A stretch of DNA of 49,413 bases from a virus, in the IMG/VR virus record IMGVR_UViG_2582580504_000002; one strand, written 5' to 3'. The notes beneath the pieces are model-generated. The model saw nothing but the letters and a program-made list of their open reading frames with translations. It made no database searches and had not been told where the DNA came from. Made by a program: the position numbers and the translations under genes. Within the stretch, counting starts at the first letter, position 1. Each line of letters begins with the position of its first letter. Positions 1 through 49,413 of the stretch are shown here, in pieces.

Positions 1-36
1 CCGGTCGGCGCTGATCGTCGACGCTCGCCGGGTCAC
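1..36 (-). CDS. 5' part (MTRRASTISADR) of a 116-aa hypothetical protein that continues at 49413 if circular
   Basis: GTG at 36 overlaps the TGA of the upstream gene (GTGA); exactly 12 codons run to base 1, in frame with the open ORF at 49413..49099. Confidence 0.7.
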   Translation of the reverse strand, partial: MTRRASTISADR

Positions 37-278
37 TCCCGATCACCCACGGTTCGGATCGTCGTTCGCGTCCATCCGACGTGGACGTCGGCGTGATCGT
101 AGCGCTCGAGCGAGGCCAAGATCCGGTCGATACGCTGCAGTGGCAGCTGGGCCTGCTCGGCGAGTTCATCGCGTGTGACTGGTTCGTGTCTTCGCGTGTA
201 GCGAAGGACGTTCTGTTCTGCTTCCGTCAGTGGGGTAGAGTTATCACTCGTCGCCCGGTTAGGGTTGGTTGCTGTCAT
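33..278 (-). CDS. Winged-helix (TrmB/MarR-like) DNA-binding protein
   Basis: LTEAEQNVLRY..TRDELAEQAQLPLQRIDRILASLERYDH pattern; ATG at 278 preferred over GTG at 311. Confidence 0.7.
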   Translation of the reverse strand: MTATNPNRATSDNSTPLTEAEQNVLRYTRRHEPVTRDELAEQAQLPLQRIDRILASLERYDHADVHVGWTRTTIRTVGDRE

Positions 279-432
279 GCTAGGCAGCGCGGTACTCCGG
301 TGCTCTAACACCGGGTCCCGTTTTCGTACGAGACGACCGCGCTTACCCCGGATAGCGAAGTGACTATAAAATAAGCTTGCATTTCTGAGTACGGTAGTAT
401 CGGCCGTGGAAATTAAATAGCTGTTAGCCGGT

Positions 433-471
433 AGTCACAAGTGCTGACCTCGTCAGAGGTTAGCAGTGACT
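433..471. other. Imperfect palindrome, candidate recombination (attP core or resolution) site
   Basis: AGTCAC-aag-TGCTGACC-TCGTCAGA-GGTTAGCA-GTGACT: inverted arms around an 8-bp spacer, ~85 bp past the integrase stop. Confidence 0.4.
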
Positions 472-555
472 CTCTCAGGTCACAACCGAAGGATCCCGGG
501 CCCACCACATTAGCTCGGGATCTACACCGAAATAAAGAGCGTCGCAACCCGTTCG

Positions 556-1944
556 TTAGCCGTCCATCCGCTCGGCCAGTTCGATGTACTGCGGCAGTCG
601 GTCCCAGAGATCATCCCGCTGCTTGATGATGTGCTCGAGCCTTTCGATAGCTCGGAGATCATCGGCCGTCGCCTCGCCGTCGGTGATCATGTCGAGCAGG
701 TCCTCGCCCTCGTCGGCGACGCTCGGGGTAGTGACTAGCACGGGATTTCGGCCCAGTTCGGCGACTGTGTCAGCGGAACACCAGAGACAGGAGTCTCGAT
801 GCCGAGGCGTGTACCGGTTGCAGCCGTCACAGACGACCGGCACGATCGGCTCTTCTTCCTCCTCGAGCGAGATGTTCGCGCCGTCAGCCATGGCGATGTA
901 CTTCCGCGAGCGGTTCCCGAACTCGGCGATGTAGTGGGCGGCGACGCGGGAGCCTTTCACCCAGCCGAAGTGGTACTCGAGCGTCCGCTGCGTGACGTGG
1001 CGGCTGCTTGCCAAGACGCTCGCCCTTGAGGCGCGGTAGTGTTTCGGCGGGTGGGGCTTCGTGATCCCAGCCCGCTCCGCTGCGCGGTTGATGTTCCGGC
1101 GGAGATCTCGGTACGCGAGGTGTTCGTTGTCGTTCCGTTTCGTCCAGACGTACGTATCGCTGCTGGGCCCACCTTCGTCATGAACCGGATGCTCGTTTTC
1201 GAGCCACTGCCGCAGGTAGGGAGTACCGACGTCCATTCGGATCGTTCGGGAGCCGGTCTTCGTGTGTTCTGGAATCGAGACGAGGAAGTGGTCGCCCTGA
1301 TCGGTGAAGTCACCGAACTTCAGCTCCCAGAACTCGGACATCGGCCGGCAGCCAAGCGCCCACAGCGTGGCGACCATCGCGGTCGTGCGTGGATCGAGAC
1401 AGCCTTCTTCGATGATCTGGACGATGTCGTTCCAGAACAGCACCTCGGTCGGGTCTGGGGCGGGCTGATCCTCTTCGACGTTCCCGAGTTTTACCTTCTC
1501 GATGCGATCGGGCAGCTTGACCTGACCGGCGACGACCTCGGCGTCTGGGGCCATGAACCGCCCCCAAGAGCGGACCGAGGAGTGGTAGTTGTCGATCGTG
1601 TAGCCGTTGTCGTAGTTGTCGTCGACCCACTCGAGGATGTCGTCGACGGCGTCTTCGCCGTCTTCTGGAGAAAGCGTTTCAACGAGCACGCCGGTCTCGC
1701 GGGCAATGCGCAGGAGGTGTGCGAGGTAGCTCTCGATTCGAGTACCGCTGAGTTGCTGCTTCGAAGTACTCTCGCGGTTGTGCTGCTGGATCTCGTCGTA
1801 GTACTCGAGGAGCTTGACCTCGCTTTCGTCGTCGATTCTGTCGGTCTCGCGGATTAGGTCGAGTTTGCGTTGGATAACTTCTTTGTAGTCGCTTTCCATA
1901 CGTTCAGGTGTGATGAGTAGACCACCCTGGGAGTCGTTGGGCAC
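556..1944 (-). CDS. Tyrosine integrase, SNJ2-like haloarchaeal family, with C-terminal zinc ribbon
   Basis: LGCRPMSE (R), KTGSR (K), PKHYRASRAS (KxxR), FGW, AAHY (Y), then CDGC..CLWC ribbon. Confidence 0.9.
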   Translation of the reverse strand: MPNDSQGGLLITPERMESDYKEVIQRKLDLIRETDRIDDESEVKLLEYYDEIQQHNRESTSKQQLSGTRIESYLAHLLRIARETGVLVETLSPEDGEDAVDDILEWVDDNYDNGYTIDNYHSSVRSWGRFMAPDAEVVAGQVKLPDRIEKVKLGNVEEDQPAPDPTEVLFWNDIVQIIEEGCLDPRTTAMVATLWALGCRPMSEFWELKFGDFTDQGDHFLVSIPEHTKTGSRTIRMDVGTPYLRQWLENEHPVHDEGGPSSDTYVWTKRNDNEHLAYRDLRRNINRAAERAGITKPHPPKHYRASRASVLASSRHVTQRTLEYHFGWVKGSRVAAHYIAEFGNRSRKYIAMADGANISLEEEEEPIVPVVCDGCNRYTPRHRDSCLWCSADTVAELGRNPVLVTTPSVADEGEDLLDMITDGEATADDLRAIERLEHIIKQRDDLWDRLPQYIELAERMDG

Positions 1945-2180
1945 GATGGGAGGGTGGTCTGTTGGTCAGTTAGCGAGCGATTCTCCCAAACCATATTCAT
2001 GGTCCTGTGACGTTTAAAACCTTCACGAGTATTAAACTCTGGAAAATAGATCGATTGGTGGGACATGTAGTGCGCCTCACCAGCCGTTGGTGGGTGATCG
2101 CTTAAATAGAACTTAAACACCGGTCGAACAGCGACGAGTACCGAGGATTGGCACCTCGATCGGCCACTTCGACACCTCGA

Positions 2181-2215
2181 ACCCCACCGTTTCCGCTTGA
2201 GAATCCAGTGGTTAC
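2181..2215. promoter_or_regulatory. ORB-like elements (candidate Cdc6-binding origin boxes)
   Basis: Minus strand TCAAGCGGAAACGGTGGGGT (2181-2200) resembles the haloarchaeal ORB with G-string; TCCAGTGGTTAC on the plus strand at 2204; AT-rich tract follows. Confidence 0.4.
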
Positions 2216-2279
2216 ACCCGCGAGGTGGGTGTGGTACGAAGTGTATATACCGTATAGTGCAATACAGAAGCCGCGCCCG

Positions 2280-2828
2280 TCACTCGTTGTCAGCGATCGG
2301 CGCGTCCGTCAGCCGATCCGACTCCTCGAATCGCTCGCGGATCTCCTCTGCATCCATCTCCTGGACTGCTTCCATTCCGAGCTCGAGGAGCAACGGTCGG
2401 AACTCGCGGTTCTTCTCGAGCGTCTCGCCGAATGCCTGCCGGTATTTGACGTTGACCATGTCCTGAGTGAGGCCGAGCCCCTCCTCTTTGAACTCCTCGG
2501 TGACGTAGAACGATATGTTCTCAAGTTCCTTCAGCGGCTGCTGCCACGGATCCTCTGTCCCGGATGTCACTTGTGTCCCAGAAGTCTTTGACATCCCTGA
2601 CCCATCTGCTGTCTGGGATGTCCCAGACACACCGTCGCCGTCTTCGGGTTCTGCGTCCGTCCCTGATGTCCTTGATGTCCCTGACCTACTGGCTGTCCCG
2701 GACGTATCTGATGTCCCTGATGTCCCTGATGCCCGTGACCTCCCGGATCGGCTACGGTTACGCCCTTTCTTTTTCTCGAGGACGCGCTGCGCGGCATCTT
2801 CGTCGACGTCGTCAGCACCGTTGGTCAT
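2280..2828 (-). CDS. ParA partner: GTS-repeat N-terminus, putative ribbon-helix-helix centromere-binding C-terminus
   Basis: Coupled to parA (4-bp overlap); C-terminal ENISFYV beta-strand followed by helices. Confidence 0.6.
   Translation of the reverse strand: MTNGADDVDEDAAQRVLEKKKGRNRSRSGRSRASGTSGTSDTSGTASRSGTSRTSGTDAEPEDGDGVSGTSQTADGSGMSKTSGTQVTSGTEDPWQQPLKELENISFYVTEEFKEEGLGLTQDMVNVKYRQAFGETLEKNREFRPLLLELGMEAVQEMDAEEIRERFEESDRLTDAPIADNE
2560..2735. repeat. Degenerate 9-bp repeats (GATGTCCCT / AGGGACATC) inside the ParA-partner gene
   Basis: ccctgatgtccttgatgtccctga, ctgatgtccctgatgtccctgatg and palindrome tctggga-tg-tcccaga; related motif also at 3745-3776 and 3816-3823. Confidence 0.8.
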
Positions 2829-3799
2829 GCTTGTGCCTCCTCACCGACCGGTTGGTCGACGTCGATGTCGAAGTGATTGATCACGGTCGCGGCGACCTCG
2901 TCGAACGCCGCAACGAGATCCTCGAGATCGTCGTCACCGTACTCGTAGACCGAGACGCCCTCCTTGAACGAGTACTGCAGCGCGACACGTTCGCCGATCT
3001 CGACGACAGGTTCGTCCCGGAACACCATGTTCAACCACCGGATCATCTGCTTACTCTCATTCGTCACGATCCTCGGGATCCGGTTCGCGATCGCGGCGAC
3101 GTCGATCACCTCAAGGTCAGTCTCGGCTTCGAAGACGGCGACCTGATCGAATAGGAGTTCGATCGCCCGCTTGCTCGAGCTTTCGGCTAGCGCTGGGACG
3201 ATGATGTCCGGCGCCGCGAACAGCGCCTGATCGAAGATCTCCCCGTAGTTCGGCGGCGCGTCGACGACGATCACGTCATAGTCGTCTTCGACCGTCTGGA
3301 GGACATCGTCCAGCTGGAACTTTGCATGGTCGTGTTCGAGACTGAGCATCGCAGTCGACGCCTTGTAGGCCAGCGGCTCGAGTGCTTCCGGCTCGATCTC
3401 GAACGTCTCGTCGGCCTGAATTTCGGCCATCATCTGCGCGATCAGCAGCTCCCGCTGGATCGTGAGCAGGTCGATGTTGCTCGGGATGACGTCCATCTCC
3501 TCGTGCGCGACGATGAGTTCGGATGTGCGGTCCCGAACGCTTGGATCGAGCAGCACATCGTAGAGGGTGAGGTCGTCCGACTCGTATTCGTCCTCGAGGC
3601 CGAGGCCGATCGTCGCGACCCCCTGCGGATCCATATCGACGAAGAGGGCGTCAAGACCAGCGTCGTTGAGCCCGCCCGTGAGGTTGATCGCTGTGGTCGT
3701 TTTCCCGACACCGCCCTTCGCGTTGACGACGCAGATCCGTGGTCTCCCTGATATCAGGGACGCCCCTGATGTCCCGGGAGTCTGTGAATTCTCTGGCAT
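2825..3799 (-). CDS. parA: ParA/Soj-family partition ATPase
   Basis: Deviant Walker A NAKGGVGKTT, VDMDPQG, DVIVVDAPP; start moved to ATG 3799 (MPENSQ). Confidence 0.93.
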   Translation of the reverse strand: MPENSQTPGTSGASLISGRPRICVVNAKGGVGKTTTAINLTGGLNDAGLDALFVDMDPQGVATIGLGLEDEYESDDLTLYDVLLDPSVRDRTSELIVAHEEMDVIPSNIDLLTIQRELLIAQMMAEIQADETFEIEPEALEPLAYKASTAMLSLEHDHAKFQLDDVLQTVEDDYDVIVVDAPPNYGEIFDQALFAAPDIIVPALAESSSKRAIELLFDQVAVFEAETDLEVIDVAAIANRIPRIVTNESKQMIRWLNMVFRDEPVVEIGERVALQYSFKEGVSVYEYGDDDLEDLVAAFDEVAATVINHFDIDVDQPVGEEAQA

Positions 3800-3915
3800 C
3801 ACTGACACCACTACCATCAGGGATGAAAAAGATACGTCAGACGCAGTTGTAGTCACTTTCACTTCCACTCTACGGATGGCAGACACCTAAGATAGTATGG
3901 CAGTCTATCTGAGGT

Positions 3916-4437
3916 ATGCCCCTACGCGTTTCGGACCCCGAATCGGACGACGCCCTCGAGAGCCTGCTGACCGCCGTCTCGCCCAAAACCGACAGCACCG
4001 GTCAGACGTTCTATGGACAGGGAGCGTTCATCCAAGGAGAGCCAGGGAAGAGGACAATCGTGCGGCGTCTACTCCGCGAGATGGAGGACTCGTACGGCAC
4101 CCCGACGCTGGTCGTCGACTGCAGGGAACACGAGACAGCCGCGGAGATCTACCGAGCGCTCCTGGACGAGGTCGTCGACGAACCATCTCGAGAGTACGCC
4201 GACCTGTCGCGCGGGTCGCTCCTCCGAGAGGTCGAAAACACACTCGAGAAACCGTGCATCCTCGCGTTGGACCAGGCGGATCACCTCGAAGAGGAGCGGA
4301 TCCTGTATAACGCGTACGAGAAGGAGTTCCTCATTCCCGTGATCGTAGTCGAGCAGCGGCGCGATCTCCTCGATGGACTCGACGAACGTATCGTCTCCAG
4401 GATGAGCGCCCTCTGGCCGGTTCGGTTCGAGGCGTAG
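3916..4437 (+). CDS. Degenerate Cdc6/Orc1-like AAA domain only (no lid or winged helix)
   Basis: Aligns by eye with the 11364 Cdc6: QGEPGKRT versus SGPSGVGKTT; ILALDQADHL versus VVVLDEADTI; LDERIVSRM box; ends at 173 aa. Confidence 0.75.
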   Translation: MPLRVSDPESDDALESLLTAVSPKTDSTGQTFYGQGAFIQGEPGKRTIVRRLLREMEDSYGTPTLVVDCREHETAAEIYRALLDEVVDEPSREYADLSRGSLLREVENTLEKPCILALDQADHLEEERILYNAYEKEFLIPVIVVEQRRDLLDGLDERIVSRMSALWPVRFEA

Positions 4438-4481
4438 TTAGTAGTCTCGCTACTACTCCGTCGACTCACCGGAAATGGGGG

Positions 4482-4883
4482 CTACAGTGAGTGGTCTTCT
4501 GGATCAACCAGTTCCTCGTATTCTCGCAAGTACCGCGCTTTCTCCTGGGCATCGACGAACACTGGATCGAAGCCAGCAACCTCGAGAGCCCGAGGATACG
4601 ACCCAAACCGATCGCGGTAGACGCCCAACGAGATCTCGCCGTGTTCCTCGAGGTCGTTGCTGGTTGGGACGTGTCCGAGCTGTTCTTGTAGGTGGTGGAG
4701 TTCAGCGAGAACGATCAGGTTATCGTAGCGAAATTGGCGGCGCTCACCCGTCAACGGATCAACGTACCGGCCGACTCGAGCGTTTGCAGTGTCGGGAAGG
4801 ATATCGATAAAGCGTAGGTATCCCTCGAGCTGGGCGGCTGGTTCCTCTGGTGGGTGATCGCGCTCGTCACTCATCTCCCCCAT
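4482..4883 (-). CDS. Protein with homing-endonuclease-associated repeat
   Basis: LAELHHLQEQLGHVPTSNDLEEHGEISLGVYRDRFGSYPRALEVAGF matches the repeat pattern; no nuclease domain. Confidence 0.7.
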   Translation of the reverse strand: MGEMSDERDHPPEEPAAQLEGYLRFIDILPDTANARVGRYVDPLTGERRQFRYDNLIVLAELHHLQEQLGHVPTSNDLEEHGEISLGVYRDRFGSYPRALEVAGFDPVFVDAQEKARYLREYEELVDPEDHSL

Positions 4884-5079
4884 CTCCCTGATCCCCCTTT
4901 TCGCTTGACCGACTGGCCCGACCTGCCTGCGTATCTGGCCAGTCGTCGCGCTGGAACTCCCCAGCGTGTTCGGTGTTGACGTGCTCGAGGAGTTCGGCGG
5001 CGCCGCCGGAAGTGAACGGGCAGTTGTCGGGGGACGGACAGGGATAGGTCCGGACGTCGCTCGAGTTGTCGTCAGTCAT
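4867..5079 (-). CDS. Small C2H2-type zinc-finger protein
   Basis: CPSPDNC...LLEHVNTEH; overlaps neighbours in the operon. Confidence 0.7.
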   Translation of the reverse strand: MTDDNSSDVRTYPCPSPDNCPFTSGGAAELLEHVNTEHAGEFQRDDWPDTQAGRASRSSEKGDQGDGGDE

Positions 5080-5416
5080 GATCTACTATCTCGAGGGCGA
5101 CGGCGAGCGCGATTAAATGCAGCGCCTGGTCGAACCACAGCGCCCGCGTCGGGAACCCGTCCCGATTCTCATACCAGCGCTGTGAATCAACCACGAAGTG
5201 CGAGGTCCACAGCAGCGCGAGAAACGCCGCTGCACGGCGCCGGGGCCAGCCGGCCCGACGGACCGCCGGCAGGAACGCAGCCGTGTAGACCGTCACGTGG
5301 ACCGCTCGAGCGAGCCGCGAATCGAACTTCTCCGTTGCCATCCAGTCGGTCTGGAGCGGGAAGTCGCCCGCAGCGTGGGCGGCCAGGAACGCGAGAGCGT
5401 GGCGATCGTCAGTCAT
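5072..5416 (-). CDS. DUF3307-like membrane protein
   Basis: AHAAGDFPLQTDWMA, HVTVY, SHFVVD, DQALH motifs; ATG at 5416 in TGATG overlap. Confidence 0.85.
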   Translation of the reverse strand: MTDDRHALAFLAAHAAGDFPLQTDWMATEKFDSRLARAVHVTVYTAAFLPAVRRAGWPRRRAAAFLALLWTSHFVVDSQRWYENRDGFPTRALWFDQALHLIALAVALEIVDHD

Positions 5417-5637
5417 CAGACCACCACGAGTTCGGTCCCACAGTTGATACAGTCGTGATATGAGTTGTGGCCTGGCGCGATCCCCATCCACTGTCGTTCG
5501 CCACACTCTGGGCACTCACGGTATGTCGTTCCCTGCTGCAACGCCACCCGGACGATTTCAGAAGGGATGTTCTCGACAGTCTTCTCCGGCCGCTCGTCCT
5601 TGGATACTCGCTTGGGGTGTTCGTAGTCGTCAATCAT
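5416..5637 (-). CDS. Zinc-ribbon protein
   Basis: CPECG...CINCG. Confidence 0.75.
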   Translation of the reverse strand: MIDDYEHPKRVSKDERPEKTVENIPSEIVRVALQQGTTYRECPECGERQWMGIAPGHNSYHDCINCGTELVVV

Positions 5638-6298
5638 CGAGCATCACCTCGCGCGCTTTCTCGAGTTTCCGGAACCGGCCGGACGAGCCGCCTGTGTCGG
5701 GGTGCCCTTCGAGGTCTTTCACCTGGGCCCGGAACGCCGCCTGCACGATCTCATCAGGAGCGTCCGGCTGGACGTCGAGAACCTCGTGGGGTTCCTCGTC
5801 ACCGAGGATGTCTTCCTGGGACGGCGCCGGCGGCGCTGCGACCGCCTCGCCTCTGCCGCCCTGGACGTCACCGTCGGCCGGCGGCAGCTGGGCAACCTCG
5901 TCGATTTCCCTCGCCGTCTCGACGCCGCAGCGATCGGCCAGACGGATCCGGCGGATCCAGAGGCTGATCGCGCGGGCGTTCTCCCTATGACTCTCCCATC
6001 GGTCGCAGGCGATCGCCGACTGTTCGCTCGAGTGCGCCTCGAGATCGCGGTAGTACGCGACGACGCCGACGTCGTCCGGGTCGCCAGACTTGTGCGGGAT
6101 GTTCGGATCGTTCGCGTAGTGCGTGCTGGCCGTCTCGATCTCGACGTCGGTCTTTCCCCAGCGCTCGAGTTCCTCGACGATCGACTCGAAGGCCTCGCGG
6201 TGGGTGAGCGAGAGGTCGCCAGGATACGGTTCGCGGTCGTCCGGATCGGTACGGTCATAGCCGTCAGGCCATTGGAGTTGCTGTTGTTGTGCGCTCAT
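5630..6298 (-). CDS. J-domain (DnaJ-like) protein
   Basis: C-terminal PHEVLDVQPDAPDEIVQAAFRAQVK...HPDTGGS with the HPD motif. Confidence 0.88.
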   Translation of the reverse strand: MSAQQQQLQWPDGYDRTDPDDREPYPGDLSLTHREAFESIVEELERWGKTDVEIETASTHYANDPNIPHKSGDPDDVGVVAYYRDLEAHSSEQSAIACDRWESHRENARAISLWIRRIRLADRCGVETAREIDEVAQLPPADGDVQGGRGEAVAAPPAPSQEDILGDEEPHEVLDVQPDAPDEIVQAAFRAQVKDLEGHPDTGGSSGRFRKLEKAREVMLDD

Positions 6299-6519
6299 GC
6301 TGATGCACCTCCGCTATTGAAGTCGTCCAGCGCCAGCTGCCCGTCACGCTCGTCGAACCGAACGCTCGGGTAGTTGGCCAGCAGCGTCTCGTCGACGACC
6401 GTCCAGAAGTCGCACTTGTGGGGCTCGAGTCGCTGCCACTTCCGGGCCCGGGCCAACGCCTCCTGGACGCGGTGGCGCTCCTCGCGGGTCCAGTCGTCGC
6501 GCTCGACGAGGACCGTCAC
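6295..6519 (-). CDS. Hypothetical protein
   Basis: 4-bp overlaps on both sides; acidic composition. Confidence 0.65.
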   Translation of the reverse strand: MTVLVERDDWTREERHRVQEALARARKWQRLEPHKCDFWTVVDETLLANYPSVRFDERDGQLALDDFNSGGASA

Positions 6520-7103
6520 GGCTGACCACCCGACCGGGCGCCCTCTGGAAGCGCGTCTTTAAGATGCCCCCAGACCCGCCCATGCTGCTCCGGAACGCCG
6601 TACTCGACGGCTGCAGTGGCAACGGCGTCGTGCGCTTTCTCCCCGTCTTCGACGTCTGCAAGTGCGGACTGGGCCGCCTGCCGGCATCGATAGCTGGCAT
6701 CCGGGTACTCGTCGAGGGTCGCTTCAGCTTCTTCCGCGCTCTCGATCGCCTCGTTCAGTTGATGGTCGAGGACGTCGTCGCAGTTGTTCAGTTCCTGGGC
6801 CTCCTCGAGGAGTTCCTTTGCGCGTCGAACCAGCGGGTTGACCTCTGGCTGGGGGTAGCGTCCAGGGCCCTCGCCGTGCCGATCGACCCAGAACAGAGGG
6901 TCGTCCTGCGTGAGGAGGTGGCCCTCCTTGATCCCGCGGATCGCACACTCCTCGCTGCAGAAGTGGGTGCGTTTCGCGGTTCGGCGGCCGACGTCATCGT
7001 CGAACTCGAAGAGGTTGACGTCGATGCACTTGTCTCTGGGGCGGACCGATCCGGTCATCCCTTGGATCGTACCACCGCAGGCCTCACATCTCGGCACCGG
7101 CAT
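6516..7103 (-). CDS. Zinc-binding hypothetical protein (CEAC...HFCSEEC)
   Basis: GGAGGTG Shine-Dalgarno immediately before ATG 7103; acidic helical C-terminus. Confidence 0.7.
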   Translation of the reverse strand: MPVPRCEACGGTIQGMTGSVRPRDKCIDVNLFEFDDDVGRRTAKRTHFCSEECAIRGIKEGHLLTQDDPLFWVDRHGEGPGRYPQPEVNPLVRRAKELLEEAQELNNCDDVLDHQLNEAIESAEEAEATLDEYPDASYRCRQAAQSALADVEDGEKAHDAVATAAVEYGVPEQHGRVWGHLKDALPEGARSGGQP

Positions 7104-7362
7104 CACCTCCAGATCGGCCAGTGTCCGTGTCTTGTGAACGGCCGAGTAGTTCGTTGCGAAGACCGAACTCGCATGGATCGCACAACAGTAGCGTAACAGC
7201 CTCTCCCCCGTCTGGAGCGTTCGAGCTTGTTCTGACGGGGATTTGGCTGCGGCCGATGACAACCGAGCCGCAGGCATCACACCTCGGATATGATTTATTG
7301 TCGCCTTTGTCGAGCGGATTCTTCTGTTCAGTATCGCTCGAGGACTGATCGCTCGAGGTCAT
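7084..7362 (-). CDS. Small zinc-finger protein (CDAC...CDPC)
   Basis: ATGA overlap with the methylase stop; two CxxC pairs. Confidence 0.6.
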   Translation of the reverse strand: MTSSDQSSSDTEQKNPLDKGDNKSYPRCDACGSVVIGRSQIPVRTSSNAPDGGEAVTLLLCDPCEFGLRNELLGRSQDTDTGRSGGDAGAEM

Positions 7363-8231
7363 GCTGTCATCCCCTCCTGGATGACCTGCTCGATCATCTC
7401 ATCCAGCGTCTCGGGATCGTCTCCGAACGCGTCGAGGGTCGCCTGATCGGGCCCGTTGAGGCCGTGTCGCTTCCGGAACGGCTCCGGATGCTCGATCTGG
7501 CCCGGCTTCGCGCCGATGTGCAGTTGCGGGTTGCCCTGCTCAGGCATCCCCATCACGTCGACGCGCTTCCCGAGGATGATCACGCGCTCGCGGTGCTGCG
7601 GGACGCCGTAGTCGGCCGCGTCGACCTTCTCCCAGGTGACGTGGTAGCCGCCAGCGGCGAAGTTCTCGCAGACCTCCATGATAGCCTTCCCGTCCTTCAT
7701 CGTCGCCAGCCCGGGGACGTTCTCCATCACGAAGAACACGGGCTTGGCTTGGTGGACGATCCGGACCATCTCGAGGTAGAGCTCGTTCCGCGGGTCGTCC
7801 TCCTCGCGTTTCCCGATGTGCGAAAAGCCCTGGCAGGGCGGGCCGCCGGAGATCGCGGTGATCTGCCCGACGCCCTTGCCCGCGGCTTCGAGGATCTCCC
7901 AGGTGGCGACCTTCGTGATGTCTCGCTCCATCAGGACTGGCGGCTCGTCCTGGTCGAGTTGGTCGCCGCCGATCAGGTTCCGTCGGAAGGTGTCGGCGGC
8001 GTGTTCATCCGCCTCGACCGCGACGAGATTCTTGAACCCCGCCTGATGGAAACCAAGGTCGAATCCACCGATCCCGCTGAACAGCGAGACGTGTGTCGGC
8101 GGATCCGTGTAGCCGATCCGGGCCTGGATCTCTGACGGCTCTTCGTACTGCTGGGTGCCGAGGAACTGACTATCCTCCAGTAGCGACTTCGTCGCGTTCC
8201 CAGCGCCGCCCGCAGAGTTATCACTCGACAT
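7359..8231 (-). CDS. DNA (cytosine-5)-methyltransferase-like protein, motifs I-VIII only
   Basis: LFSGIGG (I), GGPPCQGFS (IV), MENVPGL (VI), DYGVPQHRERV (VIII); no TRD or motif IX/X visible; start 8231 after AGGTGGGCG. Confidence 0.88.
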   Translation of the reverse strand: MSSDNSAGGAGNATKSLLEDSQFLGTQQYEEPSEIQARIGYTDPPTHVSLFSGIGGFDLGFHQAGFKNLVAVEADEHAADTFRRNLIGGDQLDQDEPPVLMERDITKVATWEILEAAGKGVGQITAISGGPPCQGFSHIGKREEDDPRNELYLEMVRIVHQAKPVFFVMENVPGLATMKDGKAIMEVCENFAAGGYHVTWEKVDAADYGVPQHRERVIILGKRVDVMGMPEQGNPQLHIGAKPGQIEHPEPFRKRHGLNGPDQATLDAFGDDPETLDEMIEQVIQEGMTA

Positions 8232-8628
8232 CGCCCACCTCCGTCGGCTCGAACTCGTGACCCAGTTCCTCGAGGGCGGCCTCGACCGACAGGAGCAGCT
8301 GGTCTTCGACGCTACGGTCGAACGTCTCGGGCGGCCGGAGCTGCTCGCCGCCGTAGGGGTCAAAGATCGCCGCCGGGACGACCTGATCGGTATCCCACCA
8401 CGCGTGGGCGTGGTAGGGGTCGATCGTCATTTCGCGGTCGCCGGCGACGCGGTACTCGCGCTGCTCGCCGTCGGCGTTGATCGCGACGAGCCACTCCCGG
8501 TCGTGGTCGACGTCGGGCACCTCGTCGGTCCAGACGCCGTCGATCCCGCTGCCGTCCTCGGGGACGTCGCCGCGGGCGTCCGCGAGTTCGGTCAGGCGGA
8601 CCATCAGCGCGGACAGTTGATCAGCCAT
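8221..8628 (-). CDS. Hypothetical protein
   Basis: Acidic ORF; GGTGA SD before ATG 8628; overlaps both neighbours. Confidence 0.7.
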   Translation of the reverse strand: MADQLSALMVRLTELADARGDVPEDGSGIDGVWTDEVPDVDHDREWLVAINADGEQREYRVAGDREMTIDPYHAHAWWDTDQVVPAAIFDPYGGEQLRPPETFDRSVEDQLLLSVEAALEELGHEFEPTEVGDVE

Positions 8629-9025
8629 CAGGATCACCGTCTGAGATCGCTTCTTGGGCTCGCTCGAGGGCATCACGTGCGCCTTCTGGATCCTGCCGCT
8701 CGAAGGCAGCCTCGATCTCTTCGAGTTCAGACTCCACTTCCCCGATCTGCTCGTGGGCTTCTTGCAACTGTTCGCGGTACTCGGCGACCGTCCCTACGTC
8801 CTCGCAAACAACGCTTTGAAGCTCCGAGAGTAACTGCGGATGGTTCTCTGCCAGTAATTCGACATCCTCTGGAAGCTCACCCTGAATCTTGTTCCGTGCC
8901 CTGGAAATCGCCTGGTATCGGCGGTTCTCGTCGTCCGGATCCTCTTCAGCGATCAATTCCCGCTCACGATCGGTAAGCAACGCGCGTCGTCGTGCCATCG
9001 TAGTGGCGGGTTGTTTTACTTGCAT
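8621..9025 (-). CDS. Small haloarchaeal regulator-like protein (ALLTDREREL family) with C-terminal coiled coil; candidate repressor
   Basis: RRALLTDRERELIAEED...RYQAISRARNKI...HPQLLSELQSVVCE; first gene of the leftward operon, TATA-like TTTATTGA ~30 nt upstream. Confidence 0.65.
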   Translation of the reverse strand: MQVKQPATTMARRRALLTDRERELIAEEDPDDENRRYQAISRARNKIQGELPEDVELLAENHPQLLSELQSVVCEDVGTVAEYREQLQEAHEQIGEVESELEEIEAAFERQDPEGARDALERAQEAISDGDPDG

Positions 9026-9125
9026 TACCATATGTGAACACGGTTCCCATATCAATAAACCTTCCCACAAACTGCAACACTCCCATAACAGCATACGTTA
9101 CCACATAGGCAAACCTTTAAGTCAA
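9026..9125. promoter_or_regulatory. Divergent promoter region with five T(C/A)CCA(T/C)A repeats at ~18-bp spacing
   Basis: Repeats start at 9026, 9045, 9063, 9081, 9099; leftward TATA TTTATTGA (~9052-9059), rightward CTTTAAG (~9116-9122). Confidence 0.7.
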
Positions 9126-9219
9126 TGGCCGCGTTAGATGTAGCTGAGTACGGGACAGGGCACCTCGCAGAAGGTGGCCGGCGCGTTAGAGCGCGTCCGA
9201 CCGTGCTGTGAAACAGCGT

Positions 9220-9711
9220 ATGAGTGTTCAGACACCCACCGACGAAATGGTTTCGAATGCACAGACCGACGCCGACGGCGACACCGGCGTCGAAGAACTC
9301 CTCGAGCGCGCCGCGGACCGCGTCACGGTCCAGCGCGTCCTCGAGTACGTTCGTGGCGACGCCGACGCCGGCGACGTCCGCAAAGGCGACTGGTTCCAGG
9401 CAATCGAGACCGTCGCCGCCGAGACGGGCGAGGACCTCGTCGTGTTCAGCGCCCACGAACACGACGACGGCCACGATGTGGCGACGATCTGGGCCGTCGA
9501 CGACGACTTCGGCCGCATCATCCACGTCGGCTGGTCCGAGTGCCGGTTCCCGAGCAAGACGCCGGGCTTCACGGGCCCCAGCTACGTCAACCGCAACGAC
9601 GTCGAGGATCGCTTCCGATTCGACTCGGGGCGCCCGCGCGAGGTCCTCCGCCTCGAAGACGCGAAGCAGCGACTCCGCGAGTTCGCCGCTGCCCACGGAG
9701 GCGATGCGTGA
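9220..9711 (+). CDS. Hypothetical protein, first gene of the rightward operon
   Basis: Acidic ORF; ends with GGAGG SD and TGATG overlap. Confidence 0.7.
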   Translation: MSVQTPTDEMVSNAQTDADGDTGVEELLERAADRVTVQRVLEYVRGDADAGDVRKGDWFQAIETVAAETGEDLVVFSAHEHDDGHDVATIWAVDDDFGRIIHVGWSECRFPSKTPGFTGPSYVNRNDVEDRFRFDSGRPREVLRLEDAKQRLREFAAAHGGDA

Positions 9712-10196
9712 TGACGATCGTCAAAGACCCCGACGCCGTCGCACAGCGTGCCGAGGCCCAAGAGAAGGAGGGCGCGCAACGGATGCGGCGGCTAGCCGAA
9801 GCCCGCGCGGTCGCGGATCCGGGCCACGTTGAGGTGACGGACGGCTCAGAAATCATCGTCGCCGGCGACGACGGACTCCGCGCTGACGGCGGCGCCGAGA
9901 TAGACCAGCCGATCGACGTCGGCGATCACGTCCAGGACGAACAGGATCCCGACGCGACGATGCTGGTCGTCAACCTCGATACGCTCCAGGCGGACGCGTA
10001 CGAACTCGAGGATGGACCGACCATCGCGGACGTCAACCCCGAGTACCCTGCGGATGACGATGTCGTCGAGGTCGTCTACCCCGACCGGACGGATCTCTCC
10101 CTCGAGGACAAGGAGCGCTACGCGTTCCCGAAGCGGCGACTCGAGGTGGAGAACCGCGTCCATGAGCGCGACGGCGACGACGGAGGTGAGGAGTGA
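9711..10196 (+). CDS. Haloviral SH3-like domain protein with xxDGG linker
   Basis: DVGDHVQD...MLVV...TIADVNPEYPADDDVVEVVY...YAFPKRRL. Confidence 0.7.
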   Translation: MTIVKDPDAVAQRAEAQEKEGAQRMRRLAEARAVADPGHVEVTDGSEIIVAGDDGLRADGGAEIDQPIDVGDHVQDEQDPDATMLVVNLDTLQADAYELEDGPTIADVNPEYPADDDVVEVVYPDRTDLSLEDKERYAFPKRRLEVENRVHERDGDDGGEE

Positions 10197-10630
10197 TGGC
10201 GCGACGGAGCTACCGCGCAAACCAAGTCCTCAGCGACGCTGTCAGTGACCGCGTCGACGAGTTTGACTCGCGCGTCCTCGAGGATTGGATGCACTCTGTC
10301 GACGACGGCGACGACCTCGTCCACCACTACGCAGAGGCGATCGCGAACGCACAGCACGCTGCCGAGGAAACCGACGAGCGATACGGCTGGCAGGACGACC
10401 TCCACACCACGACTGACGAGGCAGTCCAGAACCTCGAGGCCGCCCTCAAGGACCACCTCGATGTCCTGGTTGCAGAGATATGCGCGACCGTCGCGAACCG
10501 AGAGGGTGACTGGATCGACCACACGGACGACGAGAACGTCGAGCCGGCTGTCCACGAAGCCCGCGACTGGTTACAAGCACATCAGGAGGCCGCTGAACGC
10601 GCCGGCGTCTGGGACGAGGTGACCGCGTGA
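10196..10630 (+). CDS. Hypothetical protein
   Basis: SD GAGGAG, TGATG overlaps, acidic. Confidence 0.7.
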   Translation: MARRSYRANQVLSDAVSDRVDEFDSRVLEDWMHSVDDGDDLVHHYAEAIANAQHAAEETDERYGWQDDLHTTTDEAVQNLEAALKDHLDVLVAEICATVANREGDWIDHTDDENVEPAVHEARDWLQAHQEAAERAGVWDEVTA

Positions 10631-10959
10631 TGGCGGCCGCTGGACCTATTCAGGACAGCAACGGCCTCGATCGGCGAGCACTCACAGAGTATCTGACCGT
10701 CCTCGAGGACATAGGTCGCGTCCGTGGTCTTGACGGGCAGTACCTCGTCGTCTCCGAGTCCGGATCGGAGTATCTCGTTGACGCACGACTCGAGACATGC
10801 GAGTGTCCAGACCACGAGTTCCGCGGGCGCGAGTGTAAGCACCTCAAGAGGGTTGCCTACGCGACCGGGAAGCGGCTCGTTCCGCCGATCGTCGAGCCCG
10901 AAGACATCGCTGGCGAACTGGGCGAACACTGCAGCGGGGAACCACGGTGGTCCGAGTGA
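10630..10959 (+). CDS. SWIM zinc-finger protein
   Basis: YLVDARLETCECPDHEFRGRECKHLKRV (CxC...CxH). Confidence 0.88.
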   Translation: MAAAGPIQDSNGLDRRALTEYLTVLEDIGRVRGLDGQYLVVSESGSEYLVDARLETCECPDHEFRGRECKHLKRVAYATGKRLVPPIVEPEDIAGELGEHCSGEPRWSE

Positions 10960-11195
10960 GCATCCAGACTGCGGACCTCGAGGCAGCTGCCAAAACCGTC
11001 CCGTCGCACTCGACGGTTCACGATGCCCGCCTCGTCGATCGGCGTGATCACGACGGTCGCCGTGTCCTCGAGATTGTGCTGGGCCCAGAGGTCGACCGCG
11101 TTCCGCCAGGCGTGCTGCGGTCACTAGCCGAGTCGGACTGCGGGATCGAAGCAGTGCAGCAACAGGGCGCGTTTCTGATCGCTGTCGCACGGTAG
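10956..11195 (+). CDS. Hypothetical protein
   Basis: GTGA overlap with the SWIM gene; 79-aa ORF. Confidence 0.6.
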   Translation: MSIQTADLEAAAKTVPSHSTVHDARLVDRRDHDGRRVLEIVLGPEVDRVPPGVLRSLAESDCGIEAVQQQGAFLIAVAR

Positions 11196-11252
11196 CCGGG
11201 AACACTCGTTTTTCGCAGGTTTAGCAGATACCGGACACAGTGGTGTGTTCAG

Positions 11253-11297
11253 CCTTAACCAACACGGTCCCCAGTCATCCACCGGTGTTGGTTAAGG
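11253..11297. repeat. 13-bp perfect inverted repeat upstream of cdc6
   Basis: CCTTAACCAACAC (11253-11265), 19-bp spacer, GTGTTGGTTAAGG (11285-11297). Confidence 0.85.
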
Positions 11298-11363
11298 TAG
11301 CGTAGATACTCTCCGAAACGATGCCCGTCAGACCTTTTATACTATCTACCAAAACAGTCTGCT

Positions 11364-12437
11364 ATGATAGAGAGTCGATGGGTGTTCTCCGACGATCGGC
11401 TACCCGATACGCTCCACCATCGGCGCGACGAACGCGACAAGTTACTGCGCGCGTTCGAGCCGCTAACCAGCGATAACCGGGCTGAGGACGTCTTGATCTC
11501 CGGGCCGTCCGGCGTCGGGAAGACCACGACCGTCCGGCACGTCCTCCGACGGGGCCTCCGTGATCATGGCTTCGACTCGGCGATCGTCAACTCGAGCAAT
11601 ACTCGCAGCGAGATCCTCCATGAAGCAGCGGTCAAGCATCCTACGGACACAGCAGTCCGTGCGCAGGCACCAGCCGAGAATCTCACTAGTACACTCGGCC
11701 AGATTGCCGATCGGCCATACGTAGTGGTTCTCGACGAGGCCGACACCATTCGCAACCTCGAGGTCGTCCGCGATCTCCTCGATGTCCCGAAGGTATCCGT
11801 CGTCGCGATCGCCCATAACCCACGCGAGTGGCTGGCCCGACTGGATGGAGAGGTCCAGAACTACTTCTCGATGCGCTCGCAGGTAGCGTTCGAGCGCTAC
11901 TCACAGGACGAGCTTGTGGACATCCTCGAACCACGGGTTGAGCAAGGTCTCGAATACGGAGCGATCCGTGACGAAGACGATTACCTGAGCTGGATCGCCG
12001 ACGAGGTCGCCGGGGTCGCCCGCTACGGGATCAAGTCTCTCTTATCCGCTGCGGAGTTCGCCGAAGAGCGCGACCACGATTACCTGCATGAGCGCGACGT
12101 CCGGGACTCGTTCGAGCGCGCGCGACAGAAGATGCGGAAAGCCAACCTCCGGTCGTTGCCGTTCGGTCCCTGTCTGATCTACGAACTGCTTCGGTACGCC
12201 GCCGACGATCTCGTTGAGGGGGCACGACTACACTCACTGTATGAGACCCACGCGCCGGCTGCTTACGCCGATCGGGACCACGAGCCCGTCTCACGGCGCC
12301 GGATCAACGACTATCTGACTAAGCTTGTCGAGTACGGGCTCATCGAACAACACGGAGAGAATAGATGGGCGGAGTACGAGGTGATCGATACGGAGCTCGG
12401 GGCCCCGGTTCAGCTGGAGCTACCGATAAACGCGTAA
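11364..12437 (+). CDS. cdc6: Cdc6/Orc1 family replication initiator
   Basis: Walker A GPSGVGKTT, Walker B VLDEAD, FERYSQDELVDIL, C-terminal winged helix; TATA CTTTTATA ~25 nt upstream. Confidence 0.93.
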   Translation: MIESRWVFSDDRLPDTLHHRRDERDKLLRAFEPLTSDNRAEDVLISGPSGVGKTTTVRHVLRRGLRDHGFDSAIVNSSNTRSEILHEAAVKHPTDTAVRAQAPAENLTSTLGQIADRPYVVVLDEADTIRNLEVVRDLLDVPKVSVVAIAHNPREWLARLDGEVQNYFSMRSQVAFERYSQDELVDILEPRVEQGLEYGAIRDEDDYLSWIADEVAGVARYGIKSLLSAAEFAEERDHDYLHERDVRDSFERARQKMRKANLRSLPFGPCLIYELLRYAADDLVEGARLHSLYETHAPAAYADRDHEPVSRRRINDYLTKLVEYGLIEQHGENRWAEYEVIDTELGAPVQLELPINA

Positions 12438-12452
12438 GGAACAGAATGGTGC

Positions 12453-12632
12453 CTAATCAGCAGTTGCGATCGCGGGATTAGACTTTCCCTCCTCGCGCGC
12501 CTCCTCAAGTTCCTCAATAGCAAGGTCGCGCAACCATTCTGAGACACCGGAATAGCCCTCTTTCGCCGCGAGAACGCGGATATCCTGCTTATCTTCTTCG
12601 GACACGTACGTTACGATCTGTTCCTTCGTCAT
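12453..12632 (-). CDS. Ribbon-helix-helix (CopG-like) regulator, 59 aa, absent from the ORF track
   Basis: MTKEQIVTYVSEEDKQDIRVLAAKEGYSGVSEWLRDLAIEELEEAREEGKSNPAIATAD, translated by hand. Confidence 0.8.
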   Translation of the reverse strand: MTKEQIVTYVSEEDKQDIRVLAAKEGYSGVSEWLRDLAIEELEEAREEGKSNPAIATAD

Positions 12633-12752
12633 AGTAGGACCATTCTAACACAACACCATAAGAATGCACCATTCTACAACACCATTCTATGCAGCCATTC
12701 GGCCATAGAGCCATAGAAGGATATAAGGGTAAAGCCACACAACAACGCAGCC
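12633..12752. promoter_or_regulatory. Divergent promoter with CCAT-core operator-like repeats
   Basis: ACCATTCTA x3 (12639, 12668, 12681); CCAT at 12656/12669/12682/12695 (13-bp period); GATATAAG TATA ~30 nt before ATG 12753. Confidence 0.75.
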
Positions 12753-12935
12753 ATGGGTGAGTACGTCAGCATTCAAATGCCGGATGAAATGATTGAGGAC
12801 ATCGATAGTCGCGTAGATGACGACAGCAACCGGAGCCAGTGGCTTCGTGAGGCTGCCGTCGCACGAATCAACGCAGAAGACGAAGGCGAGTGGGAGTCTC
12901 CTAATTCGTATACCGTCGAGAAGAACGTGCTGTAG
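12753..12935 (+). CDS. Ribbon-helix-helix (CopG-like) regulator
   Basis: YVSIQMPDEMIEDIDSRV...NRSQWLREAAVARI. Confidence 0.85.
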   Translation: MGEYVSIQMPDEMIEDIDSRVDDDSNRSQWLREAAVARINAEDEGEWESPNSYTVEKNVL

Positions 12936-12967
12936 ACTGGCACGTATCTTCACACCGATTTCAATAC

Positions 12968-13063
12968 AGAGGATGACACGACACACCCGAAACCGACTTC
13001 GTAAACGGCTGCCTACTGCGGCGTTCAGCGCTGCTAATGCCGTATTACTGTCGTGTATCCTCT
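12968..13063 (+). ncRNA. Candidate structured RNA element (attenuator or small RNA)
   Basis: 15-bp closing stem with one bulge (AGAGGATgACACGACA / TGTCGTGTATCCTCT) enclosing ACGGC/GCCGT and GCGGCG/CGCTGC helices. Confidence 0.4.
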
Positions 13064-13232
13064 CCGAAACGGTGCGCGTCACTTTAGAGAGGTATCGTAT
13101 CGTACGAACAATCAGCCGCTTGCGATCCACGTCGGGACGCGCTGCAACTGTCCAGGTTCTAGCGCGCCCCGACCGGTCGCAGGCCACAGACACCAATCCG
13201 GAGCGAGAATCGGCTCCGGAACGACTGCAACC

Positions 13233-13604
13233 ATGCAAACAGACACCAACGATACTGATAAGCGCAACGCCACGTCGCAGAGCACTAGAAACTCCAGTAA
13301 CGAGGACATTCAGTCCACTGCAGTTGACCTGACGAAGTTTCAGGTTCGGATCCTTGCGATCCTCACAGCTGACGATCGGTACGGTCTGGCGGTCAAGGAA
13401 GAGCTTTCTGCATACTACGGCGAGGAGATCAACCACGGCCGGCTCTACCCGAATCTTGACAAGCTGGTCGATCAGGACCTCGTCGAGAAGTCTGAACTCG
13501 ACAAGCGGACGAACAACTACAGCGTCACCGACCGTGGCCAGCGAGCCCTCGCGCACGAGACAGAATGGCTCGAGGATCAGATCAGCGAGGTCGATGGCGA
13601 ATGA
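13233..13604 (+). CDS. PadR-family transcriptional regulator
   Basis: DLTKFQVRIL...YGLAVKEEL...EINHGRLYPNLDKLV...KRTNNYSVTDRG. Confidence 0.92.
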   Translation: MQTDTNDTDKRNATSQSTRNSSNEDIQSTAVDLTKFQVRILAILTADDRYGLAVKEELSAYYGEEINHGRLYPNLDKLVDQDLVEKSELDKRTNNYSVTDRGQRALAHETEWLEDQISEVDGE

Positions 13605-13993
13605 AGCGCCACGTCCAGTACGAGCTCGAACCGACCGACCTCGAGGCGATGGTCGAGGGGCATCCGATCGATCTCGACGTCGAGAACGCGGACTCGGTGT
13701 CGATCACGACGGACGCCTACCCGAAGATCATGGACTCAGCCGGTGGGTTTCGGTTCGTCGACGAGCCCCAACAGCAGGTCGTCACGGACGGCGGGGAGGG
13801 TCCTGAAGCGACCGACCAGGACGTCAACGAGAACGTCGGGGTAGTGACGACCGGTGATCTCGAGGAGATCGACGTCACCCTCGAGGAGTCGCTGACCCGC
13901 GAGGGCGACCAGGAGGTCGTCCGCTGGACGGCGACGGCCGACGGCGTCGACGTGACGCTCGGGGCCGCGACCAACCGAGGTGACGAGACGTGA
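13601..13993 (+). CDS. Hypothetical protein with VTDGG motif
   Basis: ATGA overlap, acidic. Confidence 0.7.
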   Translation: MKRHVQYELEPTDLEAMVEGHPIDLDVENADSVSITTDAYPKIMDSAGGFRFVDEPQQQVVTDGGEGPEATDQDVNENVGVVTTGDLEEIDVTLEESLTREGDQEVVRWTATADGVDVTLGAATNRGDET

Positions 13994-14793
13994 CGGGAGA
14001 TCTCGAAGGGCTCTCGACACACGATCTCGTCGGGAAGGCACTGCTCGAACTCGGCGACCAAGACACCAAGGACGGCATCCCGAAGCAGGACGTCGTCCAG
14101 TGGGTCACGAGCCGGACCGAGCTAACCAGCCACGACGTCCGCGACGCGATCAGCTGGCTGCACAACAACGGCCACGTCTACGAACCAAAGAAGGGGCGGC
14201 TCCGGCGGACGACTACGGATGCCGACCGCTGGCTCGCAGTCGCGTGGCACGAGGCTCTCGTCGAGGTCCACGCCAAATCTGGCCATCACGACCCGAAGTA
14301 TCTCGCCGATCGGTACAGTGCCGAGACGCCCGATGAGGTCGGTCAGCTGGTCGACCAGGCTGGGAAAGAGGTCATCCGCAGCGGCAACGACAAACTGACG
14401 CTCGACGATCTCGACCGGGCCGAAGAGAAGCTCGAGGGCGCTGGCGACCACGAGGTCGCGACGGACGGCGGTGTCGATCAGTCCTTGACCGATACGGAAT
14501 GGGAGTTTCAGGAGGGCGAGACGCTGGTAAAAGAGGATGCCTCCGAACCGCCGACGATGCCGGGACTCGGTGGAAACCTCGAGACGGAGAAAACGGAGTA
14601 CACCGTTACCCATCGTCTCGTGGACGCTGACGAGGGTAGACGGTACTACAACCTCGAGTGGGAAGTGGACGCTCAGAAGGGCAGTATCAGCGACAAGAAC
14701 ACGCGAACCATGCTCTACAGCGCGTCTCTCGTTCGGATGCACTACCGTTCACTCGAGACGGATACTGATCCGAACGAGGGTGAGTCGGCATGA
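13990..14793 (+). CDS. Multi-domain protein with N-terminal winged helix (MCM/RPA32 C-terminal-like)
   Basis: VRDAISWLHNNGHVYEPKKGRLR; central helical segment; ATDGG linker; C-terminal beta domain. Confidence 0.65.
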   Translation: MTGDLEGLSTHDLVGKALLELGDQDTKDGIPKQDVVQWVTSRTELTSHDVRDAISWLHNNGHVYEPKKGRLRRTTTDADRWLAVAWHEALVEVHAKSGHHDPKYLADRYSAETPDEVGQLVDQAGKEVIRSGNDKLTLDDLDRAEEKLEGAGDHEVATDGGVDQSLTDTEWEFQEGETLVKEDASEPPTMPGLGGNLETEKTEYTVTHRLVDADEGRRYYNLEWEVDAQKGSISDKNTRTMLYSASLVRMHYRSLETDTDPNEGESA

Positions 14794-16082
14794 CTGCCGA
14801 CGCCGATGGTCTACGGCGTCTCGCCGACGTCGTTGATGCGCTCGGCGAAACGGCGATCGAGACCGACAACGCACATCTGCTCGAGGCCAACGAAGAGCAG
14901 ATCCGCGGGCGGGTGACGGTGACCGTTCCCGTCGACGGCGACCTCTTGATCGCCGGAACCAACGACGTCCAAGAGAGCGAACCCGAGACAACCGACGATC
15001 CAGACCCCGACGAGACCGCCGACGAGGAAGACGAGGCGGACGAAGAAGACGGGGAAGACGAGGATGGCGCCGAGACGAACGAAGAGCTGCTGGACCACAC
15101 CTCGACCGAGGACCTCCAGCGCGCGTACGACGAGGCCGACGGCAACATCAGCGTCGCGGCAGACCGGTTCGAGGTCAGCTACGGTGCGGTCTACCAGCGG
15201 ATGGTCAACCACGGCGTCCACGAAACGGAGAACGACGGTGACAACACAAACGGGAGCGGAACCTCCACCGAGGACGACACACCCACCAGTGATGTCGACT
15301 CTGAGTCAGAGGCAGAGGAAGACGTCGTCCTCGAGGGGGACTCCGCGGACGACGACGCTGGCGACGCCGGCGTCGACGTCCAGGAAGAGACCGATAGTGA
15401 CACCGACCGCGTCTGGTGTGGGTGGTGCGGCCGAAAGTACGTCGACGAAGAGGCCGTCCGCGATCACTGCAAGAACGACCACGACAAGGAACCCGCTGTC
15501 CTCGAGGCCGAGCCCGATCTCGAGTGCGACGGGTGTGGCCGGCTGTTCTACCGTCGGTCGGGGCTGACGAACCACCAGAACTCGACTGCATGCGGGGCGA
15601 AGCTTCCCGGTGACATCGACGAAGAGGACCTCGAGACGATCGTCGAGAACTCCGACTCACTGCTCGAGGTCAAGCGTGAACTCCGCACGCTAAAGCGGCC
15701 GCAGGTGCGACACCTGCTCGAGGAACGTGATCTCCTGAGCGAGCTGGCAGTCGAGTCGGGATCGCCAAAACAGGCGGTCGAGTCGATCGGTGACCCGTTT
15801 GATGACGACGAGCCGGTCGAACACCCCGACTGGCTGGCCCGTGACGCGGATGAGATTGTCGAGACCAGCCCCGTCGACTGTTCCCTCGCTGAGTTACTCG
15901 AGATCGTCAGCGCTGCCGAGAGCGCGACCTTCGCACGGCAGCAGATCGACTCGAGCCGGCCGCAGAAGGTGCAGGACCTACTCTGGCAGCTGGGGCTTCG
16001 GAACGCCGATGGGTCGCTGAAAGGCGAGTCAGAACTGTCCGATCGGGTCACCACGATCCGGGGGGTCTACGTCGATGACTGA
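14790..16082 (+). CDS. Acidic protein with HTH and zinc fingers
   Basis: GNISVAADRFEVSYGAVYQRMV (HTH); CGWC..HCKNDH and CDGC..HQNSTAC fingers. Confidence 0.8.
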   Translation: MTADADGLRRLADVVDALGETAIETDNAHLLEANEEQIRGRVTVTVPVDGDLLIAGTNDVQESEPETTDDPDPDETADEEDEADEEDGEDEDGAETNEELLDHTSTEDLQRAYDEADGNISVAADRFEVSYGAVYQRMVNHGVHETENDGDNTNGSGTSTEDDTPTSDVDSESEAEEDVVLEGDSADDDAGDAGVDVQEETDSDTDRVWCGWCGRKYVDEEAVRDHCKNDHDKEPAVLEAEPDLECDGCGRLFYRRSGLTNHQNSTACGAKLPGDIDEEDLETIVENSDSLLEVKRELRTLKRPQVRHLLEERDLLSELAVESGSPKQAVESIGDPFDDDEPVEHPDWLARDADEIVETSPVDCSLAELLEIVSAAESATFARQQIDSSRPQKVQDLLWQLGLRNADGSLKGESELSDRVTTIRGVYVDD

Positions 16083-16218
16083 TGGCGAACTCGAGTTCCG
16101 CGAGGAGGTCAAGATGGTCATCCGGCGCCACGATCCCGACGCCGACGACTTGCGCGATCTCGCAGGCTCGCTTGAGGACCTCGCCGACCGCTACGAGGCG
16201 ACCGAGGAGGTCCTATGA
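16075..16218 (+). CDS. 47-aa acidic micro-protein
   Basis: MTDGELEFREEVKMVIRRHDPDADDLRDLAGSLEDLADRYEATEEVL, translated by hand, overlapping both neighbours. Confidence 0.65.
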   Translation: MTDGELEFREEVKMVIRRHDPDADDLRDLAGSLEDLADRYEATEEVL

Positions 16219-16301
16219 TGCGCCCCTGGATTCGCGGTACGCTCGTGATGGCCATCGAGATCGTCCTGCTCGCGATCATCGCAGCTGGGTGGTCCCCGTG
16301 A
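16218..16301 (+). CDS. 27-aa single-TM micro-protein
   Basis: MRPWIRGTLVMAIEIVLLAIIAAGWSP; GAGGAGG SD; TGATG overlap. Confidence 0.55.
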   Translation: MRPWIRGTLVMAIEIVLLAIIAAGWSP

Positions 16302-16408
16302 GCTACAGCCAGAACTGCGACGGGTGTGAAGAGACGTTCACCGCAGCGGGATCCTACTGCCCGTTCTGTAGGACTAAACAGCGCTCGGTAGCGGGTGGTT
16401 CGCGATGA
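16298..16408 (+). CDS. 36-aa zinc-finger micro-protein
   Basis: GTG start; CDGC...YCPFCR. Confidence 0.65.
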   Translation: MSYSQNCDGCEETFTAAGSYCPFCRTKQRSVAGGSR

Positions 16409-16697
16409 TAGAAACGTCCGACGCGACGGCCGGTTTTAAGTGGAGGCCGCGACTACTGGTCAGGCAACAAGAAAGGAAGAACACACCCACCGCTACTCGG
16501 TGTGGATCGCAGGAAAAGGGGGTGTCGATTCACCCCCGTGGTTGGCTACCTAATTCTGCGACCCGGACCGATATAAAAGTTCGCCTCTCGAGGAGCCGCG
16601 GCTCTGTTCTGCGTGGCATCCCGCCTCCTCCAGAGAGTCGTCTTTGTGCCCGATAGCATCGCGAGCTGACCGACCGACGACAAGATCACGACACAAC

Positions 16698-17576
16698 ATG
16701 AGCGCAGAACCAACCGCGACCGACGAACCGACGATCGACGCCCGGCTACGGGCGCTCGAGCAAGAGGTCCAGGACCTCCGTGAGGAGAAGAGACAGCAAA
16801 ACGAACGCATCGACGAACTCGAGGGCGAACTCGAGCAGAAGGGCGAGCGGATCGACGAACTCGAGTCCGAACTGCAGCGGGTCGACGGGATCGCTTCCGG
16901 AGCGCTCAATAAAGCCAGTACGAACACTGACCGCGTCGGAGAGCTGCAGGCCCGCGAACTCGAGAAGGGGGCCCATCTCCTCGAGGAGAACATCCCACGA
17001 GGAAGTTCCAGCGAAGAAGCGGCCTACAGCGTCGATGTCGCTGACGGCCGCCTCGAGAAGATCCAGAAAGAGAACGATGAGACATACCTCCGGATGCCTG
17101 AGACCGACGATCCACTCGGACGCGGCGGATCGACGACGCTCGCACACGGAGATCTCCTCCCGATCCAGCAGCTGGCCCAGATGGACGAGGACATGCTCCA
17201 GTCTGCGACGAGCGATCTCCCGTCGGAGCTCGCTGCGAAGCTGTGGAAGGCACGCGATGAGTCCCATACTGGACCGAACCCGTGGCAGAAAGGGAGCGGA
17301 AAGGTCCGCGAGTACGTGAAGTCCAGCGACATCAAGACGTGGATCTACCGCCAGGAGGGCGACATCAAAGAGGAGTACGCGAAGAAGCTCGTCTCGAGAA
17401 CGATCAGCCGACTCCTCGATTACTCGAACAACAAGCTCGCCGTCCAGAAGAAGGACCAGCGGAAAAACGGCCTGACCTACAAGGAACGGTTCGTCGAGAT
17501 CCGCACCGACGTCCCGATCCCTGGAGAGACTGCTGAAAAGGACGATGATCCGGAGACAGATGGAGTCCTCGGGTAG
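16698..17576 (+). CDS. Coiled-coil protein with possible C-terminal winged helix
   Basis: Heptad N-terminus LRALEQEVQDLREE...; helical C-terminus; TATA GATATAAAA at ~16570. Confidence 0.75.
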   Translation: MSAEPTATDEPTIDARLRALEQEVQDLREEKRQQNERIDELEGELEQKGERIDELESELQRVDGIASGALNKASTNTDRVGELQARELEKGAHLLEENIPRGSSSEEAAYSVDVADGRLEKIQKENDETYLRMPETDDPLGRGGSTTLAHGDLLPIQQLAQMDEDMLQSATSDLPSELAAKLWKARDESHTGPNPWQKGSGKVREYVKSSDIKTWIYRQEGDIKEEYAKKLVSRTISRLLDYSNNKLAVQKKDQRKNGLTYKERFVEIRTDVPIPGETAEKDDDPETDGVLG

Positions 17577-17833
17577 AGATGTCCACCGCCTCAGCAACCG
17601 GGCGTGAGCCCTCAGCCATCAACCTGACCTAACACAATGCACACAGCACGCGGTTGTAAGCAACGTACCGCTACTAACTCGTATACCGCTCGATCGGTCC
17701 GTCGTCGGTCTAAACGAGGGACTGTTCGAGAGGTTCTTCGGAGGACTCCATCTGTCCACGGAGTCGTCCCATTTCGTCGTGATCTACCGTCGTGTACCGG
17801 CTCCCGACCAACCTGCAGTCAAACCACGCACAC

Positions 17834-18106
17834 ATGCCACAACAAGAACTCGTAACGCTCGCGATCGGCGTCGGATCCGGCCTCTTCACGGCCGGCATCG
17901 TGACAGCGGTGATCGTTCACCGCTATCTCGACCTGCACTCGGACGTCGTCGAGAGTCTCATGGCCGAATCGATCGGTCGGTACGCCTACCTCCGCGCGAC
18001 GAAGGAGATCGTCGACGACGAGACTGACGAACGGATCCAGGAACGGGGCGACGAGATCCTCGAGGAGTACGACCTGGATGTTTTCGAGACCGGAGGTGAG
18101 AATTGA
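17834..18106 (+). CDS. Single-TM membrane protein
   Basis: LVTLAIGVGSGLFTAGIVTAVIV hydrophobic stretch. Confidence 0.7.
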   Translation: MPQQELVTLAIGVGSGLFTAGIVTAVIVHRYLDLHSDVVESLMAESIGRYAYLRATKEIVDDETDERIQERGDEILEEYDLDVFETGGEN

Positions 18107-18627
18107 TGCCGAAGTACGACCCCGACACCTCTCACTGGGACGAAGAACCGGACGGTCCGCCAGCGTGGAAAGAAGACACCTCTGCGAAGCGAATCGAGAT
18201 CGACGTCCGTCTCCACGACCAGGGCTACCAGACCGACGAGAAGTGGACCGTCCACTGCACCGACCGTCTCGAGGACGAGGGCATCATCGCCGGCTACGCG
18301 ATCGAACACCGGAACAAGGGTAACTACTGGCGCGAGGGCGAGCGCTGGCGTGACGCCGTCGACTTCGCCGACCTGCCGCTACGAGTCCGAAAGCGTGTCG
18401 CCGCCGTGCTGAACCGCGACCTCGAGGAGATCACGCCCCCGTCTCGAACGATCCATCGCGAGGACGGCACGGGACTGGCCGACGATCTCGAGGACGAACC
18501 GCGGACCGTCGAGTGCGTCCACTGCGACGAGGACGTCCTGGCCGACGCGATCGTCGATCACCACACGAGCGAGCATCCCGACCAGCGCTACGATCCCCTC
18601 TGGTACGACGGAGGTGAGTCGAACTGA
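18106..18627 (+). CDS. Hypothetical protein with C-terminal C2H2 finger
   Basis: CVHC...HHTSEH; GGAGGTG SD. Confidence 0.75.
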   Translation: MPKYDPDTSHWDEEPDGPPAWKEDTSAKRIEIDVRLHDQGYQTDEKWTVHCTDRLEDEGIIAGYAIEHRNKGNYWREGERWRDAVDFADLPLRVRKRVAAVLNRDLEEITPPSRTIHREDGTGLADDLEDEPRTVECVHCDEDVLADAIVDHHTSEHPDQRYDPLWYDGGESN

Positions 18628-18914
18628 TGACGGGGATGTCCTACGCCGATGACTGTGACAACTGCGATGCGGAGATCTCGGCAGCTGCTCGCTTCTGTCC
18701 TCGGTGCGGCGCACGTCAGGCGTGGTTTACCGACGACCGCGGCGAGCGCCACGATCCCGGCTCCGCTGTTCGCGATGCCTACCGCCGGATGCTCTCGAGG
18801 GCCCGCGCCGTCGACGACGACCCCAGCGACCCGCGCTCGTTCGAGCAGGCGTTCCGACTGCTCGTCCCTACTGCTCACGTTGGCGTCCTCGAGGAGGCTG
18901 ATCTGGATGAGTAG
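18627..18914 (+). CDS. Zinc-ribbon protein
   Basis: CDNC...FCPRCG. Confidence 0.78.
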   Translation: MTGMSYADDCDNCDAEISAAARFCPRCGARQAWFTDDRGERHDPGSAVRDAYRRMLSRARAVDDDPSDPRSFEQAFRLLVPTAHVGVLEEADLDE

Positions 18915-19083
18915 TGTCCAGCGCTTTGCGTTGCTCGGGATCGTGGGATCGCTCGCGTTCCTCTGGTGGTCGTACGAAGCGGACTCCATTTGGATGGCCT
19001 ACGGATCAGGCATCCCGGCCGGCATGAGTGCCGTCCTTCTCGCAGCCGCAGTTGCCTCGAACCGAGGTGATGACGGTGAGTGA
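18907..19083 (+). CDS. Small two-TM membrane protein
   Basis: FALLGIVGSLAFLWW and AGMSAVLLAAAVA. Confidence 0.65.
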   Translation: MSSVQRFALLGIVGSLAFLWWSYEADSIWMAYGSGIPAGMSAVLLAAAVASNRGDDGE

Positions 19084-19447
19084 GGCCGCCCAAGAATCCT
19101 CGAGCGACAACACGGAACTCATTGAGCCGGTTATCCGTGAGTTCTACTCCTGTCTCGAGAAGCGACCAGTTCCCGTGGTTCCTCGAGCGGCGATCGTCGG
19201 CGCGCAGATTCACTCCGGCAGATCGCTCGAGGAGGCTAACCGAGCGATCACGGCCGCGCATCGATCTGGCGATGTTGCGCAGGTCCGTGGCGCGGATCGA
19301 CTGTTCCTCATGGATCCCGAGATGTCTTCCGAGGCGCTGTTAGCTGAACTTCAGGCGTATCTCGAGTGCGTCGACGACCACGACGAGTCGATTATCGGGG
19401 CGATCAACGCCCGTCGGCAGGAACTCCGTGACGGAGGGGATGCGTGA
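19070..19447 (+). CDS. Hypothetical protein (possible winged helix)
   Basis: Operon overlaps; start could be GTG 19076. Confidence 0.65.
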   Translation: MTVSEAAQESSSDNTELIEPVIREFYSCLEKRPVPVVPRAAIVGAQIHSGRSLEEANRAITAAHRSGDVAQVRGADRLFLMDPEMSSEALLAELQAYLECVDDHDESIIGAINARRQELRDGGDA

Positions 19448-19647
19448 TGTCGGATAACGGGACAGAACGGCCAGAGTGTCCGACGATCACCTGTAACAAC
19501 TGCGGGACCGAACACCACTACGACGCTCGAGGTGGCCACTGTCGGGAGTGCAACGGGTACCTCCGGGAAGCAACCCCAGAGGAACACGAGCAGTTCGGGG
19601 AGTTTCTCGAATGGAACACGCAGACGGAGGCTGATCACGATGAGTGA
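19447..19647 (+). CDS. Small zinc-finger protein
   Basis: CNNCG...HCRECNG. Confidence 0.75.
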   Translation: MSDNGTERPECPTITCNNCGTEHHYDARGGHCRECNGYLREATPEEHEQFGEFLEWNTQTEADHDE

Positions 19648-20458
19648 CGGCGCCGATCTCGAGTGCCCGACCTGCGGCGCTGACCATCTCGACAGCTGGA
19701 AGAAAATAAAGATCCACCACTATCAGAGCCACGGCGAGCGCCTCGTCGAGACGTCGACGTGCGATCACTGCGGTGAGGAGTTCGAACCGACGAATAAGGG
19801 GATCTACTGCAGTATCGAGTGTCGCGCTGCGGCCAATCGGGACCGCGTCTCGTTCGAATGCGAGTACTGCGGCGACACCTTCGAGGTCCATCAGTACCGC
19901 GCGGACGAGGCGCGGTTCTGTTCGCACGAGTGTCGCGGTGCGGCCTCTCGAAAGCAAGCAACTGTCGAGTGCGAGCAGTGTGGCGACAGCTTCGAAGTAC
20001 AGGCCAACATCAGCGATGACCGTCGGTTCTGCTCGCTCCAGTGTTCGGCTCGCTACCGGCGTAACCGCGTTCGACTCGAGTGTGAGCAGTGCGGCCGCCC
20101 TTTCCACGAACACAAGTGCTTTGACGAGGTGCGGAAGTACTGCTGTCACGCCTGCCAGTACGAGGCGGCCCGGGAGACGCCCCGCGAGTTCGAGACCGTC
20201 GACGATCTCCTACACCAGCTGTACGTCGACGAGGACTGGAACTACACGAAGACCTTCCGCCGCCAGCGGGCCGTCCTCGGCGACGAAGACGCCTTGCTCA
20301 AGAAGGAGGTTCGCGAGCACCTCATTGAGATGGGCGTCTATCGGCTGGGTCATCAGCGGAGTCTGACCGAGACCGATCCCGACGAGGTCGGCGGACCGAC
20401 GCCCGATGGAGACAGTTCGTGGCGCGAGTACTACGGGGGCGAGTCGGCCGATGACTGA
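19640..20458 (+). CDS. Tandem zinc-finger array protein (CxxC-x-F/YCSxxC repeats), no HNH domain
   Basis: One C2H2 followed by four CxxC...(Y/F)C(S/C)xxC units. Confidence 0.82.
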   Translation: MSDGADLECPTCGADHLDSWKKIKIHHYQSHGERLVETSTCDHCGEEFEPTNKGIYCSIECRAAANRDRVSFECEYCGDTFEVHQYRADEARFCSHECRGAASRKQATVECEQCGDSFEVQANISDDRRFCSLQCSARYRRNRVRLECEQCGRPFHEHKCFDEVRKYCCHACQYEAARETPREFETVDDLLHQLYVDEDWNYTKTFRRQRAVLGDEDALLKKEVREHLIEMGVYRLGHQRSLTETDPDEVGGPTPDGDSSWREYYGGESADD

Positions 20459-20687
20459 GATCAACGTGCCGACCGCGGTCCGTGAGGGAACGCCGGCACA
20501 GAAACTTGTCTTCAAGGTCCTCGAGCATGCCGACGAACCGCTCGACCAGGACGCGATCGCGGATCGCTCCCTCCTTCCGAAGCGGACCGTCCGGGAAACA
20601 CTCAGCGACCTCGAGGACGCCGGTGCCGTCACGTCGGTCACGTACATGCCGGACACCCGCAGGAAACTCTACCAAATTGATAAGTGA
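20451..20687 (+). CDS. MarR/TrmB-like winged-helix protein
   Basis: AQKLVFKVLE..PLDQDAIADRSLLPKRTVRETLSDLEDAG...DTRRKLY. Confidence 0.85.
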   Translation: MTEINVPTAVREGTPAQKLVFKVLEHADEPLDQDAIADRSLLPKRTVRETLSDLEDAGAVTSVTYMPDTRRKLYQIDK

Positions 20688-20770
20688 CCTATTGGGTCGC
20701 TATACTGCGCTTTATTTACTAATAAACGCTATGTGGTAGGTAACAAGCCGGCGTTGACAGCGCCGGTTCC
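20688..20770 (+). promoter_or_regulatory. AT-rich promoter with small inverted repeat and GC hairpin
   Basis: TTTATT-tact-AATAAA and CCGGCG-ttgacag-CGCCGG ahead of ATG 20790. Confidence 0.45.
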
Positions 20771-20789
20771 TCACAGATACTTCTCAACC

Positions 20790-21455
20790 ATGTCCGCAAC
20801 ACCAACCTCGAGCGACAGGTACCAGTGTAACCACTGCGGCGACTACGCTCCGGTCCACTCCTTCTTCGACGCGGCGATGTGTTCGGAGTCCTGTCGCCGA
20901 GCAGCGGACGCGGAGCCGATTATCAACACGATCAAACACGATCACACAACGTGCGTGACGTGCTTCCGCCGACTCAAGGTCATCGAGAAGCCGCCGGAAC
21001 GGGCCCCGTCGGCTGCAGTCGGCTTCCAGTACCGGACGGAGAACGCCACTTGGGGGGAGAAACAGCGTTCGTCCAGATCGCCGAGCGATGATCCAGACCT
21101 CCCATCGCTCAACCAGCAGGTCTACGCCTACGAGGTTCAGGACGAGACGTCCAGCGAGATCCGGGAGTACTACCCCGGCCGTCGGTACGATCGCGCCAAC
21201 GAACTCGAGCCAATGCCCCAGGCGAACGAACCGATCAAGACTGGGACGGTCTGCCACGTGTGCGGGAACTCGGAACACAACGTCGTCGATCCGGACCTTC
21301 GATCGAACTGCTCGACGATGCTGGTCGGCCATCACTTCACCGAGCGCGTTCGCGAACTCCCAGACAAGTCGATCGACGAACAGCGGTTCTGGGACACCTA
21401 CACGGAAGCGGACCGATCGATCCAAGACGCCGTCGAAGCGGCAGTGATCCTCTGA
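20790..21455 (+). CDS. Cys-rich zinc-binding hypothetical protein
   Basis: CNHC..CSESC, CVTCF, CHVCG motifs. Confidence 0.78.
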   Translation: MSATPTSSDRYQCNHCGDYAPVHSFFDAAMCSESCRRAADAEPIINTIKHDHTTCVTCFRRLKVIEKPPERAPSAAVGFQYRTENATWGEKQRSSRSPSDDPDLPSLNQQVYAYEVQDETSSEIREYYPGRRYDRANELEPMPQANEPIKTGTVCHVCGNSEHNVVDPDLRSNCSTMLVGHHFTERVRELPDKSIDEQRFWDTYTEADRSIQDAVEAAVIL

Positions 21456-21682
21456 TGCGAACCTACAGCGGTGACCCGATCGACGGCACGGTCCAGCACA
21501 TCTCCGAGCGACCGGCCCTCGAGGACGAGGCCGACGACGTCGTCTACGCGACCGACCCGGAGGACGCCGGCGAAGAGCGTACCGAGGGCGTCCCGGACCT
21601 CTCGGAGTCGGAGTCGGACGATGAACCGGAGCGCCCGGTCGTCAAGGGCCAGACGACGCTGCCCGAGTGGTCGTCGCTGTAG
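21455..21682 (+). CDS. Acidic hypothetical protein ending in a QTTLxxW motif
   Basis: TGATG overlap; very acidic. Confidence 0.65.
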   Translation: MRTYSGDPIDGTVQHISERPALEDEADDVVYATDPEDAGEERTEGVPDLSESESDDEPERPVVKGQTTLPEWSSL

Positions 21683-21749
21683 CTGATCCCCGATGACGGC
21701 CGCTGCCTCGGACGCTCACTATATTCGAGAGGCATGCTCGAGGGACCTC

Positions 21750-22200
21750 TACCCGCGACGAGACTGACACACCCAACGCGATCCTGCATTTGTCGTTCCC
21801 GGCAACTGGTGGTCGTGGGATCCAAACCACGGCTGGGGTTCAATTCCTCATGCCGGCCTTCCGATGACGTCGACGTCCGGCAGAGTGTCACGACCTGCCG
21901 GTAGCTGCGTGTTGCAGTTGGTCTCGAGTGGCGCTCGAGGCCCGCCGACTGAGGTAACGATGGGCTGTGACACGCCCAGATAGCTTCTCGCCGCCGCTCG
22001 AGGACTGGATCAGTCGTGTACCATGGACGGCATCTCTTCGATCGTCGCCACCGATCGACGCAGCCAATCTCCCGACCGACGCGAGTTCGTCTCTAGCGAT
22101 CAGGATCAGGAATCTCTGGTCGGTTTCGATCCACATAGCGCCACGAGCGCGGCGAGTACGCGGTGAGGGTTCGGCCGTCGTCTACCCTCGGGACAACCGA
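21750..22200 (+). ncRNA. Candidate large structured non-coding RNA
   Basis: TATA CTTATATT at 21718-21725; consecutive hairpins; complementary loops GTGTCAC (21885-91) and GTGACAC (21967-73); no convincing ORF. Confidence 0.55.
21798..21858 (+). ncRNA. tRNA-like domain (acceptor stem, T-arm and a single additional arm; about 60 nt)
   Basis: CCCGGCA/TGCCGGC acceptor (6 of 7 pairs), TGGGG-TTCAATT-CCTCA T-arm, CGTGG-GATCCAAA-CCACG arm; too short for a full cloverleaf. Confidence 0.55.
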
Positions 22201-22332
22201 GAGGATGGCGGCTCGCTCAGAGTGCCCGAGCGAAAGCGAGGAGATCGCTCGAGCGACCTACGGCCGCGAACCACACCCAGAGCCAGTCCGCTTTCCGTAC
22301 GCGACCATCCTGTAGTTTTCCATACCAGACAC

Positions 22333-22935
22333 ATGCCCGACCTACTCACAGACAACATCTACACGATCGCCGGCGCCGCGATCGCGACGATCGGCATCGC
22401 ACGGTTCTACTACGGGCCCCGATTCAGGGAGATCCCGTGGCAACCGCTCCGGCGCGTGTTCATCCCGATAGCACACAAGCTCGCCCAGCGGTCGGTCGGC
22501 GAGGAGTTCTACGCGAAGAACGAAGCGAAGCCGAAAGAACACGTCGCGACGCTCAAGGCGAAACCAGAGGCCGTTATCGAAGATCTCGGGGCCGCTGACT
22601 ACGTCGTCGAACCGCTCGCCGGCCTCAAGACGAACTGGAACGGGGACACGGAGGTCGCCTCCTACGCCCGCCACCGCGGTTCCCGACCGTTCCCCGGCGC
22701 GCCGGAGTGGCTTCGTCGACGGCAGGTCCATGTGACGTTGTTCCCGACAGCACCGGCACCGGACGGCTCCGTCGGCACGATCGTCACAGCCCACGAGGAA
22801 CTCAATTCGTGGCGCCCTGATCTCGCCGAGCGTCACTACCGGGGCGAGACGATGGACGTCCAGAAGGGTCGTGAACTCGCTGCCGCGGATCTTGGCATCG
22901 ACCTCGAGGACGACGACGCCAACGATGGATCATGA
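22333..22935 (+). CDS. N-terminally membrane-anchored haloviral protein
   Basis: IYTIAGAAIATIGIARFYY TM segment; LRRRQVHVTLF..AHEELN..HY; ATG 22333. Confidence 0.75.
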   Translation: MPDLLTDNIYTIAGAAIATIGIARFYYGPRFREIPWQPLRRVFIPIAHKLAQRSVGEEFYAKNEAKPKEHVATLKAKPEAVIEDLGAADYVVEPLAGLKTNWNGDTEVASYARHRGSRPFPGAPEWLRRRQVHVTLFPTAPAPDGSVGTIVTAHEELNSWRPDLAERHYRGETMDVQKGRELAAADLGIDLEDDDANDGS

Positions 22936-23306
22936 GCGCTCAAAAACCACCGGTGCGTCCGTGGCTTTGCTCCGACCGACTGGTCGACGCCTACCTGGCG
23001 CGGGCTCAAGACGGAGATGATCTACGCGTGTTGAAGACTGTCCGGGCGATCGAGTCGCTGATCGTCAATGCAGGGATCATCGCCGTCACGTCACTCGCTA
23101 TCTACTTCGGCGAGGCCAACGCGTACGTCGTTCTGGCGTCGATCGTCACACTCGGCCTGCTCAACGGCGTCCTCGCTGCGGACTACCGCGCACTGGCACG
23201 GGCGCTCGCCGAGCTGACCGACGCCCCCTCGAGCGAGGACGACACGTCACCAACTGCCGAAACGTCGGATACAGACACGGATCCACAGAAGGACCAGCAA
23301 GACTGA
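22932..23306 (+). CDS. Two-TM membrane protein, holin-like candidate
   Basis: LIVNAGIIAVTSLAIYFG and YVVLASIVTLGLLNGVLA with an acidic tail. Confidence 0.65.
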   Translation: MSAQKPPVRPWLCSDRLVDAYLARAQDGDDLRVLKTVRAIESLIVNAGIIAVTSLAIYFGEANAYVVLASIVTLGLLNGVLAADYRALARALAELTDAPSSEDDTSPTAETSDTDTDPQKDQQD

Positions 23307-23308
23307 CC

Positions 23309-23485
23309 ATGTGGAGTTGCTCGCTCACCCTCGTCGACGACTGCGCCGGCGGTGGGATGTTCTCGGCGCCGACTTCCCACCGCGGTGAGGACGCCTGCCG
23401 AGCGTGCGTCGACGCCGTCGGACCCGCAGCGGGGCCGGGATACGACGACTTCGAGGCAACCCAAGCGTACGAGGTGACGGACTGA
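23309..23485 (+). CDS. 58-aa Cys-containing micro-protein
   Basis: MWSCSLTLVDDC...ACRAC..., translated by hand; ends in GAGGTG SD and TGATG overlap. Confidence 0.5.
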   Translation: MWSCSLTLVDDCAGGGMFSAPTSHRGEDACRACVDAVGPAAGPGYDDFEATQAYEVTD

Positions 23486-23619
23486 TGGGATACTGCCCTC
23501 GCTGCGACGAGAAAGACGGCAACGTCGAGTGGCACCGTACCTGTGCGATGGTCGTCTACGCGGCGGCCGTCCTCGAGGCCGTGCCCGACGATGCCGCACT
23601 TCACCACCCAAAGGAGTGA
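23485..23619 (+). CDS. 44-aa zinc-finger micro-protein
   Basis: MGYCPRC...WHRTC. Confidence 0.6.
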   Translation: MGYCPRCDEKDGNVEWHRTCAMVVYAAAVLEAVPDDAALHHPKE

Positions 23620-23624
23620 CACAT

Positions 23625-23828
23625 ATGCCACAGCTCACACTCACGCTCGCCGAACTCGCAACGATCACGGGCGCAGCGATCTCGTTAGCGCTTCTCCCGG
23701 GCGCTGATCTGGCGAAACTCGCGCTCGCTGTCCTCTATCGGAAGGCTGGCATCAGCCCGGCCTACGCCGAGTCCGTCCAGGACGGCGAGGACGTCGTCCC
23801 AGACGAGGCCGACGGTGACAGCGAGTGA
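23625..23828 (+). CDS. Small hydrophobic/acidic membrane protein
   Basis: LTLAELATITGAAISLALLPG..LALAVLYRK followed by an acidic tail. Confidence 0.65.
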   Translation: MPQLTLTLAELATITGAAISLALLPGADLAKLALAVLYRKAGISPAYAESVQDGEDVVPDEADGDSE

Positions 23829-23835
23829 CTGAGCG

Positions 23836-23970
23836 ATGGCCAGCGACGATCTCGAGCGTGGAGAAGACATCAAAGTGATCGAGGAGGACGGCTGGCTCAT
23901 CTACTGGGACGGCACACCCGACGGCTGGATCCAGTGCCGGCCGCCGGTCGACCTCGAGTACTGGCCCTGA
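23836..23970 (+). CDS. 44-aa Trp-rich micro-protein
   Basis: MASDDLERGEDIKVIEEDGWLIYWDGTPDGWIQCRPPVDLEYWP, translated by hand. Confidence 0.6.
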   Translation: MASDDLERGEDIKVIEEDGWLIYWDGTPDGWIQCRPPVDLEYWP

Positions 23971-23976
23971 CTACTC

Positions 23977-24561
23977 ATGACGAACACTGTTTCCATACCC
24001 TACGAACGCGACGGCAACGACGTCGTCGGGTTCGGTTCGTACCGCATCCTCGAGACGTTCGCCGGCCCAGCTGACGAGGCCGACGATCCCGTCCTCGAGG
24101 ACATCCGGCGAAAGGTGATGCGGGCGATGGAGGATTTCCCCGAACTCACCGGGAAGACGGTCACCGTCGGCCGCCTCGATCCCGACGAAGACGTCCTCGG
24201 ACAGGCGCAGTTCTGGAACCTGCTGATCAAGTTCCCCGTCGAGAGCCTGACCTCCTGGCGCACCGTCTACCACGAGCTGGCGCACCTGGCGATCCACGTC
24301 CGGAACCAGCGCGGCGAGGACGTCCCGCCGACGTCGGAGCCGTTCTGCTCGATCGTCGGGATCTCGAGGATGCCGATCAAGTTGATCGACGACGACCGCA
24401 TCTCCTACCTCGGCCGACCGGACGTCCCTCGCGAAGAGTGGCCGGAGATCTGCCAACGCGCGCTCGAGTACCGCGAAGAACGCGGCGCGAACAGCCACTA
24501 CATCCAGCAGTGCTGTGACTGGCTCGAGATCGACGACCGCGAGTCCCGAAACCCGTACTAA
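23977..24561 (+). CDS. Zincin-fold metallopeptidase-like protein
   Basis: VYHELAHLAIH (HExxH) preceded by LGQA. Confidence 0.75.
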   Translation: MTNTVSIPYERDGNDVVGFGSYRILETFAGPADEADDPVLEDIRRKVMRAMEDFPELTGKTVTVGRLDPDEDVLGQAQFWNLLIKFPVESLTSWRTVYHELAHLAIHVRNQRGEDVPPTSEPFCSIVGISRMPIKLIDDDRISYLGRPDVPREEWPEICQRALEYREERGANSHYIQQCCDWLEIDDRESRNPY

Positions 24562-24619
24562 CACCCTCTCCACGCCTCTCGAGCCGTAACAGGCCGCCTG
24601 ACGAAACTGACTCAACCTC

Positions 24620-25378
24620 ATGGCAGCACCAGACGAGTTCCACGACGACGTCCATCCTGACGCCCGGGAGATCACGGGCGATCGCCGGTACGGCGAGTGG
24701 GGACAGTGCGTCGCGACCGCCAAGTCGACCGGCGAGCGCTGCCGTGGCTACGCTCAGGGCCCGCACGGGAAGTGTTCGACTCACGGTGGCTCCGAGGACT
24801 CCGGGGCCCCCGAGGGCAACTCGAACGCCGAGGGGAACGCCGGCGGTGACGGCGCCGAGGAGGGGAACACTCGAGCGGTCACCCACGGCGCCTACGCTGA
24901 CGAGAACTCCTTCTATCAGGACGTCCTCGATGACGATCTCCGCGACCTCGTCGACGATATCTGCGAGGACTACACCGAGCGCTACGAGCAGCGCCACGGT
25001 GAAGAACCGCCCGTCGGCCTCGAGATGGAGCTGTTCCGACTCTCGGTCTCCCACGTCAAGGACGTCGTCCTCGATCGGTGGGCGACCGAGAAGCCGGACA
25101 GCCTCGAGTCAGGGAACCCGTTGGTCGACCGCGAGACGGAGCGGGACTTCAACCCCGAAGACGGATCGGTCGTCGTCGAGTCGTACAAGGAATCGGTCGT
25201 CCTCACCGCACAGAAGCGCCTCTCGACCGACCGCCGGCAGTGGCTGAAGGATCTCGGCCTCCTGGACGATCCCGAGTCCCAGAAGGCCGAGGCGATGGAG
25301 GGCGGCTTCGAGTTCACGCTCTCGAGCGAGGACAAGCAGGAACTCGAGAATCGGTACGACGCTGAACCACAGACATGA
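24620..25378 (+). CDS. terS: Terminase small subunit
   Basis: CSTHGG..GAPEGNSNA..NTRAVTHGAY motifs; directly upstream of TerL. Confidence 0.82.
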   Translation: MAAPDEFHDDVHPDAREITGDRRYGEWGQCVATAKSTGERCRGYAQGPHGKCSTHGGSEDSGAPEGNSNAEGNAGGDGAEEGNTRAVTHGAYADENSFYQDVLDDDLRDLVDDICEDYTERYEQRHGEEPPVGLEMELFRLSVSHVKDVVLDRWATEKPDSLESGNPLVDRETERDFNPEDGSVVVESYKESVVLTAQKRLSTDRRQWLKDLGLLDDPESQKAEAMEGGFEFTLSSEDKQELENRYDAEPQT

Positions 25379-27036
25379 GTCAGGCGACGTCCCCGCAGCA
25401 GCAGGAGTTTGGACCGGATCACGCCCTGGCCCATCCGGCGAACGCATCGGAGATACTTTTCGACTACCCGCATGCGCCAGGCCCGCACCTCCAGAAGCTG
25501 TACACGCTGCTCTGGAAGGCCGTCGACGAAGACTACCCAAACGCCTCGACACGGATCGCGGCGCTGCTTCCTCGAGGCGAGGGGAAGAGCGAGGGCGGCG
25601 GCGTGGTCATCCCGACATGGCTGATCCTCCGGTTCCCTTGGATCCGGATCGCGGTCATCTCGAAGACGAAAGACCTGGCCGCCGAGCGGACGGCGAAGGT
25701 CGTCGACCGCGTCGACCACTACGCGCCTCACTTCGGGATCGAACTCGAGCAACCGCTCCCAAGTACCGAACTCGACACGGCCGAGAACGATCACAAGGAG
25801 TCGACGATCGCCCCGTACGGTCTCGAGAGCCAGGTCACCGGGAAGCACTTCGACGTCATCATCTGGGACGACATCGCGGACTGGGAGAACCAGCGGACCG
25901 AGACGCAGCGCCGAAACGTCCGGTCGTTCTTCCGTGACTACGAGAAGAACCTCCCCGATGGTGACACCGATCTCCCGAACGGGCCGGTCCAGCTGATGAT
26001 CGGCACCCGGAAGCACCCGCAGGACCTCTACGAGACGGACATCCTGTCCTCGAACCGGTGGAACACGATGGTCCACAAGGCCATCGCCGAGGAGGACTGG
26101 CCGCTCGTCGAGAACCGCGACTGGAAGGTCCGGGGGACCGACGGGGAGATCTACGACGGCGTCGCCGACTTGCCGCCGGGCGTCAACGTCGCCCCCGACG
26201 GCGTGATCCCGAACCGCGACGTCACCGTCATCTGGCCGGAACACCGGCCACCCGAGTCTGTCCTGTACGACCTCGTCGATAGCGAGGACTCGACGGCGAT
26301 CTGGCGGCGCGAGAACCAGCAGGATCCGGAGGCACTCTCCGGCGAGGTCTTCGAGAGCGACTGGCTGGTCTACGAGGACGCGCTCCCGAAGCCACCCTCG
26401 AGCTACCGGTGGGTCGCCGGCGTCGACGTCGGCGTTGTGGAGGACCTCCAGGAAGCGGCCCAGGGCGACTCGGACTTTTCGGCGCTGGCGATCGTCGCCG
26501 AAGACCGCTCGGATGATGCCGCGTACCTCTGCGGGCTCTTCCACGAGCGCGGGATGTCGGTCAAGCAGACGGCCGACTGGGCACTCGACCACCTCGAGAT
26601 GTTCGCCCGCGCTGACGACCGCCATGACGGTACCACTCTCGCCGACGTCGTCGACGATACGCTCGTGGAGGACGTCGGGCTCGAGACGCCGCACACGCTT
26701 TACTCCGAGATCCAGGTTGAGGCCAACAAGGCACCGGGCGTCGCCCAGCGGATGCGTGACTCGTCACGGTACCCTGCAGTCCCTGTGCAGTCGACGTCCG
26801 ACAAGGAAGGCCGGATCCACGATCTCGGTGCGAAGTTCGAGGCGGCCGAACTGCGGATAATCGGTGATCCGAACGCCGAGCGATGGCGGACGTTCGAGAC
26901 GGAGGAGTGGCTGCAGTTCCCGAACGCCGCCCACGACGATCGCCTGGACTCGATCGAGTTGGCGATGCGCGTCATCACGGGCGGCGGACAGAGCGAACTC
27001 AGCCAGTCCGAACACTCCTTCGACGATATCTTTTAA
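25375..27036 (+). CDS. terL: Terminase large subunit
   Basis: PRGEGKS Walker A, FDVIIWDD Walker B, GTRKH coupling motif, GVDVG and HDDRLDS nuclease aspartates. Confidence 0.95.
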   Translation: MSQATSPQQQEFGPDHALAHPANASEILFDYPHAPGPHLQKLYTLLWKAVDEDYPNASTRIAALLPRGEGKSEGGGVVIPTWLILRFPWIRIAVISKTKDLAAERTAKVVDRVDHYAPHFGIELEQPLPSTELDTAENDHKESTIAPYGLESQVTGKHFDVIIWDDIADWENQRTETQRRNVRSFFRDYEKNLPDGDTDLPNGPVQLMIGTRKHPQDLYETDILSSNRWNTMVHKAIAEEDWPLVENRDWKVRGTDGEIYDGVADLPPGVNVAPDGVIPNRDVTVIWPEHRPPESVLYDLVDSEDSTAIWRRENQQDPEALSGEVFESDWLVYEDALPKPPSSYRWVAGVDVGVVEDLQEAAQGDSDFSALAIVAEDRSDDAAYLCGLFHERGMSVKQTADWALDHLEMFARADDRHDGTTLADVVDDTLVEDVGLETPHTLYSEIQVEANKAPGVAQRMRDSSRYPAVPVQSTSDKEGRIHDLGAKFEAAELRIIGDPNAERWRTFETEEWLQFPNAAHDDRLDSIELAMRVITGGGQSELSQSEHSFDDIF

Positions 27037-27039
27037 ACC

Positions 27040-29298
27040 ATGTCACGGAACCCACAGCCCGGCGAGGACGCGTTCATCCACCCGCAGTACAGTAAGCGGC
27101 TGGCCAAGCAGAGCGCACTCGCCGGCCTTTCGACACAGACTGAACCGACACCTGACCCAAGCGGGGATAAGGAACACGAAGTCGGCGGGATCGTCCGACG
27201 GGCTAACGAGTTCCGGACCAACCTCGGCCCGGTCGCACTCGAGTCGATCGGCCTGCACGGGATGGAGATCTCGAAGGCGATCAAGCAGCGCGCCGACGAA
27301 CTCTACCGCAACCAGTTCCCGCGGTTCGAGCCCCGCTTTACCCGGAAGTGTACCGACTGCGGCTGTGAGTACGACGAGGAGATCGAGCGCTGCGACGAGT
27401 GTAACGCCCCGACCCGAGAACCGTCCCAGCAGCAGCGGACGGACGCCGAGGAGTTCTTCCGATCGGTCAACCGGGAGGGTCAGAGCCTACGCGAACTCTA
27501 CAAGTTCCTCGCTCGAGACGCGGGCCGCCTCGGCGTCTGGGTACACGTCGTCAAGAAGACCTACGGCGTCATCAACGGCGAGGTGATCGAGCGGATCGAC
27601 GAACTCGTTCGTGCGGATTCGAAGCGGATCAAGCCGGTCGTCGACACGAACGGCCGCATCGGGGGCCACTGGTGGGCCTGTCCAGTCCATCGGCCTCCGC
27701 ACGGAGATCACGACGTCGCCGAGGGGCCTGGTCGGTGCGACGAGTGTGGCGCCGATCTCCGCGAGGTTCACTTCGCGGAGGTTGAGGAGATTTCCGACGA
27801 CGAGCCGACGAAGGTCTACTTCGAAGACGAGGTCATCACGCATGCTCCGTTCGAGCCGCTGCTCGCCGGGCACGATGGGTTGTCACCGGTCGCCCCGATC
27901 TGGCTGAAGCAGGCGATCCTCGAGTGGATGGACCTCTACGCGGCCGGGTTCTACGATCAGGAGAACACGAACCGGTTCCCGGGCAAGATGGGCTTCGTCC
28001 ACACGACGAACAAGACCGCCGTCGAGAAGCAACTCGAGATGGCCCAGGACGAGAAGGACGAGGACGCCTACGCCCAGGGGTTCATCTACAACGAGATCCC
28101 GAGGGGAGCCGAGGGCTCGACTAACGAGGTCCAGGTCATCGACATGATGTCGGATGAGATCCTCGGCCAGTCCGACCAGCTGAAGAAGGACTACAAGAGC
28201 GACATCCGGTCAGTCTACGGACTGACTGATGCCCAGGACTCTGAACTCGAGGACGCCGGCGGTCTCAACAACGAGGGACTCCAGCTCGAGGTCAACGACC
28301 GAGAGAAGGCGGCCGCCCAGCAGGACCTTCGCGATGGCCCCCTCCAGAAGCTGATGGACGTCCTCGGGTACGACGACTGGCAGCTGACGTTCGTGCCCCC
28401 GCAACGGGAGGAAGAGGAGCCGTCGACGCTCGAGACGATCCAGGCGGCCGCGACGGCCAAGCAGAACGGGATCCCGATCGAGATCGAGGACGGCCAGGTC
28501 GAGATCCTCGACACCGACGGCCCGATGGACGTCGACGATCACGCTGGCGAGGATGCGGCCAGCGACGGGCCCGATGACGACCCTCCAACGGAGGTTGATC
28601 CACCCGACGCATCCGTCGACGTCGAAGCAGCGGGGACAGGAGGCCCTCGGAACGCCGATGAGTCCTACGCCGATCGGGACGAGGCGCTCCGAACGCTCGA
28701 GGAAGGGTTCAAGCACCTCGTCTGGCCGACCAACGACGAACTGATCGGCCTCGAACAGCAGTCCCGTGAACCGTTCTTCGCCGATGACGAGGACATGCCG
28801 CAGTTCGTTGAGGACCTCGTCGAAGAGGCGATCGAGCGCGGTGTGATCCATCTCGGTCAGTACGACGCGGCGAACGTCACGGGCAACGCGGTCAAAGACT
28901 TCCTCGAGGACCAGCTGACCCAGCCGCAGGGCTGGAGCCTCCGCTCGCTGGCCGAGAACTTCGCTGACCGGTGGAAGATCTCCGTCGAGGAAGCGATGGA
29001 CACGCTCCGGCCCCAAGTTGCGAGCGTCCTGAACGAGTCCCGGAAGATCGGCTACGAGCAACTGCCCGAGTCGGACGAACGCCTCTTCAAGTGGATCGGT
29101 CCAGACGACGAGGAGACGACTGACGCCTGCGAGTGGATGAAGAAGCGGACGAACCCGAAGTACGGCGGCGATCCGGTCACGCTCGATGAACTCGAGGATC
29201 TCATCGAGGAGGCCCAATCCCGCTGGTTCCCGTCGTTCAGCGGGGACATGGCGGTTCACTACAACGAACGCCACACGTTCGTGCAGCACTACGACTGA
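27040..29298 (+). CDS. Portal protein fused to a MuF/gp7-like head morphogenesis domain
   Basis: Follows TerL; portal-like core (GLSPV, ..VYGL); C-terminal FKWIGPDDEETTDAC...HYNERH; two zinc-ribbon insertions. Confidence 0.85.
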   Translation: MSRNPQPGEDAFIHPQYSKRLAKQSALAGLSTQTEPTPDPSGDKEHEVGGIVRRANEFRTNLGPVALESIGLHGMEISKAIKQRADELYRNQFPRFEPRFTRKCTDCGCEYDEEIERCDECNAPTREPSQQQRTDAEEFFRSVNREGQSLRELYKFLARDAGRLGVWVHVVKKTYGVINGEVIERIDELVRADSKRIKPVVDTNGRIGGHWWACPVHRPPHGDHDVAEGPGRCDECGADLREVHFAEVEEISDDEPTKVYFEDEVITHAPFEPLLAGHDGLSPVAPIWLKQAILEWMDLYAAGFYDQENTNRFPGKMGFVHTTNKTAVEKQLEMAQDEKDEDAYAQGFIYNEIPRGAEGSTNEVQVIDMMSDEILGQSDQLKKDYKSDIRSVYGLTDAQDSELEDAGGLNNEGLQLEVNDREKAAAQQDLRDGPLQKLMDVLGYDDWQLTFVPPQREEEEPSTLETIQAAATAKQNGIPIEIEDGQVEILDTDGPMDVDDHAGEDAASDGPDDDPPTEVDPPDASVDVEAAGTGGPRNADESYADRDEALRTLEEGFKHLVWPTNDELIGLEQQSREPFFADDEDMPQFVEDLVEEAIERGVIHLGQYDAANVTGNAVKDFLEDQLTQPQGWSLRSLAENFADRWKISVEEAMDTLRPQVASVLNESRKIGYEQLPESDERLFKWIGPDDEETTDACEWMKKRTNPKYGGDPVTLDELEDLIEEAQSRWFPSFSGDMAVHYNERHTFVQHYD

Positions 29299-29303
29299 TA
29301 CTC

Positions 29304-29879
29304 ATGGCATTCGCAGGATACGACGACTTCGAGGCATGCGTCCGGGCGCATAGCGATAAGGATGATCCGAAGGCCTACTGCGCGACGATCAAACGCCAGG
29401 TCGAAGGCCAGTCGGTGGAGTTCGCCGACCTCGAGGTCGAGACGTTACTCGAGACGGCGGACGCTCACTCCGATGAGCTGCTGGCGGAGTTCCTCCAGGC
29501 GGCGATCGCCGAACAGGAGGACGTCGAGCAGCAGGCGGAGGGTGACGAGAACCATGTCTTCGGACCAGCGATGGACACTGACGATGCGTTCTATCGCCTC
29601 GGTCCCGATGAAGCCTACTGCGAGGTCGAAGGCGAGGTCTTCGATCAGTTCGAGGATGCAGAGTACGATGACGCCGACCGACGGTGCTGTCCTTACTGCA
29701 GTGAACAACTTCAGGACTACGACAAACTCCACAACTGTAGCGAACAGGCCGTGATCACCGGCCTCTCCCAAGAGGCGATCGACGCGATCGAGCGGCAGTA
29801 CAACGTTGAGATCGATGTGGTCGATGGGGAGGGCAGCGCGGCCCCTACCGACCACAAGAGCCAGCGTTCCGACGAGTAA
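29304..29879 (+). CDS. Head-module protein (FAGYDDFEAC...AYCA motif)
   Basis: Position between portal and protease; Cys motifs at both ends. Confidence 0.7.
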   Translation: MAFAGYDDFEACVRAHSDKDDPKAYCATIKRQVEGQSVEFADLEVETLLETADAHSDELLAEFLQAAIAEQEDVEQQAEGDENHVFGPAMDTDDAFYRLGPDEAYCEVEGEVFDQFEDAEYDDADRRCCPYCSEQLQDYDKLHNCSEQAVITGLSQEAIDAIERQYNVEIDVVDGEGSAAPTDHKSQRSDE

Positions 29880-29900
29880 CCCGACCACTTCTCGAAGTTC

Positions 29901-31469
29901 ATGAGCAAGACGACTACAGCCGCGAGCGGCTCGTTTAGCCCGGTCACTTCGGGCCCTGTTCGGACAGACACTGAGTACGATCTCGAGAACCTCACCGAAG
30001 AGGAACGCGAGGTCGTCACTGCCGACGACTTCATCATCTTCGGCAAGGCGTCGATCGAGCAGTGGAACGACCCGGCGCCGGGCGAGGACCATCTCTACAT
30101 CGAGATGGACGCGCTCGAGGAGCGCCTCGACCAGCTGCTGGCGCTGATGAACCTCTCTCGGCGTCATGACGACGTCAAGGTCGGCGAGTTCCTCGCGGAA
30201 CACACGCTTGACGAACCAACGACGATCCACCTGGATGACGACGAGACGCTGCGTTTCGATGCCGGCGAGACGCTCGAGACGCAGGTCGTCCGCGAAGGTG
30301 AGCCGCTACCTGACGGCAGTGGCACCGCTGACGAGGATGCCCTCTGGATCGTTGCGAACGTCTATGGGCGGTATAGTCCCGACCACCCGCAGGGATCCAT
30401 CCTCGCTCAGGAGACCCGGCTCGGTGCCTACTACGGCCACCTCGACGGGTTCTCTGTCACCGTCCTCACCCGCGAATACGACCGGACGGAGAAGGGCAAG
30501 GTCTCCAAGGCGGTTGACTTCATGGCGGTGACGATCGGTGAGGATGAACTGATCAAGAACAAGGGCTCGCACTTCGGAGTGGCAGAGTTCCAGGCCCTAT
30601 TCGGCGATGCGTCCGAGGCCGATGACGCCGGTACGACACCCCGGCGGCCAGCCAGTGAGGCTGGTCGCAGGACGGCAGAGGACCTCGGTGGATCTCTCCA
30701 ACAGCGACTCACAATGAGTATTTTCAGCCACATCTTCAGCCAGTCGAAGGATAGTCTGGTTGGGGAAACGATTCAGGTTGCACAGCAGAGCGAACAGTCG
30801 CTCCCCGACGCTGCCGCGGACGTGGTCGGTGACGATGGCGATGCCGACCACATCGCACAGCAGGCGGAGGAGAAACTCGAATCGATCGGGGACCGTCTCG
30901 AGCAGGAAGAGATGGACCGCGACGATCTCGCCGCCGAGGTCGCGGACGAACTTGGTATGGACGTCGAGGAAGTTCACAAACTCTTCGAGGAACTCGAGGC
31001 AGCCGTCGCCGCCGAAGAGGGCGACGAGCCCGAGGATCCGGAGGATCCGGGCGACGATCCGGACGAGCCGGATGATGAGCCAGAGCAGGAGCAGCAGGCC
31101 GGGCTCGGCGAGGAAGACGTCCGCAACCTCGTCCAGCAGGAAGTCGGCGACGCCCTTGAGGAACACCTCGGCGACCTCGAGACGCAGTCCGAAGACGGCG
31201 GCGAACCTGGCCCGGACGCGGAGTACGTCACGCAGGAGGAGTTCGACGACCGACTGTCGGACCTCAACCAGCAGCTGGGCGAGACGCTCGACGAGGCCGT
31301 CGACGACGTCGGCGAGTCGGTCGCCGAAAACATCGAACAGCAGCTGGAGACGGGCGGCACTCCCGACCCCTCCGGTGGCAGCGCGACCGCAGAATCGGAC
31401 ATCAAGAGCGAGGTCGAGGGCGTCGTTGACGCCATGACCTTCGGTAGCGGTTCTGGAGGTGACAACTAA
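29901..31469 (+). CDS. Prohead protease with acidic scaffold domain
   Basis: IFGKAS..IEMDAL..RHDDVKVG..GFSV protease-like N-terminus; long acidic coiled C-terminus. Confidence 0.8.
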   Translation: MSKTTTAASGSFSPVTSGPVRTDTEYDLENLTEEEREVVTADDFIIFGKASIEQWNDPAPGEDHLYIEMDALEERLDQLLALMNLSRRHDDVKVGEFLAEHTLDEPTTIHLDDDETLRFDAGETLETQVVREGEPLPDGSGTADEDALWIVANVYGRYSPDHPQGSILAQETRLGAYYGHLDGFSVTVLTREYDRTEKGKVSKAVDFMAVTIGEDELIKNKGSHFGVAEFQALFGDASEADDAGTTPRRPASEAGRRTAEDLGGSLQQRLTMSIFSHIFSQSKDSLVGETIQVAQQSEQSLPDAAADVVGDDGDADHIAQQAEEKLESIGDRLEQEEMDRDDLAAEVADELGMDVEEVHKLFEELEAAVAAEEGDEPEDPEDPGDDPDEPDDEPEQEQQAGLGEEDVRNLVQQEVGDALEEHLGDLETQSEDGGEPGPDAEYVTQEEFDDRLSDLNQQLGETLDEAVDDVGESVAENIEQQLETGGTPDPSGGSATAESDIKSEVEGVVDAMTFGSGSGGDN

Positions 31470-32740
31470 TGCATCCTCATATTCAGCATCTGCACGAACA
31501 GCAGTACACTCCCGGCGGCGCAGCGCGAGGCATGTGGTCCAACCTGTTCTCGAACCTCGAACAGCAGGCCACGTTCGGCACGGATACCGCCGGTCTGGTG
31601 AACGACATCGCTGGCCTGGTCCTCTACAACCAGGTCAACATGAAGAACAACATCCTCGGGGCGCTACCCGAGGTCGATCGGACTGGCGAAGAGCAGATCA
31701 GTCCGGGCGATACGCCGGCGAAGACGTTCCGGTCGATCTTCAACCCGCCGTCGGTCTCCGGCGTTTCCGGTGGCGGCTCGGTCCCGACCGCGACCACTGC
31801 AGACATCCGAAAGGTCTCGGCTGACGTCCGGATCTCCTCGATGGCGGTCGAGAGCGACCTGATCGTCGACATCGAGTCCCGACTCGGTCACGACACGGTC
31901 GGCCTCGAGGAACTGATCGACATCATGCGTGACTACATGACTCGATCGGTCGAACGGGACGCCCTCGCTCGCACGGTCAACGCGTCTGGTAGCACTGCTG
32001 GCGACACGCCGCAGTACGCCGACGACGACCTCCTCCTCACGATCGACCGCGCGATCGCGTCCGAAGACGAGGAGACCAACGGCGTCGACGCGAACGGTGA
32101 CGCGTTCAGCGACGGCGACCTGGACGTCTACGACATCGACCGGAGTGCGACCGGTGCTGGCGGAGACAACGAGGCCAACTGGGCCGACGCGTACGTCGAT
32201 CACAACAGCGGGACGCTCCGCCAGCTGACGGGTGACCGCATCAACACGTTCATCGACAACTACGTCCAGAACGGCAGCGCGGAGCGCGAGAACGTGATGC
32301 TCGTCACGGGCTACAACACGGCTCGTGTCATGTCGGATCTCCGCGACTCGCAGTTCCGGGCCGACGCACTCCAGGCCCCGTCGCGTGAGAGTGTCAACGA
32401 CGCCGAGAGCCGTCTCGGTGCGAACTTCAACGCCCAGATCTCCCACTGGGACAGCATGCCGGTCATCGTCGCCGAGACGGTGCCGACGGACAACAGTGGC
32501 CTCGAGCGCATCTACGCGATGGACCCGACGCCGGCCCAGACCGGTCAGGGCGAGGACGCCCGGCCGAAGATCTCTATCGAGAACTACCGAGCGCCCGACG
32601 TCTGGCGTGCGGGAGTTGATGCTCCGGTCAACCCGCTGGCGACTGGAGAGTTCAAGAACGAAGCGCTGTTCGCGATGTACCACGAACTCGTCGTCCGCGA
32701 CTTCTCGGCGATGGGCAAGCTGCGAGAGATCGAGGAGTGA
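31469..32740 (+). CDS. Major capsid protein (HK97 fold)
   Basis: 423 aa after protease/scaffold; C-terminal WDSMPVIV...IYAMD...MYHELVVRDF pattern. Confidence 0.85.
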   Translation: MHPHIQHLHEQQYTPGGAARGMWSNLFSNLEQQATFGTDTAGLVNDIAGLVLYNQVNMKNNILGALPEVDRTGEEQISPGDTPAKTFRSIFNPPSVSGVSGGGSVPTATTADIRKVSADVRISSMAVESDLIVDIESRLGHDTVGLEELIDIMRDYMTRSVERDALARTVNASGSTAGDTPQYADDDLLLTIDRAIASEDEETNGVDANGDAFSDGDLDVYDIDRSATGAGGDNEANWADAYVDHNSGTLRQLTGDRINTFIDNYVQNGSAERENVMLVTGYNTARVMSDLRDSQFRADALQAPSRESVNDAESRLGANFNAQISHWDSMPVIVAETVPTDNSGLERIYAMDPTPAQTGQGEDARPKISIENYRAPDVWRAGVDAPVNPLATGEFKNEALFAMYHELVVRDFSAMGKLREIEE

Positions 32741-32745
32741 TCATC

Positions 32746-33387
32746 ATGGGTGTCATCGCACTTCAAGACAACATCGAACAAGAACAGAACGGCGAGATCC
32801 GCGGCCTGGAACTCGTCGCACTCCGCTACTCGGGCGACAAAAGCAGCATCGCCACGCGAGGGTCGCTGGCCTCGCAGGGCAAGTGGCCCGGTACGGCACC
32901 GCTCAACAACGGAACGTGGTACTTCGCGCTCGTCCCCGACGAGGGGCTGGCGTACCTCGAGAGCCGAAACGACCTCGATCTCGTCTACGCGGACGATCGC
33001 GAACGGTTCGCCGAAGCGCTGCTCTCGAAGAACCGCCTACCGGACAACGTGTTCGGTCGTGGCGCCGACCCTCGTCTCCGCGATCGCGTCTACGAGGCAC
33101 TCGAGCTGCAGGACCCGGTCGACGGTGGCCGGATCCCAGACCAGCTTCGGAACATCGCCGATATCGACGAGGCTGACGTCGAGGACGACCAGGCTGACGA
33201 CGGTCGTGCAGCAACGCTCGCGTCGGAGTACTCCCGGACACAGCTGAAAGAGGCTGTAAAGGAGGTCCGAGAAGACGCTGACGAGTTCAGCCTTCGCGGC
33301 TCTGGTGTCACGGAGATGGCCGAGTTCCTCGCCGAGAAGGACAACGCGACCGTCCACGACGCGCTCGAAGACGGAGGCGATGACTAA
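32746..33387 (+). CDS. Head-associated hypothetical protein with small helical repeats
   Basis: Position after MCP; SRTQLKEAVKEV..MAEFL helical unit. Confidence 0.7.
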   Translation: MGVIALQDNIEQEQNGEIRGLELVALRYSGDKSSIATRGSLASQGKWPGTAPLNNGTWYFALVPDEGLAYLESRNDLDLVYADDRERFAEALLSKNRLPDNVFGRGADPRLRDRVYEALELQDPVDGGRIPDQLRNIADIDEADVEDDQADDGRAATLASEYSRTQLKEAVKEVREDADEFSLRGSGVTEMAEFLAEKDNATVHDALEDGGDD

Positions 33388-33668
33388 TGGCACCGACCAA
33401 CGCAGGCGTTCTGATGGTCGAGACCGCGACCGTCGCCATCGACTCGCTGACGAACGCGAACAACGAACCGTGGGATCCCGAGGCCAACACCGGTCTGACG
33501 AACGTCGAGTCTGTCGAGATCGTCGGCTACGACTCGGGGACGACCTACACGGTTGCGTGGAATCACATCGACGAACAGTTCGAGTTCGCCGCGATCGCCG
33601 ACGGGACCGACCCCACCGCAGGGACGGACGTCGGTGAAGTGAAGGTCCGCGTCGAAGGACGGCGGTGA
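33387..33668 (+). CDS. Small virion (possible decoration) protein
   Basis: Beta-rich, ends GTDVGEVKVRVEGRR; TAATG overlap. Confidence 0.65.
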   Translation: MAPTNAGVLMVETATVAIDSLTNANNEPWDPEANTGLTNVESVEIVGYDSGTTYTVAWNHIDEQFEFAAIADGTDPTAGTDVGEVKVRVEGRR

Positions 33669-33674
33669 TCGTAG

Positions 33675-33842
33675 ATGCCTGACGACGTCGACGTTATCGA
33701 GTTCCATCCGAACAAGGCCGACGCCGAAGAGGCGATCCAGGCCTGGCTCGACGCGAACAGCGGCATCACGTCGCTCGATGCGACGCCCAAGGTCTACGAG
33801 AAGCGAGGGCGGACAGGTCTCGCGATGATCCACACGGACTGA
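33675..33842 (+). CDS. 55-aa hypothetical protein
   Basis: MPDDVDVIEFHPNKADAEEAIQAWLDANSG..., translated by hand; fills the gap in the operon. Confidence 0.65.
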   Translation: MPDDVDVIEFHPNKADAEEAIQAWLDANSGITSLDATPKVYEKRGRTGLAMIHTD

Positions 33843-33855
33843 TCACTAACCCACT

Positions 33856-34788
33856 ATGCCTCGCCTGAACTACGCGCTCCCGACGGACGTCATTCGCCGG
33901 TTCAATCCTCAGCTCACCCACGACAATCTGGCAAACTGGGAGACCGAACCGGAGAACGCGTTCATCGGCAACGAGGACCTCGAGGTCGTTACGTCGCGCC
34001 TCGAGGGCGTCGAATCGAAGTGGGACCGGAACGCGACACCGATGCGCCCTGTCCGCGTCGGGAGCCGCGACGCACCGATCTACAAGAGTGCGAAAGGCAA
34101 GGGCTTCCCAGTTCACGTCTACCTCGATCACCGTAACATCCACCCGATCGATCCAGACCAGGGCGACGTGATCGAGCGACGGACGGGGCGTGACAGTTGG
34201 ACAGACATCACCAACCGCGAGGGTTCCTCGTGGACTGCTGACTACCGGAAGGGGAAGCTCACCGTGTACACGCTCCCCGGCCGCGGCAACCTCCCGGCGC
34301 TGCGAAACTACCGCGACCGGTTCGTCCGCATCTCGTACCGGCTCGGCGCCGGCGGCGACTACTCGAACGCTGGCCAGACCACCCTCGAGGCAGATCTCTC
34401 AGTAGACCAGACTGGGTCGACGACCGTTTCGGTCGCCGATGCCAGCCGACTCCCACGGACGGGAGATACGATGCTCGTCGGTGGCTCGGAGTACGTCTCA
34501 GTGACCGACGTCGACCACGCGGCCGACGAGATCACGGTCGCCGACCGCGGACTCCGACTCTCCCCGGAGGAATCCCACTCCTCCGGCGAGCCAATCCACT
34601 TCTGCCCGATGGACGTCCGCGAGGCGATCGCGGCGAAGACGGCCCGAGAACTGGTCCTGTACAACGACTGGACGGACGAACTCGTAGAGTCTGGTGATGC
34701 ACCCCGACCAGAGGCGAAGCTCGACAACTGGGAGCAGGAATGGAACGACGCGGTCGGTGACTACGGAAACCTCGGAGGATACCAATGA
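33856..34788 (+). CDS. Head-tail adaptor/connector-like protein
   Basis: Synteny; VRISYRLG and PMDVREAIAAKTA adaptor-like segments. Confidence 0.65.
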   Translation: MPRLNYALPTDVIRRFNPQLTHDNLANWETEPENAFIGNEDLEVVTSRLEGVESKWDRNATPMRPVRVGSRDAPIYKSAKGKGFPVHVYLDHRNIHPIDPDQGDVIERRTGRDSWTDITNREGSSWTADYRKGKLTVYTLPGRGNLPALRNYRDRFVRISYRLGAGGDYSNAGQTTLEADLSVDQTGSTTVSVADASRLPRTGDTMLVGGSEYVSVTDVDHAADEITVADRGLRLSPEESHSSGEPIHFCPMDVREAIAAKTARELVLYNDWTDELVESGDAPRPEAKLDNWEQEWNDAVGDYGNLGGYQ

Positions 34789-35252
34789 CCGAGATCGGAA
34801 GTGACGAACTCGTGCTGGGCCTCGAGGAGGTCTCCGAAGAAGCCGCCCTCGAACTCACCAACCAGTGGTTCTCACTCTCGCAGGAGGAACTCTACGAGCA
34901 GGGTGACGAACACGGGTACGACGTCGCGTCGGTCGCCCAGGCTGCCGTCCCGCCCGAATGGGACGACCAGGAGGGTGCCGGCACCTTCGCGTACATGCAC
35001 GAGGCCGCCCAGTACTTCGAGTTCGGCGCGAAAGAACACGAGATCGAGGCCGTGAATGCTGAGTTCCTCGCGTTCGACTGGCCGGAGATGGAAGGTGAAC
35101 CGTTTGGCGACACTGGGCTGACGTTCGACGAGGTCTTCGAGTCCAGCTGGCCGACCGTCTTCCTCAAGTCTGTCACCCATCCAGGGATGCCGGCACTGCG
35201 GTTCCTCCGCGGCACCCGCGAAGACGTCGCCCGCACAACTGACGAGTCCTGA
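34785..35252 (+). CDS. Neck/tail completion protein (HK97 gp10-like)
   Basis: AQYFEFGAKEH..VTHPGMPALRFLR. Confidence 0.7.
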   Translation: MTEIGSDELVLGLEEVSEEAALELTNQWFSLSQEELYEQGDEHGYDVASVAQAAVPPEWDDQEGAGTFAYMHEAAQYFEFGAKEHEIEAVNAEFLAFDWPEMEGEPFGDTGLTFDEVFESSWPTVFLKSVTHPGMPALRFLRGTREDVARTTDES

Positions 35253-35260
35253 TCCTGACT

Positions 35261-35785
35261 ATGACTGCGATACAGTACATCGAGTACCTCCTCGAGAACA
35301 ACTGGGAGTCGTCTATCGACGGCCGTTGGAACGATGTCCCACAGCCGTGGATCGGCCGCGAGAGCGAGAACACCAAAAAGACGCTCCGGAACAAGGACAT
35401 CCTCGAGGTTCAGGACGGCGGGTCAGCCTCAATCGAGCCAGCGTCGCTCGGCTGGCTTGAAGAAACATCAGAGTACCTCGTGACGGTCGATATCCGGACC
35501 GCCGATCGCCGCATCAAGGGGCAGAAGGTTGACGGCCGGATCCGTCTCGAGGGAGAGCGCGACGAGAACAACGAGGCCGAACGCTACGGCGGCCTCATCG
35601 GCGAAGTGAAACGGATCCTCGATGTCCACCGCCGCGGGGACAAGGAGTGGGATCTCGTCGAGGGCTACGAAGTCAACGATATCTCCGGAACTACGGGCCG
35701 CGGACACTACCGGGCAGCCGCTGAGATCCGTCTCCACGAGATCGCGGCGACGATCGATCCGTCAGTCACGCTCGACGGGCAGTAG
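35261..35785 (+). CDS. Tail terminator-like protein
   Basis: Synteny before the tail tube; beta-rich. Confidence 0.6.
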   Translation: MTAIQYIEYLLENNWESSIDGRWNDVPQPWIGRESENTKKTLRNKDILEVQDGGSASIEPASLGWLEETSEYLVTVDIRTADRRIKGQKVDGRIRLEGERDENNEAERYGGLIGEVKRILDVHRRGDKEWDLVEGYEVNDISGTTGRGHYRAAAEIRLHEIAATIDPSVTLDGQ

Positions 35786-35800
35786 CGACTCCACTTTTCA

Positions 35801-36142
35801 ATGCCATCAGACACAGACACCACTTCACAAGACGCATCGCCCGACGAGACGCCGTCGGACCCGCTCAAGATTCCCGACGAGCATGCCGACGACGAGGCCA
35901 GCCGTGAGGCGTTTCGCGACGGCTTCGCGAGGGCGCTGTTGCTCGTCCAGTCAACGACGTCGAACTTCCTGAAGCTGGCCACGATCGGTGCTGGTCAGGC
36001 TTCGGACGGTCGCGAGCCGCCCGACGCGTCCGTCGACGCGAGTGGGCTGGCTGACCTGATGGACGAGATCGACGTCGACGGCGGCGACACAGAGGAACCG
36101 GATGACGACCGACCGCAGCAACTCGGAGCTGACAACATATGA
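35801..36142 (+). CDS. Acidic hypothetical protein
   Basis: ATGA overlap with the tail tube gene. Confidence 0.6.
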   Translation: MPSDTDTTSQDASPDETPSDPLKIPDEHADDEASREAFRDGFARALLLVQSTTSNFLKLATIGAGQASDGREPPDASVDASGLADLMDEIDVDGGDTEEPDDDRPQQLGADNI

Positions 36143-37116
36143 GCCAATCAGCAACTGGAGCGGATACGACCTGGGTCTACCGCTGGGAGGATAACTTTGC
36201 CGGCGGGAACCCGACCGACGACACGTGGAAGACGTTCGGCCGCGATGTCACCGTCGGGACACTTGAGGGTAGTAACAACGCAGTCCGGATGTTCGATCCG
36301 GGCTCGAGAGAGGCGAAAGAGATCATCGAGACGAACTTCGATGGATCGTTCAGCGTCAATTTCACGCTGAGCAACCCCTGGTGGATTCGGGCGGTGATCT
36401 CGTCGGCGACGACGTCGGGCTCCTCGGCGCCGTACACGCACACCTTCTCGGGAGAGATGCCCTCGAGCATGGAACTCATGCAGGGGCTCAAGACCCGTGA
36501 CCAGGAGCGGCTTCTGCTCGGCTGCATCGTCACGTCCTGCACGATCGACGCGACCGTCCCGGACGAGGTGACGATCTCTCTCGACGGCGCGTACGCCACC
36601 GAAGATCCGTCGGTCGATGTCACCAGCCTCACGTCGCAGGTCGCGTCCGAGGTACGCCCCTACACCTACGCCGAGACGCAACTGCATCTGGCCGGCAGCC
36701 CTCTCCGGAAGATCCAGGACGCGAGCCTCACGATCGAGAATAACACCGACATCATCGAGGAACTGGGCAACCGGTTCGGCGTCGACTACAGCCCGAAGGA
36801 ACGCAACCCGTCGATCAACTACACCTCGATCGTCGGCGAGCAGAACGAGGACAAACTCGCACGAATGTACGGCGGCTCGGCAGCTGACGGGCCTGCTGAT
36901 CGCGTGACGAACAAGGAGGAGATCCGGATGATCTTCGACAACGGCCAGTCGGGATCGGCGACGCAGTCGATCGAGTTCGTCCTTACCGGCTCCTTCCCCG
37001 ACAGCCACTCTCGGTCGGGCATCGGCGACCCAACCGCTGGCCTTGAGGACGAACTGGACGAGATGAGCCTGTCCGTCGAAGCGATCGCCGAGAACAACCG
37101 CGACACGCCGCTGTAA
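36139..37116 (+). CDS. Major tail tube protein (siphovirus type)
   Basis: 325 aa; FDGSFSVNF, YTHTF, GCIVTSCTI, IRKIQDASLTIENN-like pattern. Confidence 0.8.
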   Translation: MSQSATGADTTWVYRWEDNFAGGNPTDDTWKTFGRDVTVGTLEGSNNAVRMFDPGSREAKEIIETNFDGSFSVNFTLSNPWWIRAVISSATTSGSSAPYTHTFSGEMPSSMELMQGLKTRDQERLLLGCIVTSCTIDATVPDEVTISLDGAYATEDPSVDVTSLTSQVASEVRPYTYAETQLHLAGSPLRKIQDASLTIENNTDIIEELGNRFGVDYSPKERNPSINYTSIVGEQNEDKLARMYGGSAADGPADRVTNKEEIRMIFDNGQSGSATQSIEFVLTGSFPDSHSRSGIGDPTAGLEDELDEMSLSVEAIAENNRDTPL

Positions 37117-37119
37117 CAC

Positions 37120-37680
37120 ATGACGAAATCAACCACCATCGACCTGCAGGACCGCATCGACGAGATCCGCGACGAGAAGATCCCGTCGATCGAGGAGTCC
37201 AAACGCGACCTCGCTCGAGAGGCCAAAGAAGAGTACGAGACCGCGGACGACGCGCCGGCGAAGTACCACCAGGCTCACCGCGAGTTCGAGGAAGACATCG
37301 CGGAACTCGAGGAAGAGGCGTCCGCGCACGAGGACTTCATCGAGAGGCATGGAACCGGCGAGTTCACGATCCGGAAGCTCGACGGCTCGCAACTGCTCCG
37401 CCTCGAGGACGAGGTCAACGACGCGTCGTTCGAAGTCGACCCCGAACGCGAAGAGATCGAGGGCGTCCCGAAGAACGGGTTCCGGAAAGCGATGTTCACG
37501 CGCCTGGCGCTCGTTGACTATCCGGACTCCTGCCCGGAGACCGACCGTGGCTACTGTGACGTCGGCGCGTTCGACGGCGACGTCTACTCGTTCCTCTTCG
37601 AGAAGGTGAAGCTGTTCAACAACACGGGGCAGACGGACCTGGGAAACTCCTCGCTGGCGGATACGATGCAGGACGTGTAA
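37120..37680 (+). CDS. Tail assembly chaperone (G-like)
   Basis: Follows the tail tube; in-frame G-GGA-AAC slippery heptamer near the 3' end. Confidence 0.8.
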   Translation: MTKSTTIDLQDRIDEIRDEKIPSIEESKRDLAREAKEEYETADDAPAKYHQAHREFEEDIAELEEEASAHEDFIERHGTGEFTIRKLDGSQLLRLEDEVNDASFEVDPEREEIEGVPKNGFRKAMFTRLALVDYPDSCPETDRGYCDVGAFDGDVYSFLFEKVKLFNNTGQTDLGNSSLADTMQDV

Positions 37681-37826
37681 TCGCCCGGCTCCAGGACAAC
37701 GGCATCCCGCTGTCTCAAATCACGATCGAGGACGTCCTCAACTACCAAGAACACTACGAGGACCTCCGCGAGGAGGACAAGTACCGCTTGCTCGAGGCCG
37801 TCGACGAGATGTTCCCCGATAACTGA
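37641..37826 (+). other. Programmed -1 frameshift site (GGGAAAC, 37641-37647) and GT-like extension
   Basis: The -1 frame is open for 61 codons (GKLLAGGYDAGRVIARLQDNGIPL...EMFPDN) with no plausible start codon of its own, ending 3 nt before the next ATG. Confidence 0.82.
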
Positions 37827-37828
37827 TC

Positions 37829-38647
37829 ATGTCTGTAGAACTCGATACTCCGGGCCAGACGATCCGACTCTGGAACGGTCAGGAATCCCGGACGCAGACG
37901 CAGGGCAACGTCAAGGTCGATAACCTCCCGGCGAGCGGTTCCGACAAGACGCTCCTGACCGGGCTCGAGGCCAGTGAGACGGTCACGTACACCGGCACCG
38001 CGACCGCAAACCGCCTCTCGAAGCTGAGCGGCTACTCGAACGACCCGGAGACAGCGCTCGCCGAGTGGCTCGTCACTGCGGAGGCGACGCTCAACGGCCG
38101 CCAGGGAGAAGGCCACGACCTCGTCGACGACAATCGAGGCCGCACGATCCGCGGTGTCCTCGGCGTGTTCGGCTGGCAGCGCTCACGCGGCGCCCGGTAC
38201 GAAGTCGAGTGGAACCTCGAACTGGTTCGTGGCCGCGGCCTGATGCCGTACCGCAGCCCGAGTCCACCCGACCCGAATCCGCAGGAAAAAGCGTTTCTCG
38301 ACGGTGCAGACCTTGGATCGATCCGGGAACTGCAGGAAACGAAAGAACAGCCGATCGAACCAGTCCCCCTCCACGCGCTGTCGGGCCCGGAGAACTACGA
38401 GATTCTCGACGACGGCGGGGCTCAGCGATCGATCACTATCACCGGCGAGATCGCCGGCGACCGTCTCGACACGTTCGATGATCACATGCGATCGATCGTC
38501 GGCCGCGACCAGATCGTCACCTTCGAAGAGGCGTTCCCTGGCCGCTCGCTCGAGGTGATGGTTCAGAACTACGACTCCGTCCGCAGCGCCGGACGGACGC
38601 GACTCGGGTCGTACTCCCTCGAGATGGTCGAGGGACGGTCGGCCTGA
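37829..38647 (+). CDS. Tail protein with two tandem Dit/tube-like domains
   Basis: Two similar halves ending EWNLELVRG and SYSLEMVEG; lies between the chaperone and the tape measure. Confidence 0.6.
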   Translation: MSVELDTPGQTIRLWNGQESRTQTQGNVKVDNLPASGSDKTLLTGLEASETVTYTGTATANRLSKLSGYSNDPETALAEWLVTAEATLNGRQGEGHDLVDDNRGRTIRGVLGVFGWQRSRGARYEVEWNLELVRGRGLMPYRSPSPPDPNPQEKAFLDGADLGSIRELQETKEQPIEPVPLHALSGPENYEILDDGGAQRSITITGEIAGDRLDTFDDHMRSIVGRDQIVTFEEAFPGRSLEVMVQNYDSVRSAGRTRLGSYSLEMVEGRSA

Positions 38648-38667
38648 CACCACAGCAGACGCTATTT

Positions 38668-40272
38668 ATGGTACTTGACATAGGACTCCGAGCAAAGGTC
38701 ACGCCCGAACTCGACGAACGCGAGGCGGACCGTGAAGCCGACCGGCTCGCGGATAAGTTCCGCGACGCCGAACAGATCGAACCCGAGGTCGATGCTGGCG
38801 GGATACAAGACCAGATGGACGGGGCGATGGGCGATGTCGGCCTTCCGGACGTCGGCGGAATGGGTGGCGGCGCCGGCGGGGCAGCTGCCGGTGGTGCCCT
38901 CTCGAGCGCGCTGAAAGGCGGCATGCTGCAGGTCGCACTCGGCGGGACAGTCGGTCTCGGGTTGCTGAGCGGGATCAACAAAGTCGCCGAAGCCTCGCCG
39001 TCCTGGCAGAAGACACAGACCCTGTTCTCAGACGCGATGGACCTGTTCTTCCGCCCGTTCGGCGACAAGATGTCCCAGTGGTTCAGCCCACTCGCGGAAG
39101 ACGTCCTCGGGATGGCCGTCACGTTCAACGACATCGCTGACTCGGACGGTCTCGCAACCGCGATCCTCAGCATGCCGAAGAACGTCATGGACAACCTCTC
39201 CGCAGAGGGTGCTGGAATCGGTCTCGGTGCCCTCGCCGGCGGTGCTGGCGGTGCGGTCGGCGGTGCAAAAGGGGGCGCAGCACTCGGCGCTGCAGCTGGC
39301 TCGATCATCCCCGGTGCAGGGACTGCAGTCGGCGGCCTCGTCGGCGCCGGCGTCGGCGCCGGTGTCGGTGGGGCGGCCGGGATCCTCGGCGGCGGTGCGA
39401 TCGGCGGGAAGATCGGTGACTTCCTCTCGGACCTCTCATGGGGCGATTTCGTCCCGGACATCGCGTGGGGCGACTGGATCCCAGAGATCGACTGGCGGGG
39501 CTGGATCCCCGACGTCAACTGGGACGAGTGGGTCCCAGAGGTCAATTGGAATTCGTGGATCCCAAATATCGAGTGGAATGAATGGGTTTCGGAAGCCAAT
39601 TGGAACTCATGGATCTCGAGCCTGTCGTGGGGCTCGTTTGTTCCTTCGGTCACCTGGAGTAACTGGGTGCCCGACGTCAATTGGGATGAGTGGGTCCCAA
39701 GCCTCGGGTGGGATGACTGGATCCCGAACGTCTCATGGACCGACTGGGTTCCGAACCTAACTTGGAACTCGTGGGTTCCTGACCTCTCGTGGACCTCGTG
39801 GATCTCAGACCTGTCATGGACATCGTGGATTCCCAACCTCTCGTGGAACTCGTGGGTTCCAGACTTGTCGTGGTCAGATTTCATCCCTGAACTCAAATGG
39901 GGACGATTCATCCCGTCGAATCTCGGCGGCGGTGGTGGAGGCGGCGGAGGAGGTGGCGATGGCATGCTTCCATTCGCCTCGGGAGGGATTGTGCGACAGC
40001 CGACGAACGCACTGATCGGAGAAGCTGGGCCAGAGGCAGTCATCCCTCTTGATCGTCTCGGACAGGTCATGCAGCAGCGCGACGACAGCGGCGGTCGGCA
40101 GCCGTCCCCGACCCAACGAGCGCAGTCACAGCGAACTCCGCGCTCGAGCGATGACACGTCCCGGAAGCTCGACACACTGATCCGCGAGATGAAGCGAACG
40201 CGACGGTCGATCGAGAACCGTCCGAACCCAGAAAGTAGCAGCGACACTGGTGGCCGCTACGACCCGTTCTAA
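38668..40272 (+). CDS. Tape measure protein
   Basis: Gly/Ala-rich hydrophobic segments, Trp repeats, C-terminal FASGGIVRQPTNALIGEAGPEAVIPL motif. Confidence 0.85.
   Translation: MVLDIGLRAKVTPELDEREADREADRLADKFRDAEQIEPEVDAGGIQDQMDGAMGDVGLPDVGGMGGGAGGAAAGGALSSALKGGMLQVALGGTVGLGLLSGINKVAEASPSWQKTQTLFSDAMDLFFRPFGDKMSQWFSPLAEDVLGMAVTFNDIADSDGLATAILSMPKNVMDNLSAEGAGIGLGALAGGAGGAVGGAKGGAALGAAAGSIIPGAGTAVGGLVGAGVGAGVGGAAGILGGGAIGGKIGDFLSDLSWGDFVPDIAWGDWIPEIDWRGWIPDVNWDEWVPEVNWNSWIPNIEWNEWVSEANWNSWISSLSWGSFVPSVTWSNWVPDVNWDEWVPSLGWDDWIPNVSWTDWVPNLTWNSWVPDLSWTSWISDLSWTSWIPNLSWNSWVPDLSWSDFIPELKWGRFIPSNLGGGGGGGGGGGDGMLPFASGGIVRQPTNALIGEAGPEAVIPLDRLGQVMQQRDDSGGRQPSPTQRAQSQRTPRSSDDTSRKLDTLIREMKRTRRSIENRPNPESSSDTGGRYDPF
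39433..39918 (+). repeat. 18 tandem 27-bp (9-aa) repeats, consensus [LV][SN]Wxx[WF][IV]P[DNES]
   Basis: From LSWGDFVPD to LKWGRFIPS, counted by hand: 486 bp = 18 x 27. Confidence 0.92.
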
Positions 40273-40284
40273 CCGATCCAACAG

Positions 40285-42090
40285 ATGCCGACGATCACAC
40301 TACACGTCGACGACCAGAACCGCGAGCGGAAGCTCTCGGTGGATGCAACGCGCGCTGAGAAAGTCGAGGAGGTCCGCGGCGAGATAGACCACGCGATCGT
40401 CACGCTTGAGCGCGAGACCTGGCGCGACGTCGACGACATCCTCGAGCGGCGGACCGATCATCTCATCGTCGACGATGGCAGCGGAACGTGGTTTGCCGGC
40501 CGGTTTGACGACGACTCAAAAGGAGATGATGCGACGATCGAAGTCCGGATCGCCGGCTACGAGCGGGACGCGCTTGACGCAGAACCCCTCGGCGACAACG
40601 TCATCTACCAGAACACCGATGATAGTGTGATCGTAACGGGTCTGGTCGACCAAGTCGGAACGCTCGAAGCTGGAACGGTCGAGACGGTAAAGTCGGGACT
40701 GTCGATGTCGTTCTCGTACGCGAACCCATCGAAGGCACTGCGTGACACCGAAGAAGCTGGCGGCGGGGAACTCCGGTTCAACTACGATCAGACGGTCGAC
40801 TACGTCAGTCGCCTTGGTGCTGATCGATCAGGTGTCGTTCTCTCTCCTAGCGAGCGAACGATCATCGACGAACCCGAGGTCACCGAAGATGCCCGCGAAG
40901 ACGTTACGCACCTTCGCGGGTTCGGCGCCCAGTCCGGTCCAGACCAGGTGACTGCAAAAGTCGTTGCTGACAGCTATGGCGGTGGGAAGCAGGTCTGGCG
41001 AGAGTACGAGAACAAGGACATAAAGGTGAAGACGCGGCTTGAGAGCATCCTCGAGCAGCGGATCACCGAGATCGAGAACGAACCCGCACACATCGAGATC
41101 GAGGCGACCGCGATCGGCGTCGACGTCGACCTCGGCGACCGGGTGACTGTGACACTCCCTGAAGAGGGGATCGATCGCATGCTCAGAATAGTTAGTAGGC
41201 GCGAAATCCTCGAGTCGGCCGGCGTATCGTATGTCCTTTCACTCACGAATCGGCTTCTGACAGGAGAGGACTCTGGTCAGAAGGCGCGAAAAGACCTACA
41301 GCGGTTCAACCGCGGCTACGAAGGGTTCGTCGACCGAGCCCAGATCACTTCGGGCTGGAACGCAGCCGGGGACGGAACTCCTCAGGAACTTATCGTCGTC
41401 AACTGGCCGGACGATATTGTCGAAGAACAAGTCGTGACGCTCGCCGTCCAGGGCCGGGCGTGGCGATCTCCAGTGCTGCCGGAATCACACGACCATTCTG
41501 TAAGTATTGGTAGTCACACTCATTCTGTATCAATATCGGATCATAAGCATGATGTTACTGTCGAACTGATGGATCATGACCACACGTCAGGGACGCTTTC
41601 TGCTGACTCACATGACCATGACATGAGTTTCACGAGGTATACGTCTGAAGATAGCCCTGATGATCCTCACGATCACCTCGTCGAATTAAACAAATTGACA
41701 GGTGATGCGGCACCATCTGTGTCGGGAATGACCGGTACGACGGGAGGGGAATCGCAGACTGTTACATCTGAATCTGGTGGCGGAACTACTGAAACAACAT
41801 CCAGTGGTGGTGGAACAACAACGACAACTGACTCTACAGTACCGTTATCTCCAGAAGTGACGACTCAGTTCGATGGCACCACTTACTACCCGTCGGATGT
41901 CACAATCTCGCTCAATGGAACCGATGTCGCGACGATCGCCGGCAATGACTCCTCGAGTTGGACTGAGACGATCAACCTCGAGGGCGAGCTGACATCGGGG
42001 CTGAATACGATTACGGCGACGCCGGCGACGCGGGGCGAGCTGAACCTCTCGCTTGCGTCGGAACTGTTCCGCCGCGGCCGAACCCAGTAA
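40285..42090 (+). CDS. Baseplate hub/Tal-like tail-tip protein with HxH-repeat spike insertion
   Basis: Hub-like N-terminus; six HxH motifs at ~41485-41680. Confidence 0.72.
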   Translation: MPTITLHVDDQNRERKLSVDATRAEKVEEVRGEIDHAIVTLERETWRDVDDILERRTDHLIVDDGSGTWFAGRFDDDSKGDDATIEVRIAGYERDALDAEPLGDNVIYQNTDDSVIVTGLVDQVGTLEAGTVETVKSGLSMSFSYANPSKALRDTEEAGGGELRFNYDQTVDYVSRLGADRSGVVLSPSERTIIDEPEVTEDAREDVTHLRGFGAQSGPDQVTAKVVADSYGGGKQVWREYENKDIKVKTRLESILEQRITEIENEPAHIEIEATAIGVDVDLGDRVTVTLPEEGIDRMLRIVSRREILESAGVSYVLSLTNRLLTGEDSGQKARKDLQRFNRGYEGFVDRAQITSGWNAAGDGTPQELIVVNWPDDIVEEQVVTLAVQGRAWRSPVLPESHDHSVSIGSHTHSVSISDHKHDVTVELMDHDHTSGTLSADSHDHDMSFTRYTSEDSPDDPHDHLVELNKLTGDAAPSVSGMTGTTGGESQTVTSESGGGTTETTSSGGGTTTTTDSTVPLSPEVTTQFDGTTYYPSDVTISLNGTDVATIAGNDSSSWTETINLEGELTSGLNTITATPATRGELNLSLASELFRRGRTQ

Positions 42091-42141
42091 CCGAACGGAA
42101 TCAGGGAGTCAAACAACCGCGACCAATCCTGAGAACAAACC

Positions 42142-42498
42142 ATGCCAACAGAAGCGACAGCAGCCGGCTACCAGTCGATTCGTCAGCACATCATCGATAC
42201 GTGGGACTACCTCGAACTCCGGGATAATAACGGGGACCCGGTCACTCGAGTCCAGATCAGCAGCGATTCGCGACTCGAGTGGACGACAACCGCGACAGAT
42301 CAGACGCTGATCGTCGAGGCGAGCGTATCCGGATCGGACAGTGACATCCCGCAACCGACGACGCTCTCGAGTTCGGCGCTGTTCGATACGGACTCGAACG
42401 GGAGCGAACTGCACACGGACTCGTTCGCTGACGCGACGATCGCGAACGACAACGACACCGTAATCATTGAACACTCGCTTGAGGTGCCCCGACAATGA
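42142..42498 (+). CDS. Tail/baseplate structural protein
   Basis: Beta-rich, Thr/Ser/Asp-rich; synteny. Confidence 0.65.
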   Translation: MPTEATAAGYQSIRQHIIDTWDYLELRDNNGDPVTRVQISSDSRLEWTTTATDQTLIVEASVSGSDSDIPQPTTLSSSALFDTDSNGSELHTDSFADATIANDNDTVIIEHSLEVPRQ

Positions 42499-43004
42499 CG
42501 GACCACGTTTTCCCCGAAGACCAGGGAACGAACGAGAACCTCACTGACCCAGGCGACGGCGATGCGAACGACGCCGCAAACTGGGCAGGAGCGCACTACT
42601 CGGCGAACGACGTCGACTACGTCCTCAGTGGGCTTACCTTCTCCGCTGACTGGGCGACGCCGGCACTCGACATCTCGCAGGGGAAGGCTCGAATCTCCTC
42701 CCCAGAAGCGACGGGCGCACAGACTGGCGAGATCCGGCGCGACGTCGCGTTCACGGTTGAGGTCGACGCCCGGTCAGGAGTCGCGCTCGAGGCAGATGCG
42801 ACGAACCACGTCTACCTGAACGTCCTGCTGACGGACGACGACGCGCTCGAGATCGTCATCAACACGACCGGCACGGTGCCGGCAGAACCGTCACTGAAGA
42901 TCGGGGTCGTGGACACGGCCGCAGAGACAGTCGACGAAGTGAATCGGGCACCATCTGCTCACTTTTCAGAAATCGTGTTGGAAGACACGTCTACAGGGAG
43001 TTAG
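42495..43004 (+). CDS. Tail/baseplate structural protein (fibre-anchor-like)
   Basis: VLSGLTF..LDISQGKARI..VYLNV pattern; ATGA overlap. Confidence 0.65.
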   Translation: MTDHVFPEDQGTNENLTDPGDGDANDAANWAGAHYSANDVDYVLSGLTFSADWATPALDISQGKARISSPEATGAQTGEIRRDVAFTVEVDARSGVALEADATNHVYLNVLLTDDDALEIVINTTGTVPAEPSLKIGVVDTAAETVDEVNRAPSAHFSEIVLEDTSTGS

Positions 43005-43049
43005 AGTACATATGATTTATCAATAGATAATGGCAATTCGAGACCGTAG

Positions 43050-43355
43050 ATGGATAGAGGTGTTACCCGGCGGAATATTCTCGGGGCTGTTGGCGCCGGT
43101 AGCGCGGTAGCTATTGCGGGATGTAGTTCTGGGACTACTGACGGCCCTGTCGAGCAAGAACCGGAACCAAACAATGCAGAAGAACTGCCAGAGCCGACGG
43201 ATGCACTGGTTATTGAATCGGACGAGCAGCACACTCTCCAGAAGGGGGTCGAAGAATCGTACGATGGGATCATCATTCACTCGAGCGGCGCGCTCGTTTC
43301 AGAAACAACCGCAGAACTCGAACTGAGAGAACTCACTCACAATGGCGAAGAATAA
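43050..43355 (+). CDS. Tat-exported lipoprotein
   Basis: TRRNIL twin-arginine, hydrophobic stretch, lipobox IAGC; own TATA-like GATTTATC ~30 nt upstream. Confidence 0.8.
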   Translation: MDRGVTRRNILGAVGAGSAVAIAGCSSGTTDGPVEQEPEPNNAEELPEPTDALVIESDEQHTLQKGVEESYDGIIIHSSGALVSETTAELELRELTHNGEE

Positions 43356-44664
43356 TATAAAACTGGTCAACAAGGACGGCACGATCGTTGGGGTCGACCC
43401 GGAGACGGGAGACGAGGTCCCAATTGAACTCGATGAGACAAGTATCACGCAGGCAAGTGTAGGGCGAGAATACACTAGTGCCCGCTCAGGGCAGTACGTC
43501 GTCCACTCTGATGGATCAACCATCCATGTGGACGGACCTGATGGCTCTGTAGTGTCTGGAGACTGGGACACGCTCGCCACGGAGCTACCGAAGGTCGTTG
43601 ATCCACTCGACTGTATCGTCTTCGCGGAACATACATTTAACCCGACTCAGACGGTCGTCTTCGATGTTCCTGTTTCACTCGTCTCCAGAGGCGCAGAGTT
43701 AGTCACTGCCGACGACAGTTTCACCTACATCTTCAAATCGAACGTCCCGCAGCCGACTAACGATCAATACGCTCGTAAGGCGGTTGAGATCAGTGGCTTC
43801 GAGGCCGATCTTCAGAAAGGGGACGGGCAGCAGCACGGCTTCTATATGGCGGAGGGGTACCTGAGCAACCAGTCGATCTACAATAACACGATTCGCCATT
43901 TCGACGGTGAGCACGTCCTACGGCAGAATGCCAACAGTCACGTTTGGTCTGTGTACGGCAACTCCCTCCAAGATCGCGGAAACTCCTCTGGAACTCGAGC
44001 GTTAGTTCTCTACAGCGGCTGGAGCTGGATAGCCATGAACGACCTTGGTGGAGGGATCATCTCTGACTCAACGGGCGGGACGAATATGTTCACGCTCAAT
44101 TCGATTTTCAATTCGAATGGAGGTGGGGCCACTCTCTCGACAGATGATATATTTGATGGTAACGTCGTCACTGATAACGGCGCTCACGGGGTTACGGTTA
44201 GTGCTGGTGATAGGGACATCATTATCTCAAACAACCAGATCACAAACAACTCAAAAAACTCTGACACGCCAACCTACAGCGGACTACAACTCGAATCTAC
44301 GTCGTCAGACCCTCTCATCGGCCTGTCTGTCGAGGGGAATCGAATCTTCAATAAATACCCGTTATCGGGAGATCACACTGGCGAGCAGGCTTACGGGATC
44401 AACATCGACGGCTACCTCGAAAACTCGGTCATCGACGGGAGTAACGTGCTGTACGACAATGCGTCGGGGTCGATCAACTTCAACTCGTCCACTCTGACGA
44501 ACACCCGTGTCGAGGACCCGATCGCTTCAGGACGAACCGCAGGCAGTTCACGGCCATCGAATCCTTATAACGGTATGCCCTTCTTCGACACATCTCTCGG
44601 GCAACCGATCTGGTGGGACGACAGCGCGGGATCATGGGTTGACTCCACGGGAACGTCGGTCTAA
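43342..44664 (+). CDS. Tail spike / receptor-binding protein with right-handed beta-helix (possible glycan depolymerase)
   Basis: Asn-rich stacked repeats (IYNNTI, VYGNSL, FDGNVV, ISNNQI, VEGNRI); C-terminal SRPSNPYNGMPFFDTSLGQPIWWD..WVDSTG. Confidence 0.82.
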   Translation: MAKNNIKLVNKDGTIVGVDPETGDEVPIELDETSITQASVGREYTSARSGQYVVHSDGSTIHVDGPDGSVVSGDWDTLATELPKVVDPLDCIVFAEHTFNPTQTVVFDVPVSLVSRGAELVTADDSFTYIFKSNVPQPTNDQYARKAVEISGFEADLQKGDGQQHGFYMAEGYLSNQSIYNNTIRHFDGEHVLRQNANSHVWSVYGNSLQDRGNSSGTRALVLYSGWSWIAMNDLGGGIISDSTGGTNMFTLNSIFNSNGGGATLSTDDIFDGNVVTDNGAHGVTVSAGDRDIIISNNQITNNSKNSDTPTYSGLQLESTSSDPLIGLSVEGNRIFNKYPLSGDHTGEQAYGINIDGYLENSVIDGSNVLYDNASGSINFNSSTLTNTRVEDPIASGRTAGSSRPSNPYNGMPFFDTSLGQPIWWDDSAGSWVDSTGTSV

Positions 44665-44800
44665 CCGTTCTGTCCTGAGTCGTGGTAGGTGCATCGACGC
44701 CTGACAAAGATACGATTTGAACACGATACGTAAACGATGAGTCACCGAACGTTACCGGCTGCCGCAGCCTTCATGGCGGGCCGACCGGAAGGTCTCGAGT

Positions 44801-44929
44801 ATGACAAAGAGCGTGAAGGTTCCGGATCCGGTACACGAGCGGGCCAAGGAGATCAAGGAGACTCATGACTACGCATCACTCGGCGAAGCGGTCCGTCACA
44901 TGTGCCGGGAAGGCGGCTACGACGTTTAG
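44801..44929 (+). CDS. 42-aa ribbon-helix-helix protein, absent from the ORF track
   Basis: MTKSVKVPDPVHERAKEIKETHDYASLGEAVRHMCREGGYDV, translated by hand. Confidence 0.75.
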   Translation: MTKSVKVPDPVHERAKEIKETHDYASLGEAVRHMCREGGYDV

Positions 44930-45074
44930 TATCCGCTCGGTGACTGTTCGGCAACACGCCGAAAACAGGCGTCTCACGGCCTGTACTGAGTCTCGGTAGC
45001 CGCATCGACACTTAGCAAACGACCCGTTTTGAGACATCCTCGAGTCCACTTTCGAGCGGCCAGTTACAACTACC

Positions 45075-46193
45075 ATGAAAGCACTTGGAACCGGTTCGGT
45101 TGGTGAGGGAACGCTCGGAGCAGCGAGACGGCACGCAGATGGGTACGTTGAAGAGATCGCCGGCGACGCTATGCGAACTGTGTCGTTCGAGCGTCGCCCT
45201 GGTGCCCGAAGCACGCTCGGCGAGGGCTCGATCGGCGAGGGGACGCTCGGTGAGACGGAGCGCCTCCCCGGATACGTCGGTCGGATTTCCGGTGATACGG
45301 ACCGGGCGATCGATGTCGCTCGAGCTGTCGATGGCTACCTCGAGGAGATCGTCGGCGCGGCTGCCCGCGAACTGATCCGGAATCGCTCGGCAGAGGGGTA
45401 CCTCGGGGAGATCGTCGGTGAAGCTGACCGCGGATACGCTGGCTGGTGGATCGCGGGACACATGATCCCCGAGTTGGTCGACGAGATTCGAGACTGGCAG
45501 CGGTTGACGCTCGTCTTCCGCAGCGAGCTATCGGTCGTCCGGGATGGTCTACGGCCACTGAATGCAAACGCAGGCTCGCTCAGCGTCCTCGAGCGTGCCG
45601 ACGGGTCGTTCCGGGCGACAGATCGGGCTGGTGGCGACAACACGATCGATGTCGAGCCGCCGTTCAGGCGTCGCGACCATCGTCCTGTTCGAACCTGGCA
45701 TGTTGAAGAGTACGAGGAAGAGGTCATCGACCAGGACGGCGAGCGGTACGAGGCGACCCTCGAACTCACTGCCAGCGAAAGCAAGACGCTTCAGGAGCAG
45801 TACGACGACATCGCCGACAGCGAAGTCGGAAGTGAGGAATGGCTGTTCGACTTCGAGACAGGATCGTTCGTGACGCGGCGCGTCCGTCACAACATCGGAA
45901 AGGAGGGATCAGACGGCGTCGAGACAACGATGCTGACGCTCGAACTCGAGCCGCGGCAGGTCCGAATCCTCGAGGAGAACGCGTCGAAGCAGGCCGCCGT
46001 GACGGTCCGCGAGGTCCCGGACGGTTCGAACTTCGTCAGCGACGCTGCAGCGGAGAACACGATCTCGCTGTCCGTCCCGGATAACGTCGGTGACGGGATC
46101 TCGTCCGGGCAGTTCGCCATCATGGAGTGGGAGACGGAGTGGCTGAACGACGCCTTCTACGAGGCCTCTCTCGAGATCGCTCCGATCGTGTAA
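45075..46193 (+). CDS. Hypothetical (probably virion) protein with N-terminal repeats and two beta domains
   Basis: GxGSxGEGTLG x2; GY[VL]xxIxG x4; acidic beta-rich C-terminus. Confidence 0.7.
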   Translation: MKALGTGSVGEGTLGAARRHADGYVEEIAGDAMRTVSFERRPGARSTLGEGSIGEGTLGETERLPGYVGRISGDTDRAIDVARAVDGYLEEIVGAAARELIRNRSAEGYLGEIVGEADRGYAGWWIAGHMIPELVDEIRDWQRLTLVFRSELSVVRDGLRPLNANAGSLSVLERADGSFRATDRAGGDNTIDVEPPFRRRDHRPVRTWHVEEYEEEVIDQDGERYEATLELTASESKTLQEQYDDIADSEVGSEEWLFDFETGSFVTRRVRHNIGKEGSDGVETTMLTLELEPRQVRILEENASKQAAVTVREVPDGSNFVSDAAAENTISLSVPDNVGDGISSGQFAIMEWETEWLNDAFYEASLEIAPIV

Positions 46194-46196
46194 CTG

Positions 46197-46604
46197 TTAG
46201 AGTCGCGGATCCGTCTCGAGTTCGTAGTCATCGATCCGGTACGACTCATCGCCCGTGTACGACGCTTCGAACTCCCAAACGCGGCCATCAGGGAGATCTG
46301 TCGTTGTAGCCAGGCCTTCACCGATTAGGACATCGTCTTCATCAAGGAAGTCGACGTTCACACTGATGTTCGATATTTCTTCTCCGGAGATGTTCTCGAG
46401 AGTTCCAACAACACTCGGGAAAGTTCCACCACGCTTGAACTCGTGCTCCAGAACCTCAACAAGCTGCTCTGGCTCCTCGTCACCACTGCCGTTCCCACTG
46501 CTGTTCCCGTTGCCCTCTTCGTCGCTGGTTTCGTCGCTAGAACAGCCAGCAAGGGCAGTCGAGAGTGCAACACCACTACCAAGCAGTAGCTTCCGCCGGT
46601 ACAT
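46197..46604 (-). CDS. Tat lipoprotein with FxLYD-type Ig-like domain (moron)
   Basis: MYRRKLL..ALAGC lipobox; VVGTLEN..VNVDFLDEDDVLIG..WEFEA; own TATA TTCTTATC ~25-30 nt upstream. Confidence 0.87.
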   Translation of the reverse strand: MYRRKLLLGSGVALSTALAGCSSDETSDEEGNGNSSGNGSGDEEPEQLVEVLEHEFKRGGTFPSVVGTLENISGEEISNISVNVDFLDEDDVLIGEGLATTTDLPDGRVWEFEASYTGDESYRIDDYELETDPRL

Positions 46605-46683
46605 ATCACTCTGATTGAACGGTTCCGTGATAAGAATGGCGTCTGTGAAATAACGAAAGGGTAATTGAGAGGCTACTGCAGCG

Positions 46684-46762
46684 TCAACCTAACTGGTTGA
46701 GCTGCGACTGCGTGTTGTCCGGCGAGCTGGCGATGTAGGCCTGAGCCGTGCTGATCTGGCTC
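46684..46762 (-). pseudogene. Displaced original 3' end (25 codons + stop) of the tyrosine recombinase
   Basis: SQISTAQAYIASSPDNTQSQLNQLG*, 18/25 identical to the recombinase's present C-terminus and the same length; GC3 22/25. Confidence 0.9.
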
Positions 46763-47638
46763 TTAGAGTCGTCCCCGTAGCGTTTCGCGTTCCTCCCACG
46801 GGATATGGATATCAGCGGGCAGTTCAGATCCGACGACAATGTATGTGTATTCGGGATGGGTCTCGAGAAACATCTCAGACCGTTCGGCTTGCCCTTCCCA
46901 GACGTACCCTTTGACCTCAATTATCGTATCGTCGACTCTGAAGTCAGGCGTGTAGTAGCGATCACCGATGTCAAAGCGTTCGGGTTCGTACTCGTGGGCG
47001 TCGACCGCCTCCGACAACAGCTTATCAATTTCCGCTTCCCAGTGCGACCGTACTGTATGGCCAGTCTCATCGACCTCAATCGAGAGTTGGTGAGGTGGAT
47101 AGCTATTCTCCCGGATTTTCTGCCGGGTTTCCTCGCTTACATCATGCCCCTCCAACGTATCACTTATTTTCTGACGGATCTCATCAGTCATCTCTGTATC
47201 TGATATTTCCGTCAGATGTTCGACCCACCCCTCCTGATCTGCGTCGTTCTCCCACCAGTCTCTCCACCCTTCTTTCGCAGCCTCGATGACGTGGTCAGGC
47301 ATGGTTTTCCCTCGTTGTGCCTCTGCAATTCGCTCAACAACTTCTTGCGGTCGCTCTCGAGAGCTTGGGTGCGCATCGCCTAAGTCTGCGTTATACAAAC
47401 AATCTTTACAGAAGTCAGTTGACCGAACCTCCAGCTCATGTTCATACATTTCTGTTTCGCCACCACAATTCTCACAGATAAGAGTAGTCTTCACGAGGGA
47501 TTCGCCGTGTATCCATGAGTGGTGACGGTGCATCCCTACTTCCGTATCGAATACCTTCCCGCATGTCGGACAGGTTCGTTCTTCGGAGATGGTTTCGCCA
47601 GTCAAAGTTTGCTGTAACGGCGTATCCCTGTCGCTCAT
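46763..47638 (-). CDS. Free-standing homing-endonuclease-like protein: C2H2 and Zn ribbon, NUMOD3-like repeats, PD-(D/E)xK nuclease
   Basis: CPTC..HHSWIH; CENC..CKDC; HDVSEETRQKI and EIRQKIS; RSHWE..YEPERF..YTPDF..IIEVKG. Confidence 0.85.
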   Translation of the reverse strand: MSDRDTPLQQTLTGETISEERTCPTCGKVFDTEVGMHRHHSWIHGESLVKTTLICENCGGETEMYEHELEVRSTDFCKDCLYNADLGDAHPSSRERPQEVVERIAEAQRGKTMPDHVIEAAKEGWRDWWENDADQEGWVEHLTEISDTEMTDEIRQKISDTLEGHDVSEETRQKIRENSYPPHQLSIEVDETGHTVRSHWEAEIDKLLSEAVDAHEYEPERFDIGDRYYTPDFRVDDTIIEVKGYVWEGQAERSEMFLETHPEYTYIVVGSELPADIHIPWEERETLRGRL

Positions 47639-47798
47639 CGCTTACAGATGAATTATAGTACACCACAAAAATAGTTTGTCAGAGATCTGCTCTAACGACT
47701 GAATCAGTCCTCAGACAGGCTCAAGCCAACTGATTCAGTTGTGTCTGTGTGTTGTCTGGGGATGATGATATGTAGTTCTGTGCTGTTTGGATGGAAGC
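46763..47798 (-). mobile_element. ~1.04-kb mobile cassette (recoded recombinase tail + nuclease gene)
   Basis: Begins immediately after the TGG codon at 47801-47799, ends next to the stranded original tail; lower GC than its flanks. Confidence 0.8.
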
Positions 47799-48635
47799 CC
47801 AGCCGAACATCGCCTGCAGCGCCGGTGCTTCAAGTCCTTTCCCTGCCACGTGGCTCGCAGCGGTCGCGCGGAGCCCGTGCGGTGTCGTGTCGCCGACTTC
47901 CAGCCCTTCTGCGAGTTCGAGCGACTTGTCCAAACGTCGCCGGAGGGCAGACATCGACTTGTTCCACTGGTCGAAGACGTCGAAGAACCGTTCGACGGCG
48001 ATCTCGGCTCGAGGGGACCAATCAAACGGCACTTCGCGTTCTGCGTTCTCTGTCTTCGCGCTCCACGCCTGTGATTCGGCTTCTTCGACCGATATCTGGT
48101 TCTCGTTCCGGTACTGTTCGGCGACGTCGTCGAGCGCTTTCCGGAACGCCTCAGCGTCGTCCACCGTTGCAGCGTTCTCAGCGATGGACTCCAACTGCCG
48201 ATCGAGCGCCTCCTTAGAGAGATCACTGTCGATGTGGACGATGTGTGCGGTCTGGAGCTGCCGTCGTACATCCCCCGGAACCTGCGGAACCTCAGAGAGT
48301 TGTTCTTGGAGGACCTCAAGCCGCGCCTCGGAGAGCGAGAGTTCGCTGTACTCTGACTTCTGACGAGCCTGCTGGCTACAGTAGCCGCAGCAGTCTTCTC
48401 CGTAGCCCTTGCTGCAGGGCTCGTGGTACGGCACCTCGATTCGTCTCTTCCGCCAGTTCACCCACGATTCTTGGCTATGGAGAATCTCACCGGCCCGCAG
48501 TCCGAGCCGGCCACCGACGAAGGCGACGTACTCGGCCTCGAGGCGCTGCAGTCGGTCGTCGATGCTCTTCGCACCGGCGACGAAGTGCTCAAACTCGTAC
48601 GCGTCGAGCGCGAGCTCCTTCGAGTGGGTTACCAC
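47721..48635 (-). CDS. Second tyrosine recombinase (XerC-like haloarchaeal family with a CCGYC insertion), possibly a resolvase
   Basis: RLGLRAGEI (R), AKT (K), PHGLRATAA (HxxR), FGW, AQNY (Y); GGAGGG SD before GTG 48635. Confidence 0.92.
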   Translation of the reverse strand: MVTHSKELALDAYEFEHFVAGAKSIDDRLQRLEAEYVAFVGGRLGLRAGEILHSQESWVNWRKRRIEVPYHEPCSKGYGEDCCGYCSQQARQKSEYSELSLSEARLEVLQEQLSEVPQVPGDVRRQLQTAHIVHIDSDLSKEALDRQLESIAENAATVDDAEAFRKALDDVAEQYRNENQISVEEAESQAWSAKTENAEREVPFDWSPRAEIAVERFFDVFDQWNKSMSALRRRLDKSLELAEGLEVGDTTPHGLRATAASHVAGKGLEAPALQAMFGWASIQTAQNYISSSPDNTQTQLNQLA

Positions 48636-49102
48636 GGTTCCCTCCGTTGGGCGTGTTCTGCGACCGCTGCTTCGAGGGTCTCGAGCAGCGCGGCACAGGC
48701 CTGAGTGGACTCGGTCGTCGTGACCGTCCGCTCGTCTGGATGCCACTGGATGATCCCACGCTCGTCGAGCAGCGGGAGATGGTTGTTCCGCAGCCCGGTC
48801 TTGACAGATCGGAGCGACCGCCAGTTGACGATCGCCGGATCGACGTCGTCTTCGATCGCCCCGACCTCACGCGAGAGTTCCTCGAGACGGATCATCAGCT
48901 GATCGTCTTCGTCGACGAGCTCCGCTAGCCGACGGATCGTGATGCGCCGGCGCCGTGACCCGAAGAGGTCCACAACGCCCTCGAGGTCTTCGTCGACGTA
49001 CGCCGGGTCCGGCTCGCAGCGGTCCCGGTCGTAGTACGTGTTCGGGTTTGGCCGGTCGACCACGATGTCGTGATCGCGCCGGTCCTCGGGCCCGTGCATC
49101 AT
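48629..49102 (-). CDS. Haloarchaeal winged-helix domain protein (DUF7344-like)
   Basis: LFGSRRRRITIRRL...VKTGLRNNHLPLLDERGIIQW. Confidence 0.75.
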   Translation of the reverse strand: MMHGPEDRRDHDIVVDRPNPNTYYDRDRCEPDPAYVDEDLEGVVDLFGSRRRRITIRRLAELVDEDDQLMIRLEELSREVGAIEDDVDPAIVNWRSLRSVKTGLRNNHLPLLDERGIIQWHPDERTVTTTESTQACAALLETLEAAVAEHAQRREPW

Positions 49103-49413
49103 CGGTGGATCCCTCCATCGATGTGCTCCTCGAGCGCCTGGTCGATCTGCTGGAGTTCCTCACGTCGGTAGTTGAGTCCTCGATCGGCGGCCGGGTCGAA
49201 CCCGAAGCCGCACAGATCGGCTAGCCAGATGCGCAGCTGCCGTTCGTTCATCGTCGACGCGGTCTCCCGGGCAACGCCGCTGCGGGCCAGCCGCGCGATG
49301 CTCTCGATGATCGTCTCTCGCGAGAGCCGGGATGGGATCGGCTCGGTACCGACGCGATCGCAGACCGACCGCCGGATCTCGTCAGCCGACCGGTCGTCCC
49401 GGAGGCGCTCGAT
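49099..49413 (-). CDS. 3' part of the junction-spanning 116-aa hypothetical protein
   Basis: 104 open codons from the window end to a TGA overlapping the ATG of the next gene. Confidence 0.72.
   Translation of the reverse strand: MERLRDDRSADEIRRSVCDRVGTEPIPSRLSRETIIESIARLARSGVARETASTMNERQLRIWLADLCGFGFDPAADRGLNYRREELQQIDQALEEHIDGGIHR

What the first reader, a model, noticed from the sequence alone, without database searches (positions are those of the whole stretch)
21750..22200. Candidate large structured ncRNA with loop-loop complementarity, upstream of the lysis/packaging genes
Seen: after a TATA box (21718-21725), ~450 nt with no credible protein but consecutive helices: CCGGCAG/CTGCCGG (21877-21901), CAGTTGG/CCGACTG enclosing CTCGAG/CTCGAG (21915-21951), TGGGC/GCCCA (21961-21978), GACTG/CAGTC, TCGATCG/CGATCGA, CCGACC/GGTCGG and GAGGGT/ACCCTC. 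The loop of the first hairpin (GTGTCAC, 21885-91) is exactly complementary to the loop of the third (GTGACAC, 21967-73). GATCCTG (21780) could pair with CAGGATC (22101). Known: loop-loop pairing underlies phi29 pRNA oligomers, and large structured RNAs (GOLLD, ROOL) occur in bacterial prophages near tRNAs. I know of no such RNA described for archaeal tailed viruses. Caveat: high GC inflates hairpin counts.
Basis: partly seen in the sequence, partly recalled or inferred. Interest (0 to 1): 0.8.

Follow-up and report, generated by a model that had tools for sequence, protein, structure and literature searches.

The report
New structured RNA in haloarchaeal viruses

Summary
They are no more than chance gives. 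The fold z-score of 21750-22200 is -0.16. There are 13 seven-base inverted repeats against 11.5 expected. The loop-loop 7-mer occurs only in this window.

Comparison of 16 related Natrialbaceae tailed viruses and proviruses shows a conserved + strand RNA of 345-491 nt (window 21861-22290) that matches no Rfam 15 family. My 77-pair model pairs in 94.6% of cells. Forty pairs show double compensatory changes, against 20.6 when shuffled and 7-13 when slid.

The RNA has:
- a 5' kink-turn with invariant G.A/A.G pairs
- an H-type pseudoknot (P4/P5) that joins its two halves
- a loop-to-strand pairing (PK1)
- a 3' domain with a GAAA hairpin and an invariant GGACAAC loop

A D-armless tRNA-like element ends 1-4 nt before the RNA in 12 of 16. 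Genuine tRNAs follow it in three relatives.

My inference is that host RNase P and tRNase Z excise the RNA, host L7Ae binds it, and it acts as a stand-alone viral RNA. Its function is unknown, and no transcript data exist.

The parts
21798..21858 (+). tRNA-like element (t-element-like). It has an acceptor-like stem CCGGCA 21800-05 / TGCCGG 21851-56, a middle hairpin CGTGG/CCACG, and a T-arm TGGGG-TTCAATT-CCTCA at 21834-21850. There is no D arm.
   Evidence: ARAGORN finds no tRNA. Rfam gives only a weak mascRNA (tRNA-like) hit, E=0.1. A T-loop GGTTCRAnTCC is present in 12/16 homologues. T-stem pair 16-30 covaries as AU 5, GC 4, CG 3. The acceptor stem is only marginal against shuffles, Fisher p about 0.05.
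21861..22290 (+). Core of the conserved structured RNA, 430 nt here and 345-491 nt in the homologues.
   Evidence: Alignments A3-A5. The covariance model R1 of its 3' part scores 111-165 bits in 16 distinct sequences. The 77-pair model pairs in 94.6% of cells, with 40 pairs showing double changes against 20.6 shuffled and 7-13 slid. G-U cells number 85 against 22 A-C cells, which points to the + strand.
21861..21868 (+). Kink-turn, bulged strand: C-stem CC 21861-62, bulge GAU 21863-65, G1b A2b 21866-67, 3b C 21868.
   Evidence: CCGRUGA is present in all 16. G6 and A7 are invariant. The register is fixed by the covarying P1 that follows it.
21950..21954 (+). Kink-turn, non-bulged strand: 3n U 21950, G2n A1n 21951-52, C-stem GG 21953-54.
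   Evidence: GAGG is invariant in 15/15 and in L268.
21869..21875 (+). P1 5' strand GTCGACG. It pairs with 21943-21949 (CGCCGAC) and forms the non-canonical-side stem of the kink-turn.
   Evidence: 7 pairs, 5 with double changes, 93% of cells paired (helix 2).
21877..21919 (+). Two optional hairpins inside P1. P1b is AGCTGC/GCAGTT (21903-21919, loop GTGTT).
   Evidence: P1a has letters in 6 of the 15 aligned sequences and is invariant there (helix 1). P1b covaries by eye: GCUGC/GCAGC, AUCGU/GCGAU, ACCGU/GCGGU. Both are absent in L009, L016 and L263-L267.
21923..21939 (+). P2 hairpin CTCG/CGAG. Its loop TGGCGC 21929-34 pairs with GCGCCA 22138-43 to form pseudoknot PK1.
   Evidence: P2 is invariant in 15/15. 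PK1 pairs in 91% of cells, and 3 of its 6 pairs show double changes (L009 TGGTGA/TCACCA, L015 TCGCGC/GCGCGA). Its second pair is mismatched in 7/15.
21961..21978 (+).
   Evidence: A hairpin occupies this position in every homologue, with unrelated sequence and loop.
21987..21999 (+). P4 5' strand: CTCGCCGC 21987-94 plus GCTC 21996-99. It pairs with 22145-22156.
   Evidence: 12 pairs, 9 with double changes, 94.8% paired. It was found by an unbiased column-pair scan. L268 adds a new U-A pair.
22002..22008 (+). P5 5' strand GGACTGG. It pairs with CCAGTCC 22283-22289 and crosses P4, giving an H-type pseudoknot.
   Evidence: The third pair is GC 9, GU 4, AU 2. L009 extends it as GGGCTGGTG/CACCAGCCC, and L015 has GGGGCTGC/GCAGTCCC.
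22009..22137 (+). Variable expansion region.
Evidence: Its length varies widely and it is not alignable beyond close relatives.
22157..22270 (+). 3' domain: P6 22159-64/22263-68, P7 22167-69/22257-59, P8 22174-81/22205-12, P9 22186-91/22197-202 with loop GGACAAC, P10 22213-23/22247-56, and P11 22225-31/22236-42 with GAAA at 22232-35.
   Evidence: RNAalifold gives 33 pairs, 15 with double changes. The single-sequence minimum free energy fold equals the comparative fold, z = -4.03.
22316..22319 (+). T4 run, 14 nt before the ATG of the next gene (22333). It is a possible archaeal terminator or a leaky stop.
   Evidence: Read directly from the sequence. The motif TTTT(T)CCATAC recurs before the same gene in relatives, including some that lack the full RNA. 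Its function is not tested.

Best explanation
The gap 21683-22332 encodes a member of a previously undescribed family of large structured non-coding RNAs. The family occurs in temperate tailed viruses and plasmid-like proviruses of Natrialbaceae haloarchaea. The RNA is on the + strand, with its core at 21861-22290.

Shown by comparison:
- The RNA starts with a standard kink-turn: CC/GG C-stem, GAU bulge, invariant G.A and A.G, then the covarying stem P1.
- P1 encloses hairpin P2, whose loop pairs with a strand about 200 nt downstream (PK1).
- Two further long-range helices form an H-type pseudoknot: P4 (21987-99 with 22145-56) and P5 (22002-08 with 22283-89). The loops of this pseudoknot are a variable expansion region and a compact 3' domain, which carries a GAAA tetraloop hairpin and an invariant GGACAAC loop.

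Inferred:
- The RNA is made as part of a longer + strand transcript.
- The host tRNA-processing enzymes cut it out. tRNase Z would cut at the 3' side of the upstream tRNA-like element, giving a 5' end 1-4 nt before the kink-turn. In relatives, RNase P would cut at the 5' side of the tRNAs that follow.
- Host L7Ae binds the kink-turn.
- The resulting particle acts in trans during the viral cycle. It would be a functional analogue of the tRNA-associated phage RNAs GOLLD and ROOL rather than a homologue.

Its biochemical job is unknown.
For: Conservation. The gap upstream of the phrog_6788 gene is 640-830 nt in six relatives that carry the full RNA (L006-L009, L016). nhmmer and Infernal find both halves in 16 distinct sequences. 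These include the complete replicons CP084881.1 and CP084477.1 of two Natrinema strains.

Distribution. R1 hits 9/151 genomes of the family, one copy each, and 0/150 further genomes of the order.

Structure. 94.6% of cells pair against 83.5% shuffled. 40/77 pairs have double changes against 20.6 +/- 2.4 shuffled (0/500 as high) and 7-13 when the partners are slid. RNAalifold on the 3' part gives 15/33 covarying pairs. The 3' domain folds at z = -4.03 into the same structure. L268 was found after the model was fixed and fits every helix, with new compensations in P4 and P8.

Strand. 85 G-U cells against 22 A-C cells.

Non-coding..

Not a known family. No Rfam match at gathering score, and only three chance-level hits at E<=10.

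tRNA context. A T-arm with a canonical T-loop is present in 12/16 and ends 1-4 nt before the kink-turn. Real tRNAs lie between the RNA and the next gene in L006, L009 and L016: Trp; Phe and Tyr; Met and Trp.

Literature. In Haloferax, tRNA-like t-elements are substrates of RNase P and tRNase Z, and tRNase Z cutting at one of them makes the 5S rRNA 5' end (PMC4326828). [quoted passage not shown] The hosts have one chromosomal L7Ae gene and none on the viral replicon.
Against: - There are no expression data, so transcription, ends, processing and L7Ae binding are all inferred.
- The model was derived from the same alignment on which it is scored. Only L268 is independent.
- The 16 sequences are related, and some are close: L002/L004/L008, and L263/L265.
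- The kink-turn C-stem (CC/GG) and P2 never vary, so they have no covariation support.
- The second pair of PK1 is mismatched in 7/15.
- The acceptor-like stem of the tRNA-like element is barely better than shuffles and is poor in L006-L008.
- The element is absent in 4/16 (L015, L016, L017, L266), and downstream tRNAs occur in only 3/16.
- The whole core folds at z = -0.74 only.
- In 10 or more of the 16 homologues the RNA sits about 40 nt before the next start codon, which would also suit a cis-acting leader.
Confidence: 0.62

Rival explanations
1. The same conserved structure acts in cis, as a long structured leader or attenuator of the late (egress and packaging) operon. Folding, protein binding or processing would decide whether transcription or translation runs on through the T-run at 22316-19 into the gene at 22333.
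For: The RNA lies on the same strand as both neighbours and ends about 40 nt before the next ATG in most homologues. A T-rich run directly precedes that ATG in many relatives. No conserved promoter was seen for either the RNA or the downstream gene. The upstream stop codon abuts the conserved RNA sequence in L266, which suggests co-transcription.
Against: In L006, L009 and L016 one or two complete tRNAs lie between the RNA and the gene, so tRNA processing would sever the leader from the message. A multi-pseudoknot RNA of 350-490 nt with a variable expansion domain is far larger than known attenuators. The T-run motif also occurs in relatives without the full RNA, so it belongs to the gene rather than to the RNA.
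Confidence: 0.2
2. One reading: a chain of local hairpins whose first and third loops kiss (GTGTCAC/GTGACAC), possibly forming pRNA-like oligomers used in packaging.
For: The complementary segments exist in the window. The RNA lies upstream of the terminase genes.
Against: The loop-loop helix pairs in 48% of cells, and overall covariation is at shuffle level. The first hairpin has letters in only 6 of the 15 aligned homologues, and the third has unrelated loops elsewhere. Seven-base complementarity occurs 13 times in the region against 11.5 expected. There is no Rfam pRNA hit. The virus has an ordinary small and large terminase pair.
Confidence: 0.03
3. It is a DNA-level element or debris: an attachment site built on a tRNA fragment, a replication or packaging site rich in palindromes, or a decaying tRNA cluster with no RNA function.
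For: A tRNA-like fragment is present and the window carries integrase-like genes. Relatives have tRNA genes and one truncated tRNA-Trp-like remnant at this locus. Many segments are palindromic, for example CTCGAG and GACGTC.
Against: G-U pairs outnumber A-C 85 to 22, which a double-stranded DNA site would not show. Helices up to 280 nt apart covary. The tRNA-like element has the same flanks in a chromosomal copy (L263) and a small-contig copy (L265), so it is not a recombination junction. The integrase-like genes are more than 20 kb away. The Cdc6 gene is about 10 kb away.
Confidence: 0.05

Closest known systems
GOLLD and ROOL RNAs of bacterial phages and prophages
   Same: They are large, multi-pseudoknotted non-coding RNAs of unknown function, encoded by (pro)viruses and often beside tRNA genes (10.1101/2024.12.08.627333). 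Here the RNA is flanked by a tRNA-like element and, in relatives, by tRNAs.
   Different: There is no sequence or structure homology: no Rfam hit even at E<=10. The host domain is Archaea. This RNA is smaller (345-491 nt) and has a kink-turn, so a protein partner is likely, whereas ROOL and GOLLD are reported as RNA-only cages. Oligomerisation is untested.
t-element upstream of Haloferax volcanii 5S rRNA
   Same: A tRNA-like structure lies directly 5' of a stable RNA, so tRNase Z cleavage would create that RNA's 5' end. t-elements are substrates of RNase P and tRNase Z (PMC4326828). Here the element's acceptor-like 3' strand ends 1-4 nt before the kink-turn.
   Different: Processing has not been shown here. 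The acceptor stem is statistically marginal. The downstream RNA is a viral orphan RNA, not rRNA. The element is missing in 4/16 homologues.
MALAT1 / mascRNA (tRNA-like end processing of a long ncRNA)
   Same: The only Rfam model that touches the region is mascRNA, at 21805-21857 with E=0.1. A tRNA-like module used as a cleavage signal for a long non-coding RNA follows the same logic (from my own knowledge of MALAT1 processing).
   Different: MALAT1 is eukaryotic. Its module sits at the 3' end of the long RNA, not the 5' end. The Rfam score of 22.5 bits is well below the gathering score of 42.5, so this is resemblance and not membership.
Kink-turn RNPs of archaea (box C/D sRNAs, RNase P RNA, rRNA Kt-7) bound by L7Ae
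   Same: A three-nucleotide bulge is followed by invariant G.A and A.G pairs, between a G-C C-stem and a further helix. That is the standard kink-turn definition (PMC5061560 abstract).
   Different: This is not a box C/D guide RNA. The covarying P1 fixes a register in which the second GA of CCGAUGA makes the sheared pairs. There are no C'/D' boxes and no free guide. There are no RNase P conserved regions and no Rfam hit.
phi29 pRNA
   Different: The proposed kiss is not conserved. There is no Rfam hit. Packaging here has a conventional small and large terminase pair.

Membership tests
Standard kink-turn | Three-nucleotide bulge followed on its 3' side by tandem G.A and A.G pairs | tested here: met
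   5' CC|GAU|GA|C-P1 and P1-U|GA|GG 3'. G6, A7, G94 and A95 are invariant in 15/15 and in L268. This is a sequence-level test only; the geometry was not tested.
Standard kink-turn | Watson-Crick C helix on the 5' side of the bulge and a continuing NC helix after the G.A pairs | tested here: inconclusive
   The NC side (P1) covaries strongly, with 5 of 7 pairs showing double changes. The C helix is only two invariant C-G pairs, so it has no covariation and is short.
Standard kink-turn | Binding by an L7Ae-family protein | not testable with these tools
   The hosts carry one chromosomal L7Ae gene. Binding needs a gel-shift assay.
tRNA (Rfam RF00005) | Cloverleaf with D arm, anticodon arm, T arm and 7-bp acceptor stem, scoring above the model threshold | tested here: not met
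   ARAGORN finds 0 genes in the window. No RF00005 hit appears, even at E<=10. There is no D arm, and the middle hairpin has an 8-nt loop.
t-element (haloarchaeal tRNA-like processing signal) | Acceptor-stem plus T-arm mimic lying next to the RNA it helps to mature | tested here: inconclusive
   The T-arm is conserved and covaries. The acceptor-like stem is 6-8 bp in 9/12 sequences but marginal against shuffles. Its position 1-4 nt before the RNA is constant.
t-element (haloarchaeal tRNA-like processing signal) | Cleavage by tRNase Z and RNase P | not testable with these tools
   This needs in vitro processing or 5'-end mapping.
GOLLD / ROOL | Match to the Rfam covariance model | tested here: not met
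   cmscan of the whole window at gathering score gives 0 hits. 21300-22700 at E<=10 gives three unrelated weak hits.
phi29 pRNA | Conserved intermolecular loop-loop complementarity and a match to the family model | tested here: not met
   The loop-loop helix pairs in 48% of cells across homologues. There is no Rfam hit.
Box C/D sRNA | Boxes C (RUGAUGA) and D (CUGA) with C'/D' boxes and free guide sequences | tested here: not met
   CCGAUGA and CUGA are present. However, covariation puts the strand next to box D into P1, so no guide is free. No C'/D' boxes were seen. The only C/D hit is on the minus strand at E=1.5.

The most novel reading that the evidence does not exclude
This is the first large, complex RNA class specific to archaeal viruses. 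It would be an L7Ae-bound ribonucleoprotein or ribozyme-like RNA, made by the tRNA-processing machinery, that acts on tRNAs, ribosomes or host RNA metabolism during infection. That would make it an archaeal counterpart of GOLLD and ROOL, possibly also self-assembling, with a biochemical activity not yet described.
Probability: 0.3. Interest if true: 0.9.

Novelty: new variant of a known kind. Interest (0 to 1): 0.75.

Why it matters
Large RNAs with several pseudoknots and covarying long-range helices are rare. Where their function is known they are mostly ribozymes or core ribonucleoproteins.

None has been described for archaeal viruses. The 2021 survey of archaeal tailed viruses does not mention non-coding RNAs at all (PMC8651126), and Rfam 15 has no matching family.

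This family offers several things:
- a tractable case, because two complete Natrinema genomes carry it on 57-58 kb replicons
- a natural example of a virus using a tRNA-like element, probably to define the end of another RNA
- a possible viral client, or sponge, of the host kink-turn protein L7Ae
- a test of whether the puzzling link between phage tRNA islands and giant RNAs extends to Archaea

Tried and rejected
It would wrongly have 'refuted' the RNA, because the fold is pseudoknotted and includes a variable insert.
- The phage collection had no DNA match. The terminase finds only distant hits.
- No whole genome is held for the window.
- My first motif scans of genome and metagenome collections were too loose. 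Only near-duplicates of L002 and L004 came out. L018, L021, L050 and L059 are chance matches.
- One call was wasted on a malformed pattern.
- I first paired GACUGAG with CUCUCGUC. The column scan showed instead that CUCGYCGC pairs with the 3' half (P4) and that GAC belongs to P1.
- I considered a box-C/D register for the kink-turn. P1 covariation excludes it.
- The attachment-site reading of the tRNA-like element is rejected, because its flanks are the same in chromosomal and small-contig copies.
- Coding potential is rejected. The 179-aa gene called over the RNA in L015 is most likely spurious.
- A constrained single-sequence fold of the variable region did not enforce my constraints, so I did not use it.
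- The protein atlas gave nothing on the syntenic zinc-finger protein.
- Weak partial model hits in the shorter gaps of L010, L012 and L013 could not be resolved into a homologous fold.

Full report
CONTEXT. The window is a whole 49.4-kb contig of a tailed archaeal virus or plasmid-like provirus. It encodes:
- a Cdc6-like protein at 11364-12437
- a small terminase at 24620-25378
- a large terminase at 25375-27036
- a portal at 27040-29298
- a minor tail protein and a tape-measure-like protein
- two integrase-like genes near the ends

. No host genome is held for it. The finding lies in a 650-nt gene-free gap (21683-22332) between two + strand genes: a 75-aa acidic protein ending at 21682, and a 200-aa protein of PHROG 6788 starting at 22333.

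THE OBSERVATION. Taken on this sequence alone they are not more than chance:
- Exact inverted repeats of 5 to 8 nt are at the level of composition-matched random sequence. For 7-mers the count is 13 against 11.5 +/- 5.0.
- ARAGORN finds no tRNA.
- Rfam finds nothing at gathering score in the whole window.
- At E<=10 the only relevant hit is the tRNA-like mascRNA model at 21805-21857, E = 0.1.

HOMOLOGUES. I used the downstream protein to fetch relatives.
- Full-RNA carriers fetched this way keep a 640-830-nt gap in front of the gene (L006-L009, L016).
- The carriers include two complete Natrinema replicons of 57-58 kb (CP084881.1 and CP084477.1), and contigs of N. salsiterrestre and Natrarchaeobius oligotrophus.
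- In three relatives the gap holds genuine + strand tRNA genes just before the protein gene. L006 has Trp. L009 has Phe and Tyr. L016 has Met and Trp.
- Alignment of the gaps shows blocks of strong conservation separated by a variable stretch.
- A covariance model of the 3' block (R1) finds one copy in 9 of 151 genomes of the host family, 3 of 31 in the genus, and none in 150 other genomes of the order.
- A motif scan of viral contigs added L268.
- In total there are 16 distinct sequences. All score 111-165 bits, and all carry both the 5' and the 3' block.
- The core runs from CCGRTGA to CCAGYCC and is 345-491 nt long.

THE REGION IS NOT CODING. Each of the six frames has stops in most homologues, and different frames happen to be open in different sequences. 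Substitutions show no three-base periodicity. The 179-aa gene that the source called over this stretch in L015 is therefore probably spurious.

STRUCTURE, 3' BLOCK. RNAalifold on the 3' block gave 33 pairs, 15 of them with double compensatory changes.

STRUCTURE, LONG-RANGE HELICES. An unbiased scan of all column pairs of the 15-sequence alignment A4, together with inspection, gave the following:
- P1 (21869-75 with 21943-49).
- P4 (21987-94 and 21996-99 with 22149-56 and 22145-48). P4a is canonical in every cell where both sides have letters at seven of its eight positions.
- P5 (22002-08 with 22283-89). The window has GGACUGG/CCAGUCC where most relatives have GGGCUGG/CCAGCCC. L009 and L015 carry further compensations.
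- PK1, the loop of hairpin P2 (21929-34) pairing with 22138-43. L009 has TGGTGA/TCACCA and L015 has TCGCGC/GCGCGA.

P4 and P5 cross each other. The core is therefore an H-type pseudoknot with a 2-nt first loop, and its two long loops are the variable region and the 3' domain.

STRUCTURE, SCORES. Scored as a whole (77 pairs):
- The model pairs in 94.6% of cells, against 83.5 +/- 0.6% in shuffles.
- 40 pairs have changes on both sides, against 20.6 +/- 2.4 (0 of 500 shuffles as high).
- Only 7-13 pairs do so when the 3' partners are slid by 1-3 columns.

The structure was derived on this same alignment, so these numbers flatter it. L268 was found afterwards and fits every helix, adding new compensations in P4 and P8. 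The 3' domain alone (22157-22270) folds at z = -4.03 into exactly the comparative structure. G-U cells outnumber A-C cells 85 to 22, so the + strand is the RNA.

THE 5' END IS A KINK-TURN. With P1 fixed by covariation, the invariant CCGAUGAC and UGAGG read as follows:
- C-stem C-G, C-G
- bulge GAU
- G.A and A.G pairs
- a C.U 3b.3n pair
- then P1 as the NC helix

This is the standard kink-turn arrangement, which binds L7Ae-family proteins (PMC5061560 abstract). The four G and A positions are invariant in all sequences. The C-stem is short and never varies, so that part rests on sequence logic only. The hosts have a single chromosomal L7Ae gene and none on the viral replicon.

THE tRNA-LIKE ELEMENT. 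In 12 of 16 homologues, 21798-21858 or its equivalent has three parts: a T-arm with the canonical T-loop, an acceptor-like stem, and one middle hairpin. There is no D arm.
- The second T-stem pair covaries as AU 5, GC 4, CG 3.
- The acceptor-like stem is 6-8 bp in nine sequences. It changes by compensation between groups: CCGGCA/TGCCGG in the window, CCCGGCG/CGCCGGG in L268, and GCCGGAG/CTCCGGC in L264.
- In this G+C-rich DNA that is only marginally better than shuffles, with Fisher p about 0.05 on related sequences.
- The 3' strand of the acceptor-like stem ends 1-4 nt before the kink-turn in every case.

In Haloferax, such t-elements are substrates of RNase P and tRNase Z, and tRNase Z cutting at one of them makes the 5S rRNA 5' end (PMC4326828). 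I therefore infer that the element defines the 5' end of the RNA, and that in L006, L009 and L016 RNase P at the following tRNAs trims its 3' side. The element is not an attachment junction. It has the same flanks in a chromosomal copy (L263) and a small-contig copy (L265), and the integrase-like genes are more than 20 kb away.

Scored on the same alignment:
- It pairs in 61.7% of cells against 60.3% shuffled.
- 16 pairs have double changes against 13.1, with 60 of 500 shuffles as high.
- The loop-loop helix pairs in 48% of cells.
- Hairpin 1 is an optional insert. It has letters in only 6 of the 15 aligned sequences and is invariant there.
- Hairpin 3 is a hairpin conserved in position but variable in sequence (P3).
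- CTCG/CGAG is P2.
- CAGTTGG/CCGACTG, GACTG/CAGTC and GAGGGT/ACCCTC conflict with the covarying P1, P5 and P7/P9.
- The two hairpins at 22038-22123 lie in the variable region.
- The TATA-like ACTATATT is not conserved. It sits in the loop of an upstream hairpin that itself looks like a second kink-turn module (see the items noticed in passing).

WHAT IT IS AND HOW IT WORKS.
Shown:
- A conserved, + strand, non-coding, pseudoknotted RNA family.
- It is restricted, in what I searched, to tailed viruses and proviruses of Natrialbaceae.
- It matches no Rfam 15 family.

Inferred:
- Excision by tRNA-processing enzymes.
- L7Ae binding.
- Action in trans.

The closest analogues are GOLLD and ROOL. These are large pseudoknotted phage RNAs of unknown function that often lie near tRNA islands (10.1101/2024.12.08.627333). 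There is no homology to them.

The main rival is a cis-acting leader of the late operon. The intervening tRNAs in three relatives argue against it, but it is not excluded.

NOVELTY. The survey of archaeal tailed viruses that I checked does not mention non-coding RNAs (PMC8651126). Literature searches found no description of such an RNA.

Noticed in passing
window 21688-21745: This looks like a second kink-turn module right after the upstream stop codon. It reads CC-GAU-GA-C-GGC ... The same CCGATGAYGG ... YCGAGG frame recurs in L004, L006-L009, L011-L013, L263, L265 and L267, with changes in the NC stem that keep pairing: G-U to G-C, and C-G to U-A in L009. This was judged by eye only.
   Followed up: partly
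L006:2910-2985; L009:2711-2783 and 2908-2980; L016:2701-2772 and 2903-2978; L266 (- strand, about 60 nt after the RNA): Relatives carry genuine tRNA genes between the RNA and the late gene: Trp; Phe and Tyr; Met and Trp. L266 has a truncated tRNA-Trp-like remnant that ARAGORN does not call. The window has lost these or never had them.
   Followed up: yes
window 22293-22303 (CTTTCCGTAC); relatives L004, L002, L008, L263, L264, L266: A motif of the form YCCCTACCC-TTTCAGTAC recurs about 10 nt before the tRNA-like element and before tRNAs. It also recurs about 10-20 nt after the RNA's last helix, as if it punctuates each RNA unit. It could be a processing or termination signal, or a recombination scar.
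   Followed up: no
window 22314-22325 (GTTTTCCATACC): A T-run followed by CCATAC lies directly before the start codon of the PHROG 6788 gene. It is conserved in relatives, including L011-L014, which lack the full RNA. It is too close to the ATG for a normal TATA box.
   Followed up: no
L010:2688-3000, L011-L013:2651-3000: More distant relatives have a shorter gap of about 315-350 nt. It keeps the upstream kink-turn-like hairpin and a hairpin with a GGRCAAC loop, which gives weak partial hits to model positions 40-78 (E 0.016-0.12). This may be a reduced or divergent version of the RNA.
   Followed up: partly
window 20733-21682 and the equivalent genes in L006-L013, L016, L017: Two genes lie just upstream of the RNA wherever it occurs. 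One is a zinc-finger protein of 188-247 aa (PHROG 18924, no Pfam family). The other is a small, mostly acidic protein ending ...GQTTLPEWS. Either could be a protein partner or regulator, but I found nothing about their function.
   Followed up: partly
L015:1449-1988: The source's 179-aa gene call covers the whole RNA. No frame is conserved across homologues, so the call is probably spurious.
   Followed up: yes
L267 (- strand), about 180 nt upstream of its RNA: A second T-arm-like sequence (GGAGGGTTCGAGTCCCTC) sits directly before the upstream CGATGACGG module. In this provirus, therefore, both kink-turn modules are preceded by a tRNA-like piece.
   Followed up: no

Follow-up and report, generated by a model that had tools for sequence, protein, structure and literature searches.

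In the genome of a haloarchaeal virus, a stretch of about 60 nt folds like a reduced tRNA in a gap between genes, which raises the question of what such an element does there. The DNA analysed, here called the window, is the whole 49,413-nt stretch of the IMG/VR record IMGVR_UViG_2582580504_000002. It is CP031301.1, a 49,411-bp circular plasmid of Natrinema thermotolerans A29, and positions in that record were converted to window positions by adding 6875. The window has a G+C content of 62%. It encodes two tyrosine recombinases (556-1944 and 47721-48746), ParA, a C5-methyltransferase and Orc1/Cdc6, together with the late module of a tailed virus, in which the small terminase gene (24620-25378) is followed by those for the large terminase, the portal, a minor tail protein and the tape measure. 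Judged by this gene content, the window is a temperate tailed haloarchaeal virus maintained as a plasmid.

The locus is a gap of about 650 nt without an annotated gene, extending from the stop of a small acidic ORF (stop codon 21680-21682) to the start of a 200-aa protein (22333). The blastn search against phage records gave no match to the intergenic region or to the structural half of the window, and the phiCh1-type phage records do not contain the tRNA-like element at the blastn level.

A reduced tRNA fold in the window

The tRNA-like element comprises 61 bases (21798-21858), and its parts are listed in Table 1. An earlier note on this DNA had described a three-arm fold here, and the letters, the acceptor mismatch, the T-arm, the 29 nt that separate the acceptor 5' strand from the T-stem and the absence of CCA were all confirmed in the window copy. 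The acceptor consists of a C1.C72 mismatch followed by 6 bp (CCGGCA/TGCCGG). The T-arm has the GTTCRANYC loop and the G53:C61 pair that serve as the canonical tRNA criterion, and U21834 can be assigned either to the T-stem or to the middle hairpin. CCA is not encoded at the 3' end of the element, where TTCC comes next.

Table 1. Features of the tRNA-like element and its surroundings in the window.
Feature	Position	Strand	Basis
Box 1, upstream copy of CCGATGACG, just past the stop of the small acidic ORF	21690..21698	+	Pattern search and alignment
Acceptor-like helix, 5' strand CCCGGCA, position 1 mismatched	21798..21804	+	MFE fold and strand-pairing tests
Connector ACUGGU, conserved YGGY(R)G motif, resembling D-loop G18-G19	21805..21810	+	Copy comparison
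Variable middle hairpin ('anticodon-like' arm), 8 bp, loop GAUCCAAA, not conserved	21811..21834	+	MFE fold
T-arm UGGGG / UUCAAUU / CCUCA	21834..21850	+	Sequence; core invariant in 13 copies
Acceptor-like helix, 3' strand UGCCGGC, and discriminator-like C21858	21851..21858	+	MFE fold
Conserved structured non-coding RNA, about 410 nt	21859..22275	+	RNAalifold on 15 homologs

The unconstrained MFE structure of the window element is the three-arm fold, at -26.3 kcal/mol. The shuffle test of this single copy was weak (z = -1.65), with 14 of 200 shuffled sequences folding equally well. About 66% of the shuffled upstream windows contained a complement of at least 6/7 bases to the acceptor 3' strand, and the best 7-mer complement count is powerless as a single-sequence test in this GC-rich DNA. 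The T-arm pattern GGTTCRANYCC occurs twice in the 49-kb window, once in the element, at a chance expectation of 0.63. On the window sequence alone, the fold is therefore weak evidence, barely above chance.

ARAGORN, which had been suggested as a check, called no tRNA gene in the window and nothing in the element copies of the relatives. Rfam at gathering thresholds gave no match in the window, and the Rfam tRNA model (RF00005) gave no match to the element copies at E<=10. The sole tRNA-related Rfam match at a relaxed threshold was mascRNA-menRNA. It was found in five copies at 21.9-28.8 bits (22.5 bits for the window copy), all below the gathering threshold of 42.5 bits. The genuine viral tRNAs nearby in sister genomes scored 58-61 bits with the Rfam tRNA model.

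The elbow and the closing helix are conserved among relatives

The relatives of the locus were collected by means of the conserved flanks and the neighbouring protein. The sources were plasmids of N. halophilum and Natrinema sp. DC36, IMG/VR and metagenome contigs, contigs with homologs of the downstream protein, and 152 Natrialbaceae genomes. The same non-coding region was found at 15 distinct loci, 12 of which contain the tRNA-like element. The copies number 13 in total, with two in tandem (L053a and L053b) in the chromosomal provirus L053. The carriers are related plasmids, proviruses and metagenome contigs, and the site is syntenic in all of them.

Comparison of the 13 copies led to several observations. 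First, the GGGTTC-A-TCC core of the T-arm is invariant in an alignment with a mean column identity of 59%, while the flanks diverge between copies and the spacer immediately 5' of the core is almost unalignable. The persistence of the T-loop in homologous loci, whose lack the earlier note had named as part of its refuting condition, thus holds in every copy. In addition, the T-stem pair 49:65 covaries, being U:A in the window and C:G in L015 and L053b, and the GG motif of the connector is present in 13/13 copies. Element length ranges from 46 to 65 nt.

Second, all 13 MFE folds contain a closing helix together with the T hairpin, although the sequence of the closing helix is entirely different between lineages. 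Its strands are CCGGCA/UGCCGG in the window, AGCCC/GGGCU in L002, CCGACG/CGUUGG in L015, CCCGGCG/CGCCGGG in L030, CCGGAGU/GCUCUGG in L049, CGCCUC/GAGGCG in L053a and CCGUC/GACGG in L053b. The canonical acceptor is degraded in L003 and L039, where closure is by an alternative helix with another 5' strand. The mismatch at 1:72 recurs as C.C in the window and A.C in L015 and L053a. The G.U pairs of the stems fit an RNA from the + strand only.

Finally, the middle arm is not a constant part of the element. It is absent in L053b, has 3-5 bp in L002, L030, L049 and L053a and 7-10 bp elsewhere, and its loops range from 4 to 9 nt. The terms 'three-armed' and 'Trp-like' used previously do not carry over to the relatives. 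The 'anticodon-like' 8-nt loop with U-CCA-A is present in the window copy and is not conserved in the others. We also considered the GATC of the middle loop as a defining feature and rejected it, as only 6 of the 10 copies with a well-formed middle hairpin have it. Since the middle arm varies from none to 10 bp, the CCA triplet in the window loop is a coincidence and the element is not a decoding tRNA. The previous assessment on this point agrees with the absence of a conserved anticodon arm and with the silence of ARAGORN and the Rfam tRNA model.

The closing helix was tested by permuting the strands between copies, because MAFFT failed to register the acceptor 5' strands. In the anchor-defined test, the 14 nt before the connector GG were paired with positions 65-74, the anchor having been chosen after seeing the sequences. 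The cognate strands gave a sum of -149.0 kcal/mol compared with a permuted mean of -101.2 (sd 9.0), and none of 50,000 permutations was as good. With the seven independent lineages, the identity permutation alone did as well. In the anchor-free test, which used the whole 65-nt upstream region, the cognate value was -144.1 versus -122.2 ± 6.5, and 36 of 50,000 permutations were as good. A cruder chimera test on whole MFE values was not significant, swapped tails doing as well as the cognate ones in 6354 of 50,000 permutations. We conclude from the compared sequences that both the acceptor-like helix and the T-arm are genuine features that have been maintained; the support comes from the comparison between copies and not from the window copy alone.

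The element abuts a large structured RNA

Immediately downstream of the element lies a conserved structured non-coding RNA. RNAalifold on the 15 homologs predicted 56 pairs, 25 of which have compensatory changes, and the RNA had no match in Rfam even at E<=10. A conserved CCGAUGACG box lies 2-3 nt past the end of the element and opens the RNA, the box CCGATGA starting 2-3 nt after acceptor position 72 in every copy. The RNA opens with the single-stranded UCCGAUGAC; at its 5' end, the single-stranded UUCCGAUGAC (box 2, 21861-21869) is followed by the long-range helix P1. We considered a box C/D or K-turn reading of the CGAUGA...CUGA around P1 and rejected it, judging by eye, as the CUGA is not kept in L002 and L037 and the geometry is unsuitable.

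Three relatives (L033, L034 and L052) have the structured RNA without the tRNA-like element, so that the tag is dispensable for this RNA. In these three, a single CCGATGA box contains the TGA stop of the upstream ORF and leads directly into the structured RNA. The element-bearing genomes have two boxes, which start at 21690 and 21861 in the window. Given two boxes with the element and one without, the segment from the box to the element resembles a cassette that was inserted or duplicated. We also considered whether the stretch from box 1 to the element encodes a second small RNA and rejected this, as the stretch has no conserved structure and a consensus energy of -2.26 kcal/mol.

True tRNAs lie between the structured RNA and the next gene in some relatives (Trp in L002, Phe and Tyr in L030, Met and Trp in L033). 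These are about 400 nt downstream of the element site, and the window has none. The whole non-coding block is missing in the relatives L014/L018, L031 and L032. Weak blast matches to the structured RNA in 11 further Natrialbaceae genomes did not contain the conserved core, and a scan for the box pattern across 185,579 genomes, one per species, gave only chance matches in bacteria or soil MAGs. Upstream of the element, no conserved archaeal promoter was evident, and a TATA-like box at 21718-21725 is not conserved. A promoter and terminator scan of bacterial type, which is uninformative for archaea, found nothing. Among sequencing runs, the locus turned up in two DNA or contig runs and in no RNA run.

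The layout is that of host t-elements

An element of this kind is known from the host side. The t-elements are tRNA-like structures described in Haloferax volcanii by the Marchfelder laboratory (PMC4326828; PMC4946936). One lies directly upstream of the 5S rRNA, where cleavage by tRNase Z makes the 5' end of 5S (PMC4326828; PMC4946936); this tRNA-like structure in the H. volcanii 5S leader was reported by Hölzle et al. in 2008 and 2012, as cited in PMC4326828. Both RNase P and tRNase Z act on the Haloferax t-elements, which have also been used in pairs to release engineered crRNAs in vivo (PMC4326828; PMC4946936).

We compared the viral element with the 5S leaders of Natrialbaceae. All 25 distinct leader sequences are of the t-element type, and they match the published Haloferax t-element primer (PMC4326828). 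Their consensus is ACCGA(C/U) - ..UGG.. - CGYGG UUCGAUU CCRCG - N - (G/A)UCGG - CGU, followed by 5S, so that the layout reads acceptor, ..TGG.., T-arm, acceptor, 3 nt, 5S. In this set of 25, 98.8% of cells pair, 6/10 pairs have double changes, and 0/500 shuffles were as good.

The viral copies share with the haloarchaeal t-element an acceptor-like helix and a T-arm joined by a GG connector, without an anticodon arm. Both stand a few nt 5' of a structured RNA, which is 5S in the host and the RNA of about 410 nt in the virus, and the viral copies L015, L017 and L037 even have the host acceptor CCGAC(G)/(C)GUCGG. The viral copies differ in being encoded by a virus or plasmid and in preceding the structured RNA instead of 5S rRNA. 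In addition, most of them, including that of the window, have an extra hairpin of 4-10 bp in the connector and an acceptor of 6-7 bp, compared with 5 in the host.

This divergence was also apparent in profile searches. The covariance model R1, built from the host 5S leaders, is narrow (49 positions, with near-invariant CCGAY/RTCGG acceptors). Across all loci, it found only the compact copy L053b (19.1 bits, E 0.0027). For the window copy, R1 aligned only the T-arm (5.4 bits), and the hairpin-bearing copies were not found. The window element therefore resembles a t-element in anatomy and context, and by profile it would be at best a diverged, expanded variant.

Other known systems are more distant. 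The mascRNA/MALAT1 and MEN-beta element (RF01684), the only Rfam family that the viral copies touch, likewise has a reduced anticodon region and neighbours a long non-coding RNA; an RNA end is defined there through RNase P and tRNase Z. It differs in belonging to a vertebrate nuclear RNA and in forming the 3' end of the long RNA, whereas the viral element is on the 5' side. We treat this likeness as an analogy and not as a sign of common descent. In murine gammaherpesvirus 68, tRNase Z cuts 3' of the viral tRNA-like element in the tRNA-like/pre-miRNA units. These units resemble the present one in that a tRNA-like element unable to decode immediately precedes a functional small RNA, which the host tRNase Z releases, and differ in the eukaryotic host, RNA polymerase III, hairpin products of about 60 nt and the retained cloverleaf. 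Canonical viral tRNA genes share the T-arm consensus and the 7-position acceptor helix, but the viral element is without a conserved anticodon arm or D-stem.

A processing tag as the probable role

By analogy with the host leaders, we consider it probable that the element is a viral t-element expanded by a hairpin and that it serves as a processing tag for the RNA downstream. A transcript of the + strand would carry the tag as the immediate 5' neighbour of the structured viral RNA. The host tRNA-maturation enzymes would recognise the acceptor/T-arm stack and the elbow. RNase P would then cut at the 5' edge of the element, at about 21797/21798, and tRNase Z would cut past the discriminator-like C21858, at about 21858/21859, give or take 1-2 nt; the latter position is predicted from the t-element precedent. 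The downstream RNA would gain a defined 5' end starting UUCCGAUGACG, separated from the upstream early-gene transcript, and the by-product would be a tRNA-like RNA of about 61 nt to which CCA may be added. Since true tRNAs lie just 3' of the structured RNA in some relatives, RNase P could also trim that side there.

A tag that matures the downstream RNA had been suggested in the earlier note. The distance of 2-3 nt to the structured RNA and the layout of the host 5S t-element agree with that suggestion. The cleavage at both ends we infer, as we do the transcription, the addition of CCA and the role of the released RNA; in this reading, the element would define the 5' end of the downstream RNA.

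Alternative explanations

The strongest competing explanation is that the element mimics a tRNA without forming an RNA end. It might be a decoy or sponge for factors that bind the elbow, such as acceptor-end toxins, the CCA-adding enzyme or modification enzymes, or it might stabilise the 5' side of the downstream RNA. Haloarchaeal proviruses face defence pressure, and conservation falls precisely on the elbow and the acceptor helix, with the recurring mismatch at 1:72 also in favour of a mimic. However, CCA is not encoded, nothing else in the locus suggests an interplay of toxin and defence, and a free-standing decoy would explain neither why the element so strictly adjoins the structured RNA nor why it parallels the 5S leader. 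We regard this role as unlikely. A decoy for anticodon nucleases, one form of the decoy for tRNA-targeting nucleases proposed earlier, is unlikely in its own right, as nucleases that cut the anticodon would have no target in an element without a conserved anticodon loop.

The element could also be a relic without a function today. It would then be a viral tRNA gene in decay or a t-element captured from the host, and may have been left by an insertion that the two CCGATGACG boxes delimit. Several findings are in line with decay. The intergenic slot gains and loses real tRNAs, and some genomes retain only a remnant of GAGTCG plus a hairpin where relatives have tRNAs. The missing element and the single box in L033, L034 and L052 fit an insertion or deletion between direct repeats, L003 resembles a hybrid with a poorly paired acceptor, and the fold statistics of the single copy are weak. 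Against this, the T-arm core has stayed invariant beside an almost unalignable 5' spacer, the closing helix still pairs through a complete turnover of its sequence, and the spacing from position 72 to the box stays at 2-3 nt. Furthermore, copies derived from different tRNAs would need to have lost the same arm independently each time. We therefore consider a functionless relic quite unlikely.

The last explanation, that the element is an attP site, a partial tRNA copy recombined by the integrase into a host tRNA gene, is highly improbable and fails on the distance to the integrases, the match to a host tRNA and the position in an integrated provirus. There is a precedent, as in haloviruses of the HF1/HF2 group the attP is a poorly folding 'tRNA-like gene', located next to the integrase and identical to part of a host tRNA (PMC8707807; PMC7230728). 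Those sequences are likewise short, low-scoring and abnormal in tRNA fold in a haloarchaeal tailed virus; the window also encodes two tyrosine recombinases, and the 3' strands vary by lineage as though sampled from different tRNAs. However, the match of the HF1/HF2 sequences covers 57 nt at the 3' end of a host tRNA, and they adjoin the integrase; neither is true of the element in the window. About 20 kb separates the element from either integrase. An exact search for the 22-mer of the T-arm and acceptor found nothing in IMG/VR or in 185,579 genomes, one per species, and the host genome of N. salsiterrestre has no match within 2 mismatches other than the element. Moreover, a provirus that sits in the chromosome contig G039:C1 (4.29 Mb) has the element in its interior, with homologs of the window genes at 20367-21682 upstream of it and the small and large terminase genes downstream.

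Implications for haloarchaeal viruses

The kind of element described here is already known from host t-elements and, by analogy, from mascRNA. The combination found in the virus, a virus-encoded, hairpin-expanded t-element coupled to a large RNA without an Rfam family, was not found in the literature searched. To our knowledge, t-elements are otherwise confined to the host, in the 5S rRNA leader, at a few chromosomal sites in Haloferax and in the engineered release of crRNAs. The only parallel known to us for the maturation of a viral RNA by RNase P and tRNase Z is the mouse herpesvirus.

If the processing tag reading is true, it predicts precisely where the 5' end lies in a large viral RNA that is structured, has no Rfam family and is present at 15 related loci, and the hairpin-tolerant variants of the t-element may be usable in tools for RNA release in haloarchaea. 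For annotation, the locus is a warning that short tRNA-like matches in haloviruses are not always attP sites.

More tentatively, and with rather less confidence than in the tag itself, we suggest that the tag and the adjoining RNA may together be a non-coding RNA system, so far undescribed, in temperate tailed viruses of haloarchaea. Host tRNA processing would excise the large structured RNA, through the t-element on the 5' side and the true tRNAs on the 3' side in some relatives, from its place after the regulatory module and before the late genes that run to the terminases. The excised RNA would act in trans, for example in the control of late genes or in packaging, and evidence for such a trans-acting function would add to the interest of the finding. 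Should the viral copies work like the host t-elements, archaeal viruses would exploit RNase P and tRNase Z for a non-coding RNA of their own.

A structured RNA downstream of the tRNA-like element

The tRNA-like element of the window is followed directly by a structured non-coding RNA, which is present among the related loci both with and without the element. The comparison of 15 homologs revealed compensatory changes in 25 of its 56 predicted base pairs, and a search of Rfam returned no match. Regulatory genes lie on one side of this RNA; on the other, late genes lead to the terminase genes.

Features of the window and of related loci (L-numbers; plasmids, proviruses and metagenome contigs)
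Feature	Locus	Position	Strand	Remark
Structured RNA, ~410 nt	window	21859-22275	+	conserved; compensatory changes across homologs
Box CCGATGACG	window	21690-21698; 21861-21869		direct repeat
GATC in middle-hairpin loop	window	21819-21826		also in L002, L003, L015, L017, L037
True tRNA gene	L002	5641-5716		Trp
True tRNA genes	L030	2211-2283; 2408-2480		Phe, Tyr
True tRNA genes	L033	2201-2272; 2403-2478		Met, Trp
tRNA site	L052	from about 1711 (reverse complement)	-	sister genome
CC(C)TACCC(G)TTTCAGTAC	L003	~1619-1640		pyrimidine-rich
CC(C)TACCC(G)TTTCAGTAC	L015	~1784-1806		pyrimidine-rich
Two tandem tRNA-like elements	L053	1059-1108; 1216-1261 (reverse complement)	-	contig G056:C1, about 2.70 Mb

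True tRNA genes and a recurring motif

The true tRNA genes of the sister genomes are placed after the structured RNA and before the next gene, and several of them, differing in identity, start with a common GAGTCG acceptor strand. The window lacks a tRNA gene at this site, and in L003, L015, L029 and L039 only GAGTCG and a GC hairpin are left there. The pyrimidine-rich motif, a possible promoter or processing signal, recurs a few nucleotides upstream of the tRNA-like element. In L003, L015, L035, L049 and L052 it occurs once more ahead of the true tRNAs or the first late gene, and in the window it is represented only by a weak form, GCTTTCCGTAC, near 22290.

Viral copies and host t-elements

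A Haloferax-type t-element, the tRNA-like leader before 5S rRNA, is kept across the Natrialbaceae (5S rRNA loci L070-L102), and both of its helices covary clearly. In some of these genomes the 5S copies stand in tandem, each with its own leader. Tandem tRNA-like elements also occur in the chromosomal provirus L053, where a CGATGACG box follows each of the two. The second lacks the middle hairpin, and among the viral copies it is the only one recognised by the covariance model of the host t-element. When the copies with a well-formed middle hairpin were counted, GATC was present in the loop of this variable hairpin in 6 of 10, twice in L017 and as GGATCC in the window, a possible methylation or restriction site.

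Possible gain, loss and movement of the element

In the window, the spacer and the tRNA-like element are bracketed by the two box copies. L033, L034 and L052, in which the element is absent, have one box only, overlapping the stop codon of the upstream ORF. Because of this arrangement, the sequences suggest that the spacer and element form a cassette that was gained by insertion or duplication, or lost through repeat-mediated deletion.

Within positions 1-150 of L039, homology to the other loci sets in immediately before the tRNA-like element; the DNA that precedes this point is AT-rich and unrelated, and it carries an ORF in the opposite orientation. Judged from where the homology starts, the tRNA-like element and the structured RNA together behave as a movable module.

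Follow-up and report, generated by a model that had tools for sequence, protein, structure and literature searches.

Why should the gene for a tyrosine recombinase in a haloarchaeal virus be followed by a nuclease gene and then, only one base past the nuclease stop codon, by a second copy of its own 3′ end? This arrangement is found in a stretch of 49,413 nucleotides of viral DNA (IMG/VR record IMGVR_UViG_2582580504_000002), which we refer to in full as the window. The nuclease is a 100% match to CP031301.1, the circular 49,411 bp plasmid unnamed4 of Natrinema thermotolerans A29. Because the window also encodes a terminase, a portal protein, a head protease and ParA, along with a second and larger site-specific integrase, we consider it to be a temperate tailed virus that is maintained as a plasmid. 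Both the recombinase and the nuclease are listed as hypothetical proteins in the GenBank annotation of CP031301.1, where the start of the nuclease is misplaced and the first third of the protein is missing. The locus is composed of the following features, given in the direction of transcription.

47799-48635, minus strand: host part of the tyrosine recombinase, codons 1-279 (Pfam Phage_integrase, E = 1e-11)
46762-47798, minus strand: the whole mobile cassette, 1,037 bp, 50.5% GC (bounded by a GC dip and by in-silico removal, which yields collinearity with the relative L001)
47721-47798, minus strand: in-use replacement tail, 25 codons plus stop, foreign, low GC3 (52/78 nucleotides and 18/25 residues identical to L001)
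47639-47720, minus strand: AT-rich spacer of 82 bp (from the sequence)
46763-47638, minus strand: nuclease of 291 amino acids (matches to PHROG 29037 and T7 endonuclease I, invariant columns, fold)
46684-46761, minus strand: stranded native tail, 25 codons plus stop, lacking a start codon (25/25 residues and 65/78 nucleotides identical to the L001 tail)

The cassette is inserted immediately 3′ of the codon for Trp279 (TGG, 47801-47799), which is the last codon of the host part, and its GC content contrasts with the 60-69% GC of the recombinase-side DNA around it. The host part contributes the catalytic residues R47, K194, H253, R256 and W279, and Y288 (codon at 47774-47772) is supplied by the replacement tail; the chimeric recombinase keeps every catalytic position that is invariant in 33 homologues. 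It is related to Int1 of PhiCh1, PhiH and ChaoS9 (38-40% over two pieces), a protein responsible for tail-fibre gene inversion in these three viruses (PMC6471424).

The two tails share 18 of 25 residues, 11 of which are specified by different codons, and are identical at 49 of 78 nucleotides. GC3 is 12/25 in the in-use tail and 22/25 in the stranded tail, compared with 209/279 in the recombinase body and 161/291 in the nuclease, such that the in-use tail differs from the body of its own gene (Fisher P = 0.008) and does not differ significantly from the nuclease (P = 0.53). The residue, codon and GC3 counts for the two tails, together with the coordinates and the single base (G, 46762) that lies between the nuclease TAA and the stranded tail, are exactly those given by a first-pass annotation of the locus. 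Scored against a profile of 118 further recombinase tails, both window tails reach 40-48 bits and the best background score in 300 kb is below 10 bits; therefore, the duplication is not a chance resemblance. The spacer between the in-use tail and the nuclease carries a hairpin (47696-47678) followed by a T-run, as well as TATA-like runs, and is likely to serve as the terminator/promoter region for the nuclease, as predicted from these features. A promoter and terminator scan of the spacer gave matches at chance level only.

Which of the two tails is native can be judged from an IMG/VR contig, L001, whose recombinase is 88% identical and is directly followed by the spacer and lipoprotein gene that also lie downstream in the window. 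Deleting the cassette in silico makes the window and L001 collinear, at ~70-93% identity per 100 nucleotides across 2.2 kb. The host part matches L001 at 80-93% nucleotide identity along its full length, and the DNA 3′ of the stranded tail likewise remains collinear. An empty allele with TGG joined directly to a native-type tail had been predicted, and L001 is such an allele. The protein sequence at its junction is the expected one, but the codons are not (TCT CAA ATC instead of the synonymous AGC CAG ATC). The protein sequence of the L001 tail is the same as that of the stranded tail (25/25 residues) but agrees with the in-use tail at only 18/25, so it is the stranded copy that formed the original 3′ end of the recombinase gene. 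Nucleotide identity to L001 is at the background level for the stranded tail (65/78) and falls to 52/78 for the in-use tail, compared with 66/78 for the stretch just upstream. For the in-use tail, the best match lies in a different recombinase lineage (P0056, 19/25 residues), and this tail is therefore a foreign allele, not the native end in rewritten form. No in-use and empty alleles from a single population were found, and the exact in-use-tail pattern had no match in viral contigs.

All 13 nucleotide differences between the stranded tail and the L001 tail are silent, an outcome matched by none of 200,000 random sets of 12 changes. This indicates that the stranded tail was under selection until recently, and thus that the insertion in the window is young. 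Nine of these 13 differences sit in the first 18 nucleotides of the tail (P = 0.0001), which hints that this short segment has a separate history, perhaps as a crossover or escape zone. Examination of 18 recombinases without the nuclease for low-GC3 scars 3′ of the Trp codon gave a negative result, so the cut site was not located in this manner, and a degenerate empty-site pattern, a search of low power, had no match within the window.

If the cassette is mobile, then its relatives should be informative. We collected 53 nuclease homologues from metagenome and Logan contigs. A 97% identical nuclease, P0313, comes from a different sample. An IMG/VR search with the nuclease returned no close homologue, and the 401 Halobacteria genomes searched hold only sister-clade nucleases, none of them at a recombinase. 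The close group comprises 12 distinct members with DNA, including the window, at 43-57% nuclease identity. The first-pass annotation had suggested a survey of nuclease homologues for flanking gene tails, and in 10 of these 12 a start-less recombinase tail indeed lies stranded immediately 3′ of the nuclease (the window, L003, L005, L006/L007, L008, L010, L024, L025, L026 and L046, with the L006/L007 tail interrupted by the contig end past the Tyr codon); it is absent from L004 and L009. The base of the tree lacks resolution, and therefore monophyly of the recombinase-associated nucleases is without support.

The ten stranded tails score 30-48 bits on the profile of 118 recombinase tails and are drawn from different recombinase subfamilies, between which only 5-14 of 18 positions are identical. 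Nearly all are intact frames, the exception being L005 with a likely 1-nucleotide loss at the tail start. The Tyr codon follows the nuclease stop by 25, 21, 34, 28, 26, 23, 37, 11, 33 and 25 nucleotides (mostly 21-28), which puts the junction where the Trp codon ends or close to it. Approximately 26 recombinase loci that lack the nuclease have one tail each, and thus a fixed site in a conserved gene is represented by 10 occupied and ~26 empty alleles.

These data bear on one alternative, namely that the window records a one-off recombination between related viruses, with the nuclease being a resolvase or some other viral function that is a neighbour by chance. Haloviral genomes are mosaic, and the nuclease domain resembles T7 endonuclease I as well as a PHROG family of Holliday-junction resolvases, as this account would have it. 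However, passive mosaicism does not predict the same junction position at 10 loci in different recombinase subfamilies, nor a duplication that is absent from the ~26 nuclease-free loci. Among 608 ORF stops in the window and all other loci, scores of at least 15 bits occur only at nine nuclease stops and at one ORF that overlaps a genuine tail, and no stranded tail lies behind an unrelated gene. In addition, low GC3 and a sporadic distribution are typical of selfish genes. Passive mosaicism is largely refuted by the recurrence and tail-profile results, and we regard it as highly improbable.

An in-frame replacement tail is visible at three loci: the window, L006 and L025. In L006 and L025, the recombinase enters from the contig edge, passes the Gly-Trp motif and ends in a complete low-GC3 tail, after which come cargo, the nuclease and the stranded tail, in that order. 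The cargo measures 1.8 kb in L006 and 1.0 kb in L025 and consists of HTH regulators and other small genes. L006 and L007 have the nuclease and right junction in common and differ in the DNA directly upstream, which indicates that cargo turns over rapidly. The replacement tails track the local recombinase subfamily, so they appear to have been acquired from its relatives and not from one ancestor. Repair of the recombinase by a replacement C-terminus, as originally proposed for the window, is evident at these three loci but is not universal, because L005 and L008 pair a stranded tail with a truncated recombinase. In L005 the recombinase is a 52-residue stub, and in L008, where it ends just before the Met-x-Gly-Trp codons, an HNH gene and then an HTH gene come next, and after them the nuclease and the tail. 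Both are best read as eroded or unrepaired states. Five further contigs are too short on the left side to reveal the state of the recombinase.

The extent of recoding differs among the three loci. In L025, 21 of 24 residues are common to both tails and 20 of these 21 are recoded (GC3 of 7 versus 19), which exceeds the 13.3 expected at saturated synonymous sites (P = 0.0005). The window value of 11/18 is at saturation only (10.0 expected, P = 0.39), as is that of L006 (5/8), and the pooled value (P = 0.009) depends on L025. One locus therefore supports selection for recoding, and the other two are compatible with it. The earlier view of the window tail as a recoded copy gives way to that of a foreign allele, whereas recoding beyond saturation does hold for L025.

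What kind of enzyme could be responsible? The C-terminal 110 residues of the nuclease match PHROG endonuclease families (PHROG 29037, E = 4e-28), and the match to T7 endonuclease I (E = 4e-5) aligns the three catalytic motifs. E201, D232 and E241 are invariant among the homologues and K243 is kept in at least 90% of them, and all four are intact in the window. In the structure model (pTM 0.42), the C-terminal domain alone is confident. Its fold compares best with Bax1 (Z 7.9), I-Bth0305I and TnsA (both Z 7.3), consistent with a predicted PD-(D/E)xK fold, and such middling scores of 7-8 name no family. A Foldseek search with the nuclease model gave no match at E ≤ 0.001. By sequence, the nearest solved relative of the catalytic domain is T7 endonuclease I, a structure-specific junction resolvase.

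The N-terminal 180 residues contain zinc-binding motifs and helical repeats that we describe as NUMOD3-like, since the NUMOD3 match (E = 0.023) fails the Pfam cut-off; the C2H2 match (E = 0.039) does so as well. Thus, the first-pass designation of this protein as a Zn-finger/NUMOD3/PD-(D/E)xK nuclease is sound for the catalytic domain, while the two N-terminal assignments correspond to sub-cut-off matches. Viral homing endonucleases are usually built from a modular binding arm joined to a small catalytic domain, and an intact active site plus an extended DNA-binding region, the latter deduced from weak matches, is what we find here.

More distant nuclease members (30-35% identity) reside next to other genes. 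In Halobacteria they follow chromosomal nrdJ directly (L011, L019 and L048-L051), with the nanohaloarchaeal members L018, L021 and L022 convergent on nrdJ; one is found behind thyX in HVTV-1, and L052 lies within polB, where it appears to follow a gene-in-pieces route. These sister-clade nucleases would behave like homing endonucleases at classic targets. In the six co-directional nrdJ genes that adjoin a nuclease, GC3 is 6-9 in the last 14 codons versus 10-14 in 26 nuclease-free nrdJ genes, without overlap (P = 0.00015, a value that overstates independence because the six genes are related), and four of the six have a Glu-to-Asn change in common. No stranded nrdJ copy was seen at the nrdJ-adjacent loci. 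These patterns suggest that members of the nuclease family introduce changed gene ends, and do so at a minimum of two targets.

The junctions allow three other mechanisms to be weighed. An intron can be rejected, as evident by the lack of an Rfam hit and by boundary bases unlike those of group I introns. Moreover, junctions vary between loci, which excludes splicing, and splicing is also unnecessary. The nuclease is a free-standing ORF with its own start and stop codons, and the intron-less, intein-less nature of the element is therefore as first described.

Alternatively, a tyrosine recombinase might insert a minimal element at an att site in the recombinase 3′ end, with the nuclease carried as cargo. 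Precedents exist for gene ends that are affected by integration: lambdoid phage 21 and e14 restore the end of icd, and SSV1-type integrases split themselves. The fact that the target is itself a recombinase gene, the variable cargo of L006, L025 and L008, and an 11-nucleotide identical stretch at the start of both L006 tails are all in keeping with such integration. Yet the common core is absent in the window (1 nucleotide) and in L025 (2 nucleotides), no tRNA or att repeat was found, and the crossover is not fixed, given that junctions lie ~25 nucleotides apart between loci. Furthermore, the constant part is the nuclease, which always abuts the right junction and whose relatives occur at nrdJ, polB and thyX without a recombinase. 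We therefore judge site-specific integration to be very unlikely.

A closer competitor is a free-standing homing endonuclease of the T4 seg type that lies downstream of an immune allele, in which case the tail duplications would be by-products of repeated illegitimate joining of the cut right end, where downstream homology between donor and recipient is lacking, and the stranded tail would have no later role. Right junctions are indeed variable, the nrdJ clade has a recoded end without a stranded copy, and the replacement tail tracks local relatives. Illegitimate joining should, however, leave variable donor DNA past the stop codon, whereas the tail begins within ~13 nucleotides of the nuclease stop at all 10 loci. 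Nearly all stranded tails also have intact frames, as if they had been refreshed as homology arms. This account differs from the one we favor solely in how the right end is resolved. We consider it unlikely as a general explanation, and it probably contributes to the first entry into a new recombinase subfamily.

Our preferred explanation, to which we assign a probability of roughly 0.8, is that the cassette is a free-standing, intron-less and intein-less homing element of the PD-(D/E)xK family that targets the Gly-Trp...Thr-Ala-x-x-Tyr-coding DNA of tyrosine recombinases in haloarchaeal viruses and plasmids. Comparison of the loci establishes the insertion site, the empty allele, the foreign in-frame tail, the recurrence, the intact active sites and the cargo, and the insertions are almost certainly driven by the nuclease. 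In a cell that harbors two related viruses or plasmids, the nuclease would cut the empty allele near the Trp codon. Donor-templated repair could then proceed with the recombinase body as left homology arm; the right arm would be provided by the stranded tail or by micro-homology where that tail begins, and the replacement tail, any cargo and the nuclease would thereby be copied into the break. The replacement tail restores the full catalytic set, as far as the encoded residues indicate, and its loss would leave the recombinase broken, as in L005 and L008.

Divergent codons in the in-use tail may serve three ends. They would remove the target from the donor and so confer immunity, they would keep repair from being completed inside the in-use tail, an outcome in which the nuclease would be lost, and they would block recombination between the two tail copies and hence excision of the element. 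Several observations count against this homing model. L004 and L009 lack a stranded tail and L005 and L008 a working replacement, recoding in the window does not go beyond saturation, and by sequence the catalytic domain is nearest to a junction resolvase. In addition, plain homologous homing would not produce right junctions that spread over ~25 nucleotides between loci. Entry into a new recombinase subfamily probably begins with a micro-homology join, and such joins would explain the spread.

A bolder extension, which we put forward as doubtful, holds that this is a transposase-free, cargo-carrying element of haloarchaeal viruses. Its broad-specificity PD-(D/E)xK nuclease would recognize catalytic-segment DNA in widely diverged tyrosine recombinases and jump between subfamilies, maximal recoding of the replacement tail would be positively selected, and 1-2 kb of regulator and nuclease genes would be ferried along, while the recombinase with which a co-resident virus controls lysogeny or switches tail fibres would be disabled.

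The homing model implies that haloarchaea harbor an undescribed family of probable homing endonucleases. Because the target can be read to ~25 bp, an empty allele exists and the host strain is cultured, it is directly testable. It also portrays a selfish gene that would parasitize the recombinases of other mobile elements and could move cargo among them, and the nrdJ sister clade suggests that recoded ends may confer immunity throughout the family and, in that clade, alter an essential gene of the chromosome as well. There are practical consequences as well. Chimeric C-termini will distort recombinase phylogenies, stranded tails escape annotation, and a salt-adapted nuclease with a long recognition site might become a tool for haloarchaeal genetics.

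How does this element compare with known systems? In the accessible literature searched, we found no description of elements of this kind for archaeal viruses or for tyrosine recombinases, and a keyword search of PMC10448857, which surveys nuclease genes in phages, turned up no passage about duplicated tails. The claim that no description is known therefore stands for archaeal viruses and tyrosine recombinases but fails for the architecture, which has a precedent in fungal mitochondria. There, mORFs create gene hybrids in atp6 of Allomyces macrogynus and in atp6, atp9, cox2 and nad3 of Glomus, and the nuclease has been demonstrated to cleave DNA and drive mobility (PMC3630166). In both systems, a foreign in-frame C-terminus is followed by a free-standing endonuclease and then by the native C-terminus, left stranded, for which an empty relative provides a match. 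Even the numbers are alike: the stranded end matches its relative at 100% of amino acids and 91% of nucleotides for a fungal mORF, and at 100% and 83% in the window, with 64% and 63% nucleotide identity between the two copies, respectively. However, the fungal enzymes are of the LAGLIDADG or GIY-YIG families and reside in organelle housekeeping genes, whereas the halovirus enzyme pairs a PD-(D/E)xK domain with a zinc-finger/NUMOD3-like arm, targets the catalytic segment of an archaeal viral recombinase and can carry multi-gene cargo. Cleavage is an established fact for the fungal mORFs and a prediction for the halovirus element. It would work like an mORF without being a member of the fungal mORF group, given its other nuclease family and host.

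Intronless homing by SegA-G and MobE of T4 and by F-CphI is similar in that no intron or intein is involved, distribution is sporadic, and the target lies in a conserved neighbouring gene (PMC2988022, PMC6083498). Carriers of such T4-type enzymes are thought to hold a resistant allele (PMC2988022, PMC6083498). T4 enzymes are intergenic and cut hundreds to thousands of base pairs away (PMC2988022), whereas the halovirus element is intragenic at the presumed cut and duplicates the gene end. In Aeh1, mobE likewise places a free-standing nuclease in the active-site region of nrdA, without splicing and with host function kept, but Aeh1 expresses both nrdA pieces (PMC3045599), and in the halovirus element the distal piece is replaced. 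The catalytic fold is like that of I-Bth0305I (PDB 3r3p; Z 7.3, rmsd 2.9, 83 residues aligned), which also has N-terminal DNA-binding repeats. The active-site motif differs, being EDxHD in I-Bth0305I and PD...ExK, as in T7 endonuclease I, in the halovirus nuclease, which therefore is not of the EDxHD family. I-Ssp6803I is a PD-(D/E)xK homing endonuclease as well. Both I-Bth0305I and I-Ssp6803I are intron-encoded, unlike the free-standing halovirus nuclease. What is novel here is the enzyme family, the target and the host; the trick itself, a 'bring your own gene end' solution known from fungal mitochondria, now reaches archaeal viruses and a nuclease of the PD-(D/E)xK type.

The right flank of the nuclease cassette is marked by a gene lying immediately beyond the stranded tail, the native recombinase 3′ end that directly follows the 291-amino-acid nuclease.

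Window 46197-46604, minus strand: small lipoprotein gene, directly 3′ of the stranded tail

This lipoprotein gene is also kept in the related virus contig that carries the empty allele (L001). Among nuclease-free recombinases, three (L031, L034 and L041) have low GC3 in their tails (12-15/24, with upstream values of 0.73-0.83), and these tails are possibly scars of lost elements. A general trend towards low-GC3 tails was not found across 18 nuclease-free recombinase loci.

Gene ends that are probably altered also lie beside more distant, sister nucleases. Chromosomal class II ribonucleotide reductase genes (nrdJ) that precede a sister nuclease (L011, L019, L048-L051) have AT-rich final 12-14 codons, unlike the 3′ ends of 26 nuclease-free nrdJ controls drawn from loci L107-L136. 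The AT-rich segment is probably a replacement end, present here without a stranded copy. Another sister clade, in nanohaloarchaea, is convergent on the nrdJ 3′ end (L018, L021, L022; also L012, L013, L023). A further pairing occurs in cultured viruses, HVTV-1 and HCTV-5.

L027:2042-3711: thyX-nuclease pair (HVTV-1 genes 38 and 37)

Here the thymidylate synthase gene thyX is followed by a nuclease with 35% identity, and GC3 falls to 8/20 in the final 20 codons of thyX, from 14-20.

Modules of the window's nuclease recur in other settings.

Window 19532-20458, plus strand: second zinc-finger/HNH endonuclease gene

The first zinc finger of this endonuclease is similar to that of the 291-amino-acid nuclease (45% over 42 residues); as judged from sequence, the two proteins share a binding module and differ in their catalytic domains. 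The catalytic domain of the latter also terminates repeat proteins of 520-580 amino acids, encoded in low-GC regions of haloarchaeal chromosomes (L053, L054, L057). A 97% identical copy of the entire nuclease (P0313) comes from a different sample (Logan contig, 1,559 bp). Additional nuclease-like genes are found among the cargo of close-group elements.

L006:909-1595 and L025:230-598 (minus strand), and L008:1438-2232: cargo nuclease-like genes

They encode a PD-(D/E)xK-like protein of 228 amino acids, a 122-amino-acid protein assigned as GIY-YIG-like by motif, and an HNH protein.

In one haloarchaeal chromosome, the gene for a family B DNA polymerase is split by a sister nuclease, with one ORF on either side.

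L052 (G195:C6:87411-91100), minus strand: genes at 2360-3688, 1489-2358 and 864-1496

The last six residues of the upstream polymerase part are foreign, and GC3 is reduced across its final ~160 codons; a short new leader, overlapping the nuclease stop, provides the downstream part with its own start. This polymerase looks like a gene in pieces, with a layout resembling that of Aeh1 nrdA.
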